Shown: positions 1 through 64,000 of the stretch, piece after piece
Position numbering within the stretch: the stretch's first letter is position 1
How the letters are laid out: each line of letters starts with the position of its first letter
Origin: Haliotis rufescens
Lineage: Eukaryota
NCBI RefSeq assembly: GCF_023055435.1
Contig: NW_025963891.1
Location: 5,766,001-5,830,000, forward strand
Direction of reading: 5' to 3'
Length of the DNA: 64,000 nucleotides
Notes under the pieces: generated by a model
Told to the model about the DNA's origin: nothing
Seen by the model: only the letters and a program-made list of their open reading frames with translations
Databases searched by the model: none
Translations under genes and position numbers: made by a program

Positions 1-509
1 AATGTTGTTGATTCATCCTTTTGTATTCATAGATTCACTGGTTTATGGTGGTTGTAGGACTCTCCTATAAGATGAAACTTTTTTTATGACTGGTATTTTT
101 TCATATTCAGTTCATTTGTAATGGTTTTTTCACATCATCATCATTAACAGCCGATTACCTAAATATTGGGGGGGGGGGGGGGGAGAGAGAAATGTACTCC
201 CTGACCCATCCAGATGTGTTTATATTAGTTTCATACTATAACTAAAGCAAAGTATTGAACTAAACATTAACAACATTCTAGAAATCCATGAAGTTTAACA
301 CTGGGTTCATACATATTTGAAGTGTTTTGACAGCAAAGAATGATAGATTGTGGGCACATGAATATCAAGAAAAGTGTACCTTACAGAAATTCAGTCAACA
401 TGGTTAACAGAAAAGATAGCAACAAACGTATATGCCAGTGATTGCTCACAGGGTGTTGGGGGGGGGGGATCTTGAAAACTACTTTGTGTGTATGAACCCA
501 GGAGCCATA

Positions 510-676
510 TGTGTAGAACCTCAGAGCCCCACTTGGTGCCTTTAAGTGGAGCCTGACTGGTGTTGTGTAGAACCTCAGAGCCCCACTTGGTGCCTTACAG
601 TGGAGCCTGGCTGGTGTTGTGTAGAACCTCAGAGCCCCACTTGGTGCCTTACAGTGGAGCCTGGCTGGTGTTGTGT
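510..676 (+). repeat. Tandem repeat, 54-bp unit x3
   Basis: tgtgtagaacctcagagccccacttggtgccttacagtggagcctggctggtgt repeated. Confidence 0.9.
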
Positions 677-1627
677 ATAAAGTTGTTGGGAAATGTGCAC
701 TGTAGTGATGTCTCGGGAGTCGCTACAGCAACTTGTATCTGCCACAGATGGATGTATCAGCTGTGGCACACTGGCAGACGTGGATGCTACGTATCCCATT
801 TTAAGTATGATGTCACTGTGGGATACATGTGCTTACACTACTTGAATGTGTTGAGTATTACAATTATTGTTATGAATAAAATAAAAAAATATTCATATTT
901 TGTGTTGAGTTTTTCAAATACTATCTAGGAACAAGCAGGCCCTGTGCTGCAGTTTCCTCAAGGACGAATACTTGCCACCTGTCTTCAGTCTATCATCACT
1001 GCTTGACTGCCAACATTTACAGACAGCTGGGTCTTAATTGAATACTGGTGATCTGTTATCTGATACAAGGAACTTTGGCTGTGTTCTTTAGAAAGGACTT
1101 AATGCCACTAAAAAGAATAGGTCTGAGAATACCACTAATTGAACGACACAATTTGATGTTCATACGTTTTTCACGAGACCATGTTCTTAAAATGACATAA
1201 ACACTGACGGACTACTTCCACATTCCTGGGAATTCCCTTGCACGAAAACATACATAAGCGTTCTTTCTGATAATTTAGAACCTTTATTCTTGGTCTCAGC
1301 GTTTCAGTTTACATTGAGACATGTCAGAGAGCATGACTGCATGATTGTTCACGAATATCCTCGCTACGGCCTATCCTAATGAACAAACGAAGAAATGCAC
1401 ATCTAAACTATCGTAGTATCAACTCGATCCGTGCCTAGGCTGACATTGACCGTCTCCAGCAATCTGTGAACTTGCCTTGGTGTCCTAATCTTTACTTTCA
1501 ATGATCGGCCAGTTGATCAATGATGACTAACACATGTAACTGCTACAGGTTCATTAACAACTTCGTAAATCTCTCCCGTCATGTTTATCGTGTCGGCCAT
1601 TTTGACGTCTTGTACTTGATCTAAATG

Positions 1628-2266
1628 TATACTGAACACCAAAAGAAACGCGAATCAAGAAGGTATAGGAAACATGATGTATTTTGTTTCAGCTGGTATA
1701 AACATAATAATGATGGATACAACACAATTCAATAGCAATAAGAAAGAGTCAGTTCTCTGGACATCAGACATCTTCTGTAGCCATCAACACAACACCATGT
1801 GGCCATGCTGAAGTCAACTGAAGTATGGGTACACCTCAATACCTGGTATGGCCCCCATTTGAATTCACAAGCGCGACACACCGTCTGTGCATGGACGGTG
1901 TGAATAAGACGGTTGGTAGTGTTCATGGGGATGTGACGCCACACCTGCAGGATGGTAATCTCGAGCTGTGCAGCTGTCCTTGGCCACAGTGACACTTTTG
2001 TGGCTTTTAAAGACAACATCTTCACGGACAGTTTTTGCGGCATAAGCAGCACGTGCATTTCGTGCGTATCAATCCCACACTGACATAACGTCGGTGCGTT
2101 TGAGTGCTGTGGATTAAGAGTCTACTGCCCTTAACTCTGGTTAGGGTCATTTTGAAACAATTAAAGCCCATTACAATGGAACCATAGCAGCCAACCATTT
2201 TCACAACAATTTTCCCATATTAAATAGGAACTTGAAGATTTCGCGTTTCTTTTGGTGTTCAGTATA
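1628..2266 (-). mobile_element. Internally deleted Tc1-family DNA transposon
   Basis: TIRs tatactgaacaccaaaagaaacgcgaa / ttcgcgtttcttttggtgttcagtata with TA ends. The minus strand encodes a frameshifted Tc1 C-terminus PRTAAQLE..VWRHIP..SMHRRCVALVNSNGGHTRY*. Confidence 0.85.
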
Positions 2267-2974
2267 TTACGAGGCACTGTCATTGTGGCTGACTTAGTGA
2301 GGTAGTTCTTTACAGACCTTACTCATCTAATAAGGATATGATGCGTAAGATGTTTCTGAAGAGCAAGTTGTGCATCCATACGCCCATGTCACCTCTTTTT
2401 GAGGAACTATTTTACTCCGTGTTATATAGCTGGTTGTTGTATGGCTGTCAGTGTAAACAGGAAGTCACATGAAAAAAGTGTTTAGATCATGGCCTACATC
2501 CTTTGAGGTAAGAAATTGTGACAAAAACAATTATAAGAATTGACTTTCACTTTGTGTGAGATCATTGGAGTATGAACCTTCATAGGGTGAGGGCCAAACA
2601 TTGTATGTTGCAAGCTCCGACATTCATACAGTACAAAACCTTTAGGAATGGTCCTTCCATTTGGAACAAGGTCACTCGAATACACCACTTCGTGACTGAA
2701 GCGGTGAGTGTTTCATGTTGAAGTGGAAGGTATTCAGATTGTAGATGTTTAACACTTCGGGGACAGGATCAAGGTTCATAATCAGGTCCAAAAAATGGGA
2801 TTTTTAACCCATGATCAGCAGATTCCAACATGGCAGCATGCACAAATTACAGAGTCGCCAAGGATCACAGATGACTGATTCATTACAAGACAGATTCAAG
2901 GAGTACATGTTTATTTCAAGGTCAAGGCGCATCATTCATACATCATCGCTTCCCCAACCTACAGACACCTAGAC

Positions 2975-3413
2975 TAGGGCTGTCCCCGACTGGTAATATC
3001 TTTGTTGAACTTATACAAGACATTTCTTACTATAGTAGAATTTGGAGAACTATTTAACAACTATCCGATTCGAATTGAAAATCGGGTTAGAAAATATTCC
3101 CAAGTCATCCAGTCCTCGAGAAGTAACATTCAGAAAGAACTAGTGACATTACCTGGTGGATTACAACTCGGTAGTAGATAAGGACTTGTGAAAACAGGAA
3201 AGAATTGGGGCCAAAGCAATACTGAATACTATTCCGATGACATCTTCCAGCACATTCAGACCCCACCGGGTATTACAAGTATATATCAATTGTGGAATAT
3301 ATTTCCAAGTAGTGTTCTGTAATGACAGTTGACCCAAGTTAAACAATTCTATGTGTACCAATTTGTGAACCTGGAGATACTCCAGTAGAGTGACTACGTC
3401 GATGACAGCCCGA
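2975..3413. mobile_element. Possible old hAT-type MITE
   Basis: Imperfect TIRs tagggctgtccccgac / gtcgatgacagcccga. No clear TSD. Confidence 0.4.
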
Positions 3414-4197
3414 GCATACTATCTTGTACAGCAGCACAACTATACCTGGTATCAGCCAGGCTCTTCATGGCACTAGGAATTACTCTCTGCAACTCTAATC
3501 TATCACACATTCACACAAATAACAAGATGAAATATCGGTATATACAACGCCAATCCATGTCTCTCTAAATGCCTGGCAACCAATAAAGGTGCCTTCTGCT
3601 CCAAGGTCAATGCACCATTGGGGGAACTGTGTCGACGATCCTACTGTCTTTGCTGTACAATGTGGTCAAACACTGAATGGACGATGATAACAACTAAACA
3701 TATCCATGAATACTTGAATAATGAAATGCTAACATGCCTGTCGAAGTGTTAGATGGTTGCCACAAGTAGCAAAATTTATCAACTTAAAATTTTTATGATC
3801 TTCTTCTGTCATATATTGACCAAATCAATAGGAATTAAAATGCCACCTGGCCAATTACTACTGTAATCTTGGAAACGGAGCTACACACTCTGCATTTCAG
3901 ATATGACCTTAAACCATGGTCATTTGACTACCAGCACATTCAATGCAAAAGTAACAAAAAAACAAGTCTGTGCCATGAGCCACTTGTCAAAGTCTCGTGA
4001 ATACATTGTCAGTTTACTCCATAGGTCAAGATCGTCTGTGTTCAAATACATAATACAAGGTATCCAACTTGTGTTCATAGATGTCGCAGTGTTCGATTCA
4101 TCTTCCTCATTCACAGTAACGCCATGTACATCAGATGTATGTAAATGCAGTCACATGTCAGTCGATTGGCCAATGAAATCATCCCCAAACTGGCCAA

Positions 4198-7100
4198 TCA
4201 GTCGATCTCTACCTCTCCTCCAACTGCAATGAGCGTCTCCTTCAGTTTCTCCGCCTCGTCCTTAGGAATATCAGCCTTAACTACCTGGGGTAGGGAATCA
4301 ACAAACTTCTTGGCCTGCAAAAAATAACGTCCTTGTAAAAAAGGTCACATATAGTAAAGTAAAAGTGAATGCAGTCAGTTGAATTCCAGCTTAATACAGC
4401 AGCCTATAAATACAGCATAAATAACAATGGACCAGGTAAACCAAAGTTACCACTGTTTAATACTTGTACAGCATACCCAGGTGAGCTAACAAGTTACCAT
4501 TGTTTAGTACTTGTACAGCATATCCAGGTGAGCTAATGAGTTACCATTGTTTAGTACTTGCACAGCATACCCAGGTGAGCTAACAAGTTACCTTTGTTCA
4601 GTACTCGTACAGCATATCCAGGTGAGCTAACGAGCTACCATTGTTAAGTACTCACACAGCATACCCAGGTGAGCTAACAACTGATTTCTTTTCCAAAAAC
4701 ATATTTGCCTTTTTCAATTTCCTCTCACCTGTACCAAATTCATCCCTGATATAAGATTTTTAATTTCTTTGATGACTTGAATTTTTTTGCTCATATCAAT
4801 CTTGACAAGTTTCACGGCAAAAGCCATCTTCTCTCTTTTAGGTGCCACTTCTTCCTCTTCCTCCTCCTGGAAAAAGAAACACACTGAAACAATGTAGACT
4901 ATCTGGTCAGTAGGGGCTCATCTAGGTCAGATTTGACTGGAGGATTATAGACAACCTGTCTTACTCAGATCATCACTGGCTTGGGATCTAGAGCTAAGCC
5001 TTCATGAAAAGTACCTCAACCAACAAATAGAGATGGGAACAGAAAATACACAACCAACAAAAGAAATTATTCCAGACTTTATCTCATTTAAACACTATTG
5101 AAGTCCACTATCAAAGCAACAGCCAGAACACGGCATATTGCGAAACTTGCCACCTGCACCCCTCAATAAGCAATAATTTTATTCCAAAATTTATTTTCAA
5201 TTTCTCCAAACTATGACAAATTCTGTTTGGTAGTGTTTTGTTTGTTTGTTTGTTGTTTAACGCCGCACCCCGCAATATTCCAGCTATACGACAGAGGTTT
5301 GTAAATAATCGAGGCTGGACCAGACATTCCAGTGATTCACATCATGAGCATCGATCCATGCAACTGGGAGACAATGACATGCATCATCAACCAAGTCAGC
5401 GAGCCTGACCACCCGGTCCCGTTAGTTGCCTCTTCCGACAAGCATAGTCGCCTTTTATGGCAAGCATGGGTTGCTGAAGACCTCTTCACGGGTCTGTTTG
5501 GTACTGCTTGTACTAGTCCGGACTGATGCTGATTTATAGTGCTAGCACACTGAGATACCATGCCGCAGTTTAACATGAATACCCCACTCAAACACAGTAT
5601 ACTGACTCTGAGCCGACCAGTCCTTGTTTTAGCCCCTTACTGCCAAGCGCCAGACATGGTAACAACAAGTACCATCTTTTAACACCTTTTGGTATGACGC
5701 GGTCAGGGATCGAGACCCAACCTTCCGCTCTCCGGGAAGACTCTCTACCACTAGACCACGGAGGTAGTCAACTAGTCCAAGAAGCAGCTACTGGACATCA
5801 CTGCTCAATAGTGCATACAAGAACTCTCCGACACTTTGATGAGATAAACATAACTTGATCACTGATCAACCTGATTACGTCCAGTCTTACCCGAGCTGCT
5901 GGTGCTGCCGAGGCTCCCATTGCCATCATGGGCGTGTCGGAGATGTTCAGGTTTTTCTGGAAAACAAAAACTAGTTCAATAATAGAGTAACACTGAAAGG
6001 AATTCTACATGTGAGGTAACATGGAGTTGTATGTTTAAGTTCAATATTATCGCACTTATATAGAAACATGCATGTGACTGCGTCTACCAGGCTAGAATTA
6101 TGCTGGTTTACAGTGCTAGCTAACTGAGATACCATGTCACAGTTTAACATGAATACACCACTCAGACACGGTGTATTGACTCAGGACACGCCAAGCAGGG
6201 TAACAACAAGTACCATGCGTAAATGTCTTTAAGAATAACACAGTCAGGGGATTGAAACACAGACCTTCCACTCTCCGGGGCAGACGTTCTATCTACTACA
6301 CCATGGAGACAGTTGCCATGAATACTAGAGGAGACTCTACAATGCATGTTTCACTGAAGCCCAAAAAGAATAATGTGTTTTTTGATTACAACCCATCTAA
6401 AGATAGAGTAGGCTAAGGTTTATTTGTAAGGTTACTTAAAGCCACACTCAGCAATATTCCAGCTATATGATGAGAGTCTGTAAATACTCAAGTCTGGACA
6501 GGAAAACCAGTGATTGACATCATGACATCATGAGCATTGATCTTGGGAAACAATGACATGCATCAACCAAGTCAGCAAAACTGACCATCTGATCCTGTTA
6601 GTCAACTCTTACGACAAGCAAAGTCGCCTCCTAAGACAACCACAGGTGGCTGAACATCAATTCTAACCTGGATCTGGGCAGGATAAGGATTTTTTAAACT
6701 TTTTCGTTTCTCTGAAAAACAATAATATTCACCGACAGTAAAAGCCTGCTCACAAAGATAATAACGGAAGTGGAACACATGTAGTGGCACTGGGAGGGTG
6801 GTAGAAGCTATGGTTCCAATCATGAAAAATGAGAAAAAGGTTCAGAGTCCGGCTTCAGATAAGTGTTCGAAAACTGGCAACACGCCTACATCTTGTCTGT
6901 TGTGTCAACGACATCTTCATTGTTCAGTGTATTCAGACAAGTAAACAGTACAAAATTATCATGACAGCACTTACCTTGAGAAGCTCATTTAAGTCTGCCA
7001 CTTCAAACAATGTGAGGCCACTTATCTCCTCCACAATCTTCTGTATTTTTGGAGGGTACTGTTTGTCTGTGCCTTCGGCCTGTGGAGGGGGGATAACTCC

Positions 7101-8936
7101 TGCACTGCACGCCCGTACTGAGGCAGTCCTGGGCAGGGCCTGGAGGGCAGCTTGCTGGCGACACACCAGCCTGAAGTGAAGAGTCTCTGTGAATTGTTTG
7201 TGGTATGAACTACATGTATTTCTGCCATGTTACAGAAACAAAACAGCTTGAAGAGTCACCAGAAATACATCTTAATTTTCCTTACAAGCCTCTGGAGCCT
7301 ATATATATATGACACATTATCTTTCCTGATTGTGAGTGAGCGATTTGCTTTTAACATCACTTGTAGCAGTATTTTCAGCATCACGTGGGAAGAGAGTGCA
7401 AGGCTTGCAGACATGGTAGGGTATTCACCATTTTGGTGAAGCGCATGAATCATGTACATTATCATGAGAATCATTGTCTGTCAGAATCTGGGATTCAAAC
7501 ATACGCTCGCTGCAAAGCAAAACCATTTGAAGAAACAAACAGAATGAAACACTTCCAACACTGCTACCATATATCTCATGTGTGCTGGGTACATGTCAAT
7601 GTATATCTACCAACCACTGTACGTGTATGGGTATTGGACATACGTTTCATAACTTGGGTTACAATGTGTGAAGAGAGGTTTACCCAAAATACTGTGTTCA
7701 GTTATGTATAGCTGCCTGTTGTCTCACTGACCATCACAGATCTCACTTAAATCTCTTTCCTATCTCAGTGTGATCAGTTTAGAATTTTACATCTTCACAA
7801 GCCCTTGGGTCCCTTACAATATTTTTGGCTAATAGTTTTTTAGGCCTACAGTAATAATCATAACAGAAATGGGATAAAAATGACTACTCACTGAAATTAC
7901 CATATCAAATTATGTACGTGTACAACTTGTACAAGAGTTATGTAGAAGTAGAGTTGAGGTAAGGGTAAATGTTTCTTAACATTACAGTCAAGATTATTGC
8001 ACTTATATAGCGACATCAGTGCATGCGTTCACGCAGTGTGTCTGCTTCTACTATTCAGGACTATGCCGATTTTTAGTGCTAGCACACTGAGATACCATAA
8101 TGCAGTTTAACATGAATACCCCACTCATACACAGTACACTGACTGAGCCGACCAGTCTTTTATCCCTGTAATGCCAACTGCTAGGCATGGTAACAACAAG
8201 TAACATCTTTTGGTATGACACTCCGGGCAGACGCTCTATCCACTAGACCACAAAGGTATAGATGACAGTAGAGAAAGTTGTAAGTTCATTTGTAGTGATT
8301 ATCAGTGGCGTGAGTGGAATTCAGAGTTACCACCTCTGGTTGTTTACAAACAAGACAAGCTTCATTAATCGAGAAGTTTCAAGATGGGACAGCTTCCTGA
8401 TGGTTGGCTGTACCTATACAAGAGTGACACAAGGGCGATTTAAGATCTTTTTCAACCTGATTTGTGACTTGTCTACTTGCCAAATGCCCTTTGGATACCT
8501 ATATGAGAACACTGGACGCTGACAACTCTGAACATTCGTGAGTGCCCGTTAATTCTAGGGCCTGTTACATAGCTGTAACTGCAGCCACTCATTTGACTGA
8601 TTGTATTGCATTTTTTTGGTAAACCTGAAAAAGTATTTGTAGATAACTTGTTGATTATTTATTGATCTTTTGTGGTCATTTACTAATTTCATTGTTCAAT
8701 GTGTTTCAATTTGGAAATCACAAGGGACATATTTTAGAGAATACATCACAGTATAAGTAACCTACCTGATCGAAAATAGAACGACGGACAGTAAGGTCAA
8801 AGAAAGTTTATCATAGTTGGGTTCCTACCAATTTCAGCATATTAAGATGTAACTTGGTTTATTCGTATTCATACCGAAACAGTGTCTCATTGTCTGCCAC
8901 TTACCTTCTGCAGTAGTTTGACAGCCTCGATGCCAT
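4198..8936 (-). CDS. MRPL12: Mitochondrial ribosomal protein L12 (bL12m), 5 coding exons, ~182 aa
   Basis: Exons 8905-8936, 6975-7170, 5891-5956, 4729-4866, 4198-4314, all GT-AG, 549 nt in frame. Translation has YPPKIQKIVEEISGLTLFEVADLNELLK and the L7/L12 C-terminal domain [57 protein letters not shown]. Confidence 0.95.
4447..4680 (+). repeat. Tandem repeat, 47-bp unit x5 (MRPL12 intron)
   Basis: ttaccattgtttagtacttgtacagcatacccaggtgagctaacaag. Confidence 0.9.
5238..5494 (-). mobile_element. Family A retroposon copy inserted at the tail of a family B SINE
   Basis: Flanked by CTGTTTGGTA at 5223-5232 and 5494-5503. Confidence 0.8.
5504..5765 (-). mobile_element. tRNA-derived SINE family B with Meta/MESC-like core
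   Basis: Minus strand has A box TGGTCTAGTGG and B-box-like TCTCGATCCC, then GTCATACCAAAAG..AAAAGATGGTAC..TGGCGCTTGGCA. Other copies approx: minus strand 6030-6307, 7965-8255, 42285-42465; plus strand 29900-30135, 34700-34935. Confidence 0.75.
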
Positions 8937-9198
8937 GACTAAAGATCTTGAAGCAAGCATTTCACCCCACATGCACGAAGATGTCAAACACGAGATGAAT
9001 GCTTTCAAAGGCTGTGATTGGATAAAAGTACTTACCTAACACTGTACTTCCGTTTCCGTCGAAAACACGTGTTCGTGTTACGGTGCAAGGGCTGTCTAGA
9101 AACAACTGTTACTGTAACTTAAATAACCGACAGAATTGTACATACTGGGAATAATAACTGGAACTAGTGCACGCCCGTTGTCATCTTCCAGCCGGAAA
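8937..9198. promoter_or_regulatory. Bidirectional promoter MRPL12/TMA16
   Basis: Divergent ATGs are 263 bp apart. Inverted CCAAT (GATTGG 9016-9021), ETS-like ACTTCCGTTTCCG 9046-9058, E-box AACACGTGTT 9064-9073. Confidence 0.75.
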
Positions 9199-9759
9199 AT
9201 GCCAAAGGCACCTAAAGCCAAGGTTGGTCAAAACAAAAAACCCATTCATCCTAACAGCAGGAAGGCAGCTGCGTTGTCAAGGAAAGCGTTTCGGGATGTG
9301 CGAATTTCTAAAGATAAATCGGCAAGAAGTAAGCTGGATGTTCTAGCGGAAAAATGTGACTGGTTCAGGGAAAACATTGACTCCGACAAATCTGTGTATA
9401 CGAGGGAAGAGCTTTGTGAACTCAGTAATCGCTACTTACACAGGTTTGATGACGAGATTGAGCAGATTGATATTGTGTCTCGGATTGGAAACCGACAAGG
9501 CAATCAGCACGCCTCCAGGCTAGCGGCAATAAAGCTGACCCAGGACAGTGACAAGAATGAGTTGGAGAGTGTTGGACTTGATGTTCCCGATTTAATGAAC
9601 AAATCAACCTTCAGTGAGTTTAAACTGTGGGGCGGTGAAACAAAATATGTTCAGAATTTCAAGCTGAAGAAAATCCACACAAGTGATATAGACAAAGTTG
9701 ATGAGGAAAATATTACAAATAATGACAGTGATGACGAAAGTGATGTTGACCAGGCCTGA
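9199..9759 (+). CDS. TMA16: Translation machinery-associated protein 16, intronless CDS, 186 aa
   Basis: ORF begins MPKAPKAKVGQNKKPIHPNSRKAAAL (TMA16 N-terminal HPxSRKA motif). It also has YLHRFDDEIEQI and an acidic tail. AATAAA at 9890-9895. Confidence 0.9.
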   Translation: MPKAPKAKVGQNKKPIHPNSRKAAALSRKAFRDVRISKDKSARSKLDVLAEKCDWFRENIDSDKSVYTREELCELSNRYLHRFDDEIEQIDIVSRIGNRQGNQHASRLAAIKLTQDSDKNELESVGLDVPDLMNKSTFSEFKLWGGETKYVQNFKLKKIHTSDIDKVDEENITNNDSDDESDVDQA

Positions 9760-12700
9760 ACCTGATTCAGACCAGAGAAATATGTTAACACATTGACCTG
9801 TGTAAATAAGATGGTAAATTGTTCAGCCTCCACATTTAGGAAATTGAGATGTGACATGTCCTTTCAAATGGAAAGGTTTTGGACAAATGAATAAATCGAA
9901 CTCTTGACTGGATCTAGTTCATGCTTCATTTTGTGTTCAGCAATGCGCTGTGCCAGAAATGTATCGCGGGTTTGAATCCCTGATTAGCTCTGGTCATATT
10001 TCTTTAAAAATTGTTTGTCAGCACCATACCCATGTTCACTCGCTATGGCTCCTTAGATCCTGATTGCAGGGGTTAGTACTTGCAGCCCCAGAATTGAATT
10101 GTATGTCACTGGGCATGTTGTTTTGTATGGTACTTGTCCACAAAATACATAAGCTGGTATCATGTGTTCACAATGGAGAAACACTTCTCCCTGCTAAATA
10201 TCAACTGATTGTGAAGAGATGAATGCCCTTGAGTACGGGTGTTATTGATGGGAAATTTAGGTACTTAAAAAGAAATCACAATATATTGATTAAGAATAAA
10301 ATTAATTATGATGCATTTGTTGAGATCAAAATTACGAATGTAGACCTAAAATTAATGCAAAATATGAACTAAGCTGATCCATCAAAATGTTTAAAATTCT
10401 AACTGTCCCTCTTCACCATGGCAATCTTATATGTTTGTTTATTGTTTAACGCCACAATCCGCAATATTCCAGATATATGATGGCAGTCTGTAAGTAATCG
10501 AGTCTGGACTAGATTATCCAGTGACATCACAAGCATAGATCCATGCAATTGGGATACGATGACATGCATCAACCAAGTCAGCAAGCCTGACCACCTGTTA
10601 GTCGCCTCTTACGGCAATCTTATAATGTGAATTTTTCTGTGGAAGTGACTTAATAATTTAGTATCGATATTCATAAATTTGTATCGATGCATCAACATTA
10701 ATAAATCATCAACTTCAAGATTTATGACCTACTTTATCTGTCATTGCTTCACCAGCTGAGCATTTCAAGTACTGGTAATGTTGCTGTGCATTCTGCAGTG
10801 GAAGACTCTGTGTCTTGTATTAAAGAACATTCATGTTAATGATGGTCAAACATATTATGGTGATGGACCGTGGTAGAATTATCGCCTTCTGAATACTGGG
10901 TCTTATTCTGGAGGCAGCATGATCATGTAACAAGTGAATGTTTGATAGGATGTTGCATGCTGCATCAGTGATTTTGCAGACAGAGATTTTCGCGACCATC
11001 ACCTGATGCATTTCCTGTCCTCTTCATATCTGATGTGGGTTCTGATAAAAGTTGATCTCTGTGAAGCACCACTGAACCGGAGCAACTAAAGAATATGGAT
11101 TGATACAAATAATAAGTCTCTAGCTGTCCTGAATTCTGACATTTCTTGAATGCCACAATTAATATGGCAGCACTGTCCCTGTAACATTCATTATATTGTC
11201 AATTGTCTTGAAACTCAGATTTGAGTTTTGACTTCAAAATAACCTAAAACATCAATATTGTTATTTATGAACAGATAGCACTTGGCATTAAACAAGTAAT
11301 TTTCAGCAAAATAACTCAATAATAGTGACAGAAGCAGCCAGTGCATCATAAGACAGGACCCAGTTGCTGGTAACTTACAGTGGAAAGAAAAGCAAGTGGT
11401 AGCATGTACCTAGGACCAGTCAGTATATACTACCAGAATCGAAAGACATTACAGAACACCCAATTATTTTCGTATGACTAGTTTTATCTGTAATGGCTGG
11501 TGGGTATTGAAACCAATTGTGGATGTTGTTTAATTTGTTTTCAGTAGTATACAAGAGTGGATGTTATATCAGTATCAAACTTGTAGTCACACAGGTTCCT
11601 CAACAATCAAATACTTGTGAATTCTCCACTCAGGAATATTCCTCGTCCACAACAGGTGGTGTATCAGACACTACCAGCAACCCTGTTCACAATGTTGATT
11701 TTGTGTCCTTCATCATTGTTTAAGCATGTTATCAATTTGCCGACATATTTTCAATAATAAACTACAGACAATAACAGCACGGACTCGCTGTCACAGACAG
11801 TGTTCTTTTTGTAAATCCCTAGCATCAGGAATGAAGTCCCATAGCCTGAAAGTTTAAAAGTACATTCAAGCAAGGAACCAAAGGTCATCTTTAGATTTAT
11901 TCCTTGGAAATTAGATTTTGTATTACTGATTATGTCCTGCTTAACAAAAGCGAGTGTGAGAGCTTTGAACCATGTTCATGTTGTCACCAGAGCAACAAAT
12001 AGGAGCTGATTAAACACAACAGCATACACAGACGCTCCTCCTCACAGTGGGCCAAGATGGCTCTGATGCAAGATTGCTGTCAAAACCCCATCCCTTTGAC
12101 CAGGCAGAACCCTCCTTGGACAACTGGACATCCCAAACTATTCAGAACATACAGCATAGCAGTATGTCACCATCATGCACATATTTCAGAGTTGATCGAC
12201 CCGTGAAGATTTGGGGTAGAATAGGTCTTCCAACCCATGCTTGCCGTAAAAGGCGACTAACGGGAAGGAGTATGTTCAAAGGTGTATAGAAGAAGTTCAT
12301 GTTTTGCATGTGAAAAGGCGTCCTTAAAGGTTTCAACTATGCAGGCTCAAGTTTCAGGTTAGTTTGAACTGCCAAAAGTCATTGCATCATAATTTTTGGC
12401 TAGTATAGCAAGCAGTTCGAAGTGACCATTGTCTAGTCTACAAGCCATTAATATCTGCATGGCGTAGCCAGTGACAGTGGACACCATGTAAAGAATGCCA
12501 GGCACCATGGTTACTGTGCAGCTTTTCTTCTCGGTACTTAAACTGTTAAATACTAAACTTTAATTATAACCTTGAAAAATTTCATTAAAAATCTAATTGC
12601 GTAGGAGCTTTAGTCTGAATAATGGTTCAATTCAAACTTAATAATTGTGTTTAGGGATGTATTCTCGTGGGGCAACGATATTAAGGGATGGCTGTCATGG

Positions 12701-13293
12701 AAAGATGGCGACAAGGAAGTGGAAGTTGCCAAAATTGATCACATTTACTGGTATTTGGGGAGAGTTCTATTTTCTCAAATTAACAAAAAATCATAAACTT
12801 TGATCATAATTTAGGGACTGGTCATTATTATATGTAAAGACATCTGAATTTGCCACATTTATTAATCCCGCAACAAAAACCTGATGGCATATTTCACGAA
12901 AAACGTTTTCTAAACAAGGACCCACTGCTAAATTCTATGCCGATGTTCAATAAACACAGGGTTTGCCCTGACAAAGAAAACCTGCGTATTAGAGAATCAA
13001 GATGTTTTTATGTATGTTTTTAATAAAAAATATAATTCATTACGAAATCTAATATCAATTAGTGTTTTCTTAAAATGACCCCCTTCAAAAGACAAGACTC
13101 CCTGTATTACAGTTAGGGAGTCATAATGGAAACAAAGTTCTTAATTTACACCAGCCTACCAGTTGAGGAGAAAACTCAGCTCAAGATAATAGCTCTATTT
13201 TTCATCTACCAACAGATATTTATGGTGTGGCTTAGCTGTTTCATGTACAGCAACTGCTATTACTGTTACCTGGTTTGTTTCAACCACTTATCA

Positions 13294-13556
13294 GACCCGT
13301 GAAGATCCGGGGAAGAATAGGTCTTCAGCAACCCATTCTTGCCCTAAAAGGCGACTATGCTTGTCGTAAGAGGTGACTAACAGGATCAGGTGGTCAAACT
13401 CGCTGACTTGGTTGATGCATGTCATCGATCCCAATTGCGTGGATCGATGCTCAAATCAATCACTGGATTGTCTGGTCCAGACTAGATTATTTACAGACTG
13501 CTGTCACATAGCTGGAATATTGCTGAGTGCGGTGTAAAACAACAAACAAATCAAAC
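13294..13556 (+). mobile_element. Full-length ~260-bp non-tRNA SINE-like retroposon (family A) with 13-bp TSD
   Basis: TSD CAACCACTTATCA at 13281-13293 and 13557-13569, with a (CAAA)n tail. Other copies approx: minus strand 5238-5494, 6436-6680, 10433-10617, 21345-21460, 22727-22852, 23040-23303, 40283-40506, 41459-41658, 52440-52665, 53078-53316; plus strand 12198-12264, 25185-25395, 28425-28536, 37776-37998, 61304-61490. Confidence 0.85.
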
Positions 13557-13659
13557 CAACCACTTATCAGTTCAAGGACATTTGGTCAATATCCTAAATC
13601 TAGACTTATGTGTGCGTGAATTATTCATTTGAAGGATTGTGTTGATATGTTTGATAAAT

Positions 13660-14500
13660 GCCATCTTCCTGAGGCAAGAGTGTTCACTTTTACCATCTTT
13701 TTATGTCTTTTTACCATCATCTTTGTCAGGGATGAAAAAGTGAATGTTTTTGTTATCTGAGCCATTGCCATCTTTTTGAAGCTATGAGATAACAGCGATC
13801 TGATTGGATATCGCATTTTTATTACATGGGGCACCACTCGTGATCTATGCAAGGTGGCGCTAGGGTCGAAACTAGGCTTTGATATAGGCTAGTGGCCACA
13901 TTTGCCTCGAGAAGATGGATAAACGCTGCACACAGCAATATGACATAGTCTTGACCAGACATCTTCCTGAGGCAAGAGACTGACCTTAAAAGTCCAGTTT
14001 CCACCCTTGCCGAACTATGCTGGTATTATGGAGTTACATTTTAGCTGGACTAACGAGTCTATGCAGAGTCCTATCAAAATCGCACACCGAAATTGAAATC
14101 CGGTTCGTAAACTGTCAAGCAGATTTCGGTCGATTGCGGGATTTGCAAAACATGTGCACCGCTAACTTGTCAACAGATATTTTCTAGATCTTTTCAAGTT
14201 TTTAATCAAGGTGCTCACGTGATTTGATGCATTTTGCGATGTAAGACACGTTTTATCACAATATAGATCTTGATTATCGATCAGATCTTCTTGACTGGGC
14301 GCCGCCGTTTTATTTGAAATAAATGCAAGTGATACAAGAGGTGGAATCTGATTGGTCCATAGGAGAGGCATAGAAGCCACATAACGTGTTATAGCCACTG
14401 GTGGCGCTCCGATCGAGCCCAGGAATTCAAGCCTAGTTCGGCAAGGGTGGAAACTGACCTTTTATAGTCAGTTAACTCACTTGCCTCGGGAAGATGGGAC
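13660..14500. mobile_element. Composite fold-back, non-autonomous DNA element
   Basis: ccatcttcctgaggcaagag at ~13661 and ~13961 with inverted copies at ~13901 and ~14479. gtttccacccttgccgaacta at ~13997 is inverted at ~14434. Confidence 0.5.
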
Positions 14501-14892
14501 CAGACGCCAATACTGTGAGCAGCAATCCACAAATCTGATGACACAGTCGAACAAGTTGCAAAGTCTGACCACCCCATCTATTTGGTTGCCCTTACAACCA
14601 GCAAAGATTGCTGGGATCTAGTCTAAATTTCTAACACAGAATCACCATATGCCAACATGGAGAAATAGCTAGATACTTAGACTAGATAGCTAGACACCAT
14701 TCAAGACAAGTCAGTTTGTTATAATATTTATTCACAGATAGCTTCAGTACATAAATGTGCAAATGCTCATATTGATTTGTAGTAAAATTCTGTCCATATA
14801 GCAGCACAAAGTCCGGAGATGAAAAACTGTACATATCCCCGGAACTCCCACAAATGTCTAACAATGTTCTATTGTCGGTTGTTCACATTTCT

Positions 14893-17788
<2,896 letters not shown>

Positions 17789-17894
17789 TCACGAATATTT
17801 GGTGAAAACCAGACACGAAGAGATAACTTTAGCTGAGATGGGTGCAGATTTCGGTTTCACTGTCTCACTCGACCTGTCTCCTTAACACGAATGA

Positions 17895-17980
17895 AGACTC
17901 CCGCCAATTACGTCCAAAAGGCGCCAAATCATACGACACAGTAAACGTGATTGGCTATCAAAACATAGCTTCCGGTATTT
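17895..17980 (-). promoter_or_regulatory. PCNA promoter with two E2F sites, CCAAT and ETS motifs
   Basis: Minus strand TTGGCGGGAG (17898-17907) and TTTGGCGCC (17920-17928). GATTGG ~17949, CTTCCGG ~17969. E2F control of PCNA is established. Confidence 0.7.
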
Positions 17981-18235
17981 CATTACTGTTCATTCGTTAA
18001 CTTTCGGAAATGTAACGGAAACATACGAACTACTGAGAGTATTTGAGAGATTGTTTTGTGTGTGATTAGATTTAGAAAACTGTTCTGGTGTGGTTGTTTT
18101 GTCCAATGTACCCCACCGAGACATTTTTACTATTAGGATCCCTGAAATATGTAGTAAACTCCAAAATAAAGCCCTGGAAATTTTGCTAAAATAAAATAGT
18201 TAATTTGCGGAAGAACACCAATTTGTGATATCACT

Positions 18236-18780
18236 TCGAAAGCCTATTGGGGTCAAAATTGAAATATGGATAAGACACGAAAAGAAATTCGGAAAAAGAT
18301 TCGTTATTACGAAAAGAAATTCGTCGTACGGACAAAAAGATTCGTTATTACTTAAATAATTTCGTTATTACGGAATACGGAAAAAGATTTGTTATTACGA
18401 AAAAATATTCGGTATAACTAAATTATTTCCATAATAACGAATCTTTTTCCGTTATAACGAATATATTTTCGTAATAACGAATCTTTTGCCGTATTCCGTA
18501 ATAACGAAATTATTTATTTACGGTCTTTGAAAGGCATTTAGAAGTGATTCACATAAGGAAAAAATATGTGGATGTCACCTTCTTTATTATGAGGAACACA
18601 ACGTTTCGGAGTATATGCTTACAAGTGAAAACGTTGTGTTCCTCATAATAAAGAAGTTGACGTCCATTTATTCTCTTCCCTATGAAATTATTTCCGTAAT
18701 ATCGAATCTTTTTACCTTTATAACGAATTTCTTTACGTGTCTTTTCCATATTTCAATTTTGACCCCAATAGGCTTTCGTA
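18236..18780. mobile_element. MITE with ~35-bp TIRs and internal TTCGTTATTACG subrepeats
   Basis: cgaaagcctattggggtcaaaattgaaatatgga / tccatatttcaattttgaccccaataggctttcg. Confidence 0.85.
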
Positions 18781-19839
18781 TATGACACAGATACCATGTA
18801 TCGGTTTGTGGTCTGTATCACTACACCTTCGATGCTTCTGTCCTGTTAATCTCATTCATTTTTATGTCGTTGTCTTTGTACATTAACCCCTGCTCATTGG
18901 CTTCGTCATTATATTGTTATCTTTGTAAACTAATGCCGCCTTTGTGTAAATATTATATTGTTATCTTTGTACATTAACCCTATCTTGTGTAATCATTGCA
19001 TCATGTATATATTAACTCTTATGCGCTTACTCAGTATTCGCCTGATGAAGGAGCAAGACGTAGCTTTTCTATCAATAAAACGTGTCATGTATTCATGTTC
19101 TTCCAACTTCTAAATGCCTATCAAATACATCGAACGCCAATTTATAGTATACACAAAATTTACACTGTTGTAAATATCATGTTTAAATATTTAAAAAGAA
19201 TGATGCTGGTGAATTAAGATACCCTTTTATATGGTAATGTCACTTTTATACATGAAAAAATATTCAAAGTTTAAATTTATGTCTATTCTCTCTTTCTTTT
19301 GTTATAAGACGCTAACATTGAATTTGGAAATGTAGATATTAACTGATAACTGATTACATATATAATCTTTAAACCATTTTAATGCATGATGTGAATGTTG
19401 TAATTGATTGACTGAATATTTCAGTAGCCAATTAACTGGGGCTATTTGATGTGTGTCTATAGGCTAAATGAACAGTTGTGCTTGACTGAACGTATTTAAC
19501 CGTTTCAGGTAAAGTAAACTGTTTCATTCTCTATAATTTGATTAATACTTGAAGTGTGTATCGATAGATTTATCGTGTCTTTTTCCAATTTTCTTTGACA
19601 GATTTGGAAATTCACGGCCATGTGGATATTTTTTATTTTTCCTATGACATTCAGAAAAGACGCACTATGAATCAATGATACAGAGTTGAATAGCCAGACT
19701 GAATGTAAATTTGTCGTAGATTACCTTTCTTGCTGATGATACGTTGTGAACTGTTCGTGAACATTTCCATTCCGAATAGTCGCCCGAACGCAAACAAAAA
19801 ATGCACCCGCTATTTGCAACCGGTTTCAATATACGTGTA

Positions 19840-20022
19840 AATGATTGGCTTTTGGAAGACATTTTCACGCGGCAGCCAATCACAGAGTAGCTTTATCATT
19901 CGGTACAGAAGGAATAACACACCAAACATTTGTCGACTGGAGGAACATGGATGCCACTTAGTGGCTATGCTGACGAAAAGAACTTGAACTCCTGTCCAGT
20001 GTTTAATTAATAGTGCACGAAG
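19840..20022 (+). promoter_or_regulatory. Putative MICU1 promoter and non-coding first exon
   Basis: Paired CCAAT boxes (GATTGG ~19843, AGCCAAT ~19874) in a CpG-richer patch. Candidate donor AAG|GTTAGT at 20022/20023. The ATG exon has an acceptor at 21541, so an upstream exon is expected. Confidence 0.4.
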
Positions 20023-21548
20023 GTTAGTCACCCTTGCATCTTACCCCATTGGCCCTTGTGTATTAAACTGGTATATGTTACCAGTAGGTCTCAGTGTTAT
20101 TGCTGTATGTTATGCCCTTGGTAAGAAATAGTCTTGTCCAACGAAGTAAACGTTTGCACAGGATCGTGATTCGTATGTCAGTCATGGCAAAATGTCAGTC
20201 CCCTTTGACGGGTTGTACGAGAATGTTTTGATAATATCTAAATGTCAAGTCAGGTCCTAAGGACACCATCTCTATATATAGACAGCGTTTAAACACATGA
20301 TAAATAGCTATGTCTCCCTATGTCTAGATGAAAAATGTCCAATTGCGAAATACCCCGTGGTTATTTCTGGGTAAGATCATCTGTCATAGCTGCAGTAACC
20401 GAGTCTCTGTGCTGCTACCAATTAGGCGATTTTGATAGACTTGTCGCCACACAGAGTTACAGGCTGTTCCATGTGTTTTCCTGATAGATTTTCGATTCGG
20501 AAATCTGAACGGCAGGTGTCTTAGGACATAAATATAAAGTGCAATGCAAATTTGGATTGGGGATCTATTAGGAAAACTCGTGTAGCTGCAAGTCAAAATC
20601 AAAATCCTTAATACACAGAGATACAGTCACCACAGTTACTGCCCAATACCCAGAAGGATAAATGCTCTACACTGAATTGTCTGATTTGCCTCACCAGGAA
20701 GCAATTTTATGGTCACTGTATTATTCTCAGGTTGTCGTATCAGCTGAGAACTGCATAACGAATGCTGGGTTTGGTTAATCACTGTTTACTGATATATTAA
20801 GAGACGTCTGTACAGGCTGACGGCTTCCTGGGACTCACGCCGCACATGCGTATAGATGTACAATGCCAATAGTCTAGGATGCTAGTATCCTGACGGATAA
20901 TTATGGATCATATATTATTATAGGTATATTAATGTCAATCTGTTACAGTGACAAGACCCTTGTCTATACCAGCCTAGATTGTCCTTGGGACTGAATGTTA
21001 TGGTGATTTGGTGGTTAAGTTGTGAGATTTGAGTGATTGTGTCATCATACGTCATTAGCATGGTGCTGACCATATCCCCGCATCCATTCTGACATTTGTT
21101 ATCAGCTGTTCAGTATGTGCATGTTACATAAACAGAGAGACCAGCTGGGTGAGGGATTCAGGCAAACAGCATGTATTATGGTCCTTTGGTGATGCTGGGC
21201 TTGGGTTAATAGATATTACTAGAAAGTTTCATTAACATGATTAAAGTCACTGAAAGCACATTTAGTGTACCAACTCAAAAGTTGATCTTGTAGTAGCAAC
21301 TAATGTTTACCTAAATTGCACTCTCTGCTTCACATATGTAGGGTACCGTAGATCCTTGTCTTCAGTCCTAATCGATCCACGCCACCTGGGTATGATGACA
21401 CACAATGAACAAAGTCTCTGAGCTCAACCACTCGATCCATCCAGTCGCTTCTTACGACCAGCGGTAATATTTCATGTTGGATGTAACTTGTTATTCCTTT
21501 CTTATGTATGATGGATAATGTGGCAAATATGTCTTTTTCAGGTCAATC

Positions 21549-24500
21549 ATGTGGAAATTGGGCTCATTTAAGGTCAAAAGAGAGGGCACGATGCTTGCCA
21601 TGGAATTTGCAAAGTTACTACAACAGAGAGGGTCAGCCCTGAGGACTGTGTGCATGGCTCCCAGAGTTTTCAGTCGTGCCTCTCACACACACAAGCATCC
21701 ATCATCTTTGTCATCACTGCCGCCAGTTCATGTTGTGTGTCTGCCTTTATATAGATCTCCATCAGCTGGATCACTGCCTCTCAACTCTCTTCACACACTC
21801 GCCAGCCTGACTGCCAAACAGACTCCGTATTCCAATTTCGGTCACAAGACACGTCCATCCAGTGGCTACACAAAGTTTTATTTTGCTCTCTTAGGCGGAG
21901 CCTTGCTTTTGTTTTTGGGATTTGATGGGTAAGTTCACATGGAATTTTGAATTGATCTCATAGGTGCCTCCTGATGTTATGGGGGGCGGTCGGGTAGCCT
22001 AGTGGTTCAAGCGTTCGCTTGTCACGCCGAAGACCCGGGTTCGATTAATGGGTACATTGTGTGAAGCCCATTTCTGGTGTCCCCCGCCTTGATATTGCTG
22101 GAATATTGCTAAAAGCGGCGTAAAACCATACTCACTCCTGATGTTATGGTCACTTACTATTAGTGGTCGGACAATACACCGATGCATCGGTGGATCGCGA
22201 TATTTTTCTTCCCAATACTAAGTATCGATCACAGTCGCTCACTAAGTAACAAATATTGATTCATTCCTTAAGTGTTTACTTTAATGGCAGTTACACCGAA
22301 CACTAATTGGTAGTGAAAATTAGTATTGAAAAAGTAAATATTTCCATCCATCAATTTAAATTTTCGGAAATGTTATGTGATACATTTGTAACAGTTGCTG
22401 TGGCATTGTTTCAGAATGACGATGTTGGCAAAGTGGTTGAAGGTGGATGCTGCTGCTGTAGAGGGGCAGTCCAGTGAGGCCGTCGAGCATGATGACGAAG
22501 GCAAGAAGACCAAGAAGAAGAAGATCGGCTTTAGAGACCGGAAGGTGGGCCAAGTATCTCATTGGTTCAAAACAACTTTACAAAATGTCAGATTGGAGTT
22601 GACTAATGTGCCTAGATTAATCAATCATGCAAGTTAATCACAGTCTGGTTGGGCATAACTTCATTTCAGCTGGGCCACAATGAACATGAGGAACTGACTC
22701 ACATTTAGAGTCATGCTATGTGTTTGTGTGTTTGTTGTTTAACACTGCACTCACCAGACAATCCAGTGATTGACATCATGAGCGTCAATCTATGGAATTG
22801 GGATACGATGACATGCATCAACCAAGTCAGCGAGCCTGACCACCTGATCCTGTTGTGAACAAGTTAAAAAAGAAATAGTTTTACCTGTTACTTTGTTTCA
22901 GTCATATTATGAAACTAAGCATTTTTTTGGAAATGGCTGAAATCATCAGCTAAACCTTGTAACTGCGGAACTTGACATGACAGAAAATCCTTTTCAGATT
23001 TCTGTTTGTTCACCTCTGGCCCAATACATGAAGTATTCATTGTTGTTTGTTTGTTTGTTGTTTAACACCGCACTCAGCAATATTCCAGCTATATGATGGT
23101 CTGTAAATAATTGAGTCTCGACCAGACAATCCAGTGATTGACATCATTGGCATAAACCCACCCAATTGGGATCAATGACATGCATCAACCAAGTCAGAGC
23201 CTGACCACCCGTTCCTGTTAGTTGCTTCTTACGACAAGCAGTCGCTTTTTACGGCAAGCATGGGTTGCTGAAGACATATTCTCTACCAAGATCTTCACAT
23301 GTCTCATGCCAGGTGTCATATCATGACTCATGTATTGTCATACGTATCTAAACTGAGTTAGACAGCAAAGTCTAGTCAGTTTCTTGTTCACATCATACTC
23401 TGTATTATTGTCTTTCAGTCAAGAGAACACAATGTACTTGTGGGCCAATTTACCTGACATTAGATGTAATCTCTTGTTGATCAGATCATTGGGTATGAAG
23501 ACAGAATCAGAGCCTACTCAACCCCTGACAAGATTTTCCGGTACTTCGCCACCCTGAAGGTGCAGATAAACTCTGGGGTGTGGGAGGTGTTCATGACCCC
23601 TGAGGATTTTGTGCGCTCCATCACCCCTGGGATCAAACAGCCGGAAGGTAGGTAGCCGGCTGCATCACTGTAATACTCGACTCCATGCACAACAATATTT
23701 AATTTACAGCTTCATGAATCTGTTGGTCAATGTCTACAATATGTCAGTTGGTAAATAACTGAAATTTTCATTCGGGGCAGAATAGGTCCCCTGTGCCTCA
23801 TGCTTGTCTCTTTCAGGGATTCCAGGGCAGAATAGGTCCCCTGTTCCTCATGCTTGTCTCTTTCAGGGATTCCAGGGCAGAATAGGTCCCCTGTTCCTCA
23901 TGCTTGTCTCTTTCAGGGATTCCAGGGCAGAATAGGTCCCCTGTTCCTCATGCTTGTCTCTTTCAGGGATTCCAGGGCAGAATAGGTCCCCTGTGCCTCA
24001 CGCTTGTCTCTTTCAGGGATTCCAGGGCAGAATAGGTCCCCTGTTCCTCATGCTTGTCTCTTTCAGGGATTCCAGGGCAGAAAAGGTCCCCTGTTCCTCA
24101 TGCTTGTCTCTTTCAGGGATTCCAGGGCAGAATAGGTCCCCTGTTCCTCATGCTTGTCTCTTTCAGGGATTCCAGGGCAGAATAGGTCCCCTGTGCCTCA
24201 CGCTTGTCTCTTTCAGGGATTCCAGGGCAGAATAGGTCCCCTGTGCCTCATGCTTGTCTCTTTCAGGGATTTTGGTGGGCAGAATAGGTCTCTTTGTCTC
24301 CCCTACCCTACCTACCCTACCCTACCCTAGAAATTGGCGCTGTATGTAGTGATACCGGCGCTGTATTCCCTCCTTGCGGCATTGTAATTGTGTGTCTGGT
24401 GTTTACAGGCCTTGGACTTGACCAGTTTAGAAAGTTCGACCCGAAGGTAGGTGGAGGCTGTGGCTGTACTACTTCTATCACAAGATAATCAATTACCATG

Positions 24501-27500
24501 ATTCAGTAATTATGTGAAAATTTAAACAAACATTTTATTTAACTGAATTGGATGTTAACAGTTGACATTCAGTAACTTTTTAATTGAGGTAACTGAAATC
24601 ATAGATTTAGAAGTACATGAAATAAAAGTCAATTTTGATAATTGCGTGAAAGAGTTTGCACAACTTAGAATCTAGACATACTAGACGAGTTTGGCTCCTG
24701 TAGAATAGTAAACATGCTTGATAACCAACTGTAGTATATCTCGTATCAAACCTCAGTCCAAACATAATCACAATTATTTCTCACACATTCATGTAATACT
24801 CATATAACTGATATTTCTGTCACTATGGGCAATAGAGTGAAGTTTTTCACATGAAATATTTCCTTTATCAGGAAATTGGGTATGTCTTTTGTACAGTCAT
24901 GTTATGAAACTTGTCATTTCTTTAACTGAATTATTTCACGGGCAAGGTATTTCTTGAAAACATTAAGTCTCGTGATGTCCTGACTTGAATGACACAATGT
25001 GGTCTCCATTCCAAAAAAATACCATTTGGGCGGTTTTGTGAAATTGCAAATGCAGGTATGTAAGATGTATTATGTGTGACTGCAGTGGCTTTTAACTTAG
25101 AAAACAATATGTGAGGTTAAGTGGCTGCACTCTCTGCTGCTTTAGATGGAACTAGTTGATTGTATGGCAGCGTACCCCAATGTGGGTCATTGCACATCTC
25201 AATCACTGGATTGTCTTGTCCAGAGTTGGTTATTTACAGGCCATTGTCTTAGAGCTAAAAAAACCACCCAAACCCAAACAAATCATTGTTGGAAGTTTAC
25301 TGCCCATGGGTGGGAATGTTTTTGGTATTTCTGGTATTTTGGTATATTGCTGAGTGTTGAGTTAAACAACAACAACAAACAATCAAACAAACAAACAACT
25401 ATGAATACTTAATGGATCGGGCCTGAGGTGAACAAACAGAAGTCTGAATAGGATTTTTCATGTCATGTCATGTCATGTCATGTCTCGCAGTGACAAGGTT
25501 TAGCTGAGGTTTTATGAACTGTTGGAACGAGATGATTTCAGCCATTTCACAAAATGTCTAGTTTCATAATATGACTGGAACAAAGTAACAGGTAAAACTA
25601 TTTCTTTTTTTACTTGTTCACAAACTAAAGACATGAAGTATCCCAATTGATGAATAACTGCCTCTTTTATCGGTTGTGAAGCTTGCACTGGATGAGAATG
25701 TATGTCAGTTACAGTATGCTGTGTGTGTGCAATACACTGATATGCTTCGTGGAAGAAGACCGTAGTTGCATATTGTAATTAATACCAGTCTCTACTTAAA
25801 GTATTAGAAGTGAGGAGGCAAGTTACCTTGATGCTTGGTTTATGGATCCACACAAATCCAACAAATTTTAAATATGATTCGATTTCTTTATAAATTAAAA
25901 TTATTCTTTTTTTGCCCGCTGTTCAGATTTCACCACTGGTAATAAAAAGGAACTATCCCAAGTTTAATATGGTCCTTTCAAAGAAACACCCTGAGCAGCC
26001 TCAAAATATATTTTAATGTTTGATTTTATTGCAACCACCGACCTGATGGATTGATTTTTTTCTGTAAACCAAGTAATGAAAAACGGCCTCCTACATACGG
26101 TGTGAAACGTTCATTAGTCGTGGATCTAACCTTAGAGGTGTCAATGTAGAACTAATGGCGTAATGTTAGAGGGGAATGTGCATCATCTCAGCTACAGGGA
26201 GGCTTCAGGGTTGTCTATCCAGAGGAATTACAACCTTCTTGCTCTGTCAAATATTATCGATGTATAATAATGGTTCTGTTCAGCATAGCGTCTTCTGGTC
26301 ATTCACCCGATGAATGGGGAAGATAAAACATTACATTGTCCTTGATTAACAAGTGTATTATATCTCCATTCTAGTATAACTACCCTGGACCCATTCGCCT
26401 CAGAACTTTTGGAAGCCACATTCACAATTCTCTTATCACCAACTGAGGTCAGAATTCTCTTGCATAAATCTGTAATTTATGTTTAGCATCTTGTCATTTG
26501 AATCTGGCTCCAAATAAAAGTAATTATAGCAACTGGAATGGAGATATAACACACTGGATGATCAAAAATGCATTGAAATGTGGTAGAGAGTAAATAATTT
26601 AGAATGTCATGTCCATCACACTTTCATATCGGAGCCTCCAGTAGCTAGATGAGCCACATCAGTGGTGAGGCAAGCAGCACACAAGGCCTACATGTACACT
26701 GTAAACATGGCGACGATGGTGACGAGCACGATAAATGTAATGTTTTTGTTCCAGAGCCAGACCACCAGTAGAGAAGGAAATGTATGCTATGTTTTCATTG
26801 TCAATTCACCTGCTGTGTCACACCCATTGTTTCCGTGTCCTGAAATGAACAGTTTTAGTAGCTTAGGGAATCTGTTTAGAAGTGGCAGTCAAGTTTGATT
26901 TGCTAAACAAACACGCTATGAGCCTTTACAAGAGTTGCGATAAAAAAGACATTTTCTACAAAAACATAACATGCCTATGGCAATGGAGTAGGTATCCTCT
27001 TATGTACAAGTTCGTGTTTACAAAGGTGATGTCAGTGACCTATAGCGTCACTGATTGTACAGAGTTAGTTCCCTTAGCTACCGGGCTAGATCCTTGGTCT
27101 GTGACAATCTCATTAAAATCAGATCTTTGTTTTCGCTACCGCTAAACAAAGATCTGAGGACATCCCATTACAGGTCACGTCAGAATGACCTTTCGCGAAT
27201 TTTGACCGACCAATGAAATGACTGACAAGAAATCGACATTGGCCAATCAGATGGCAGCCTTCTCGAGCTTTACGACATTGGTTTCAAACTGGCGACTACG
27301 CTTCAAAACATATTTTAATGTATTCTCGATTAAAAAGTTTAAAACTGATAAGAGGAACATGCTGGAATGGCTTATAGATGGCCTAGATTGTATGGATATA
27401 ATCATAAAACCTGTAACTGTCGTTTGGAATACCCTGTGTTAAATATATTGTGGTAGCATGATTAGAAAACACATTTCGACTGTCACTGGTAAGAGACGCT

Positions 27501-30500
27501 CTGATTGGTTGGATGAAAGGTCGTGCTGACATGACCCGTAATGGGATGTCCTCAGATCTTTGTTCAGCGATAGCGAGAACTAAGATCTGATTTTATTGAG
27601 ATTGGGTCTGTGAGGACCATGCCTGTGAGATGTGCCAACGTGGTAAATATCTAGGATCTGCATCACTTGGGCTCCCACATGAAACTGACAGCTTGTAACT
27701 GAAATACTGTTGAAAGCAGCTCTACCCCCTAACTGGTGACATGTATTTGTGTGGTATAAGATGCGCATCTAACGTATGGCTGTTTTTGTATTGAACGTAG
27801 AAGGATAACCTGTTTGAGATGGTGAGTGCGCCTCTTCCTCTCCTCTGCTGCTGCTGCCCTACTAACAGTTCTAGAGTGTCTCCTTCTTTCTGCATGGCAG
27901 TGCATTTCTTTAGAACAATTTCTCCATATTTCTCCATTTTAGGTTGATACGGTCTGTTATGCCCCATTCCTGTGTTTTAGTTTTAAGTTGAGTTGAGTAC
28001 TAGTTTTCAAATTTTATTCAGATGGTATTATTGAGTGAGTCAATCTTGTTATTGAAGTGAAGTAATTATAATTGATGAAAGAATAATCTACTTCCATCTA
28101 TCAGTACTATTTCAAGGGCATTTCTTAAATAGGAAAATAATTCCCCTATTAAATTCTAGGGTTCAACATTTAGATTGTTCACAACAGGTACCAGTGTAAT
28201 TTTTGATTGAGAAGTATTTACATAAGAGGTACCTCAAATACAAAATATTCTTCCAGTGAACTTTTGGGACTTGTGTAGGTAACTTAGGCCCATTGTAGTA
28301 CATGCATCTATAGTGATGAGGTGACAGGGCTACTCAAGTAGAGACAGCGCAGTTGCTTCACCGCTACACAGTCTTATCTTTATAGTGACCTGGTGATAGG
28401 AGTTTAGAATTGTTCCCCAGCAACCTCTGCTTGTCGTATGAAGCGACTCCATGGATCGGGGGTGCAGGCATCGGATGTTGCTCATAAATATAATCACTGG
28501 TTTGTCTGGTCCTGTCAGAGAGCTGGAATATTGCTAGGTACAAAAACAAGGAAAAAAACTGATGACATACTATAGATAAGGCAGTCATGAGTCAGACGTA
28601 CATATTCTGTGGTGTGAGCATGACTGCAATACTTTTCACCAGTGTTTGAAATCATTTTGAAACCCAACAAGACAGTCCATAAATGTTGCCTGCCCATCTT
28701 CAAAGTTACCTGCCCGCATTGTAAACATAAATACTGAAATATTGTGAAAAAATTGAGACAAGTTGTGTCTTTAATCAGTTGAAATGATGCAAACAAAGAC
28801 TGTGTCTTAAAGTTATCTGCCAAACAGTCGGGCAGGTGAAGGAAAATTTCATGCAGCCGACAGAAAACTTACCAGCCACGGGCAAGGGGGCTGGCAGTTC
28901 AGTCTGACACGGCTTTTTACTGACGGTAGGTGCAGAGTCTGAGCTTCATGACTCCTGCAGTCACTACACATGTAGGGACTGGAATCAGCACTTAGTACAG
29001 AGCGACAACATGGTGCCCGTATTCGACCTCAACTTCGACATTCTAAATAGCATTACTGAAAGATATTGTCCCTCTGCAGTTAGGGGTTATTATTAAATGC
29101 TTACATAGTATACATCATAAAATCTTAACTAGCAGATCAAGCAGCTGTTATCTGTAGGAAGGGATCAGATTTGCCATGACCCTTTAAGTAAATTAAGTAT
29201 GGCAGTAAAACTATCAAACGCCAGGAGGGCGAGCACTGACAAATGATACGATCGTTGTAACAATTGATCTGTGTCACTGACCACATGTCCAAAACACCCA
29301 GCTGGCTGTGGATCAGCTCTATCTAGAACCAGTCATGCATGTTAGAAGAAGACAATTTGCTTGTGTATGGTAAGCTTCTAAACGCTAGCTACTGAGTGAA
29401 TATGTAGTGACTCACAGGTACATTTGTACCAAAAGTAATATGCAGGGTAATCCTACTCACATCCTCACGTTCAGCATCAAATGAAGCCATCTGACCTCGA
29501 GGACTGTGTGTAGGGAATGGCTAGTTGTTGCAGTTGGCTCTATTTCTGATTCTTCCTTTGAATGGCATTACCTTCAATAACTGTACAAAAGTTTATTGAA
29601 ATGTGTTTATGCATGTTTTCACTTTTCAACTTGGAAAATCGTGTTTCTTGTTTATCTTTCCATTTTCTCATGTTAGTTGAGATATTTGATATTTATGTCC
29701 GTGTTTTTGCCTCTATTTTCAATTAGTGTTTTTTTCTCTTGCTCATGTTACTTCTCCCCAATGTATTGTCCCTTTTAATGTTCTGACTTTATGCTACTTG
29801 TATCTCTTTCACCACTTCAGATGTGTGTGTGTGTGCGTGTGTGTCATTTGGGGCTTGAGTAGGCCCCTAGATCCCTTTGTCCAACTGGGACCGCCTCCAT
29901 GCTTTAGTGGATAGAACACTTGTATGGGAAGGTTGGTTGTTCAGTCCCCTGGCTGCGTCATGCCAAAGACATTTGAAGTATTCGGTGTCTGAGTGAGGAA
30001 TCATGTTAAAATGTGGCATGGTATCTCAGTTGTCTAGCACTATATGGACTCGTACAAGCAGCCATACAAACACTTGTACATGCACGTGTCTATAAAAGTA
30101 CAATAATCTTGAACGCGACGTTAAATCCCATTTCACCTAACCTCTCCCTTTGTCCAACTGCCGAGTCCAGAAGTGCCGCTGTCACGTGCAGTGGTGACTC
30201 ATGGAGATTGGATGGACACAATGGCAGCTGAATGTGATAGCCGTTGAGGGATAACTTCCCAGTTTGACAAAGTCTGCGGTGAGCTGACTAATTTCTTGTG
30301 TTGTGATATCATGTTGTCTATATCACACCCAGGTCATTTCAGTAGCTTAAAGTGTCAACTTCACGTCGATATTCAATATGTGCACATGCAGCATTTATCC
30401 AGGGTCTGAGTCACCACCCTGTGTTTCTGACCCGAGAATGAGTCCCACACACTCACTCAAACCACTGCTATGTTTTGTCCTGTAGGACTGTTTGTCACTC

Positions 30501-33500
30501 ATATGGTCAAACCCATCTTGGTCTTGTCTACCTCTTCTTGTTGAAAGTGGTATAGCCCCTGACTGAGAATATTGACATCTGGTCCCATGAAGTTTGTGTA
30601 AACTTGCCTCGCTCCACCGATACCATGGGTTCAATTCCCCATATAGATAGTGGTGAACTTTGTGATGGCCTCCCCTGCAGGGAGAATGCCAGAATATGGA
30701 GGCATAAAACCATTCACATTTGCTCATCTTGACGACAGGGCCTGAAGTACAATTTAGATGCATGTTTCCATGATATGCACTGCATCAGGTTGCCATAGTT
30801 ACAGGTGGCCATATGCTGTTTCCTGGGGTGTGCACCTACCTACCTCAACAGCTGTGCTGACATCACCATCGTAATGGATCACTGTTTATCAACTGATGTT
30901 CCATCATGAGACAGTATTACTTGCTCATTCTTCACTCTGTCTGTTTTCATGCTGTCATACATTTAATCACCATTCTGATGTGTAAATATGTTGTCTTTGT
31001 CTGTGGGAATCTGGCCCAGGAAAGCAGGTCTATTTACCATTTTTACTATTTATTATCGTCTTCAATCTTTAACATTGCTGATCATTCATCTTCTGCTGTC
31101 TGTTTGCCTGCCTAACATCAGTCTGCCTGTCTATCTGTCAGACTGCCTATCTATGAGACTGCCTATCTGTCAGACTGCATATCTATGACACTGCCTTTCT
31201 GTCAGTCTATCTATGAGACTGCCTATCTCTTAGACTGTCTATCTGTCAGACTGCATATCTATGACACTGCCTTTCTGTCAGTCTATCTATGACACTGCCT
31301 ATCTCTTAGACTGCCTATCTGTCAGACTGCCTATCTGTCAGACTGCGTATTTATGAGACTATCTATGGCATGGTTTACAGCAACCTGTCTCTGAGGCGTG
31401 ATTGCCGCATGGCTCTGTCATCTGCCATCTTTACATGTGGCACATTCACCATCTTTAACCACTTCTGCTGTGTTGTACAGAAACTCTTTGTTACCCAGTG
31501 TGATACATGTATTTGAAATGCACCTTTTGACTTCTTATATATGATACATACAGTAGATGCTTGGATATATTTGTAAGAATGCATCCAGCTTTGGAGGTAG
31601 TTGTGCTAGTTTGTATGCCATATTTGATCCAGTAGGTAGCATCTATATACCTGTTATTTATCAACCCTAACGACACTGTTGACTGATTTGATCACAATCA
31701 TACAGCTTCACAACTTGCTGCAAATATATGACCATATCTTTCACCCCTCACCACTGCATATTCCCTGCCTGGTGCGATATCAGTTATATACGCTAGGCAC
31801 GTCCATCTGAATCCTTCCAGTGCACCATTAGCCAATAGATGTGATAGTAACACTGGATTGTGCCACATAATTAAAGAGTTGAACCAGCTTACTGTAGATT
31901 TTGATATATTCAAGAGTAAGGCAAATTCAGTCTTTCTGACATAGTTTATATGTCGATCTCACTGAAAGTTTGAAACAGATGGTAATTTTATATATGTACC
32001 AGAAATCACATTTCATAAAAACCCTGGTGTTTTGATTCTAACATTATGAATTTGATAGCAGCAAAGTGTAGGCCTGGTATTGAAACATACCTGGTCAGAT
32101 TGTTATCCTGCTTGTGGACTAGCAAAGACTATGAGCTGTAATTTCAAGTCTTGGGTTTAATTAAGAGATTCTGTCCACTTTCTGAGAAATCGTGTATCAT
32201 AATATTTGCAAAGTTAGTTGGCCAGGTTTACAGCACAGAGTACCTATCTTGATGATTGGTGACAGTCACAGCTGTCAGTGAGCTTCACAAATGAATTCAT
32301 TATCTGGTACAATATTCCTCCCGAGCCGGAGCAGGGCTTCTAAACATGTTCCTGTCCTGTTGTGTTGCGGAAGCTGGGGATGAGCAGCAGCCATCTTGAT
32401 ACTGTAAATTCTCAATACATCATTTTGCTGGAAAAACAGGTGGTTCCCATGGCTATAAAAATTATGCATGGAATTATATGTTTAATCCAGCTATTTCACA
32501 GATAAAGCTTAGCTTCCTGTACCTTTCTTACTTAAGTAATAAAGTGTGTAGTTTGGTCCTAGTTCTCTGTGAAGATTTACGGAATTTGGTAGAAGTGTTT
32601 GGTGCAACTCTTCAGAAGTGGGAACCACACCATTTAGAGGGTATTCAAAATGGCCGACTCATCCCTGTCTAGTCTCCTTACAATCTACGTGTTTTCATTT
32701 CTGTCGTTGGAACAGTTACAACTATTTCTTGTGCTTATTTAGTGTGGGTTATTCTTTTTCTGATCTATTTATTTTGACTGTAATTATTCAGTTTAGATGT
32801 GAAATTGTTTTTTTTAAATTTTATTTTTTGCTTGTTCTAAAACTAATAACTTTCCATTTTGATGTTTACACTGTGTGAATTTGCGTTATTGATGACACAG
32901 AAACAGTTTTCTACCTTTAATCCACACAACTGTTGATCTGAGATCCTATATTCAAATTAATTGTCATATATACTGAACAAAAGAAAGGTATGGATCATGA
33001 ATATTTTGGGGGGATATTTTTATGAAATTGTATGCTCAGTCTTCACTAAAAAAAATATCCCCCCAAAGTATTCATAATCCCACACATTTTTGTTGAGTAT
33101 ATATGCTGAGCGTAATGAGAAAAACTGATCCTAAAATGCTGAAGCAGGGACTCGAGTCAGCCTTGTCTACTGATGTGTAGTGGAGGCTTGTATTTTGTCG
33201 CAGTAGATGGTGTGGTTTGGTAGACACAAGACAAGCCTGATTCTTGATCCCTGCTGTCCATTTTACATTTGACTGACACCTTTAATTGTATAACACTATT
33301 GTTCATGCTCAATGATGAATTATTTGTCACTAGGATGTAGGTTAGATTTTTTTTTAAAACAATTGTAATCTTTTATGTTGTAATAATGTCAGAAAACAGC
33401 TTAACACCATCATACTTTAAGTGCTTTAAAGACAACATTTAACCATATTAGCATGTTTAGCATAGAACAGTTTTCAGATCATTATCACTGCATAAAGAAA

Positions 33501-36500
33501 TCATCAATAACATTTAGAAGCATTTGTTGAACAAGACATTGAATATATAGAAGCCATTGTTCTTTTTGTGTTCCTTCACTGGTAGTGTCCAGGCAGATAC
33601 TGTCACATGCATGTCCTGGTATAGTCAACTCCCGCGTAGTGTAGGCAGCAGGCGCATGTTACATGAAAACCTGATGGGAGGGTCACATGTTTCAGCGGGA
33701 GAAGCTAGACGACATGTGCGAAGTGAGTCGTGACAGCATCTTCTACAAGCTGGGCCAGACAGGCCTCATCTCCTTCTCCGACTACATCTTCCTCCTCACT
33801 GTACTGTCGAGTAAGTCAACCATCCTGTCCGTACGTCCACCATCTTGTCTGTATGTCCACCATCTTCTCTGTATGTCATCTATCTTGTCTGTATGTCCAC
33901 CATCTTGTCTGTACATCCACCATCTTGTCAGTATGTCATCCATCTTCTCTGTATGTCATCCATCTTCTCTGTATGTCATCTATCTTGTCTGTATGTCCAC
34001 CATCTTGTCTGTACATCCACCATCTTGTCTGTACATCCACCATCTTGTCTGTATGTCATCCATTTTGTCTGTATGTCATCCATCTTGTCTGTACATCCAC
34101 CATTTTGTCTGTATGTCATCTATTTTGTCTGTATGCCCATCATCTTGTCTGTATGTCTACCATCTTGTCTGTATGTCATCCATCTTGTCTGTACATCCAC
34201 CATTTTGTCTGTATGTCATCTATCTTGTCTGTACGTCCACCATCTCGTCTATGTCATCCATCTTGTCTGTACATCCACCATCTTGTCTGTATGTCCATCT
34301 AGTCTGTATGTCATCCATCTTGTCTGTACATCCACCATCTCGTCTGTACATCATCCATCATGTCTATGTCCACCATCTTGTCTGTATGTCCAGTCTTGTC
34401 TGTATGTCACCCACCTTGCTTGTATGTCCACCATCTCGTCTGTATGTCATCCATCTTGTCTGTATGTCCACCATCTCATCTGTATGTCATCCATCTTGTC
34501 AGTATGTCCACCATCTTGTCTGTACATCCACCGTCTCATCTGTATGTCATCCACCTTGTCTGTACATCCACCATCTTGTCTGTATGTCCATCTAGTCTGT
34601 ATGTCATCCATCTTGTCTGTACGTCCACTATCTTGTCTGTATGTCCACCATCTTGTCTGTATGTTAACCATCTTGTGTATGTGTCATCCATCTTACCGTA
34701 TCTAGTCAAGTGGTAGAGCGTCTGCCAAGAGATCAGAAGGTCAAGGGTTCACCCGGCCATGTCATACCAAAAGATGTTGCTGTTACCTGTCTAGCGCTCG
34801 GCATTAATTGGCCAAAAAAAGGACTGCCTGGCTTGGAGTCAGTTTACTGTGTCTGAGGGTATTCATGTTAAACTGCAACATGGCATCTCAGTAAGCTAGC
34901 ATTATAAAATCGGCATTAGTCCGGACAAGTGCACGCATGCACGCAGGCATGCACACACACCCTACCCAAGCTCATCTGTTCGTGAACCATCTTTTTTGTA
35001 AATCAATCACCTTGTCTGTTAGTCAATGATCTTGTCTCTAAGCCAATCATCCTGTCTACTGTCTACCATCTTGAGGTGACCATCCTGATATTCTACACTG
35101 TAGGGATGACAAATGCATCTGAGTATCCATGCCTTGTTAGTCAGCCCTTGCTTGGGAAAAGGTATACAATATTTTAATTTAGTACATTTATTTATAGCAC
35201 CTCCTCGCAACTTTGAGATTGGGTTCCGAATGTTTGACCTAAATGGTGATGGGGAGGTTGAATACACAGAGTTCCAGAAGGTAAGATGATCAGACAGCCA
35301 TGTTACTGCCACCTCCATCGCAAACTTTAGTTTATACTCCTTAACGTAAATTAAGAAGCAAAAGTGAATTTGTGGATAGGCTACTTAGCAACGTAAGTTG
35401 CAACCCTCCCATAATGGCACACAAGTTGACTGTACAGTAAAAAGGGTGAGGACTGGTTTGGTTATGGTAGTGTTGGCACTACCATTGCTAACTGCTACAG
35501 TATTCACCAGCTGAAGAAACATAACAAAATGGGGAGGATCCCTAGTTTCAGCTCACCTCTGAAGGTTTTAAGGGGACAGGAGATGACCACATGTTTTGAG
35601 TAGAGAGAAATACACTGCATTGCATCGTCAATACTCTGTGTGTGCAGGTACACGACGTGGTACAGAGTCAGACATCGATCGGGATGCGGCACCGCGACCA
35701 CGCCAACACCGGCAGCGTCAACAAGGGCATGAGTTCCTCACTCCTCACCTACTTCTTTGGTGTGGACAGCAAGAAGAAGCTGACTGTACAGGGCTTCCTC
35801 GACTTCCAGAGACAACTCCAGACGGAGATCCTCAAGATAGAGGTAGGTTGTCTCCCCTGCACTTGTTTTGGATTTAAGATTTAAATAATGGCGGATAACT
35901 TCAGGAGAATGCATTAAATGGCAATGATACATTTGAAGGCTAGGCAATTTAGTTCCATGTACTTCTCCAGTGTCGTCCTCCATGATGTTGGTTGCTAAAA
36001 GCGGCGTAAACCATACTCACTCACTCCATCCCTCACTCCATGTACTTCTAATTTCTTTATCATGAGGTTATTTACATGACTTTTACAGTTCAATCGCTAC
36101 AAGCAGGATGATGACACGATATCCGAGAAAGACTTTGGCAATGTCCTGATCACATATGCTGGAATGCCAGAGAAGAAAAAATTACGCATGTTGAAGAGAG
36201 TGAAGAAGAAGTTCAAGGAAAATCCAAGGGTGAGTTAAGGGAATCCTGGTGGTAGAGGCTGTATATATTGATATACACAAGGAGCGTGGTGGTAGAGGCT
36301 GTTATATTGATATACACTAGGAGCCTGATGATAGAGGCTGTTATGTTGATATACACAAGGACACCCTGGTGGTAGAGGCTGTATATATTGATATACACAA
36401 GGAGCGTGGTGGTAGAGGCTGTTATGTTGATATACACAAGGACACCCTGGTGGTAGAGGCTGTATATATTGATATACACAAGGAGCGTGGTGGTAGAGGC

Positions 36501-39289
36501 TGTTATGTTGATATACACAAGGACACCCTGGTGGTAGAGGCTGTATATATTGATATACACAAGGAGCATGGTGGTAGAGGCTGTTATATTGATATACACT
36601 AGGAGCCTGATGATAGAGGCTGTTATGTTGATATACACAAGGACACCCTGGTGGTAGAGGCTGTATATATTGATATACACAAGGAGCGTGGTGGTAGAGG
36701 CTGTTATATTGATATACACTAGGAGCCTGATGATAGAGGCTGTTAGGTTGATATACACAAGGACACCCTGGTGATAGAGGCTGTTATGTTGATATACACA
36801 AGGACACCCTGGTGATAGAGGATGTTATGTTGATATACACAAGGAGCGTGGTGATAGAGGCTGTTATGTTGATATACACAAGGACACCCTGGTGATAGAG
36901 GCTGTTATGTTGATATACACAAGGACACCCTGGTGGTAGAGGCTGTATATATTGATATACACAAGGAGCGTGGTGATAGAGGCTGTTATGTTGATATACA
37001 CAAGGAGCATGGTGGCAGAGTTTTTTTTGTTGATATACACAAGGAGCGTGGTGGTAGAGGCTGTTATGTTGATATACACAAGGAGCGTGGTGATAGAGGC
37101 TGTTATGTTGATATACACAAGGGCACCGTGGTGATAGAGGCTGTTATGTTGATGAAAACAAGGAGCGTGGTGATAGAGGCTGTTATGTTGATATACACAA
37201 GGACACCCTGGTGATAGAGGCTGTTATGTTGATAAACACAAGGAGCGTGGTTATAGAGGCTGTTATGTTGATATACACAAGGACACCCTGGTGATAGAGG
37301 CTGTTATGTTGATATACACAAGGAGCGTGGTGGTATGGTCTGCCACATGGATATACTCAAGTAGACCTTGACCAATGTTCTGGCTGTTTCAGGGTATCGG
37401 GTTTAGTGAGTACACAGCGTTCTGGCTGTTTCTGAAGAGCATCAACGACGTGGACACGGCCCTCAGCTTCTACCACCTTGCCGGCGTCTCTATTGACATG
37501 GGTAATACTACATAGCTTCCAGTCTGCCATAAACTCTTAGTATCTTGTATCAAGTCGAGTACTTTAAACCAAAATTTTGCTGATGTGATTGGTTTGTAAT
37601 AAATTTACATGTGTCAAATCTGTTTGAAACCTCGAAATTGAAAAAGCCTGTGTACACACATACAAAGCAAGGGTTAGAGTGACCGATCCAGTGTTCTGTA
37701 TGTTGTGTGTTGATGATCGAGCTGAAACACATCTAACTTGTTTTTTCTATCAATATTTTCACAATTTCCCTCTATGGCCTGTAGGGATTCAGGTTAAGAA
37801 CCGGTCAACGTTGCTGGTCATAAGATGCAATTTAATAGATTTGGAGATAAGGTTTTGTGACTTGATTGATTGCATGTCATGGTGCCTTAACTGTGTTAAT
37901 TGTTGCTTATGATAACAATCACTGTATTGTATGATCCAAAATTAACAGACTGCCGTAATAAACTGGAATATTGCTGAGTGCCACATTAAGAAACAAACAT
38001 CTGTGTAATGAATGAGATGTATGTTGTTGTTTTCAGAGACATTTCGCCATGTGGCCCGCACGGTGGCGCATGTAGAGCTGAGCGATCACGTCATCGATGT
38101 TGTCTTCACACTTTTTGATGAAAACAGTAAGACATACAAGTCCATTATATTCCTGACCTAGGTTGTTGAATATGGTCAGTGTATAGCAATGACAACCTGT
38201 ACAAGAAAGCTTATCAGAGCTTGATGTAGCTAAACAAAACATGCACACGTGCAAGCTATTCTTGAAATATACAACCTAATATCTGTGTCTACATGCACCA
38301 AATGCATGTCCAAAGAATTGAATTTTGTGTGTGACTAACCCTTACGTACCTTCCACACAAAATCGAATTTTGAGGACACTCATTACCTCTCAAGTTTGTT
38401 CACCATATTACATCGTTTAGATGTAGTTTGTGATGCTTTCAGTTTCTTAGGCTTAATGTCATCAAACTTCAAGATTGTGTGCACAGGTTCCTATCACGTT
38501 TTACAGAATAACTTTACGGGACCAGGGTGCAACCTGGTTTTGTTTGGCGCAACTAGGTTTTCATGTCAACATGCATCTGGTGCAAATTAAATCTATTTCC
38601 TTAAATCGCCCTACTTATGATTGAAAAAAGTGGTCTCATTCTCATTGTAAGCTTATAAAATGAGTGGACATTTATATACTTACATGAGATTATTTTTTAA
38701 AACATAGACTAATTGATAAAGGTGCTTGAAGTAGTAATAATATATCAGTACATCACTGCCATAAATCATGTTTTTTTGCTGTCGTCATAATATAAGATTG
38801 GATTTAAAGATTTTGAACAGAAGTTCACTTCACTGTCACCTGTCCATAAACTGTTGAAAATCTGCAAAAATGATAGTGTGATGGAAGCCAAAATACTGGA
38901 TTTAGGGCAGTGATGTACTGATATATTATTACTACTTCATGTACCTTTATCAATAAGTCTGGTACTAGTATGGTAGCCGTGTTTCATATTGCCATGGAAT
39001 ACCTCAGGCCCCGGTTAGATTCCTCACATGGGTACAATGTGTGAAGCCTGTTTCTCACGCCCCCGCTGTGATTTTGATAGAATATTGCTAAAATTACCAC
39101 ACAACCATACTGACTCTCACCCCCTCTCTCCCCCCAGATGACGGCCAGCTGAGTAACAAGGAGTTTGTGTCGGTGATGAAGCAGCGCGTGATGCGAGGCC
39201 TGGAGAAGCCGAAAGACACCGGCCTCATCAAACTACTTAATGCCATGTGGAAGTGTGGCAAATCACAGACCCAGACGTTCATCGACTGA
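21549..39289 (+). CDS. MICU1: Mitochondrial calcium uptake protein 1 (EF-hand MCU gatekeeper), 11 constitutive coding exons, ~531 aa
   Basis: Exons 21549-21928, 22415-22544, 23485-23647, 24409-24446, 33696-33810, 35198-35280, 35648-35842, 36089-36229, 37393-37501, 38037-38126, 39138-39289 (1596 nt in frame). Polybasic [52 protein letters not shown]-hands [12 protein letters not shown] and [13 protein letters not shown]-terminal MWKC. Confidence 0.96.
21982..22137 (+). mobile_element. Short tRNA-derived SINE family C
   Basis: A box TAGCCTAGTGG, B box GGTTCGATT, 3' end GCTGGAATATTGCTAAAAGCGGCGTAAAACCATACTCACTC. Other copies: 62589-62720 (minus), 38970-39120, ~55310-55415, ~35985-36030 (tail only). 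Confidence 0.8.
23774..24290 (+). repeat. Tandem array, 50-bp unit x~10, related to the family A 5' head
   Basis: cagggattccagggcagaataggtcccctg(t/g)(t/c)ctcatgcttgtctcttt-type unit. Shares AGAATAGGTC and CATGCTTG with family A. Confidence 0.9.
26320..26582. mobile_element. Degenerate MITE-like inverted repeat
   Basis: gtgtattatatctccattc (~26353) versus gaatggagatataacacac (~26536). Confidence 0.45.
26755..26781 (+). CDS. MICU1: Second candidate MICU1 micro-exon, 27 nt (SQTTSREGN)
   Basis: tgtttttgttccag acceptor, 9 sense codons, GTATGC donor, phase 0/0. Confidence 0.4.
27105..27604. mobile_element. Mutator-like MITE, ~90-bp TIRs, 9-bp TSD
   Basis: TSD GGTCTGTGA at 27096-27104 and 27605-27613. 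Termini CAATCTC...GAGATTG. Confidence 0.85.
27801..27821 (+). CDS. MICU1: Candidate 21-nt alternative micro-exon of MICU1 (KDNLFEM)
   Basis: CTAAC branch point ~27769, T-rich tract, TAG acceptor, AAGGATAACCTGTTTGAGATG, consensus GTGAGT donor. Phase 0/0 matches the flanking exons. Confidence 0.7.
31120..31365 (+). repeat. Minisatellite, ~16-bp unit gactgcctatct(atga/gtca)
   Basis: Direct inspection. Confidence 0.85.
32967..33103. mobile_element. Small Tc1/mariner-type MITE
   Basis: tatatactgaacaaaag...atgaatattttggggggatattttt versus aaaaatatccccccaaagtattcat...ttttgttgagtatata. Confidence 0.65.
33143..33255. mobile_element. Small hairpin, MITE-like
   Basis: agcagggactcgagtcagccttgtct versus agacaagcctgattcttgatccctgct. 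Confidence 0.5.
33817..34695 (+). repeat. Minisatellite, ~20-bp unit ccatcttgtctgtatgtc(ca/at), starting just after a MICU1 donor
   Basis: Direct inspection. Explains the long Cys/His/Val-rich ORFs in this region. Confidence 0.95.
36245..37336 (+). repeat. Minisatellite, ~40-42-bp unit filling almost the whole MICU1 intron
   Basis: gtggtagaggctgttatgttgatatacacaaggacaccctg and variants. Confidence 0.95.
38706..38960. mobile_element. MITE with ~55-bp TIRs
   Basis: agactaattgataaaggtgcttgaagtagtaataatatatcagtacatcactgcc versus its inverted copy at 38905-38960. Confidence 0.75.
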
Positions 39290-40759
39290 AGGGGCTGCTT
39301 ATCCATCTTGTTTCCTTGGCAACCAATGTCGGCATTATCCCCCCAGCACCAGAGGGTGCTCCTCCACACGCCCTTACCTTGGCGTCTGCTACCAAGGTCA
39401 GCATTGGTATGGAACGTGGTGAAATGCCAGACAGTGATATTTGACTCTCTTGACCTTACTGCACATCTTTCACTTGTTACTTTTTGATCTCACCTTTATT
39501 CAATTGGTATGAACTTCGGGTTGCCAATCAGTGTAGTAGATTTGTCTAGTGTGTTAACCACAACTCCGCCAGTCTACTGACACCTTTGAGAGTTATGATT
39601 GCTTAGTGCAGCATCAGCTACTGACGTTTGTATGGAGATGTATCCCCTGAACGTGTGTCTGAGACGGAATGAAGGAGGAAGTTAGAAGATGTTTGGTTGA
39701 AGGGTTAGCATCCAGGATACCCCTCCTATACACCTGTAGACAGAGGACTTAGAGAGTAAAATCCTGTTCAGTGTTCCTGTGTGGAGCATCTGATCGTAGC
39801 AAGATACAGGGGAAGGTTTATGGGATATTTCTTCTTCCTTCGGTTTCGAATCCTTATCATGTTTCTAGATGTGAGACACTCCGTAACGAAGTAGAGAAGA
39901 GTTTATATTGAGAGAGTATTCCGCTGTTGCTATTATCAGGCACCACAGATTCAAACAAGTATACTTTTGATCTATCTACTGTGATATACCTATCGATAAT
40001 AAAATTGTTACCCAAAAATACTCTTGTGTTGTGATATACTAGAATATACAAACTTACTATTGCTGAATAGACTTCACAAGTATTGTCAAATAGCTTTACA
40101 TACTGCATGTGGAGCTATGATGTTGGTAGATTTGTTGAGGCTGTATTGATTTGGGAACTGAAAACTTATTTTCCATTCTATCATGAGAGAATTAAATGTG
40201 AACATTTTGATGAGAGGTATAAGTGGGTATGTCAAATGTTTTCAGTAGGTTCTGGCTTTCATTACAGAAAATGACAGTATTGTTTGTTTGTTGTTAAGCA
40301 GCTCTCAGCAATATTCCAGCTTTATAACAGTGGTTGATAATCAACCATATTCATGAGCATCGATCTCCGCAATTGGGATATGATGACATGTATCAACCAA
40401 CCAAGCCAGCCAGCCAGCCAGCCAGAAAAACACCTAATCCCACATCTTCAGCAACCAATGTTTGTCGTAAACTGTGACTAATTCCAACCCGGAATCTTCA
40501 CAGGACGAATTGCCAGTTTAATGTGTTGTTTTTTTAGTCATATACTCGGTTCCAAAAGAAACAAAAGACATCTTATGTTGTCTAGAAACTTCTCTACATT
40601 GTTTAAGCTTCAATCTCTCTACAATGAATCTATCCCTGAAGAGAACCTTCATATTCATGAGACAACTGTCCAGAATGGTGTCTTTCCAAGCATGTGATAA
40701 CAACATGCATTGTTTTAATAGGAAACATGGACTGTTGGAAGATATCTACAGCAACAAAT

Positions 40760-40960
40760 GTTCTTCAGTTTCTTTGAGTGACACAGAATGCGCCATGCCC
40801 AGTTCAGGCAGAATTGATCGATGATCGGGCATGATGGGAGAGCTGGTGTGGCGGGAACACAAGAGGCAATTGATCTACAGGGTAGCCCACTATGACCAAC
40901 CATCTTATTGTTGCAAACGGTGCACTGGATCGCCTAGGACGTGAAAGCCGCCCACACATA
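40760..40960 (-). pseudogene. Degraded Tc1-like transposase fragment (HTH/Tc3-like region)
   Basis: Frameshifted minus-strand peptides resembling S..TV.N....GL..R...P.....HR...L.WA. Confidence 0.35.
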
Positions 40961-43112
40961 CATCATGACAGAGTTTCCATCCATACTAGCATCAGCAGCA
41001 GATGCTTGGAACTGACCACAGAGTGTTGGCTGCAAATCTCAACGTCCATAATATGGGATGTGTGTTTCTTTTGATAGTATATAAAAATACTTCCTGCATG
41101 TTCTGACACAGCCTCTTTATAAGCAAGCATTAATTCTATCAGGTCATTTTAGGAAATGATGCATTTGGATTGGTATACAAGTGATGCATGCATTGAACCA
41201 TTTACCATCAGAGAACATCACTATTGGTACTTGACGGACAGTTTAACAGTGACTTTATCAGACTAGGTTAATGCCACGTAATCACGAAAAGGGTTCATGT
41301 TTATTGTGGTAGAATTGAGAAACCAAGCCCATTTCTTAGGTTCAAAACTCTTAAAGATTTGTTTTTCAATCAAAAGGTTGTTTCTGTGGCTGGAAAACTG
41401 AATGTGTCAAATTTTCAAGTGCAATTCTCTTCCATATGCAAACATTGTCACCTCAATGCTTTGTTTAACATTGTACTCAGCAATATTTCAGCTATAGTAC
41501 GTCTCTGAATATATTAATTTGGACAAAACAATCCATGACAGCATGAGCATCAATCTACACAATTGGGATGAATCAACAAAGTCTGACAACCCGATCCTGT
41601 TACTTGCCTCTTACAAGCATTGGTTGCTGAAGATCAATTCTAACCCGGATATTTGCACGATTTCACACATAGCAATGCAGGCCGAACAGGTGCAACTGTG
41701 TTGTGACAAGGTATAATAAGGCATGTCGACATTATTGTGAAAATTATTATTAAAATCCACAACTCAAGATACTGAGCACAGCCAGATGTGGCACATTTGT
41801 CCTTGACCTATGTTTGAACCATGGGGGCTTATTTCATTCCAGTCAGCATTGTGCTAGTGATGGCAGCCTGTAAATAATAAATTCAAGGTCAGGCCATTCA
41901 GTGGTAGGTGGCAACGTCAATGTACCTAACCATCAGGACAAGATATGCACAAACAGCCTGTCCACCTGGCTCTTACAGTGGTACTGGGACATTCTCTCCC
42001 AGAATCCACTGGGGCAATATGACCAGTTCAGTGAAGAACAAACTCAATTCCCTATAGGTTTTATCATACATCAATTAAGGATCTGCTTCCAAATTGCATC
42101 AGAGAGTGAACCGACCAGGATCCACATAAGGCAAGGTGAAATGGGGGTCAACATTTCATTCAGAGTATTTCACTTAAATGCGTGAGTGTGTGTGTGTGTC
42201 TGCTTGTACTAGCCAGGATTTACAGAAGATAATAAATACGGCTAGACGACTGAAATAACATGCCATAGCTCAACATGGATGTCACTTGTGTTTGCTTGCA
42301 CTAGTCTGGCCTAATGTCCAGTTTATGGTGTTAGATCAGTGAGATATCATGCTGCAGTTTTAACCCTACTCAGATAAAGCATACCGACTCCGAACTGACC
42401 CAGCCAGGGGACTGAACCACAAACCTTCCACTCTCCAGGCAGATTCTCTATCCACTACACCATAGAGATTGCCACAAAACAGACACAACAACAAAGACTG
42501 TTACATAAAGAGGTTTTTACTGAGATACAGTTTATCTGATGTACAGCAAGTGATGCGACATGGTCAATATACACTGATGCGTTAGTTCTTCATGGTCGAG
42601 AGTCCATAATACAAAATACACAAGTTAATGTGTGCAAGCAATACTTTAAGTAGATAAAACACTTAGAATTCCTGCAACATAGTAGTTTCCCCAACACATG
42701 ATCATACTCTCAAGTTGACTGGCCTAAAATGTTTTCATATTCCGTACAATTTAAGAAAGCTTCCTTATAATATGTACACATAAAAGTAAACCATGTATGA
42801 AATTCATAAACGATGTCAAGCCAGTCGGTTACAGGGCTGAAATACCATATGAAGCCATGGAAGTGTCCCATAAAAGTATAATGTAGAAAAGGTGATGTCA
42901 TGACAAACACTTAGTGAAGACAATGTTCCCATCATTCTTCCCACAGACATGGAATAAGCATTGACTGATGCCAGGGGGAAGCTGGATCCATGATCAGAGG
43001 CAATGCATCTATTACTTGACCGAGTCAAGTGTTGTAAATCTGCTTGCGGTGTTTATGCTAAGGTTGTGTCCATGTCACAATTAAAACTTTTCACAATAAG
43101 CAGCTGTTCACT

Positions 43113-46100
43113 TCAGAATGCTGTGTAGTTTGGATTTCCTCCCATTACATTATTGTTCATGCCGCCCATGTTGTTGCCATAGCCACCACCGCTGCCTCCT
43201 CCCCCGCCGCCACCTCCCATGTAATTATTCATGTTGCCTGCAACAAAAACGCTTACATTAGAGCTTGTCCAAATTAAGTGTTCATGTGTCAATGTTTCTG
43301 CCAATTAGTGACTATCTCTAAATATTTTCATACATATAAAAAGAAAAAATTCAAAACAAATATATATTTTGAGTATTATCGAAATGAAGTAAATCATGGC
43401 AAACCTTATACAACCCATTGTCAATACAGGATGCAGTAAGAAGTAAGAAGGTCCTTGTCATAACCCTGATGTTTGGAGTTAAGGTTCAGAGGGTATCAAG
43501 ATTCAAATACTATCGTCATAAAATACAAGGACTCTACAGAACCCAATTAATTTCAATCAGCATATTTTTTGTACTTGAGAACCTTTGTTTGACCTACCTT
43601 GATAACCACCTCCGCCGCCGCCGCCGCCGCCTCCTCCTCCTCCGAAGTTGTTACCATTGCTTCCGTAGTTACCACCACCCCCACCATATCCTCCGGAGTT
43701 GCCAAAGCCACTGCCCATGCTGCCACCCCCACCAAAACCACTTCCACCCATCTGCCCTGAGCCAAATCCACCTCCACCTCCGCCGCGTTCAGCTGGAGCT
43801 GAGTTGAGGAACAGTTCAATGTAGCGGTGCTCTGTAATCAATGATGGATGATCATAATTAGTACTTGTCAATAAAAGAACTATCTGATACATTATTCAAC
43901 TCTTCACAATCCTGTATCCACTATGTTCCTTGATCACTTGTTTAAGATCATTTTAATGAATCAAACTTTCATAGTATTCTAAAACATCCCAATCTCATGA
44001 CTTCTTATGAAGTTCAAATTTACTACTTTAATCTATCCTATACAAAAAGATAAGATTATTCCAATCAACTTCCTTTACCCATTACCACTTACGCATATTT
44101 GACTTGTGTTTCTTCATAGCCTCAACAGCTTCTTGATGAGAGCCAAAGTCAACATTTGCCTCGCCAGTTGGTCGACCATTTGGGGCATATTCAAATTCAA
44201 CTTTCACAGGGCGTATTGGGCTGAAGAACTGAAATTCAAAACAATTGTTTTACAATTTATGAATAAGCAGAAAATCGAACATCTAATAGGAGACACATAC
44301 ATCAAGGAAATGTCTTGTGGTAATAAAGAACTTTAACATGTTCTAAGCTTTTGAGTGGTTCAGTGCAGTAGCTGGAAGTAATATCAACTCACATCATACA
44401 CATCCTGTTCAATGGCCTGGAATGGAAGGCCTCGCATGTGTACAGAATGTCCTGTGTCGCTAATGTAATGACTGCCAGGAGTGGCTCCGCGGGGCCGGTC
44501 CATGTTCATCCGGCCACGCTGATTGTTGCCTCTCATTCCACCGCCAACACCAGCTCCGCCGCCGCCACCTCCTCCACCACCTCGACGGTTGCCACCCCCA
44601 AATCCCATACCACCTCCATACCCTCCACTGTAATCATCAAAGTCATCTTCAAAGTAACCTGAAAACAAAAGCAAAAAAATAATAACAAACAATGCTAAGA
44701 ACTCATAATACTAAACAACAAAAAATGTGAAAGTTTTGAGCTACTGTGAGCTAATACAAAAATATATCAAACTAATTTACCTTTCACATTTCTGCCACCA
44801 CGCCCACGGCCGTATCCTCCCATTCCCATGCCGCCGCCACCGCCGCCGCCGCCTCCTCCTCCTCCACCACCACCTCCTCCTCCTCCCATGTTGCCCATGC
44901 CCATCCCACCGAAGCGGTCATTTCGATCATAGGGCCCTGGGCGTCCCATGGACCCACCCATCATAGGCCTCATCCGTTGCTGGCCCATGGCATTGTAGGC
45001 CTCGCCCATACTGCTTTTGAAGATCTCTATGTACCTGAAAGGTGCCAATCAACATGCTGCAGTCTGTGTACAATACATATATGTACATCCTAACATAAGA
45101 GCATTAGCAATTGTATATTACTCAGGGACTTCTTGTTCCGATTCCTTTCATTGTCTTTCCCCAATTAGTTTCAATAACCTTGGTTACATAATGTCATACA
45201 TTAAAAAACATGAATCTTTCTTTATCACACAACTTAACACATTCAGTTTAATCAAATAGCATAGCTAAATTTTAAGTTACACATTGTCATCAAAGGATAA
45301 TTAATTCTTTATCACTGGAATTCAATGTAAATCCCTAATACAATAAAACAAAAAGACTGAAAACATTCACACAACTTTCTCACCACTTCTCATCAGTACA
45401 TGTATTGAAGTTTCAATATTTACTTTTTTCTGTACGTTTACATTACAAACCTAATATTTCTGAAACATCACACCAGCACATCAATCATACAGAACGGTAA
45501 TAGTTATAAATGGCTACAGTAACACAAGTGTCTATAATTTATTGCCATCACTCCAAACATCAACAGAAGATTCCTTGTATCCACCATCCACCCGGCCCAA
45601 TGGGACCCCAACCATCCATACCCACTCTGCCCAGTAGCATCCAAGAGAAAGAAGTAAAGTTAGCGATGTTGCAGGCGGTGGAACGCGACTGTCCCTCCCG
45701 CTGCTGTCATCAGCCCAGCCTCCCACCTGTGCCCTATCCTTTCCTTGTGTTTACCCAGGGCTTTTTCTGCTATGTCTTGGGATGCAAACTGGACATACGC
45801 CTCCCCCGTGCTGCGCCCCTGTCGATCCTCAGGTAGCATAATCCCATTGGGTACAATCTCCAACCCTACAGACCCACCCAACAAAAACAGAGCATAGCAA
45901 TCTCAGTCCGATGGTAGTGCAACATAGAACATGAAGTAGTCATCAGAGTAGCATGTATGTAGCTGTGTGTCAACTGTCCGCAGTATGTACCTGTTACCTG
46001 CAGGTACTTTTCATTTGGCTGCACCAATCAAAATATCTCACGAGTACCAATGAGTAGAATTATTTTCCTAACTGTTACAGTGTTTAAAGTTTCTGTTATA

Positions 46101-48561
46101 TTTAGGAATATGATACCCAGTGATTTGGAAATTCTTTTAAATAGTTTCAATTCACATTACAACTTCTGTCAAAAACGTCACTGACCAGACTAATATTTCA
46201 TATTTCAATTCCAAAATCCATGCAAATGTCTGATTCTTGAATTAATAAAATAATAAACACTCATTATAATTTCCTGAAATCTATAACCTAAAATTGTAAT
46301 GTCCTTTGATGTGCTGAATTATTGTCAATTGTATCATGTCTGTCAAATCCAATGCGATTAAAAGCTGACAATACCTACAACAAATTTTAAATTCTGTTAT
46401 CCACAGTCTTAAACCATTTAAGATAACAATTTCTAGTATTGTTGTGATAAGATCGATTTAAGAAAGGACAAATGTTTACAAAGCAGGTTGTCTTCAATGG
46501 TGTTTGATGTGATGTTTCCAATTATCTCCCTTGAACCATCTACAGCAGCCAGCAGTGCCAGGACAAGTTCAGGTGGAACACTGACTATACGAAGGCAGTC
46601 ACAAACAAGCCCAAACAATGTATCTGACATGGTGGTCAATAGACAACGATTGCCAGTAGTTTTCAAACAGTCCCCAAAACAAAACCATTACCAAAAAGTC
46701 ATTTCTCAAAACCATTCCTTTGCAATCCTTTACAGTTCACACTACACACTGGTTCATTCTTCAATCCATTGACCAAGAACTCAGTTGTAATGGTATAATA
46801 GATGGATCCTCTTTATCCATCTCAAATCAGAAATGCTACCCTTTATTTAGCACCTTTACATCACTGAATCGATCTTATCACCATTTAACATACACAGTTG
46901 TTTATTACACAAGCAGACAATTAAGCATTTATCATAATCCCATTTCATCAACCATTACACACTTTATAAATTACAGTTTATGTTTGAATGAATACTTTAT
47001 TAAAATTTGCAAAGTTTATTTATTCATTTTACAAAATATGTGTATGTTATGTACAGAAAAGTAAGAGACATACCTGTGAAAAATTGAGCAATTTCTTCTT
47101 TGGAGCAGCCAAATGGGAGGCCCCGAAGCCTGACTACGGCCTCGGTTGGCGCCTGCTGGTTGGGCCCTGCACGTTTGATCACCCAGTCCATCTCACTCTT
47201 TTTGGACCGGAATACTGAAAATAAACGCTGATGTGATACTTTCCATACACTACAGATTCATACCATAAAATACTATCAGTGTTCCAAGTGAAGGATGAAA
47301 GTAAAAAAGGTCTTGTCATAACCGTAATGCTAATGTATGTAATGAAAGTTTTAGAGTCTCTAGATTTAAATACTAAAACAAAAAATACTCAAGGGATTAA
47401 GTTTCAAACACCGAATATAAGAAAAATATTTTAGTGGTTATCACCCTTATCTCACCTTCGATATATCTCTGTCCCATATGTTCATTATTCTTCTTGACTG
47501 CCTGCTCTACATCCTCATCATTCATAAACTCTACAAATGCTTCTCCACTAGGACGTCCCTCACGAGAAAATGTAAAGTGGACATTGCGTATTCCACAGCT
47601 CTCAGGATCTTCAATTGAAGGAAAAACATTCTCAACCTATACTTAAAAAACATGCTCAATAGATAGCTGCATAATTCTAGTAGTATACTGCTCCCCTTTT
47701 CATATCTAACATCTACTAGTCATTGATACATAGATACAAATCCTTCCTCCAGGCCAGATAAAGAAACTTAAGATGATTTTGAACCAGCCTTCACAAGTTC
47801 AAAAGTTAACATTAAAGAATAGAGTTGACATTTTACTCCTAGATCTAGATCCCAACCATTTACCGTTTAAGTACACCAAATATTCCTAACTGAAAAGGAA
47901 TTCTGCCAAAACGTTTGAACCGGGAAATATGAACGAGTGTAGTTTCCTTTTTTCTATCACAGTATAATGTAACACTATCAGTAAGGGCAGCCAAGGCAGG
48001 GTACCTGACATGTTTTCCAGTTGCAAATGTATAGACATTTTTCTTCACTTACCAACTTTAATGTCCGAGTTTTCTTCTCCTACAAATCAAAATGAAAACA
48101 TGTATAATCAATAGATATAATAATAGAACATTTCAATAAGAACATGTGTTGGTAAAGAAGATTTTATCTGACTTCATTAGTTTCAACTTCAGCTACACGA
48201 TTTCATTCTGCTGTCAGCAAATTTCTGAATCAGTGTTCAGTCGAGAAACTGGAAAACTGGGGCCAAATGATCCCTACCTTTCTATGAATTATGGACATTT
48301 GATGAAACCGAGGAACACTCAAAAAAGTTTGAAATAAAGACAACTTGAACACTGGTGAATATTGTGTGAAAAGTAGCAATCAGCAAGATTCATTTCCAGT
48401 GACATCAAAATAAGATGATGCTACATATTTTATTTGGCTATCACTAAAGACCAATGTTTACAGTACAAACCTGCAAAAAATCGGACTACTTCCTCAGGTG
48501 TAGCTGCCCATGGCAAACCGCGAAGCCTTACAACAAAGCCGTCATCCTCGTGAGAACCCAT
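43113..48561 (-). CDS. HNRNPH: hnRNP F/H (GRSF1/glorund family) RNA-binding protein, 3 qRRMs plus Gly-rich regions, ~512-521 aa
   Basis: Exons 48471-48561, [48053-48079 optional], 47456-47608, 47074-47214, 45727-45865, 44781-45034, 44393-44658, 44093-44228, 43598-43831, 43113-43237. qRRM signatures [76 protein letters not shown]. The symbol is family-level only. Confidence 0.95.
48053..48079 (-). CDS. HNRNPH: Candidate 27-nt micro-exon in qRRM1 (G-EENSDIKV)
   Basis: Minus strand ttttgatttgtag|GAGAAGAAAACTCGGACATTAAAGTTG|gtaagt. Phase 1/1, no stop codon. Confidence 0.7.
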
Positions 48562-49095
48562 GCCTTCATAGACAAAAATGATTGTTAGTACCTTATATAT
48601 ATTTATTGCGATCATGGTAACAATGCTTAAGATATAGTTAACATTTTGCACGTAGACTGACCGTCAAAATGAACAGAACACAACATAGACCCATATGCAT
48701 TCCAATACCATCAATGAAAGATAATAAACAAATACAGATCTAATTCTGCAATGTGATTACCATGATACTTCTAATTTTAAAATTTTAATTATTTACATGG
48801 CAACTTGCGTCAAAAAAATACAATCTTAAATCTACTATGAGTACGTATACACCACATGTTACAGTAGAAGTAATTTCTCTACAAGCCACCATAATGCGCC
48901 AAATTCATGCATAGATCTAGGCTACTCAAATTGTGTTATCAGTGGTTGTGGTTTGAATCTCTAATAGTGGAAGTCCTTGTTCCTAAATTCAGTGATGAGA
49001 AAGGAGACTGTTTATAAAACCACAATTGCAAAGGCGACAAAATATTGGGTATGTCTTTGAAACACTTAATGAAAGTACAAAACGAAGGCATTACT

Positions 49096-49916
49096 TAGTT
49101 TGCAGAGATCCTATATTGTCGAGTGTCAGCACAATCAATGACTTACACGCTACCGAGTCAGCCTGCGACTTGGGCTTTGTTTCTATTGTCCTCGATTTTA
49201 AACATAAATACGCAACTGACCAGGAATATATCAAAATCAAATATTAGAGGTCCGGAAATGCAGTGGATTTGCTTATACTGATACTTGTCAATATGAAGCA
49301 ATCCGAAAGAATCATTAGCATTGGCCACGACTCCGCACTACTCTTTGAAGTCTTTGTCACGTTTAGGCGCAAATTGCAAAATTGTAGATATACTTAGACC
49401 CACCATCTCACATAAATTACTACAAGATATTAAACAACATGGAGTGCACTATGTGGCATTATGCATAAGAATGCACTTAATACAAGCTGACATACCGGCA
49501 ATGTGATATTTAAGTCTTGCTGCTTTCGTCTGAAAATGTCGAACTTTCCAATATGGCTACGCCGCGTTCTCCCGCATGTGCTTGCCGGAAGTGGCCGAAC
49601 TGCATTACGTTTTCATTTTACTTTTTCTATTTTTACCAGAAAATGTTACCATTTTGTGAAGATTGGTTTTTAATGAGCATTAACACGAAAAATATGATAT
49701 TTTTGTACCACCAACGTTTATGGACGCCAAACTTCCTTCCGGTTTGGGCATAAACATTCGATCGCCATATTGGTGACATTGTTAATAGAGGAATAGCCTT
49801 CGAAATCAACAATCATCTGCATTACCTATGTAGAAGTATTGAATTTACTGGTATTTTTGAAGGACTAAGAGTACAGTCAATTTACCCTTCAAGGAATTTT
49901 TGTGTGGTTTTCGAAG
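49096..49916. promoter_or_regulatory. Bidirectional promoter hnRNP F/H / MOB1 with two candidate non-coding first exons of the hnRNP gene
   Basis: Minus-strand donors at 49095 (GTAATG) and 49495 (GTATGT). ETS CCGGAAGT ~49585 and CCGGAAAT ~49252. YY1-like AATATGGC ~49550 and CGCCATATT ~49763. Confidence 0.6.
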
Positions 49917-52900
49917 ATGAGCTTCCTTTTGTAAGTTTTGTCAGCTGACTATTCTTCTCAATTTGTTTGTTTACAAACATCAGTCACAGTTATCATCTTT
50001 TGCAGAGGTTATTTCATTACATTTGATTATGACAGCAGGTGGACCATGAAATGCATTGTTGTATTATGAAGATAACGTTTGTTGTGAATGGTTCATGCAT
50101 GTTTTGGCGTGTCTTTTTTATACAAAATGGTTTCGTATCATTTTGACAAATGCTTCCGGTTTCTAAGTGTCAATGTCAAAACGTACTTATTCTGCCTTTG
50201 ACTGATACAAGGCAGCGTTTTAAACGATGTGTAAATAACTTCAATCACGAAGAGAAACGTTTTCACACTAGAGCGGAGACTGTAGAAGTTACGAGAACTG
50301 AAAAGTGTAAGATCCTGCTCTACTACCGGTTGCTGACACATTCAGAGCTAGGGACTGGTCAACAATGTAGGTAGGACTACCATACATTCGCCCTGCCAAA
50401 AACATATTGAGAACTCGGTCAATTCACCCTGTTTGAAGTATAATAATGGTATAATAATAACACAAATACCCATCAGCACAATAAGAACACTAGATTGTTC
50501 CACAGTGAGCAATGTAAACTAGCAAAAAATATACTGGACAAGAAAGGTTATAAATCATGAAATATTGTTATAGACCCTAGAGATTTAAAGAAACTCGGTC
50601 TTCACTGCCAAAAATACCTCTCGAAATATTCATGATCTCGAACTTTTTTGTTCAGTATCAGGGATAATTCTAGGGTCGGGCCTTGTGCTTTTAGCCCCGA
50701 AATTTGAAAAAAGGGCCACATTTACAAATACATTGGGGCATTTTAACATTGTGCTGTATGGGAGTACCACCTGAATTTTAACATTTTTATATTAAGGGCC
50801 CATGTCACAAAATCCCTAGAGTGAATCCTGCAGTATATATAAGGAAGTATCTCAAAACTGTTCCATATTTTGAAAAATACAGGGGCTACATTAAACTGAC
50901 GTTATGTAAGGTATTCCAAGGGAAAGAGATGAGAAAAAACATTACCACTTATCACTCTGATTTAGAGATTTTAGTCCTCTTTAATTCTTTTGCAGTGATG
51001 AATGGTGTGTTACGAATGTGTTTTTCGTAAATATTCTGTTTATTTGCAATGATATTCTAGCTTATATAGAATGACAAGTGGAACATTTACTTTTATTTGA
51101 AGAGAAGTGTTAGCATTAGTAAGAAATTGCTGGTGGTTCTGAAATGTTTCAAGTGAAAAATAGTGTCACAACCCAGGATAACATGAAAATAGAGTTCCCA
51201 CTTTGTCCCTGGGATTTACCCTGTCTATCTATTTGTGAGTTCTGGTGACTCTCAGAGAAATAATTTCCAGGCATAAAATGTGGGTCTAAACAATCCCGTG
51301 ACCGTGGTGACCTATTTAATGCCTTCAGACTGGCAACATGTGCCATACAACATTTTACTTCCAAACTTTTTAATGACGTAGTAGCACTGCATGACCTGAT
51401 GATGTAAGCTCGTTATAGATTTCCTGGTTTGAATTAAACTTACACTTGGTGACTTATGGCAAAACATTTGACATGGACCGCCTGAACATTTTCTGAACAG
51501 AATAGTAATATGTTTTTGATTTTATGATGGTATGTGCATACTGCAGCTGAACTAATTTGTATGTTTCATACAGCCATGCATGGGACTTACCATGTTAATG
51601 TGCATACAGTCATGCCCCGCTTATACGGACTTCAGATATCCGGAAACCTCGGTTCCCGGACGATTTTCATTCAAAACGAAATAATTACTATATAAATTTA
51701 CCCGTATATCCGGAAGTTCAGTTTCCGGAACCGGACGGTCATTTTCATACATAAAAAACACTGAAATGCACACAAAACTGTCTCACTTATCTGGACAATA
51801 CACTTCCGCTGGTGGTAATCCTTTGATTCGTGAGAAGTCAATTAACCAAGTGACACTGAGTTACGTTTGAGACGAGCTTGTTTATTATACATGTAATCCC
51901 CTTCGATAAATATGGCGTCTGTGGAGGTCAAAGGTCAAAGTTGTGTAAGTATGGCCTGTCAACCAGTGAAACGTAAGCGAAACGCAGTTACAGCACGCGG
52001 AAAAAGGGAAATTTGTCTGTTTAAAGAAAAACACCCGTCCGCAAGTTTAGAAACCATCAGTAAGCATTATGGCACTGAATTTGGACATACCATAGGAAAA
52101 TCGACAATTGGTGACAGTTCAAACTCCATGACAGACTTTTTGAAACGTGTATGAATAAAGATTGAGTGGATGTATCTGTTTGCTCTGTCATCTGTCATGA
52201 GTTGCATAATTGAAGGGAAGTAACTCTTCCAGTAAGAAGCTGGTTTCAGTTATACGAAAATTTGTTTGTATAAACGAGGCACGACTGTATTATACACATA
52301 CGTGTAAATTCTTAAGTTATGTGTATATATTATGCAAACTGTTTTGTCTAGTAAAAACCTTGTTTGCACTGAGCAAGAAGTTTGTTAATCTTTTTTTTCT
52401 AGACCATTTCATTGGGAACTCCTGGCAGTAGTTATTGTAGTTTGTTGTTTAATGCTGGAACCAATGATATTCCAGCTAAATCTTGGCTGGTTGTAAATAA
52501 TTAAGTCTGCACTAGATAATCTTGTGATTGATATTGTAAGCAACGTCCGATGTCACGATGACACCCAATTAACCAATTCGCAGATTTTGATCGCAAGCCA
52601 TTAGTTGCCTTGTACAACAAGCATAGGTTACTGGGGACCTGATCAAGCCAAGAATCCCTGTGGGGGAGGCAATTATAGTATAGTATTATATATAGTATAT
52701 CAACAAGTCATTAAAACATGTTTATAAAGTAGTAGGATTTATTCTGAATCAATTTCAACAAGCATATGTTAAATGCTGCACTTCTTTTGAGAATTTGTGA
52801 AATGTAAAGATGTGCTCTTGTTAGCAGATATGAGGTAGATGATATTGCAAGCTGTAGCACCAGTCCCAGACACCCTTGCTTGTAGTAGGAAGCAACTTAA

Positions 52901-55810
52901 TGGGTCTGGTGGTCTGCCTCCTACATGGTTGATAGCGTAGTATTGTGTGTTGTGGAGTGCTGTGGTAAAAAACAACCAACAGACAAACCTAGCACCAGTA
53001 GTCATTGGCTGTAAATGGAGTAAATACTGTCACTAAGTGTTAGTCTGTAAACCTTGCTTTTTCTGTAGGATTACTGGATTTGTTTCTTTTTTTCTTCTCG
53101 TTTAACGCCACACTCAGCTATATGATGGCGGCCTGTAGTTAATTGAATCTGATCCAGACAACCCAGTGAGCAATATTGCGAGCAACTGTCCACACCGTCA
53201 GGGTATGATGACATGCAATTAACCAAGTCACCGAGCCCAACCACGCGATCCATTTGCTTGCCTCTTACAACTAGTATAGATTGCTGAGACCCATTCTGAC
53301 CAGAAATACCCACAGGGCAGTTACTGTTTGGAAGGTCTAGTTTGTATTAGAGGGATATTGCCTATGCCGAGGCTAATCTCACCTAGATTAATCAGGATAA
53401 ACAAGATTTCAGTGTATAATATTGCAAGCAGTTATAACATGGCTGGATTAGCTATCCATGGAGAATGTTCACCTGGCTGATTGTACTAATACTGTTCATT
53501 CTTTGTTGTTTGCAGTGGAAGTCGAAACAACAAAACATTCAAACCAAAGAAGAACATCCCCGAAGGAACTCATCAGTATGACTTGATGAAACATGCGGCG
53601 GTTACCCTGGGAAGTGGTAACCTCCGTCTGGCCGTTATGCTCCCTGAGGGGGAGGACCTCAATGAGTGGGTGGCAGTCAACAGTGAGTAGCCCACAGGCT
53701 AGCCTAAGGCCACACTTTTTTGAATTTTATGTTTCACCTTTTCCACACAAGGTCGGTCGNNNNNNNNNNNNNNNNNNNNNNNNNNNNNNNNNNNNNNNNN
53801 NNNNNNNNNNNNNNNNNNNNNNNNNNNNNNNNNNNNNNNNNNNNNNNNNNNNNNNNNNNNNNNNNNNNNNNNNNNNNNNNNNNNNNNNNNNNNNNNNNNN
53901 NNNNNNNNNNNNNNNNNNATTCTGCCATTCATTCTGCCATTCATTCATTCATTCTGCCATGGAGTTGAAACTGCAGCTGGCTTGTTGAATCACTGATAAA
54001 GATGTAGACATGGAATATGTATATAACATTTTTTATTGAGGGTCTTTGTTGCTAGCCGGAGAAATACTATAAATAATTATTTTTAAGTTTAATATGTTTC
54101 TTTTCTGGCTGCTTTTCCAAAAATAAATGTGTGGCCTAAAGAGAATGCATTGTTCGAAATTCCATGTATATAGGATTCCAAACAGTGCCCTTCACAAGCA
54201 AACTGTGAAACAATTCTCATTTTGATTCTGAGATATTTAGCATTGCATCAAATGCAATAATGTAAACTTAAGCACGATGGCCTCTTTCTATCTGCTGGTC
54301 CTGTTTTCAGTGAAATACTACTAAGTATCTCGACTAAGCCAACTTACATTAACAGGAGTTGGGAAGTTTAGTTTCGAATTTTTACTGACATTTGCTGCAG
54401 AAGTGTGGCCAGATATTGGCCTGAGAAAGTGTAGATAAATTCCTGGTATTATAGTGCTTGTTGTTAAAGTAGTAATGACATGATTAAAATACGTTCCTAG
54501 TATATGAAGGGCACACTTTGAAGTCTTTGTTTTAGCAAAAATATATATTCCAAATTTCAACTACAGGTATATATTATCTAGCCTTGGAGAAATGATAGAT
54601 CAAAATTTATATTCTAATTGGCACACTTTATTATGAAAGGGCACACCTAACCATGTTCATGAGTGACCTGTGATACACTTGGAAAAATATTACATTTGTA
54701 TCTGTTAAAACAACAGATAAGATTGTTTGTTTTGACATTGTTTAATATGATATCCACCTCCATCCACAGCTGTTGACTTCTTCAACCAAATCAACATGCT
54801 GTATGGCACAATCACAGAGTTCTGCTCGGAGGAGTCATGTTCGGTGATGTCTGCGGGGCCAAAGTACGAGTACCACTGGGCTGATGGACAGACCATCAAG
54901 AAGCCTATCAAGTGCTCGGCCCCCAAGTACATTGACTACCTCATGACCTGGGTGCAGGACCAGTTGGACGATGAAACACTCTTTCCCTCTAAAATAGGTC
55001 AGTATTGTCCAACGACAGCTGTAGGACACTTCTCTTGAAGTGAAGCTACACAATTCATGTTCAGTTTTGATTTTTACAAAAATTTCAAGAATCGTCGGGG
55101 CACTGGTGGCCCAGTTGTCTAAGGTGCCACAATTCGTTCAGCAGGGTTGCATCCCTTAGGCATGCCAGGATTGTGGGCTTGAATCTAGGTTCGTCCTGAT
55201 TATGTTCTATGTTGTCAGCACTGTACCTTTGGCATCATTGGGGTCTTTCTCCCACAATAAGCTGACAAACTGTGATGTAACTGAAATACTGTTCAAAGCC
55301 TTAAGCTCACCCAAGTTTGATCCCCACATGGGTTCAGTGTGTGCAGTCCATTTCTTGTGTCTCCTGCCATTATGTTGCTCAACTTTTGGTAAAATTAGTG
55401 TCAAACCATACTCACTTATTGTACCCCGACAAGAAGGCTTGCTGGTGAAGCTATCTGCCATTGTTGTTTTTCGACCTAGATTCTTAACATCATGATAACC
55501 TGTAATAAACCAGGCTGTGAAACAAACCAGGCTGTGAAACAAACTTCAGTCGCTTGTTTTCATTTAAGGTGTGCCATTCCCGAAGAACTTCCTGTCCATT
55601 GCCAAAACGATCCTGAAGCGCCTGTTCCGTGTGTATGCACATATCTACCACCAGCACTTCAAGGAGGTGGTCCAGCTGAGCGAGGAGGCTCACCTCAACA
55701 CGTCCTTCAAGCACTTCATCTTCTTTGTGCAGGAGTTCAACCTCATAGACAGAAAGGAACTAGCGCCTCTACAGGAGCTTATTGATAAACTCACCAGCAA
55801 GGACCGATAG
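49917..55810 (+). CDS. MOB1: MOB kinase activator 1 (Hippo pathway, mats), 4 coding exons, 216 aa
   Basis: Exons 49917-49930, 53516-53682, 54770-54997, 55569-55810 (651 nt). [26 protein letters not shown]...[40 protein letters not shown]...[18 protein letters not shown]. Confidence 0.98.
51605..52289 (+). mobile_element. Internally deleted pogo/Tigger-family DNA transposon
   Basis: TIRs tacagtcatgccccgcttatac / gtataaacgaggcacgactgta with TA TSD. ORF 51912-52154 encodes a CENP-B/psq-type HTH start [16 protein letters not shown]...IGKSTIGD. Confidence 0.85.
53760..53918. other. Assembly gap (159 N) in MOB1 intron 2
   Basis: Run of N. Confidence 1.
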
Positions 55811-55891
55811 ATGCCAATCCCCAGGAACCTCCTGGCTAATGTTCTTCAAAGTTTACAGTGATTCTGCAGAATCTACAGTCTTCTTGTGACT

Positions 55892-56270
55892 TGCTAGGGA
55901 TGTAACGATATGCTTGAGCGATGACCTGCTAGGGATGTAACGATATGCTTGAGCGATGACCTGCTAGGGATGTAACGATATGCTTGAGCAACTGCAGGAT
56001 TGCAATGTCCATGCTGAATTATGGGATGTAATTTGATGTTTGATTCTAAAAGTTTTTTAGAGATATAATAACTGAAATTTACTGTTTGCACTAAATGATA
56101 ATGTTCATCCATTTGGCAATTATGGACTTGATGCGCATTAATATAGAGGCCTTATTGTTCCTGCCATGCTCACAGCAGTATGAACAACCATGGCGGTGGA
56201 ACTCTTGCTGTTAAACATGAAAAATTTGTAATGATTTTAGGCAATTAATCAACTAATCGTTACACCCATA
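55892..56270 (+). mobile_element. hAT-like MITE with triplicated left end (35-bp unit x3) just downstream of the MOB1 stop
   Basis: tagggatgtaacgat repeated three times at 55895-55990. Inverted partner atcgttacaccca at ~56256-56268. Confidence 0.55.
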
Positions 56271-57904
56271 ATTTTTAGAATTGACGTTAGATTCCATTGT
56301 GGTTTGAGGCTTGTGATCCATGAGTATTTTCATTATCGGTGATAAGGTTTAGACGGACTTCCAGTGTTTTAATGATGGAGACCATGTGGTAAATGGAAAA
56401 GGCATGTTGTATGTCCTGCCAAAGTAATCTGCTTTAAATGTGTGCATCTACTGATGTTGAACATGAGGACGTGCTCCTAACTAGTCATACATGAAAACAC
56501 CATATCATTAACGTAGTGCTTGTTAGCCTTAGTGAAATATTCATTTGGAATTGGTAGCCATCAAATATCCATCATCCTCTGTCTTCTATTGTGGTATCAC
56601 ACTCTATCTTTTAGGGGACATCATATCCTTTTGTTGATTGTGACGGACAGGAAGGTAGTATACGTCTGTAAGATGACTATAGATTCTGCCAATGACCAAC
56701 ATGTCACCTTCTGGCCTTCGACATATGAAGCACTACCGCGGCAAGTGGTAGATGGCAACATGTCACGCCTCACCGACCAACCATGCATGCCTTGTTGTTT
56801 CACTATGGAATTGTGTTGCTAGTCTGCTGTAGCCAGTCAATATGGCTGTTACTATTTTATGCTTCATTTTGTTAACTGTTTATGAGCAGGACTCAGTGTT
56901 TGTGGACTGCCCAGTTCAGGCGTGGGGACATGCTGATAGGTCACAAATAGTGATGTCAGTGTGAAGCTCTGGCAGCGTCTCTGGACCAAAGTGTTTCACA
57001 GCTTGTGTGATTATTAGAAACCCTGTCAGGGAGTATGTGAAGCTGATGGCATTTTCTGGAGATGTTCATTTTACTTTAGAATGTAGACTTCTTCCTTTTT
57101 CACTACTGAAAGAGAGGAATTTTAAACCCTTTAAAATATTTGAATTGCGCTAGAAATCATATAAATTGTAGATGAGACAAAATGTTGGAAATGAAGATCC
57201 TGTGATTTTAGTTGTGAAGATCTTAAATCATGACCAGTAGGATTCCTGTTAGTTTGCTCTGTGCTGTTGGCGGCACCGTCCTGGGGTTCTTAGAGAATCG
57301 AAAATGTTCTCGAGAAAACATGCTATTAAAATATTACTGAAGATTTTATCGCTGTGTCATTACACACAAAGTACTTTGTCCAGGCTGAAACAGAGGATTC
57401 CCTGATTCCCAGATGGAGATAATGCAGTGTGAGTTGCTAGTAGATGGTGTCTCCGATTGACGTGTGTAGGACTGCTCTGTATTGTGTAATTTTGGAAGCG
57501 GCCACCATCATCTAGGTATGCGAGTAGGAGTGCTGATGTGTTTCATGTCCCATATACGTTCAGTGTCACCTGGGCCCATGCCCTTCACTATATGCAGTGC
57601 CAATATTACCTATAAGCTTGCTTATCAGCGGTCTCCAAATATGAATAGTATGTATTGCATGTCAAGCCATCTTGAGACTGACTAACATTGTTTCTATCAT
57701 CTCTGCTTGGACCACAGACCAAAGTGGGCATAGCCTGGGTGTTTATTGTTTGGGTTGAACACCCTAGAAAGTCCCCTGCAAGGGAACAGTGTACATGCTG
57801 CTCCCTTCTAGATAATGTGATTCTACTCTTAATGGACTTGTGTCTGTGGTCTCCTCTAGATTACTACGTATTGCATTGCCATCACACAGAGACTTGCTAC
57901 AGTT

Positions 57905-58580
57905 TGGTGTTATATATCACACGCCATCGTGCTACATATCGTGTTATGTATCCCAGATCTGCAACAGATCATGTGTTATATAGCACGGCTGTCCTGCAGA
58001 TCATGTGTTATATATCACACACCATCATGCTACAGATCCTTTTATGTATCACAGATCTGCAACAGATCATGTGTTATATATCACACACCATCATGCTACA
58101 GATCCTTTTATGTATCACAGATCTGCAACAGATCATGTGTTATATATCACACACCATCGTGCTACAGATCATGTTATGTATCCCAGATCTGCAACAGATC
58201 ATGTGTTATATAGCACGGCTGTGCTGCAGATCATGTGTTATATATCACACACCATCATGCTGCAGATCATGTGTTATACATCACACAGATTTGCTACAGT
58301 TCATGTGTTATTTGTCACAACTATTTGCTGCAAATCATGTTATTTATCCAGCAGAATTCCTGAAGATCATGTGTTATATATATCACATAGATTTCTTAAA
58401 GATGTGTTATATGTCACACATAGACTTGCAACTAGTCTGGTTTTATATATCATATAGACTTGCTACAAATCCTGTTTATATATCACACAGACTTGCAACA
58501 GATCATGTGTTATATAACAGATTTGCTAGAGATCATGTTATATATCACACATAGACTTGCTACAGATCAAGTGTTAATCT
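57905..58580 (+). repeat. Complex minisatellite (cagatcatgtgttatatatcacac core)
   Basis: Direct inspection. Confidence 0.9.
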
Positions 58581-59486
58581 GTGCGTCGCTGATCTGTTGT
58601 CATGGAGTAATCATCTGTGATAGCACAGACCAGTGATGTGTACAAGAAAATTACCTTCTAAGATGTCTTTCAAATTCATTTATGGCAATACATACCCACA
58701 AGCTATATCTCACCTTTTGAGTGGGATTGTTATGGCCTTGTTAGAGTGGTGAAACATGTGAGGTTGTTGTAGACAATTTAGATGGTGAACCTGTTCATTT
58801 TCAAGAACTGTCAATTTTTAAGGTAAATTAGAAGTGATATAGCTTTGTGATTTGATTGACTTGGCAGTTTTGGATGTGAACATAGTTACTAGCTATTGTC
58901 GAAATAAACCTTGCTGTCATGTTTCATTTACATATTAAGTCTACATATTGAGTCTACTGTTTCTTTGTGTCATGGTTTGGTATTAGTGTTGACATAATAT
59001 GTGTGATATTCCCCGTATTGTGGAAACATCTTTGAGTAGTTTTCTTCCCCTCCTATTGAGCTTTGGTCAGTCTAGGATTGGGTTTCTCTCTTTTTTCTTC
59101 TTCAAGTTTTATCAAGACGTTTTCATTTATTTTTCACAAGTGCCATTCATATTGTTGATGTATGTAGATTTTGATGTTAGATGTCGTTCTGTGTAACTGA
59201 TATGTTGTTTAGTTCCCTGTTATTACTGGCTGCATTGTCCTCAGCTCTGTACTGTTAAAGGTGTTGTATGTATGTGAGAGGAATCTCGACTGACCCCCAA
59301 CCCGTCACGTATCCACGTCAGCTAGATGTAACCTAGTGACACTCATGGATGAAGCTTTTCATGGGAATATACATGTACCCTGGTGCTTTACCATTAGAAC
59401 CAGCAGACAGTTTGACGTTTTGTCTGTAACAATATTAGTATCCCTCTTAAAGGGTGTTGTCTGCCAATCTTTTTGAGATAAATTAC

Positions 59487-59840
59487 CAGTAATTCTCCAT
59501 GTGAGATATGGTACATATTGTCCCATGTGAGATATTGTCAGTAATTCTCCATGTGAGTGATATGGTACATATTGTCCCATGTGAGATATTTTCTGTAATT
59601 CTCTATGTGAGATATGGTACATATTGTCCCATGTGAGATATTGTCAGTAATTCTCCATGTGAGATATGGTACATATTGTCCCATGTGAGATATTGTCAGT
59701 AATTCTCCGTGTGAGATATGGTACATATTGTCCCATGTGAGATATTTTCTGTAATTCTCCGTGTGAGATATGGTACATATTGTCCCATGTGAGATATTGT
59801 CAGTAATTCTCCGTGTGAGATATGGTACATATTATCGCAT
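59487..59840 (+). repeat. Tandem repeat, 52-bp unit x~6.5
   Basis: cagtaattctccatgtgagatatggtacatattgtcccatgtgagatattgt. Confidence 0.95.
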
Positions 59841-61696
59841 GTAAGGTATTGTGTGTAATTTGCCATAAGGCATGTTCCATAACCCCCTACAACAGACATG
59901 GTCTATTTTCCCTGATGAAAGAGATTTCTGAAAGCTCTTTGTTCTTGTCTGTAATACCTTGGAAGCTGTTGTCTGTAATTCCCTGGAAGCTTTTGTCTAA
60001 TTCCCTGGAAGCTATGTCCTTGTATGCTTGTTCCCTCCACGAGAGCCCATGGCATGTAGACCTTGAAGCTACAAACCAAATGGCAACATCACCGCCTCAC
60101 TAATGCACTCAAGGGGCCATCAGTCTTCACTTCAGGGATGCCTTCTTCACACTTGCTGCTCCAGTTCTTGTAAGCACAGGCTTTATGAAATCAATGTCCC
60201 ATATTTGTAGTATTTTGTGTTGAGAAAATCCAGATTGGAAGATGAGGTGTTTCTTGTACAATGTTGCCTAGGGCATAACATTATAATCATTCAGCAGTGA
60301 TAGAGGGGTTTGCTTCTAAATCACGATCCAACTCACTTTGATCTGGTCCCAGCGCATCTTCAACATCCACACGGAAAGGTTTCTCTGACCTCCCATTTGG
60401 TCATATCACCAGCCATCTTGGAAGATGTTGAGTGTGTACTGGGACAAGGTGGAAGATAGTTTGACCGGTCGTGTACAGTCATTGGTATCTCGATGTAAGC
60501 TAACGCCAGGTGCTCATCCAGAAATTCCATCCCATAAACTTATTTATCTATCATTTCTTCATAATGAGTTGACAGACTATCTGCCATCATTGTACATTAT
60601 GTACATAGAAATTGTATGTAGCAAATATCTTTTGTATAAAATATATACAATACTATTCTGGTGTTGCTTTTAATATTTCCTTGTATGTCAGTTGGCAGAA
60701 TACATGAAGAGGGGAAAGAACTCTGCCGTATATCACTTTTGTTTTTTTACATAACATTGGGTGATATACAAGCTACATGAGGGCAGGCTGTCTAAGCCAG
60801 ATAACATCTCCCACTGTACAATGGCAGGCAATCAGCCAAGTCACAGACCACCTGATCCAGGAGGCAAGAAACTGTTGCTGGCCACCAACCCTTCACCCAG
60901 ACCTCCCATGGATAACAGTGAACACAGCATACCTTGTGGTCTTCCCACCACCTTTGCAGTGCAGAGTTGTCCCCCTTAGCTGTGCCAGGATCCTGAGTTA
61001 AGGTTGGAATTCATATTCACCCAACAAAGAAATTATGATGCTTGGTCTATCCCATTGGTTTCACTAAAATGGTGAGAGGTGACTTTGGGCTTTCCTTGCA
61101 ATTAAAGCAGGTACAATGAAAACACTGTTCACTGTGGCCTTAAACCCAGTATCCCTAACTCCCGCAGAAAAGACATCTTCGATGGTAGAGCATTGAGATT
61201 TCCATGTGTGTTCTTTGTTGGAAAATAGGCCTCTCATCTACCTACTACATCTGTCGACTTCACAAGGTTGAAAAACATATGTCCTGGGCTTTTACAAAAA
61301 ACGAGACATGTGAAGATCCGGTTACGATAGGTCTGTATGAACCCATCTTTGCCGTAAAAGGCGACTATGCTTGTAAGAGCGGAGTTTGGTCGGCCAGACT
61401 GACTGGCTTGATTCATGCATGTCATCGTATCCCAATTGGGTGGATCGAATGGTCCAGACTCTTCATATAGCTGTAATATTGCTGAGTAACACGCACGCAC
61501 GCACGCACGCACGCACACAGAAATTAGAAAATAACATTACAGAAACACAAAAGGGTATGGGGTGATGATAATGGGTGGACAAGACAACGGAAGGACTATG
61601 TGTAAACTGACCATGTTGGGTGTATTGTGAGGGTGCAAACAACCAAGACGGACGACAGGGGTGTGCAGTAAACAATGAACGTTTGAGAAGATTTCA

Positions 61697-62578
61697 TCAG
61701 TAGTGGGTCATGCCCCGAGGATTAGTCAAACAGTCGTTTATAGCACGTGCAATGGTTCGAATTAATCTCCCAATGAAAATATGAGGGAGACTTGTCCACT
61801 TCTATTGCAGCGCCTGGCCCAGTTCAGCTAACGTAGCGGGTGGCCTTTGACGTCTGCGTACACGTCTCCCGATCATGTCGCAGACGTGCTCTATGCGGGA
61901 AAGGTCAGGACTCATGGCTGGCCATTGCATTCTGGTGATGTTTTGCTGCTGCGGTCACGGTGGGCACGAGGATTATCGACCTAAATGAGGACCAGCATGG
62001 CGCGCAAACGACACAACTATTGGCGCCAGTATATTGTCTCGGTAGTACTGTCCAGTGATCCTTTACATGGACTATATGCAATGACCCCGCCCCACATCTA
62101 TACAGACCGACGTCCAAATCTGTCATGTTACCTTACGTTGACGTTCGTTAGGATGCCTCCAGACACGTCAAAGCCTATCCAGAAAGACAAGAGGAAAAAT
62201 CTGGAATCCCTGAAAACATTGCACGAGACCATCTGCGATTCCCCCAGTTTCTATGCTCTAAGGTCGCCGTGCAAGCGGACGATTTCTTATCGTCTGTACA
62301 GTTACTTAAACTCTTGAGGCCTGGCGTGATTTGATTGGCTGTTTGGCTCGATTTCTTGAAAGATCCCGGATTTATGTTGTTTACCTAGGGTACCCTGTGC
62401 AGGGACGATCATTGCATTGCCTGGCCCAGTTCAGCTAACGTAGCGGATGGCCTTTGACGTCTGCGTACACGTCTCCCGATCATGTCGCAGACGTGCTCTA
62501 TGCGGGAACGGTCAGGACTCATGGCTGGCCATTGCATTCTGGTGATGTTTTGCTGCTGCGGTCACGGTGGGCACGAGC
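61697..62578 (-). pseudogene. Tc1 (DD34E-type) transposase relic with a duplicated segment
   Basis: Minus strand YYRDNILAPIVV..., VDNPRAHR, MQWPAMSPDLSRIEHVCDMIGRRV...PATLAELGQAL...GMTHY*, with stops and frameshifts. 61812-61969 is duplicated at 62418-62577. Confidence 0.8.
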
Positions 62579-62588
62579 GTTGTCGTCT

Positions 62589-62720
62589 TGAATATTGCAG
62601 CAATATCACGGCGGGGGACACCAGAAAAGGGCTTCACACATTGTACCCATGTCGGGAATCGAACCCGGGTCTTCGGCGTGACGAGCTAACGCTTTAACCA
62701 GAAGGCTAGCCGACCGCCCT
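62589..62720 (-). mobile_element. SINE family C copy
   Basis: Reverse complement matches 21982-22110, including GGTTCGATTCC. Confidence 0.8.
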
Positions 62721-63084
62721 CGAGGCGCGGGTAAAGGGAGATAACCATATAAGACAGGCCTACTGTAAAACACTCGAACACTTTCAGGCCATTTTTCCGA
62801 AATATTGGGTATACACAGGAACTCGTTATTGGTCAGTAAATAAAAATATATACCCCCCCTATATGTAAGTAGAGAAATGGAGCGTCACTCGCCATCTTGC
62901 CTGTTTGTTAACATTCGATATCCACGGCGATTTTTGTATTATAAGCTTATTGACAAGCGCATTTCTTGCCGTAGATTGATCGATAATACATTTCTACACA
63001 TGTACAAGTCATCTACATTCGAACAATGTCCCTTACTTACCGAAATATCGACAGTTTATTTCGCTACCTGGGAAAATGTTACCA

Positions 63085-63249
63085 ACCCCGAGCGGAAGTA
63101 AATTTCAAACGCGGGCAAAATCGAGCGAGCCACCTGATTGGCTGAAAATACGCAGCCCTCTAATTAAAGAAATTAGTGCGAAATTTGAAGACAGTTATCT
63201 GGAGCGACAGCAGAATCTAAAAAATGACATCAGATAATTTCTTCAAATG
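63085..63249 (+). promoter_or_regulatory. Possible promoter and first exon of the next gene
   Basis: CpG-rich patch with CGGAAGT, GATTGG and TTTGAA (CHR-like). ATG at 63224 or 63247, followed by TG|GTAAAT. Confidence 0.3.
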
Positions 63250-64000
63250 GTAAATATTTATTATGAATATGTTTTTCATTTTATAATATACTTGTCATCT
63301 AAAGCTTATCTATTATTAGCTGGTGAATTTTAAATTTACATCACTATATTAATATAATAGGCACATTTTCATGTATACTGCCTGTGCCTTATGACATTAT
63401 GATTACTGGTCAAGCAGATTGAAAATGAATAAAGTGAACATTTCAAGTTAATATTTATCATGAATGCAAAGTAATAAATCTATTTAAGAATAATAAGTAA
63501 ATTACAACATTACATGATAATATGAATATCACAAACACCCAAATCTCATGATGTGCCATTATAATATATGAAATTCTGAATTTTTACCAATGGCAGCTAT
63601 ATTGCGATGTTACAATAATTCAATTTTCAGTTATGTAAAGTTCTTGAAACATTCTTGTACATGAAAAGTATGTTGAAGATAGCAAAAGTACTAAACCAGT
63701 TGAAGAGATTTTCCAGAAATTTTGTGACAACTTTGGTCACAGATCAAAAGTGTTTGTCGGAAAATATATAAAAAAATGCTTTTCCAAATATCACCACAAC
63801 CAGGCACCGAAAACCTGGTGATTGGACAAAAAAACATCACGGTTTACCGTGGCATCAATGTGAGATCTGAACAGACACAAAACATTGAATTTGCTGCAAT
63901 ATCTGATAACATTCCAAAAGACTATTTTGTACTGCATACTCTATAACTGTTGGAAGGCAGACAGGATTATCCTGTAATGGGAACATGATATATTTACAAG

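What the first reader, a model, noticed from the sequence alone, without database searches (positions are those of the whole stretch)
45560..45895. 139-nt frame-shifting exon flanked by G-runs: HNRNPH1 exon-4 autoregulation apparently conserved
Seen: exon 45727-45865 is 139 nt (GLEIVPNG...HKERIGHR). Skipping it gives GGT ACA TAG, an immediate stop with four junctions downstream. Its acceptor tract is interrupted by GGGTGGG, its donor is CAG|GTGGGA, and nine G-runs of 3 or more follow within ~150 nt. Established: hnRNP F/H qRRMs bind G-runs. As I recall, human HNRNPH1 exon 4 has the same size, peptide and CAG|GTGGG junction, and is skipped in a negative-feedback AS-NMD loop. Inference: the circuit dates to the bilaterian ancestor.
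Basis: partly seen in the sequence, partly recalled or inferred. Interest (0 to 1): 0.7.

Follow-up and report, generated by a model that had tools for sequence, protein, structure and literature searches.

The report
Ancient self-limiting hnRNP H splicing switch
A mollusc gene for a G-rich-RNA-binding splicing protein has runs of G built into both splice sites of one frame-shifting exon, a layout shared from corals to vertebrates, and assembled transcripts keep both neighbouring introns, so it likely uses the same self-limiting splicing switch known from human and mouse cells.

Summary
Observation confirmed: a 139-nt qRRM2 exon of a molluscan hnRNP F/H gene, with CAG|GTGGGA donor, GGGTGGG in the acceptor, nine downstream G-runs and an immediate stop on skipping. 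It is the positional orthologue of the mammalian HNRNPH1 essential exon. The G-run donor occurs in 22 of 23 sequence clusters versus 0 of 19 neighbouring donors, across mollusc-, annelid-, arthropod-, vertebrate- and coral-like loci, so the layout predates Bilateria; one paralogue clade lost it (0 of 7). RNA-like contigs from four studies show both flanking introns retained while other introns are nearly absent, but no skip junction in 0 of 6 sets (weak negative). The two introns diverge about four-fold less than other introns between two related species (9/1900 vs 65/3253). This matches the mouse 'NMD-switch exon flanked by detained introns'. Binding, repression, skipping and NMD are inferred from mammals, not shown here. 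The scan noted this layout before in an octopus and an insect genome; the retention and intron-constraint data are new here.

The parts
45727..45865 (-). 139-nt frame-shifting coding exon, second half of qRRM2 (orthologue of HNRNPH1 essential exon)
45873..45879 (-). GGGTGGG interrupting the acceptor pyrimidine tract (-14..-8)
   Evidence: G3 run in the last 30 nt in 21 of 23 clusters vs 0 of 14 downstream control acceptors
45721..45729 (-). Donor CAG|GTGGGA; GGG occupies +3..+5 of the U1-binding site
   Evidence: GTGGG in 22 of 23 clusters vs 0 of 19 upstream control donors
45693..45724 (-). Donor-proximal G-run cluster (4 runs, +3..+34)
45591..45632 (-). Distal G-run cluster (5 runs, +95..+136); holds the only four-run pattern, with loops up to 12 nt
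45866..47073 (-). Upstream flanking intron (1208 nt), retained in RNA-like contigs, constrained; first stop 50 nt in if retained
45035..45726 (-). Downstream flanking intron (692 nt), retained in RNA-like contigs, constrained; first stop 67 nt in if retained
45445..45951 (.). 507-nt block (exon plus both G-run flanks) with no listed difference between organism A window and organism B runs X13, X14, X15
47074..47214 (-). Upstream exon (141 nt, first half of qRRM2), ordinary donor CAG|GTATGT
44781..45034 (-). Downstream exon; in the skipped frame the TAG at 45029-45027 is the premature stop
43113..49560 (-). hnRNP F/H gene, 10 coding exons plus a 5' non-coding exon, 521 aa, three qRRMs; only match to this exon in G000 at E<=1e-3

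Best explanation
This is the molluscan orthologue of the HNRNPH1 essential exon, with G-runs inside both of its splice sites and both flanking introns retained in RNA-like contigs, and it likely works as a negative-feedback switch in which the gene's own protein binds those G-runs and stalls splicing. Shown here: the 139-nt exon, the stop on skipping, the conserved GGG at donor +3..+5 and in the acceptor tract, retention of both introns in otherwise spliced contigs, and purifying-like constraint on both introns. Inferred from mammals: hnRNP F/H qRRMs bind the G-runs and compete with U1 at the donor and with the pyrimidine-tract factors at the acceptor, so that high protein levels hold the transcript as a two-intron detained pool; that pool is resolved either by inclusion (protein) or by skipping to a PTC isoform that NMD removes, which would keep it rare at steady state.
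For: Exon and flanks. Orthology. Conservation with controls: 68 of 69 intron-bearing loci have 139 nt, 58 of 69 CAG|GTGGG; by 90% clusters 22 of 23 vs 0 of 19 control donors; acceptor G3 21 of 23 vs 0 of 14; downstream G3 runs 4.5 vs 0.7 per 150 nt (Wilcoxon p=0.0006, n=19, clusters not phylogenetically independent). Read-through ORFs: W then a G-initial codon after GHR in 98 of 103, none ending in a stop there; 20 of 21 in the search whose query had no intron tail. A paralogue clade keeps the exon but has TCG|GTAY donors and no acceptor G-run (0 of 7 clusters), so codons do not force the motif. RNA: both introns covered at contig depth 40-140 in X1, X5, X6, X13 against 0-9 for most other introns; X2 contig 17 has four upstream introns spliced and 45866-47073 retained. 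Constraint: 9 substitutions in 1900 nt vs 65 in 3253 nt elsewhere non-coding, Fisher p=2e-6; coding 9 in 1317. Mammalian mechanism; hnRNP H on a G-stretch at a donor: review passage. UPF1 is in G000.
Against: No skip joint in 6 of 6 RNA-like contig sets, and no skip-type protein among 167 qRRM2 first halves in stored proteins (queries favoured exon-containing proteins). Runs are contigs whose RNA status is a guess, depth is a poor measure, and in X1 the last intron also lies in a deep contig merged with the terminal exon. Intronic F/H sites can stimulate splicing (abstract), so the sign of the effect is not given by sequence. The distal G3 cluster is not conserved in number (1-11); the coral-like L034 has no acceptor G3 run; L031 has CAG|GTTTGG. 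C. elegans hrpf-1 uses an exon whose skipping leaves two RRMs, apparently a different exon. The 80 loci were the best 80 of 146 ranked against a query that included intron read-through.
Confidence: 0.65

Rival explanations
1. Retention-only feedback: the protein represses splicing of the two introns, but in molluscs the output is a retained-intron transcript (held or degraded in the nucleus, or sent to NMD through the stops 50 and 67 nt into the introns); exon skipping is a vertebrate elaboration or minor.
For: Retention in all six RNA-like sets, rough retained share 11-75% in the four with both measures; no skip joint; ORFs with the upstream junction spliced and the downstream intron read through occur in coral-, annelid- and vertebrate-like proteins (P0218, P0236, P0048, P0049).
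Against: An NMD target is expected to be rare and contigs drop rare paths; even known spliced joints are missing from the X2 and X14 tables. The non-triplet length and an early stop on skipping are kept in every locus with a downstream exon, although both follow from conserved intron positions.
Confidence: 0.15
2. The G-runs are enhancers or sites for another regulator: hnRNP F/H (or SR proteins and Clk signalling) help a weak donor, the introns are simply slow, and there is no negative autoregulation.
For: F/H sites near intron ends stimulate splicing (abstract of PMC1326234); in mouse, Srsf4 and Clk control this exon and its detained introns.
Against: The most conserved G-runs overlap the U1 site and the pyrimidine tract, where binding should obstruct; in human and mouse H1/H2 repress the orthologous exon.
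Confidence: 0.13
3. No regulated event: intron coverage is DNA or nascent RNA, and the G-runs are a frozen accident or reflect protein constraint.
For: RNA status of the runs is a guess; the only raw-read run laid 0 reads; qRRM2 is unusually conserved as protein (85% to macaque H1 vs 46-51% for qRRM1/3).
Against: Other introns are 10-fold or more lower in the same runs, one contig joins spliced upstream exons to the retained intron, the intronic motifs are non-coding, the introns are constrained, and a paralogue clade lost the motif with the exon intact.
Confidence: 0.04

Closest known systems
Mammalian HNRNPH1 essential exon (exon 4 or 5 by numbering): autoregulated NMD-switch exon flanked by detained introns, cross-regulated by HNRNPH2
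   Same: Orthologous gene and exon, 139 nt, 40 of 46 residues identical, CAG|GTGGG donor, G-run in acceptor, PTC on skipping, both flanking introns abundant in RNA.
   Different: Single-copy gene here, so no H1/H2/F/H3 cross-regulation; denser downstream G3 cluster (9 vs 1 in H1-like L010, 8 in H3-like L016); skip isoform, NMD and binding not shown in the mollusc.
SRSF5 unproductive splicing conserved from anemone to human (Lareau and Brenner 2015, PMC4379411)
   Same: Same kind of claim: one unproductive event in a splicing factor kept at an orthologous position across animals, with adjacent intron retention, and lost in paralogues after duplication (passages).
   Different: SRSF5 uses a poison exon included for decay; here an essential exon is skipped or its introns retained, and the protein's own motif is fixed inside the splice sites.
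C. elegans hrpf-1 exon 5 and Drosophila glorund NMD isoforms
   Same: hnRNP F/H orthologues with an NMD-sensitive splice form.
   Different: hrpf-1 skipping leaves two of three RRMs, so it appears to be another exon; the glorund event was not identified in the passages seen.

Membership tests
HNRNPH1 essential-exon autoregulation | Gene is an hnRNP F/H orthologue with three qRRMs | tested here: met
   521-aa model with three RGLP[WF]..RYIE motifs; best hits hnRNP F/H
HNRNPH1 essential-exon autoregulation | Same 139-nt exon at the same intron positions | tested here: met
   Mouse exon 139 nt; amniote-like L010, L016 share boundaries and peptide. The human genomic sequence itself was not available.
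HNRNPH1 essential-exon autoregulation | Skipping gives a PTC more than 50 nt before the last junction | tested here: met
   Stop at codon 140, 882 nt before the last junction
HNRNPH1 essential-exon autoregulation | Poly-G motifs in and around the exon | tested here: met
HNRNPH1 essential-exon autoregulation | Exon-skipped transcript exists | tested here: inconclusive
   No joint in 6 of 6 contig sets, but contigs drop rare paths and lack some known joints; raw-read run laid 0
HNRNPH1 essential-exon autoregulation | Skipped transcript is NMD-sensitive | not testable with these tools
   Only UPF1 presence shown
HNRNPH1 essential-exon autoregulation | The protein binds the G-runs and represses its own exon | not testable with these tools
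   Inferred from mammals
Detained introns (Boutz 2015) | Intron far more abundant than neighbours in otherwise spliced transcripts | tested here: met
   Contig-level only:
Detained introns (Boutz 2015) | Higher sequence conservation than other introns | tested here: met
   0.47% vs 2.0% substitutions between organisms A and B, one DNA-like run
Detained introns (Boutz 2015) | Polyadenylated, nuclear, not an NMD substrate | not testable with these tools
   No library type, fractionation or NMD data
RNA G-quadruplex element | Four G3 runs with loops of 1-7 nt | tested here: not met
   None; one pattern with loops up to 12 nt at 45632-45596; G4Hunter-type peaks 1.2-1.5

The most novel reading that the evidence does not exclude
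A self-sensing splice-site code (the protein's own GGG motif written into donor +3..+5) and its detained-intron output have been kept at one orthologous exon since the cnidarian-bilaterian ancestor, with two-intron detention as the ancestral and dominant output and loss of the code in duplicated paralogues: a second pan-animal unproductive-splicing event after SRSF5, and one whose cis logic can be read from sequence.
Probability: 0.45. Interest if true: 0.7.

Novelty: new member of a known kind. Interest (0 to 1): 0.52.

Why it matters
Individual alternative-splicing events are rarely conserved between phyla; SRSF5 is the standard exception. A clinically relevant human circuit (mantle cell lymphoma mutations, HNRNPH2 disorder compensation) whose splice-site G-runs are near-invariant from corals to amniotes tells which G-runs matter most (donor +3..+5 and acceptor, not the variable distal cluster), gives single-copy invertebrate systems without paralogue cross-talk, and supplies a natural loss control. 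The mechanism itself is known in mammals; what is added is its age and the retention output. I found no paper reporting this conservation in 8 searches (open-access library only, supplements not read).

Tried and rejected
No RNA holder is on record as RNA in the run search ('no RNA holder listed'); the one raw-read run laid (X19, small-RNA library) gave 0 reads, no test. Rfam: 0 matches at E<=1 in 44900-47300, so no snoRNA/miRNA explanation. Local folding: no stable structure over the G-run block (z -1.3 to +1.6), and no shared hairpin after the donor across 30 clusters. Canonical rG4 pattern absent. A branch-point/pyrimidine/AG motif at 45663-45627 and two donor-like CAGGTA at about 46000 were considered as decoy sites: no joint uses them and they are not general in relatives (BP+Y pattern in 4 of 30, donor-like in 3 of 30). 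Gaps in contig cover at 45593-45701 in X1 and X2 were not used: these runs also lose other G-rich parts. Search of 50% representatives for skip-type truncated proteins found none (low power). The tree is the quick version on 104 columns with many open forks; used only for rough placement together with identities. Sequence look-up in earlier findings gave nothing. Three papers sought by id were not held.

Full report
Gene and observation. The finding lies in a minus-strand hnRNP F/H gene (43113 to about 49560). Correcting boundaries with RNA joints gives ten coding exons, including a 27-nt microexon, and a 521-aa protein with three qRRMs. Best named matches are gastropods and bivalves, and the locus falls among molluscs in a quick tree. 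The exon peptide has one match in the 1.33-Gb own genome at E<=1e-3. Other introns tested have 0-2 runs in their first 150 nt; 0 of 5000 whole-intron shuffles reach nine; dinucleotide shuffles of the block itself give p=0.06.

Orthology to the mammalian exon. The peptide is 40 of 46 identical to human hnRNP H qRRM2 (6dhs). A preprint gives the mouse Hnrnph1 essential exon as 139 nt, skipped to an NMD isoform, repressed by HNRNPH2 and flanked by detained introns (10.1101/2025.11.04.686541, passages). The lymphoma preprint reports self-repression and poly-G mutations around exon 4 (10.1101/686956, passages); PMC13001508 confirms cycloheximide sensitivity (passages); Boutz 2015 names Hnrnph1 as an NMD-switch coding exon flanked by detained introns, promoted by Srsf4 (PMC4281565, passages). 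I could not fetch the human genomic sequence; two amniote-like loci, L010 (exon peptide identical to macaque and ostrich H1) and L016 (H3-like), have the same exon and CAG|GTGGGG.

Conservation. A metagenome scan kept 80 of 146 confirmed loci, ranked against P0001, which includes intron read-through. With L001, 69 carry introns and 12 are mRNA-like; 68 of 69 exons are 139 nt (one 136), 58 have CAG|GTGGG, one CAG|GTTTGG, ten TCG|GTAY. Collapsed at 90% exon identity into 30 clusters, 22 of 23 CAG clusters have GTGGG against 0 of 19 donors of the exon just upstream; 21 of 23 have a G3 run in the last 30 nt of the acceptor against 0 of 14 downstream acceptors; downstream G3 runs average 4.5 vs 0.7 per 150 nt (p=0.0006; 3.5 without the donor's run, p=0.004; clusters are related, so p-values overstate). 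Independently, intron read-through ORFs show W plus a G-initial codon after GHR in 98 of 103 (own protein included) and never a stop; 20 of 21 did so in the search whose query was exon only. By identity these span vertebrates, molluscs, annelid-like, chelicerate, crustacean and insect sequences and anthozoans: L034 is 83-87% identical to Acropora, Nematostella and Actinia vs 70-74% to bilaterians, and 7 of 8 anthozoan-like read-through ORFs have the W. So the layout predates Bilateria. The coral-like locus lacks the acceptor G3 run, and the distal cluster varies from 1 to 11 runs. Seven clusters forming one clade (annelid-like neighbourhood, placement weak) keep the 139-nt exon but have ordinary donors and no acceptor run: a natural loss control showing the codons do not force the motif. 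Skipping gives a stop within 3-54 codons in every locus with a downstream exon. C. elegans hrpf-1 has an NMD-coupled skip that leaves two RRMs, apparently another exon (PMC2265522, passages); glorund has an NMD isoform of unstated type (PMC2689934, passages).

RNA. Of 21 listed runs I laid 8. In X1, X5, X6 (organism A, three studies) and X13 (organism B) single contigs cover the 1208-nt intron at depth 140, 93, 40, 63 and the 692-nt intron at 115, 101, 40, 83, beside spliced joints at 46/51, 158/231, 18/27, 496/432; other introns are 0-9, except that in X1 the last intron sits in a deep contig merged with the terminal exon. Rough retained shares are 11-75%; the tool warns that contig depth is a poor measure and RNA status is a guess. 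X2 and X14 again cover both introns, and X2 contig 17 joins four spliced upstream junctions to the retained 1208-nt intron, which DNA cannot give. No skip joint appears in any of the six sets, but X2 and X14 also lack rows for known spliced joints, so absence is weak. X19 (raw small RNA) laid nothing.

Constraint. The DNA-like run X15 of organism B differs from the window at 9 of 1900 positions in the two flanking introns, with no gap listed there (5 gap rows not shown), against 65 of 3253 in the remaining mostly non-coding sequence (Fisher p=2e-6; 21 of 1148 using only introns with listed rows, p=4e-4) and 9 of 1317 in coding exons. No difference is listed in 45445-45951. One individual per species was compared, so polymorphism is included.

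Mechanism. Shown: layout, conservation, retention at contig level, constraint. Inferred: the qRRMs bind GGG at donor +3..+5 and in the pyrimidine tract and obstruct U1 and the acceptor factors (precedent: hnRNP H on a G stretch at the NF-1 exon 3 donor, review passage in PMC1524908; the competition at the acceptor is from my own knowledge), both introns stall, and the pool is resolved to inclusion or to skipping and NMD (UPF1 present). Confidence 0.65. Rivals: retention-only output (0.15), enhancer or other-factor control (0.13; PMC1326234 abstract), no regulated event (0.04). No Rfam family, stable fold, shared hairpin or canonical rG4 was found.

Novelty. The circuit is known in mammals; SRSF5 is the precedent for pan-animal unproductive splicing (PMC4379411, passages). 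Eight searches showed no report of this exon's conservation outside vertebrates; subscription papers and supplements were not seen and tables of conserved exons may list it. Two earlier notes of this scan describe the same layout in an octopus and an insect genome, read after my own analysis.

Noticed in passing
window 48053-48079 (-): 27-nt in-frame microexon inside qRRM1, included in all contig joints seen; no skipping seen.
   Followed up: partly
L046, L048, L049, L055, L058, L063, L073, L074, L080, L081: Paralogue clade with the same 139-nt exon but TCG|GTAY donor and no acceptor G-run, while L039-type loci keep GTGGG: apparent loss of the switch after duplication.
   Followed up: partly
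window 45663-45627 (-): Branch-point-like CTAAC, 16-nt pyrimidine tract and CAG between the two G clusters: possible decoy acceptor; no joint uses it; not general in relatives.
   Followed up: partly
window 46000-45988 (-): Two donor-like CAGGTA about 130 nt upstream of the exon's acceptor, in the constrained intron; unused in contigs.
   Followed up: partly
window 45727-45734 and relatives: Exon end GGGCACAG is near-invariant at synonymous positions (His CAC in 23 of 23, Gly GGG in 17 of 23 clusters); qRRM2 is 85% identical to macaque H1 vs 46-51% for the other qRRMs.
   Followed up: partly
L031; L041: L031 has donor CAG|GTTTGG and no G-rich flanks (possible loss); L041 has a 136-nt exon, still frame-shifting.
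   Followed up: no
L064 vs L077: Two mRNA-like contigs of one cnidarian-like protein differ by an in-frame loss of about 52 residues ending in the start of qRRM3: possible alternative splicing or assembly error.
   Followed up: no
run X14, joint at window 48564: A loose end continues with sequence matching window ~49880-49910, suggesting an alternative upstream first exon.
   Followed up: no
window 47024-46847 (-): Four AATAAA in the AT-rich start of the upstream retained intron; contigs run through them, no sign of use.
   Followed up: no
window 48133-48353: Short repeat in an intron: several extra DNA contigs lay here.
   Followed up: no
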